Positions 1 through 15,040 of a stretch of 15,040 nt of DNA are shown here, in pieces (positions within the stretch are counted from its first letter, which is position 1; every line of letters starts with the position of its first letter). Under the pieces are notes generated by a model. That model had not been told where the DNA came from and did not search any database. It worked only from the letters and a program-made list of their open reading frames with translations. Origin of the DNA: Candidatus Heimdallarchaeota archaeon (GTDB taxonomy: Archaea; Asgardarchaeota; Heimdallarchaeia; Heimdallarchaeales; Heimdallarchaeaceae). The translations under genes were made by a program, and so were the position numbers. Where the stretch lies: the NCBI GenBank assembly GCA_016839945.1, contig JAEOTE010000071.1, forward strand, positions 1-15,040, read 5' to 3'.

Positions 1-1327
1 GGTTTGCTAGTAATGCAATTCTGTCTTCCTTTGAAAGATCTAAACTCATAATATAATCAAAGGTTACAATCTCGTTAAATACTGAAGCTATTTCAGCAAC
101 AGGAAGAGCACTACCAATGTTAACAATGGTCTGAGTTTGTTGGATGTAAAAATGGTGGAAAGCGTGACCGAGTTCGTGTGCAAGAGTGAGAACAGAGTCA
201 ATGTTACCAGTGAAATTAACGAAAACGAAGGGGTATTCCTTCATTTTAGAGTACGAACAATAAGCGCCACCTTCTTTTCCTTTTCGTGGTGTAACGTCTA
301 TATGTTTTCTTTTCACTAATTCTTCTGTTATTTTCACCAGTTCAGGATTGAATTTCTGAACTGCTTCTTTTATGATTTCTATTGCTTCATCATAAGTGTA
401 TTTTAGTGATGCTTCTCCAACAGGAGCGTACATATCACTCATTCTTAATTCAGGTAAGTTGATTATCTTTTTCTTAATATTGTAATATCTTTCAACTAAA
501 GTGTTGTTTTTTGTTGTAACTTTTCCTAGCACTTCAACTGTTTGATCCTTTACTTCATTTCTTAGATTTCTTCTTGAAATTGGAGTTGGGTAATTTTTCT
601 TTTTAGTTTCCAATACCCAATCTTTTAGTACATTATTGTAAATATGGGTAAACACCAATTCATTTTCTTCATATTTAGAAAGATATAATCTAAGTGCTCT
701 ATATCTTACATCTTTATCTTTATGATACATGTAAGCAAATAATTCTGAACCTGTGAGTGTTTTCTTTTCTCCTTCCACTTCAAATTCATATGTGAAACTA
801 CTTGATAGTTCGCTACTTAGTTTATTGAAACCACTTGCTCCTGTAAGATCTTTAAGTTTGATAATTAATTCTTCTTTCTCTGAAAGTTGATGAGGTTTTT
901 CTTGTCGATTGAATTTCAAATGATGGTTATAATTTGATAATTCCTCTGAATTTAGAAGTTCTTCAAATTTCTCATCACTTATTTTGTTGAGATCAAGCTC
1001 AAAAAACATTGTTTGTTCTTCGATTTTGACCCTAAACTCTTGAACCTTTGCATGTAAAGCTTTGACCTTATCATCAAGGGATGTTGTTGAGTACATATAG
1101 TTTGAGAAAAGACCTAAATCTAACATTTTTTCCCATATTTTCTCGAATAACTCATACCATTCTATTAATTTAGATGGAGATAATGATTCATCAGCAATTT
1201 TTCCTTTAACATCTTTATTGAACTTAAGTGCTAATTCTTCAATTTCTTTCATATCTTTCTCTATTTTGGGATCATCTACATCTTTGTAGAAGAGGGAAAG
1301 ATCCCATTTAATTATCTCTTTGGACAT
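1..1327 (-). CDS. pepF: Oligoendopeptidase F (peptidase M3B), C-terminus truncated by the window edge
   Basis: Not in the ORF track; translated by hand from ATG at 1327: MSKEIIKWDLSLFYKD (typical WDLS N-terminus) ... HIDVTPRKGKEGGAYC ... VLTLAHELGHAFH (HExxH zinc motif at nt 164-178) ... LPVAEIASVFNE (third ligand Glu). The frame stays open to the window start. Confidence 0.93.
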   Translation of the reverse strand, partial: MSKEIIKWDLSLFYKDVDDPKIEKDMKEIEELALKFNKDVKGKIADESLSPSKLIEWYELFEKIWEKMLDLGLFSNYMYSTTSLDDKVKALHAKVQEFRVKIEEQTMFFELDLNKISDEKFEELLNSEELSNYNHHLKFNRQEKPHQLSEKEELIIKLKDLTGASGFNKLSSELSSSFTYEFEVEGEKKTLTGSELFAYMYHKDKDVRYRALRLYLSKYEENELVFTHIYNNVLKDWVLETKKKNYPTPISRRNLRNEVKDQTVEVLGKVTTKNNTLVERYYNIKKKIINLPELRMSDMYAPVGEASLKYTYDEAIEIIKEAVQKFNPELVKITEELVKRKHIDVTPRKGKEGGAYCSYSKMKEYPFVFVNFTGNIDSVLTLAHELGHAFHHFYIQQTQTIVNIGSALPVAEIASVFNEIVTFDYIMSLDLSKEDRIALLAN

Positions 1328-1434
1328 AAGCAACCTTTAATCAAAATATATATGAACTTTACTAGTTAGCTATAAATTTAGAATAAAACAAACTGACATC
1401 AAAGTACGTTCCTCATGTTTTTAAAATTTAAAGT

Positions 1435-1442
1435 AAAAAAAA
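1435..1442 (-). terminator. Putative archaeal oligo-T terminator after the 1449..2426 gene
   Basis: Run of 8 A on the plus strand (T8 on minus), 6 nt past the stop codon. Weak evidence in AT-rich DNA. Confidence 0.3.
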
Positions 1443-1448
1443 GAAGGA

Positions 1449-2426
1449 TTATGTTGTTGGTTGAGGTTCTTCTGTGACTAAAGTAGCTGGCTCTGGTTTC
1501 TTAGGTTTCTTCTTAAACAATTTCCATTTCACTGCTACGAAGTAGAGTATTACTATAGAGGTTATAATTCCTATAAGACTTCCAACAAACATCAACTTAA
1601 TACTTGCCCCTTGCATTCTTCCAAAATTTATGAAAAAGAATCCAAATATCAGTAGTTCTAATGCATAAATTGTCACAGCTGCTGATAGTAGAATTGATTC
1701 CGATTTAGCAGCTTTTCTAAATACTCCTTTTTCTTGTAAAAATGGTAATGTCCAGTAAATTGCTAAAATAAACCAAATTAATCCTCCAAAAATCCAATCA
1801 GGAAATGTAGGTAAGAATGATTTGGATACTATATTGTTGTTACTTACTATAACAATGTTGTATATGTAATTTAGTGGTGAATTCTTTATAACTGTTGAGA
1901 AGATTCTGAAATTAGTTATTGTTACTCCTAGAAAGTAAACAAAAGATCCAATTCCTTTAAGTAATGAACTTCTTTCTACTGTGATTTTACTCTTCTTCTC
2001 TAGTAGTGTACTTAACCATAGAATAACACCAAAGAATATTGTTGCTATTGAGGAAAACTCGAATATCTGATTATTCATGCATCCTAAAGCAAAAAGAGTA
2101 ATTCCAACCATTGTTAAATATGCGCCAAATGTGTATATCATTTCTTTACCTAAGAGTTCTAGTGGTTTCTTAGTTAAAACTAGAAAGAGTATTATGAAAA
2201 CTAAACCCCCTAAGGAGAAGATATAAAACCAAGTCCATACAGCTGTATCTGCTAAAGCTACTGTTTCAAGGAAATAATACCTACCATTTGTTAAAGGATT
2301 TATGTTAGTATTATCAGAGATTAATCCTACTAGAAGACCTATTGTGTAAAAACCATAGAATAATGCTAAAAGTATTCTAGTTATGAGAAAAAGCATTTTT
2401 TCATCTATTTTTTTCATGAAAGACAT
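1449..2426 (-). CDS. Polytopic membrane protein of unknown function (about 9 hydrophobic segments)
   Basis: 325-aa ORF with repeated hydrophobic stretches of about 20 aa and a Lys/Pro-rich C-tail (KKKPKKPEP). GTGAT SD-like site precedes the ATG. No family motif recognised. Confidence 0.75.
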   Translation of the reverse strand: MSFMKKIDEKMLFLITRILLALFYGFYTIGLLVGLISDNTNINPLTNGRYYFLETVALADTAVWTWFYIFSLGGLVFIILFLVLTKKPLELLGKEMIYTFGAYLTMVGITLFALGCMNNQIFEFSSIATIFFGVILWLSTLLEKKSKITVERSSLLKGIGSFVYFLGVTITNFRIFSTVIKNSPLNYIYNIVIVSNNNIVSKSFLPTFPDWIFGGLIWFILAIYWTLPFLQEKGVFRKAAKSESILLSAAVTIYALELLIFGFFFINFGRMQGASIKLMFVGSLIGIITSIVILYFVAVKWKLFKKKPKKPEPATLVTEEPQPTT

Positions 2427-2545
2427 CTAATCACTGCTATAAAGGATAGAAATAGAAGATAAAAATTTTTTGAATGTCTTTTTAGATAGAAAATATCTCA
2501 AAATTTAAACTGAAAAACTTATAAATTTTAGAACTAATAACATCT

Positions 2546-3442
2546 TTGAACATGAAGAATCAAGATTTTTCAAAAAAATCTAAATACGGTTTTATTCTTT
2601 ATTTCTCCATTATAGGAATTATATTTTCATTTTTAGTTATCACTTTTCTAATATTCGTTATAAAATTAGAGACAACAACATACTGGAGATGGTGGGATAC
2701 TGTTGATTATTCTTGGGAGATGTTTTATGTTATAGCACCAATACTTCCCTTATTCTTTATTTATCCCTTCTTAAATGCAACAAGGCAGATTGTGAAACAA
2801 AAAGAAGATATCAGTTTAGAAATAAGCAAAATCCTCTTAATGATTTTTGGTGTTTTAATGATTATTGTTTTTTCTATTACTATTTTTGTTTTACCACTCT
2901 ATGAATTTAATGTTGGATCCCCTGATTTTCTTTTCCTTATTTCTCAATTCCTAATAGTGATAAGTTTTATTTCAACAATAGACATTGTTTCAAAGAATAA
3001 TTTACTAAAAAACTCTACTTTTAATTTTAAGCACATAATTGCATTAATTTTATTTATAATATTGTGTGCTTTTGGTTATGTTCTTCATGAGGAACTACTA
3101 GATCTTATTGCTCTCTTTATTATTATGATTGCTTTATGGTATTTATCACTAATTTTGTTTTTAATTGAATTGATTCTTTTGTTTAGAACTCTCAGATTTT
3201 CAATAAGAATAGAAAAACCAAGAATTTTGAGAAATCAAGGATTTCTTTCGATAATAGCTTTATATGTTTTGATAAGTATCTGTAATGGACTTTTTATCTA
3301 TTCAAATTACTTTACAAGAACAGATCCATATCTCGAATATCCTATAAGTAGTCTATATTTAATGGTTGGTTTTGGTTTAGTGTTATTTGTTTTCATATTG
3401 TACTTTTATTTTAGAAAAAAAGAAATTATAAAGGAAGTTTAA
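2546..3442 (+). CDS. Polytopic membrane protein of unknown function (about 8 hydrophobic segments); start TTG 2546 or ATG 2552
   Basis: 298-aa Ile/Phe/Leu-rich ORF with an aromatic loop YWRWWDTVDYSW after the first helix. BRE/TATA-like GAAAAA-CTTATAAA at 2512-2525. Confidence 0.72.
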   Translation: MNMKNQDFSKKSKYGFILYFSIIGIIFSFLVITFLIFVIKLETTTYWRWWDTVDYSWEMFYVIAPILPLFFIYPFLNATRQIVKQKEDISLEISKILLMIFGVLMIIVFSITIFVLPLYEFNVGSPDFLFLISQFLIVISFISTIDIVSKNNLLKNSTFNFKHIIALILFIILCAFGYVLHEELLDLIALFIIMIALWYLSLILFLIELILLFRTLRFSIRIEKPRILRNQGFLSIIALYVLISICNGLFIYSNYFTRTDPYLEYPISSLYLMVGFGLVLFVFILYFYFRKKEIIKEV

Positions 3443-3458
3443 GTAAGATTAATATCCT

Positions 3459-4814
3459 TTAGTTTGTTGCTGCAGTTATGTTAATATCTTCTATCAGAAT
3501 ATAAGGTATAAAAATAGGATAAGAGGGTGGTTCCCATTTCTTTATTTGCTTGTTCTCTTTACTCATAGCTTTGATATTTTTAAAGATGTTTGGCATTGTA
3601 TCGCTTATTCTTAACTCTCTAACAGGTTGAGAAATCTCTCCTTTTTCAACTAGAAACATTCCATCTCTAGGAATACTTGAAAAAATTCCATCTGTATAAC
3701 TTGTAAATCTTGTATACCAGGTATTTGTTATGAATAGAGTTGGTTTATCTTTTGTGATTTCCAATAATTCCTCAAAGGAATGTTCTCCTGGTTCAAAGAA
3801 AATATTTGAGTTTTCGGGTGCGACTAATCCAGCATTACCAGTACTTGTTGTACCTGCTTTTTTAGCAGTTGATGTATTATGTATAAATCCTTTTAGAACA
3901 CCATCTTCAACAATTAGACTCCTTCCTGTGGGATGTCCTTCATCATCAAAAATCTTTGAACCCAATCCATTTGGTAATAAAGCATCATCATATACAGATA
4001 TAAAGTCTGGACCTATTTTTTCTCCAATTTTATCTTTTAACCATGATTGTCCTATTTCAACACTAAATGGATTTGCAACTTCTGGTGTTGCTCCTACTAT
4101 ATTAGCTCCCACTTTTGGAGAGAAAATAACATTATACTTTCCTGGTTCTCCATTTACTCCACCTGTAGACATTTTTGCTATTTTTCCTGCTTCTTTACCT
4201 GCACCTTCAAAATCTAGTTTTGAAGATAGTCTTCCTACAGTTGAACCATATCCAGAACTCTTTTCGTCAACAAAAGATCTTATGTTGAAATCAAAAGCTG
4301 TTGAATTACTCTTTGCTTCTGCACCACGAGAAGAAAGAATATGAGTCTCTGTAACATCCCATACTAAAACACCAGCTGATCTCTTAGCTCCTTCGTTTTC
4401 TGCAGCTCTTATAGCTGTTTCTACTTTATCAATAGATTGATCGTGAAAATCAAGAAATTCTGGGTCAACTAAGAATTCTATATTTGGATAACTGAAAGGA
4501 CCATCAGAAATTCCATAATAATTCTGATTAGGAGGAAGAGCATTTGCTAATTTAAGAAGTGATTCTAGAGTAGAAGTAATTGTTTCCTTAGATATATCTT
4601 CAAAAAAAGTGGCAACAGTTTTAGAATCTTTTGCAGCATATATATCAACATTCATTGAAGCCCAATTTTTGGCAATCGTTATTTGACTATCAGAAAAACG
4701 AAGTTGTGATCTATTACTTCTTTCTGTGTTTATTATATAATCTTCAAAACCTAAATCAACTAATTTCTTTGAAGTTAAATCAAGTATACTCTGTACATCA
4801 GTTTTTTCTACCAT
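3459..4814 (-). CDS. pmbA: TldE/PmbA family protein (non-catalytic partner of TldD); probable start ATG 4814 (ORF track starts at GTG 4823)
   Basis: Motifs PGKYNVIFSP, FDDEGHPT, LIVEDGVLKGFIHN, STGNAG, FLVEKGEISQPV. No HExxxH. Directly downstream of tldD. GGTGA SD at 4820-4824 lies 5 nt before ATG 4814. Confidence 0.9.
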   Translation of the reverse strand: MVEKTDVQSILDLTSKKLVDLGFEDYIINTERSNRSQLRFSDSQITIAKNWASMNVDIYAAKDSKTVATFFEDISKETITSTLESLLKLANALPPNQNYYGISDGPFSYPNIEFLVDPEFLDFHDQSIDKVETAIRAAENEGAKRSAGVLVWDVTETHILSSRGAEAKSNSTAFDFNIRSFVDEKSSGYGSTVGRLSSKLDFEGAGKEAGKIAKMSTGGVNGEPGKYNVIFSPKVGANIVGATPEVANPFSVEIGQSWLKDKIGEKIGPDFISVYDDALLPNGLGSKIFDDEGHPTGRSLIVEDGVLKGFIHNTSTAKKAGTTSTGNAGLVAPENSNIFFEPGEHSFEELLEITKDKPTLFITNTWYTRFTSYTDGIFSSIPRDGMFLVEKGEISQPVRELRISDTMPNIFKNIKAMSKENKQIKKWEPPSYPIFIPYILIEDINITAATN

Positions 4815-4819
4815 TAATC

Positions 4820-6268
4820 TCACCTTACCTCCACATTACGAATCCTCATGAATGACCCACCATGATATACTGGCGCCCCTTGCATTGGATCTCCTTTCCC
4901 ACATGTTGCTGCATCAAATTCAAGTAAATCTTTCTTAGCAACAGCATCTACAGAACCCCATAATTTTGGAGTTGTTGTTTCAAGAACAGGTCTTCTAACC
5001 ATATGTTTAATTTCACCATTTTCTATAAGATATGCCTCTAGACCTACATACTTAGATTGATAGCGTCTATCATCTATATTCCACTCTGTGAAATCATTCA
5101 TAAAAACACCCAATTTAATGTCTTCAGTCAATTCTTCAAATGAGAAACTACCTGGTGCTAAATATGTATTAGCCATTCGAGGAATAGGTTCTCTATTGAA
5201 TCCAATAGCTCTAGCTGCAGCTGTACTTTGTGTTTCCATAAAAGCAGCACTTTCTCTATTATGCAACATCTCTTCAAAAATACCCTTTCGGTGGAGATAT
5301 CTTGGACCAGCTTTTATTCCTTCATCGTCATAAAGATAGAAACCATAAGAACCTTCTAATGTAGGATCATCAATAATCGTTACATGTTCAGATCCAATCC
5401 TCTCGCCAATCATTTCTTGATTGAGATAGCTTTCACCAGCTTGTGCACCTTCTCTTCCTAAAATTCGATCTGCTTCAGAAGGATGACCAGTATTCTCATG
5501 TGCGCAGATTCCAATAACATTTGGACCCACAACATAATCTATAGTCCCTTTTGGAGCTTCTTTTGATTCAGTAACAATCTTCCCCAAAGTTTTAGCTTTA
5601 TTTTCTATATAATCATTAATATTCCAGAAATCTAACGCCTCTAATCCACCAGCTTTACCTTTCTGAATAAATGTCTGTTCTTTTGAACCTGTATTAGGAT
5701 TAACTGCAACTATTAAACCAAATAACTGAAGTAAATCTATCTCACTCTCAATTCTTGCTCCTTCATTAGTTACAATTAATTTCTTTTGTGTTTGATCATT
5801 CATAAAGAAGTATCTAAATGGAATAACAGCTCCTGTCTGTAATTCAGAAACTATCTTGTCAATTGATAACAGTCTCTCCATTTTTTCTTCTGGATTTACT
5901 TCAAATGGTCTTTTGCCATTTACACCCTTTGACTCATATTTGGCTTCATGAACTTCTTCATCACTAAATTTTATTTTCTTTGTTCTCCTCTTCCCTGATA
6001 ATTCTGCCATTTTTGTAGCAAAGGCAACAGCTATTTTCATTTCTTCTTTTGTCATCTCATTGAAACTAGCAAAACCAACTCCTCCATCCTTAAGAACCCT
6101 GATCCCTATACCTCTACTTCTGTTTATCCCTCCCAGCTCTGGAACACCATTCTTAAGAATACTTACATTTCCTCCAAGTTTTTCATATCTTGCTTCAATA
6201 TATTTAGCTCCTAGTTTGCTCCCTTCATCTATTGCTTTTTCAACCAAATCATATGGATCTGAAGTCAT
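4820..6268 (-). CDS. tldD: TldD family metalloprotease; probable start ATG 6268 (ORF track starts at TTG 6274)
   Basis: GIGIRVL, metal motif AHENTGHPSEAD (HExxxH, nt 5483-5500), TIIDDPT, YDDEG, PIPRMANTY, and the C-terminal CGKG Cys ligand. TATA-like box at 6291-6298 lies 23-30 nt upstream of ATG 6268. Confidence 0.94.
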   Translation of the reverse strand: MTSDPYDLVEKAIDEGSKLGAKYIEARYEKLGGNVSILKNGVPELGGINRSRGIGIRVLKDGGVGFASFNEMTKEEMKIAVAFATKMAELSGKRRTKKIKFSDEEVHEAKYESKGVNGKRPFEVNPEEKMERLLSIDKIVSELQTGAVIPFRYFFMNDQTQKKLIVTNEGARIESEIDLLQLFGLIVAVNPNTGSKEQTFIQKGKAGGLEALDFWNINDYIENKAKTLGKIVTESKEAPKGTIDYVVGPNVIGICAHENTGHPSEADRILGREGAQAGESYLNQEMIGERIGSEHVTIIDDPTLEGSYGFYLYDDEGIKAGPRYLHRKGIFEEMLHNRESAAFMETQSTAAARAIGFNREPIPRMANTYLAPGSFSFEELTEDIKLGVFMNDFTEWNIDDRRYQSKYVGLEAYLIENGEIKHMVRRPVLETTTPKLWGSVDAVAKKDLLEFDAATCGKGDPMQGAPVYHGGSFMRIRNVEVR

Positions 6269-6329
6269 GAACAAAACTCAAACTAGAAATATTTAAAGAT
6301 ATTCAAAAATAGATTAAATAACAAAAATT

Positions 6330-7256
6330 TCACTTCTTTTGGTAGAGATTAGGAGGTTTAATTCTAACCTTTTCTAGATCAATATAATATTCTACAAATT
6401 CTTTTACTAGTGCTGCTACTTCAATTCCTTGAGCCATTGGAAGATCATGTTTTGCATCTGGTAGAATAATCAAACGAGAATTACGTAACAATCTTCTAAG
6501 TTTTTTTGCATCTTTTACTGATGTTAAATAATCCTTCTCACCTGTCATTATCAGAATTGGATTTTTGATTTCGCTTAATTCTATGTTTTTCTTCCATTCA
6601 AATACAGTATTTAATAATGCTTTTCTGCAAACAAAGTAAGGAGTCTTTTTGAGATGTTCTTTTTCTAATTCGAGAATTCTCTCATCTGTTTTTTTTGAGG
6701 TTACAAAAGAAGATGCAAACTCTATGAGTAAATTTTTGATTCTTTCATCCATTGAAGTTAATATCAAAGGTACAAATTTTGGAAACGGTTCTCTAAAATC
6801 AGTTGCACCTGAAAGAATGATTGCAGTTTTAATCTTATGTTGATTTTCTCGTAAATAATTTAGTACAATAGATGTCCCCATTGAATGACCAAGTAACACT
6901 ATGTTAGAATTATCATAATGATTAACAACTTGAGATAATTCATTTGTGAAGAGTTCTAAATCATAACTGTCTTCATCTATATCAGATTCTCCATGACCTT
7001 TGAGATCATATGCTACAACACGAAAATATGGATTTAGTAGCTTTAGAAGGAATCTGAAATTTAAGGCATTAGAACCCCACCCATGAACACAAATAATGGT
7101 ATAGTCATGGAGAGGATTCTCATCGATTTCTATAAGACTAATATTATACCAAAAATCCTCTCTTCGTATGCGAAGTTTTTTCCTCTTATCAACAAATGGA
7201 TCATACTCTAATATGATATCCATTTCTTGGTTTTTAGAGTATCGTACATCCATCAT
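6330..7256 (-). CDS. Alpha/beta fold hydrolase
   Basis: HGWG oxyanion motif, YDLKGHGES, nucleophile elbow GHSMG, acid in GEKDYL, His in AKHDL. Triad appears intact; substrate unknown. Confidence 0.9.
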   Translation of the reverse strand: MMDVRYSKNQEMDIILEYDPFVDKRKKLRIRREDFWYNISLIEIDENPLHDYTIICVHGWGSNALNFRFLLKLLNPYFRVVAYDLKGHGESDIDEDSYDLELFTNELSQVVNHYDNSNIVLLGHSMGTSIVLNYLRENQHKIKTAIILSGATDFREPFPKFVPLILTSMDERIKNLLIEFASSFVTSKKTDERILELEKEHLKKTPYFVCRKALLNTVFEWKKNIELSEIKNPILIMTGEKDYLTSVKDAKKLRRLLRNSRLIILPDAKHDLPMAQGIEVAALVKEFVEYYIDLEKVRIKPPNLYQKK

Positions 7257-7385
7257 TCCAGTTCAAAGTTAACTAGCTTTCAAACATTTATAAAACTAGC
7301 CAAATAAAGAGTTAGGAATATTTAAACGCTTTGTGTGGTGTTTTACACTTGTTATAAAAAATGTAAAAAAACAATTTTTAGTAAA

Positions 7386-7400
7386 CGCAAAATCTTATAT
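7386..7400 (+). promoter_or_regulatory. BRE/TATA for the ZIP transporter (probably leaderless mRNA)
   Basis: CGCAAAAT-CTTATAT, with the TATA-like element 23-29 nt upstream of ATG 7423. Confidence 0.5.
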
Positions 7401-7422
7401 TTTTTAATTAATTTTCTCTCTC

Positions 7423-8211
7423 ATGCTATCACCAGTAGTAATGGGATTCTTAGCGAGTCTATTTTCAGGAGGAGCAACAGCATTAGGAGCACTTCCTGTT
7501 CTGTTTATGAAGAAAAGACCTAAACATGAATTAGTAGATTTTCTACTCTCAATAGCTGCAGGAGTTATGATTGCGGCATCTGCGTTTTCTTTAATAATCC
7601 CTGCCTATGAAGAAGCAACACTTACATGGAATAATTGGGGTTTATGGTTAGTTGTTCTTGGGATCTCCTTAGGAGGATCACTAGTTTTCGCAACAGATAA
7701 ATTGTTAGAAAGATTCTCTCCAAAATACTTGACATATGGTGATTCAATTACTGCTGAGAAATCTCACCGAGGTGTATTAATTGCATCAGCTATAATTATT
7801 CATAATATTCCTGAAGGTTTAGCTGTTGGTGTAGCATTTTCAATTGCTGGAGGAGAAAAAATCGGTATCGTATTAGCAATCGCAATAGGATTACAAAACA
7901 TGCCTGAAGGTTTAGCAGTAGCCATTCCTTTTTTGGAAGGAGATATGTCAAGATGGAAAGTTTTTCTGATTGCACTAGGTTCAGGAATTGTTGAACCCAT
8001 AGCAGCTTTGATTGGTGGATTATTAGTTGGTGTTTTTCATTCTATAATACCTGTTGCACTTGCAATAGCTGCAGGTGCTATGATTTATATCGTAATGGTA
8101 GAATTAATACCTGAAACACTGTCTCATGGAAACAAGTATATTGCATCTTTAGGGATTTTCATTGGATTCCTAATCCTTATTATTATGCAATATTCCCCAA
8201 TTTTCGGATAA
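7423..8211 (+). CDS. ZIP family divalent metal (Zn/Fe/Mn) transporter, ZupT/GufA-like
   Basis: AAGVMIAAS, TM4 HNIPEGLAVG, TM5 LQNMPEGLAVA, SGIVEP, AAGAMIYIVMVELIPE. These are canonical ZIP signatures. Confidence 0.93.
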   Translation: MLSPVVMGFLASLFSGGATALGALPVLFMKKRPKHELVDFLLSIAAGVMIAASAFSLIIPAYEEATLTWNNWGLWLVVLGISLGGSLVFATDKLLERFSPKYLTYGDSITAEKSHRGVLIASAIIIHNIPEGLAVGVAFSIAGGEKIGIVLAIAIGLQNMPEGLAVAIPFLEGDMSRWKVFLIALGSGIVEPIAALIGGLLVGVFHSIIPVALAIAAGAMIYIVMVELIPETLSHGNKYIASLGIFIGFLILIIMQYSPIFG

Positions 8212-8778
8212 TTAGAATATATGAGGAATCCATTCTATTAAAGGTGTAATAAGTCTATCAAATAAATCGAACAAGAAATATCCACTTATACCAACTAAAC
8301 TCCCTAAGATTATTCCTCCAAAAATATCTACTAAATAATGTATTTCTAAAGCAATTCTAGCGAAACCAACACCTAATCCCCACAATAAGAAAAACCATCC
8401 TATTTTTGGATAAAACAAAGTCATCATCATTCCAAAACACATAGCTCTTCCAGTATGACCACTAGGAAAACTATATTCATCAAAGGGTGTTAGAAACTTC
8501 CCAGATATGTCATTTCTTGGTCTAGTTCTTTTTATAGAGATTTTTATCAATCCTGAAAACATGGCATTTATTCCTATCATGATAATTTGTAGAAGATTTT
8601 CTGATCTACTCATGAAAAGTTCAAAGATAAAAAATAATATTGAAGCCATTATCCATGGTTGAGCATTTCCTGATAGAGCTAAAAATTCTACAAACTTTAT
8701 TCTTTTGGAAGAAAAAGCTACAATTTTTTTAGTAGTTCTCTTATCCCAGTGAGAAAGTCTCTGTAGAATTTTAGCCAT
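8212..8778 (-). CDS. PAP2 family membrane (lipid phosphate) phosphatase
   Basis: C1 KISIKRTRP (Kx6RP), C2 SFPSGH, C3 ARIALEIHYLVD, plus hydrophobic helices. Confidence 0.92.
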   Translation of the reverse strand: MAKILQRLSHWDKRTTKKIVAFSSKRIKFVEFLALSGNAQPWIMASILFFIFELFMSRSENLLQIIMIGINAMFSGLIKISIKRTRPRNDISGKFLTPFDEYSFPSGHTGRAMCFGMMMTLFYPKIGWFFLLWGLGVGFARIALEIHYLVDIFGGIILGSLVGISGYFLFDLFDRLITPLIEWIPHIF

Positions 8779-8799
8779 AGGGTTTTGGCATAAATGTAA

Positions 8800-8860
8800 T
8801 TTATAAGATTTTTCATTTTGTCTGTGGTTTTTTAGAAGTTGAAAACATAAATCTTATAAT
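8800..8860. promoter_or_regulatory. Back-to-back divergent BRE/TATA promoters for the PAP2 (-) and ferritin-like (+) genes
   Basis: AAATCTTATAA occurs on minus at 8801-8811 and on plus at 8849-8859. Each TATA sits about 22-30 nt from its ATG (8778 and 8883). Confidence 0.6.
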
Positions 8861-8882
8861 AGGATTAAATCGTAATTGACCC

Positions 8883-9356
8883 ATGGAAAAAGATGCTCTA
8901 ATAATGCAATTGCGACAAATGATTGAGATTAAAGAGAAAATAGGAGAACTGTTAATGAATGTAGATTGTTGTCCTACAAACTCACTACTAGAATCTCTTT
9001 TTCATGGAGTAGGACTAGACGCAAAAAAGCATGCAGAGATTCTAAGAGGTTTACTTGACAGGGCTCAAGGACTTAATAAACCATTAGAGGAAGAAAGAAA
9101 AGACAATATTTTAGATACTATATCCAAAGTTTTGGAATTGGAATGGAATATCAGAAATCAAGTTCGCAATGCAGTTGACCGAGTAGTAGATGATAAAACT
9201 AAGAAAGTCTTAACCTCTATCTTAGGGGATATTCAGAGACATGAAGTTACTCTTAAAGATCTTCAAGAGTTTATTGAAACAATGACTGTTGAAGAAGAAA
9301 AAGTACTTGACAAAATTTGGAAATACTCAATTAAATTCGATGAAGATGAAGCTTAG
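8883..9356 (+). CDS. Ferritin-like/rubrerythrin-like four-helix bundle protein with degenerate di-iron site
   Basis: Two-fold repeated helix-pair pattern: MIEIK...LDAKKHAEIL and VLELE...ILGDIQRHEVTL, matching the spacing of E...(D)ExxH x2. Confidence 0.7.
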   Translation: MEKDALIMQLRQMIEIKEKIGELLMNVDCCPTNSLLESLFHGVGLDAKKHAEILRGLLDRAQGLNKPLEEERKDNILDTISKVLELEWNIRNQVRNAVDRVVDDKTKKVLTSILGDIQRHEVTLKDLQEFIETMTVEEEKVLDKIWKYSIKFDEDEA

Positions 9357-9433
9357 CTGCTTAATTCCGTTTTCTTCTTTAGCAGAAATAGTTAAAAAGT
9401 GATAAGTAGATTTATCTTAAATTCGGTGATTAG

Positions 9434-10441
9434 TTGTCATTTTCTCCCATAATAGAAGAAGTTGCTAAAAATCTTAAATGTAAACCAGAGGATATTAAAT
9501 TCAAAAAAGATTTAGATGGAACTTCTACTGCTAGAGTTTCTGAAATAACTTGGGGAAAAGAAAAAGTTGGTATTCTCAAACAAAACACAACTAAAATTGA
9601 ATGGCTTTTCTATTCTAAAATTGCTAAGAATTACAAAGTTCCAGCACCTTCTCCAATTGCTGTATCTAAATTAAGCGATATTCCATGGATTCTAATAGAA
9701 AAGATACATCGTGGAGTTCATCCTAAAAAATGGGAAAAAAGCAATATTGAAAGAGCATTAAAAGAATTAGCCCAATTTCATTCTCAATTCTTTAGTAGAG
9801 AAGAAGAGAAGGAATTTGAGCATTTCCCAAAACTACTAACAAAGGATTGGGATAAAACAAAAGACAAACTAATCAAGGATTTGAACAAAGCAATTAACAT
9901 TGCTACTCAATACAAAGGAAAAACTCCAGTTACCAAAACAGAATTTGAACAAATAAAAAAGAAAATCAAACAAGAAACATTTCTGAAAGATTTTCTCTCC
10001 GTTGGTACAACTTTACTTCATGGTGGAACATGGTGTTACAACTTCATGCAATCTGCAAAGTGCTCCTGTCTTCTAGATTGGAAAGAATGTTTCTTTGGCC
10101 CTCCTGGTTGGGAAATTTTACATTTTTATGATCTTCTTCATTTCAATGTGGATGGTATAAAAATAAATTTGAGAAGTCTTCCTGTGACTCTTGATGATCT
10201 TATAAAACTATACTTAAATGAATTGAAAAAGAAGAAAGTTACTATTAAAGCAAGTGATTTCAGAAAAACGATTAAAGCAGCGATACCATTTCATTTTGCT
10301 CGACAATGGGCTCCAATTTTGAAACCTGATGTAATCTATCTTCATGGTGGAAGATATTTTATAGCAAGAACTCTTAGATTACTTCCCTCCAGAAAAGATA
10401 TAAGACAACATTACAAAGATTTACTTGCGTTTGGAGACTAG
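9434..10441 (+). CDS. APH/choline-kinase-like phosphotransferase fold, probably catalytically impaired
   Basis: GILK (ATP Lys), EWLFY (helix C Glu), VPAP, WILIE hinge, LAQFH, TLLHGGTWCYNF (Brenner HGDxxxxN with Asp replaced), LLDW, GPPGWE. TTG start with GGTGAT SD at 9425-9430. Confidence 0.8.
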   Translation: MSFSPIIEEVAKNLKCKPEDIKFKKDLDGTSTARVSEITWGKEKVGILKQNTTKIEWLFYSKIAKNYKVPAPSPIAVSKLSDIPWILIEKIHRGVHPKKWEKSNIERALKELAQFHSQFFSREEEKEFEHFPKLLTKDWDKTKDKLIKDLNKAINIATQYKGKTPVTKTEFEQIKKKIKQETFLKDFLSVGTTLLHGGTWCYNFMQSAKCSCLLDWKECFFGPPGWEILHFYDLLHFNVDGIKINLRSLPVTLDDLIKLYLNELKKKKVTIKASDFRKTIKAAIPFHFARQWAPILKPDVIYLHGGRYFIARTLRLLPSRKDIRQHYKDLLAFGD

Positions 10442-10504
10442 CTTCATTCTAATCAATGAATGCTTAATAAAACTTTTAAGTTGAGGAAAATCTTCTATTC
10501 TAAT

Positions 10505-11584
10505 ATGAGTATATTTACAGATATACAAATAAAACTGTGTTCAGAAGATAAAAAGAAAAAAAAACCTCCAGATGAGGAGCTAGTTTTTGGTAAAACGTTT
10601 ACAGATCATATGTTTTTTATGGAATATAAAGATGAAAAATGGAGTGATCCTAAAATTATTCCTTACCAATCATTTGAGATGGATCCAGCAACAGCTGTTT
10701 TTCATTATGGTCAAGAAATCTTTGAAGGCATGAAAGCCTTTCGACATCCTGATGATACAATCCATTTGTTTAGACCTTATGAAAATGCTGAACGTTTTAA
10801 TCTCTCTGCAGACAGAATGAGTATGGTAAAAATAAACAAAGACTTGTTTGTAACAGCTATAAAAGAATTAATTCGAGTCGATAATGAATGGGCTCCAAGG
10901 GCACCAGGAACGACGCTTTATATTCGTCCAACAATGATAGCATCTGAAGTTGCTTTAGGAGTGCATCCTAGTTTAGAGTATTATTTTTACATTATATTAG
11001 CCCCTGTTGGACCTTATTTCAAGGAAGGTTTCAAACCTACTAAAGCATACGTGGCAAACGCCAATGTAAGAGCTGCTCCAGGTGGAACTGGAGAAGCAAA
11101 AACAGGTGGAAATTATGCTGCAACTCTTCATGAAGCTAGAATAGCTCAATCAAAAGGATACCCACAAGTAATATGGTTAGATGCTGTTGAGAAGAAGTAT
11201 GTTGAAGAAGCAAGTGCTATGAACATTATGTTTGTTATAAACAATGAAATATACACACCACCATTAGATGGAACCATTTTGAGAGGAATAACAAGAAAAT
11301 CTGTTCTAGAATTAGCAACAAATTTAGGATATAAAATTCATGAAGAACAATTAGATATTAACAAAGTTGTTAATGAAATTGAAACTGGAGAATGTTCTGA
11401 AGCATTCTTTGTTGGTACTGCAGCTTCTATAACTCCTGTCAGTGAGATACTATACAAAGAGAAAGAATATAAAATTAATGATGGACAAATTGGAAAAATT
11501 ACACAACATCTTTATGATGAACTCACTGGAATACAATTTGGAAAGAAGCATGACCGATTCAATTGGATGATTAAAATAAAGTAG
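10505..11584 (+). CDS. ilvE: Branched-chain amino acid aminotransferase (PLP fold type IV); probable start ATG 10505 (ORF track starts at 10460)
   Basis: FGKTFTDHM, HYGQEIFEGMKA, LYIRP, PLP lysine in AKTGGNY, EEASAMN, ILRGITR, GTAASITPV. TATA-like CTTTTAAG at 10473-10480 lies inside the longer ORF and favours ATG 10505. Confidence 0.95.
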   Translation: MSIFTDIQIKLCSEDKKKKKPPDEELVFGKTFTDHMFFMEYKDEKWSDPKIIPYQSFEMDPATAVFHYGQEIFEGMKAFRHPDDTIHLFRPYENAERFNLSADRMSMVKINKDLFVTAIKELIRVDNEWAPRAPGTTLYIRPTMIASEVALGVHPSLEYYFYIILAPVGPYFKEGFKPTKAYVANANVRAAPGGTGEAKTGGNYAATLHEARIAQSKGYPQVIWLDAVEKKYVEEASAMNIMFVINNEIYTPPLDGTILRGITRKSVLELATNLGYKIHEEQLDINKVVNEIETGECSEAFFVGTAASITPVSEILYKEKEYKINDGQIGKITQHLYDELTGIQFGKKHDRFNWMIKIK

Positions 11585-11628
11585 CTCTTAAGAGAAAGAG
11601 TTAATTATTTTATTCCAATTTTACTTTT

Positions 11629-11985
11629 GTGACATCTATTAATGAAATAACAAAAAAAATAATAGAATTTAGAGATGCAAGAGAATGGAAAAAATATCAT
11701 ACTCCAAAAAATCTTGCATTATCTTTAATAGTAGAAATCGGAGAACTCTTTGAATTAATTCAATGGCAATCTGAAGATGAAATAAAAAATCAACTTGAAA
11801 GAATAAAGAAACAAACTGAAGAAGAGATCTCAGATGTCGCTATATATCTATTCCTTTTATCTCATGAATTAGGAATTGATTTAGAAGAAACTATTCCAAA
11901 GAAAATAGAAAAAAATTGGTTGAAATATCCAGTTGGTTCTCTCTCTGAAGATAAAATAAAATGGGGAAAAAGTGAAAGAAATTAA
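11629..11985 (+). CDS. MazG-like all-alpha NTP pyrophosphohydrolase (DCTPP1/RS21-C6-like)
   Basis: FRDAREWKKYHTPKNLALSL, EIGELFE (ExxE), EEISD (ExxD), KIEKNWLKYP. GTG start. Confidence 0.9.
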   Translation: MTSINEITKKIIEFRDAREWKKYHTPKNLALSLIVEIGELFELIQWQSEDEIKNQLERIKKQTEEEISDVAIYLFLLSHELGIDLEETIPKKIEKNWLKYPVGSLSEDKIKWGKSERN

Positions 11986-12746
11986 GTAATTAAAGCTCCC
12001 CAACGTTTTGTAAAAACATATGTTCTTATTCTCCCACCAGCGTCTTCTTTTACATCAAAGAATTTCAGTTCTAACTTGTCAGCTATCTTCTCCATATGAG
12101 TTAAAGGTCTTGCAATATTTTTTCTAAAAACTTTGCTTTTTATTGTCTTGAAAACTTCTTTAGTTAAGGATATAGGCATTAGAAAAGGTGATTTTGGATA
12201 ATACTCTCCAACAACAATCATCTGTCCATCCTTAGCTAAGATTCTCTTACATCTTGAGAGTAGCTTTTCTTGATCTTCTCTTGATAATCTTTTTAGTGCA
12301 AAGATTATAATGACATTTAGAAAAGTATCAGTAATATCAGATATCTTTTCAAGGAAAAATGGTTTCATTTCCAGTTTTTCCAGAATCTTCTTATCTTTAA
12401 CCTCTGTTTTAGGACTTACATAGGATACAGAAGATTCTCTAGCAGTCACTTTTATTCCGTTTTCTGCCATTCTTTCTGCGAATTTTCCAATTTTTTCACC
12501 AATAACCAGGGTTGGTCCTTGTTTTAATTTGCTAAAAATCCAATCATAAATATCAGGAAGGAAAAGATCTATGTTGACTGTTTCCTTCAATTTTTTTGAA
12601 ACAGCTTGAAAAGAATCAGATAATTGTTGTTCTATCTTCTTGGCACCTGTTAATTCTTCTTCCTCTTCTGTTTTTTCTATTTGAGGGATATCCTCTATGG
12701 ATGGTTGTTCTTCCATCGTTATCACTTTTGGATTTTCATCTGCCAT
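11982..12746 (-). CDS. Class I SAM-methyltransferase-like fold with degenerate motif I and an acidic N-terminal extension
   Basis: GPTLVIGEKIGKFAERMAENGIKVTARESS parallels VLDIGCGTG..A..LA..G..V.gvD.S. TFLNVIIIFAL parallels motif II (FD.V....L). RCKRILAKDGQMIVV parallels motif III (R.LKPGG.l). Confidence 0.65.
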   Translation of the reverse strand: MADENPKVITMEEQPSIEDIPQIEKTEEEEELTGAKKIEQQLSDSFQAVSKKLKETVNIDLFLPDIYDWIFSKLKQGPTLVIGEKIGKFAERMAENGIKVTARESSVSYVSPKTEVKDKKILEKLEMKPFFLEKISDITDTFLNVIIIFALKRLSREDQEKLLSRCKRILAKDGQMIVVGEYYPKSPFLMPISLTKEVFKTIKSKVFRKNIARPLTHMEKIADKLELKFFDVKEDAGGRIRTYVFTKRWGALIT

Positions 12747-13381
12747 TCAAAAGTTGCATCAATTATTTCATTCTTTGAGGGTAAATCTTCCTCTTTAGTT
12801 CTTTTCAGCATTTGACAGAATTTATCAATTTCATAGAAAACAGAACCTGAAATACCAATTGTCATTAGACTGTCTTTGGTTTTTGTTAGAATAGCAATTA
12901 TATCCCCAGCATTTTCAAGAGATACTTGAGGTAGTAATGTCAGTCTTTCTCTCAATTTAACTAATTCTTCTTCTGGATTTAAACTAATTGTAACAGTTGT
13001 TGAAAATCCTTGTTTAATCATTTCCAAAACTTTTCCTTCAGCTTCTTCCAAAGAGTTCACGACATTATTATTATAATAATAAGTTGCCAGTCTAACAGCT
13101 ATTTGTTTTAAACCTGCTTCTAAGTCATGTTCTGACAAATCAGGAATATTGTGCAGTAAACCCATTCTAATAAGAATAAGATCTCTGTTCTTCTTAGCGT
13201 AATTCAATTCTTGCTCAGTAATTTCTTTAATAGTGTGTAATCTTTTAATAAGAGCTGAAAAGCTTTCTAAATCCATATTAACTATGTCTTCTCTAGTTAG
13301 AAAAGGTTTGATTTTTTCAATAATCTTCTCCCAAAGAAGTTCAGATTCTTCTTCGAATCCTGCGCTATTTAGGGAACTCAT
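12722..13381 (-). CDS. Hypothetical all-alpha-helical protein, overlapping the downstream gene by 25 nt
   Basis: 219-aa ORF with ATG start, amphipathic Glu/Lys/Leu-rich helices and no TM segment. TATA-like TTTAATA about 23-29 nt upstream. No confident family. Confidence 0.75.
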   Translation of the reverse strand: [219 protein letters not shown]

Positions 13382-13468
13382 AAGAAGTTTATATAAAGAA
13401 AACTATTAAATTTTATGTTAGAATTTCAGAATCTAAGCAAAAAAATCATTTTTTGATTGCTTTCTTCG

Positions 13469-13481
13469 TAAATCTTTTATT
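13469..13481 (+). promoter_or_regulatory. BRE/TATA for the gelsolin-like gene (probably leaderless)
   Basis: TAAAT-CTTTTATT, with the TATA-like element 24-31 nt upstream of ATG 13505; no SD. Confidence 0.5.
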
Positions 13482-13504
13482 ACTGCTCGTATACATTAAC
13501 AATC

Positions 13505-14134
13505 ATGACTGTTTACCAAGTAGTAAGGAAAAGACTGAAACCATTAAAAGAGCCTTATAAATTCAAAAATGGCGATGTTTATCTATTAGTAACAACTACT
13601 AACATCTGGATCTGGTTGGGGAGTAAATCCTATTGTGATGATAAAGCTGTAGGAGCTTGGACAGCTAAAGTTATTGAAGAAGAAAATAAGGATTTATTAA
13701 TCAAAACAATTGTTGAAGGAGATGAACCTCAAGAATTCAAGGATTTAGTTAGCTTTGAAGTAGTTGAAGGTGATACTCCTGGTTTCTTGAAACACTTTGA
13801 GAAAAAAGAAAATATCGATTACAGACTTCTACAAATCATTCAAAAACCAGATGGAGCAATTGAAACTGTCGAGGTACCAATAAAAGCTAAAAATCTAAAA
13901 TCAGGTGATTCTTTTGTCTTAGACGCATGGGATGAAATCTATGTCTGGATAGGCAAAAAGAGTCAAGTTAGAGAAAAATATGAAGCTGGAAAAATAGGCA
14001 GAGCTCTTGATGTAGAAAGAAAAAGAAAACCAGTAATTTTTACAATTGAAGAAACACAAGAACCTAAAGGTTTCAAAAAGATGATTGATGAGATAGCAAA
14101 GAGAGACAAAGAACTCGAAAAGCAGAGAAAGTAG
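13505..14134 (+). CDS. Two-domain gelsolin/villin-family protein (Asgard 2DGel-like actin regulator)
   Basis: Two gelsolin repeats: FKNGDVYLL..IWIWLGSKS..DD...IVEGDEPQEF (aa about 1-84) and LKSGDSFVLD..IYVWIGKKS..E...IEETQEPKGF (aa about 104-195). Joined by GDTPGFLKHF, like the gelsolin G1-G2 linker GGVASGFKHV. Confidence 0.9.
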   Translation: MTVYQVVRKRLKPLKEPYKFKNGDVYLLVTTTNIWIWLGSKSYCDDKAVGAWTAKVIEEENKDLLIKTIVEGDEPQEFKDLVSFEVVEGDTPGFLKHFEKKENIDYRLLQIIQKPDGAIETVEVPIKAKNLKSGDSFVLDAWDEIYVWIGKKSQVREKYEAGKIGRALDVERKRKPVIFTIEETQEPKGFKKMIDEIAKRDKELEKQRK

Positions 14135-14140
14135 TTGTCA

Positions 14141-14173
14141 TATTTTTTAATATTTTTCTATATTCATTTTTTT
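14141..14173 (+). terminator. T-rich tract, putative terminator of the gelsolin-like gene
   Basis: Three T5-T7 runs within 40 nt after the stop codon. Confidence 0.4.
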
Positions 14174-14405
14174 ATGTTAAATTATGTTTAAAGAAGTTTA
14201 AAAGTAAAATAAACTAGTTATTGGTACATAATCCTAATTTTTCGTACAAATGCCTTAGTGTTGCTGATTCATGGCTTTCTGTATGATTCTGGAGCTGTTT
14301 TATAGTCAAATTTTCTCTAAAGAGTTTTTGTCGGATTTAAATCGTCTAGAAAATACTAAAATTCATTTAGATACTTTTATTTATAGCAGTTTCAATACTG
14401 AAATA

Positions 14406-15040
14406 ATGCCTTCAAAAAAAGCAGATGTTTCTATAAAAACTGATGATTTAATCAAGGATTTTCAAATACCCAAAGGTGAGGATGTTAAGGTTTTAACTGG
14501 AGTTAATATGGAAGTTAAAGCTGGTGAATTTATAGCAGTAATGGGACCATCAGGAAGTGGAAAATCAACTTTACTTAATATTTTGGCGACATTAGAACCT
14601 TTAACTGCAGGAGAGGTAGTAATTGGAAATTTCAATTTAGAAGACACTTCTTACAAAGATCAATTAGAAATAAGAAGATCACATTCTTCTGTTGTTTTTC
14701 AGAGCTTTGCATTAATACCATACTTAACAGCTTTAGAAAATGTTAAACTTCCTATGAAATTAAGAAAAATACCTGAAAAAGAAGCTGAAGAAAAAGCAGT
14801 TAAGTACCTTGAATCTGTTGGATTGTATGGAAGACTAAATCATCTCCCAGAGGAGCTCAGTGGGGGGGAACAGCAACGTGTGGCGGTTGCTCGAGCTTTA
14901 GCACATGATCCTAAAATAATCTATGCTGATGAACCTACAGGTAATTTAGACACTTTCACAGGTAGAGAGATTATTCATCTTTTCAAACAATTAGTTAAAG
15001 AAAAAAACATTACAATTATTATGGTCACTCATGATTCTGA
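14406..15040 (+). CDS. ABC transporter ATP-binding protein (LolD/MacB/FtsE-like), truncated by the window edge
   Basis: Not in the ORF track; translated by hand: MPSKKADV... Walker A GPSGSGKST, Q-loop VFQSFAL, signature LSGGEQQRVAVARAL, Walker B/D-loop IIYADEPTGNLD, H-loop MVTHD. TATA-like CTTTTATT at 14374-14381. Confidence 0.95.
   Translation, partial: MPSKKADVSIKTDDLIKDFQIPKGEDVKVLTGVNMEVKAGEFIAVMGPSGSGKSTLLNILATLEPLTAGEVVIGNFNLEDTSYKDQLEIRRSHSSVVFQSFALIPYLTALENVKLPMKLRKIPEKEAEEKAVKYLESVGLYGRLNHLPEELSGGEQQRVAVARALAHDPKIIYADEPTGNLDTFTGREIIHLFKQLVKEKNITIIMVTHDS

Follow-up and report, generated by a model that had tools for sequence, protein, structure and literature searches.

The 2DGel gene of the window, by which we mean the entire 15,040-base contig C42 of the MAG, is real, and codes for a two-domain gelsolin of 209 aa, indicated here as P0001. 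The protein is very probably an ordinary Asgard 2DGel, in the tail-less form that is the commonest in the Heimdall family to which the MAG belongs. The 2DGel family had already been published (Akil 2020, PMC7444086; Akil et al. 2022, PMC9433394), and both the family and the tail-less short form of P0001 are known, the gene being a further ortholog. What is added here is modest, and concerns the short form itself, which looks derived: it is without the C-terminal KKWWQFWK carried by its sister paralog and by a positional ortholog. The features discussed are reported in Table 1.

Table 1. Features discussed in the text. Positions refer to the window, unless a contig (C) or locus (L) is indicated; residues are numbered on P0001, and conservation is counted in alignment A1 (62 sequences).
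Feature	Residues	Position	Strand	Basis or conservation
Candidate BRE/TATA element, CGTAAATCTTTTATTA		13467-13482	+	sole well-conserved block of the spacer across 11 orthologous loci (window and ten others)
2DGel gene		13505-14134	+	ORF, 209-aa product P0001
Gelsolin domain 1 (D1) core	aa 19-78	13559-13738	+	Pfam match in genome search; D24, D46 and E58 within
Type II site, D1	D24			invariant
Type II site, D1	D46			57/62; Glu in the other 5
Type I site, D1 (candidate)	E58			invariant
WH2-like linker motif LKHF, between D1 and D2	aa 95-98	13787-13798	+	alignment to LKHV of Heim2DGel
Gelsolin domain 2 (D2) core	aa 119-190	13859-14074	+	Pfam match, E 7.6e-12; D135, E157 and D169 within
Type II site, D2	D135			56/62
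Type II site, D2	E157			invariant
Type I site, D2	D169			D or E in 62/62
Short charged helical tail, including D201	aa 190-209	14072-14131	+	AlphaFold2 helix 190-208
Oligo-T run T6, candidate archaeal terminator		14143-14148	+	3' of the stop codon
Oligo-T run T5, candidate archaeal terminator		14153-14157	+	3' of the stop codon
Oligo-T run T7, candidate archaeal terminator		14167-14173	+	3' of the stop codon
unk219 gene		12722-13381	-	219-aa hypothetical protein
Gene next to unk219		11982-12746
PmbA/TldD-type metallopeptidase gene pair		3459-6274	-	frames overlap by 4 nt (4820-4823)
Second 2DGel paralog		C95:4719-5399 (L002:1111-1791)	+	226 aa from the conserved start
234-aa protein with gelsolin-like domain		C89:97111-97815 (L005:1453-2157)	+
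Actin gene, one part		C75:1-770	-	split by an assembly break
Actin gene, other part		C64:18073-18593	-	split by an assembly break
Arf/Ras/Roc-type GTPase gene		L020:3005-4915 and L021:3005-4915	+	636 aa

The gene, its fold and its known relatives

The gene runs from ATG to TAG. A sequence-only reading of the same DNA had described two complete gelsolin repeats in a protein of 209 aa, and had named a search with the Pfam Gelsolin model among its checks. The search was run, and PF00626 matches P0001 with an E value of 4.3e-22, over two stretches that both lie above the cut-off and approximately coincide with the domain cores of Table 1. Among the sequences of solved structures, the top match is 7whf_G, the Heimdallarchaeota 2DGel on rabbit actin (E 1.7e-53, residues 3-203); below it are found Thor 2DGel3 (7c2h), Thor 2DGel (7c2g), horse and human gelsolin and villin, with Loki 2DGel (7whg) in the last position. 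An AlphaFold2 model, for which 62 relatives were used, reaches a mean pLDDT of 76 and features two domains, each composed of a beta-sheet and a long helix, followed by a terminal helix at aa 190-208. When compared to PDB by Foldseek, it retrieves 7whf (1e-24) before 7c2h (1e-19), 7c2g and 7whg, and then gelsolin G1-G3, so that 7whf is the best match both in sequence and in fold, and the two repeats are confirmed. The whole-chain TM to the PDB matches is low, 0.41-0.45, because P0001 was modelled without actin and its flexible linker leaves the orientation of the domains free.

M1 and the N-terminus are kept in all of the 62 aligned relatives: the annotated start is right, and P0001 has no N-terminal extension, as previously proposed. 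Strong purifying selection acts on the gene (dN/dS of 0.016 and 0.041 against two orthologs, each 97% identical).

The nearest characterized protein, and the best match in sequence and fold, is Heim2DGel from LC_3 (OLS25976.1, 284 aa, 7whf; PMC9433394), about 44% identical to P0001 in the Foldseek alignment. Common to the two proteins are the two domains, an aligned linker motif (the WH2-like LKHV in Heim2DGel; LKHF, fitting at three of the four positions, in P0001), the type I and type II residues and an Asp in the tail helix (D222 and D201, respectively). P0001, in contrast, contains neither the 13-aa D1 insertion nor the smaller ones of D2, where the extra calcium sites of Heim2DGel are located, and is without its approximately 58 disordered tail residues.

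Closer still is a tail-less Heimdall 2DGel of 208 aa, TET81546.1 (E29_bin46), named in Akil et al. 2022 (PMC9433394) and identical in sequence to homolog P0006. It comes from another species, is 80% identical to P0001 and shares its length class, clade and type of syntenic neighbourhood: it is effectively an ortholog. The Thor proteins 2DGel and 2DGel3 (7c2g, 7c2h; PMC7444086) are, like P0001, tail-less, two-domain proteins of about 200 aa, but belong to another Asgard phylum, are 34-37% identical and feature LRRV as linker motif. The novelty of the short form, implied by the earlier reading, does not hold, given the characterized Thor form, the naming of TET81546.1 in 2022 and the fact that short proteins make up the commonest length class. 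Asgard gelsolins bear on the origin of the eukaryotic cytoskeleton; to this, the gene described here adds little beyond the form already listed.

Eukaryotic gelsolin G1-G2 (1d0n, 3ffk, 8vkh) shares with P0001 the domain fold and a co-linear alignment: aa 33-193 correspond to gelsolin 58-220, that is to G1-G2 (E 2e-32, for the whole protein). Identity is lower, 22-27%, and the eukaryotic proteins have 3 or 6 domains. The proposed equivalence of P0001 to a bare G1-G2, roughly the minimal severing unit of gelsolin, therefore stands as far as sequence co-linearity is concerned, but not as a description of how such a unit is placed or how it arose: in the Heim2DGel-actin complex D2 is placed on subdomain 4 of actin rather than at the filament-side site of G2 (PMC9433394), and the short form appears to derive from tail loss.

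Candidate calcium sites and predicted action on actin

The sites of P0001 were mapped by alignment to Heim2DGel (7whf) and to horse gelsolin. Judging from this alignment, signature residues of both type I and type II calcium sites occur in each of the two domains (Table 1). For the type I candidate of D1, E58, the residue is a Glu aligned to the Asp of MLDKEN in Heim2DGel, in a register that may be off by one residue relative to human D109.

The WH2-like motif of 2DGels has been defined as a Leu, two basic residues and a Thr or Val (PMC9433394). The LKHF sequence matches this definition at positions 1-3, while position 4 is a Phe instead of Thr or Val. In alignment A1, L95 is invariant, K96 is found in 55/62 sequences, H97 in 57/62 and F98 in 52/62, with Ile, Leu or Val elsewhere at the last position. 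The linker (aa 92-103) has a pLDDT below 50 in the free model, as expected where a segment becomes ordered on actin.

The charged helical C-terminal tail reported from the sequence alone is also found: it comprises 20 aa (FKKMIDEIAKRDKELEKQRK), of which 8 are basic and 5 acidic, and in the model it prolongs, as a helix, the last helix of domain 2. Its D201 is invariant in the 62 sequences and is aligned with Asp222 of Heim2DGel, a calcium ligand located among the first 10 tail residues, which are ordered (PMC9433394).

For P0001, we infer actin binding, calcium control and specific activities by analogy with the characterized proteins. When the Thor, Heim, Loki and MKD1 2DGels bind rabbit actin, D1 occupies the cleft formed by subdomains 1 and 3, and the actin is severed, capped and sequestered in strict dependence on calcium (PMC7444086, PMC9433394). 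Thor 2DGels are calcium-dependent, and sever, cap, sequester or bundle rabbit actin (PMC7444086); Heim2DGel severs, caps and sequesters only in the presence of calcium, and Loki2DGel shows weak activity only, as weak capping (PMC9433394). Since characterized 2DGels vary in this way, from bundling to severing and to weak capping, the precise or dominant activity of P0001 is not readable from its sequence. In human cells, Heim2DGel remains able to dismantle actin filaments upon calcium release when its tail is deleted (PMC9433394), which shows the natural absence of a tail to be compatible with activity.

In the proposed mechanism, the LKHF linker would run up the face of actin, and a second, calcium-dependent contact would come from D2 and the beginning of the tail helix, where D201 lies. 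Acting on the lokiactin of its own cell, P0001 would as a result sever and cap filaments and sequester monomers at 1:1; without calcium, it would be inactive. Compact by nature, and having neither the insertions nor the tail, the protein could serve as a 2DGel for structural work with a cognate Heimdall actin.

Length classes and the C-terminal motif

The gene is present in 29 of the 31 species genomes of the GTDB family, with two copies in most genomes of the two largest genera. When P0001 and the best 120 of its 166 homologs are considered, lengths of 204-209 aa prevail, 204 and 208 aa being the most frequent. Taken together, the two observations indicate that the 209-aa form is the normal form of the lineage, and not an exception.

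Within the same set (P0001 and the best 120 of 166 homologs), length and C-terminal sequence go together. The 69 proteins of 214 aa or less all finish in a short charged helix, and none of them ends in KKWWQFWK; in the 52 proteins of 222 aa or more, a polybasic stretch always precedes a terminal WWQFWK or a near variant of it, the KKWWQFWK motif being matched in 46 cases and replaced by near variants in the other 6. The two classes are sister clades, with SH-aLRT values of 99 and 94, in a tree obtained by a quick search without bootstrap, in which the order of the basal forks is provisional. P0135, P0132 and P0123, compared to PDB sequences in order to label the clades, are not identical to any solved protein, and LC_3 itself is not in the fetched homolog set.

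The long class is represented in the same genome by a second 2DGel paralog, located on contig C95, which is 57% identical to P0001 and ends in the polybasic-aromatic KKWWQFWK. The motif is also found at the position of the short form: P0080, a motif-bearing protein of 222 aa from another lineage of the family, is 59% identical to P0001 and is located at the same syntenic locus, with the same order of BCAT, MazG, a methyltransferase-like gene, unk219 and the gelsolin gene. More distant, or basal, Heimdall relatives feature related polybasic FW ends. From the sister relationship of the clades, the basal FW ends and the motif of P0080 at the same locus, the short form is most simply explained as derived, through loss of this C-terminal end at the ancestral locus, rather than as a primitive minimum.

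The same observations may be read further, in terms of sub-functionalization. P0001 could be the soluble member of a pair, having lost, after duplication in Heimdallarchaeaceae, the KKWWQFWK motif, by which the other copy would be targeted, possibly to the membrane or to another partner; the cell would thus dispose of one free and one localized calcium-regulated actin-severing protein. This possibility, which refines the main explanation without contradicting it, is tentative and on balance doubtful. It fits the partition of the motif by length and by clade, the motif of the second copy in this genome and of P0080 at the syntenic locus, the related FW ends of distant relatives and the presence of both copies in most genomes of genera g1 and g2; furthermore, the tail of Heim2DGel altered localization in human cells, leaving actin dismantling unchanged (PMC9433394). 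Yet a role of KKWWQFWK in targeting to a membrane or a partner, and membrane binding in particular, is guessed from its composition, the tree stems from a quick search, and the two copies may be merely redundant. The string WWQFWK was not found in the literature searched. A wider role of the motif in this genome, as a sorting signal common to C-termini, was ruled out, its sole carrier ORF being the gelsolin paralog.

As a reading for the Heimdallarchaeaceae, in which one paralog would keep KKWWQFWK and the other would have lost it at the ancestral locus, the proposal of a soluble and a tethered severing protein, the latter perhaps at the membrane, is unlikely. If true, such a pair would be an early case, predating eukaryotes, of actin regulators dividing their labour in space. 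P0001 and its KKWWQFWK-tailed paralog could be used to probe whether Asgard cells position actin severing at particular sites.

Locus, expression signals and host genome

The 2DGel gene divergently adjoins that of unk219, a hypothetical protein whose nearest Atlas clusters are Asgard-only hypotheticals, and for which no Pfam or PDB match was found. The unk219 gene overlaps the next one by 25 nt. The divergent arrangement of unk219 and the 2DGel gene is found in all of the 10 orthologous loci and in locus L020, but the neighbourhood is syntenic as a whole across the orthologous loci, including BCAT, MazG, the methyltransferase-like gene and an ABC ATPase, and more distant 2DGels have different neighbours. 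Since the whole region is syntenic, close kinship accounts for the adjacency without any specific link: it is probably retained synteny, and unk219 was rejected as a functional partner. That P0001 has the gelsolin fold but has lost actin regulation, for example as a calcium-binding or scaffolding protein acting with unk219, is very improbable. In its favour are the adjacency just described and the weak activity of Loki2DGel on rabbit actin (PMC9433394); against it, the actin-facing linker motif and all the calcium signature residues of P0001 are conserved, and the adjacency is accounted for by kinship.

The 2DGel gene is preceded by a spacer of 123 nt. The conserved block found in it, CGTAAATCTTTTATTA, resembles an archaeal BRE followed by a TATA box, and is a putative promoter, in line with the separate TATA element proposed for this gene from the sequence alone. 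It is centred about 26 nt upstream of the A of the start codon, and no Shine-Dalgarno is found in between, an arrangement that suggests a leaderless or near-leaderless mRNA. The gene would be transcribed alone from this element, probably as a leaderless messenger. The T-rich terminator also proposed is retained as a candidate: T-runs follow the stop codon in 10/10 orthologous loci, as they do in the window (Table 1). In a genome of 32% GC such runs are also frequent by chance, and are consistent with an oligo-T terminator without proving it. A scan for sigma-70 promoters and hairpin terminators gave nothing above chance, as expected for an archaeon, and thus no hairpin terminator.

The MAG consists of 3.0 Mb in 186 contigs, with a completeness of 88% and a GC content of 32%. 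An Asgard host, as deduced earlier from the gelsolin itself, is confirmed by the origin of the homologs: every named one comes from Candidatus Heimdallarchaeota or Heimdallarchaeaceae MAGs, and the syntenic contigs are likewise labelled, all but one. The exception, locus L009 (JBHLQZ010000054.1), is attributed to a 'Candidatus Thorarchaeota archaeon'; it carries a 97%-identical 2DGel gene, with neighbours as on Heimdall contigs, and the Thorarchaeota label of its MAG is probably wrong.

One canonical eukaryote-like actin gene is found in the genome, split between contigs C75 and C64. The two contig ends share an identical overlap (LSSSAEREIV...MEKTY), indicating an assembly break, and not two actin genes. 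In its translation, the Glu of VPVYEGF and that of GMEKTY are those we take to be Glu167 and Glu241 of rabbit actin numbering. In the Heim2DGel complex these Glu residues touch the type I calcium ions (PMC9433394), and the actin of this genome retains them. A divergent actin relative is located on contig C119. Pfam Profilin has no match in this genome, nor in any of the control genomes, and is thus uninformative on Asgard profilins. With a eukaryote-like actin and further gelsolin-domain genes encoded, the genome is that expected from the inference, also made earlier, of an Asgard cell with a regulated actin system.

A protein of 234 aa, encoded on contig C89, contains a weak, single gelsolin-like domain at its N-terminus (Pfam Gelsolin E 0.0015, below the cut-off; Thor ProGel 7c2f E 0.003). 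The domain is followed by a Pro/Lys-rich repeat linker (KPKPKPKAEPKPKPKAEPK...) and by a C-terminal domain without an assigned kind; by its sequence, the protein is a possible GelX-type one-domain gelsolin.

In loci L020 and L021, from another lineage of the family, the orthologous 2DGel gene is immediately preceded, at a distance of 85 nt and in the same orientation, by the Arf/Ras/Roc-type GTPase gene. A 2025 preprint reports that Lokiarchaeum gelsolins and an Arf GTPase co-immunoprecipitate with lokiactin. Elsewhere in the window, the PmbA/TldD-type metallopeptidase genes, whose frames overlap, probably form one operon.
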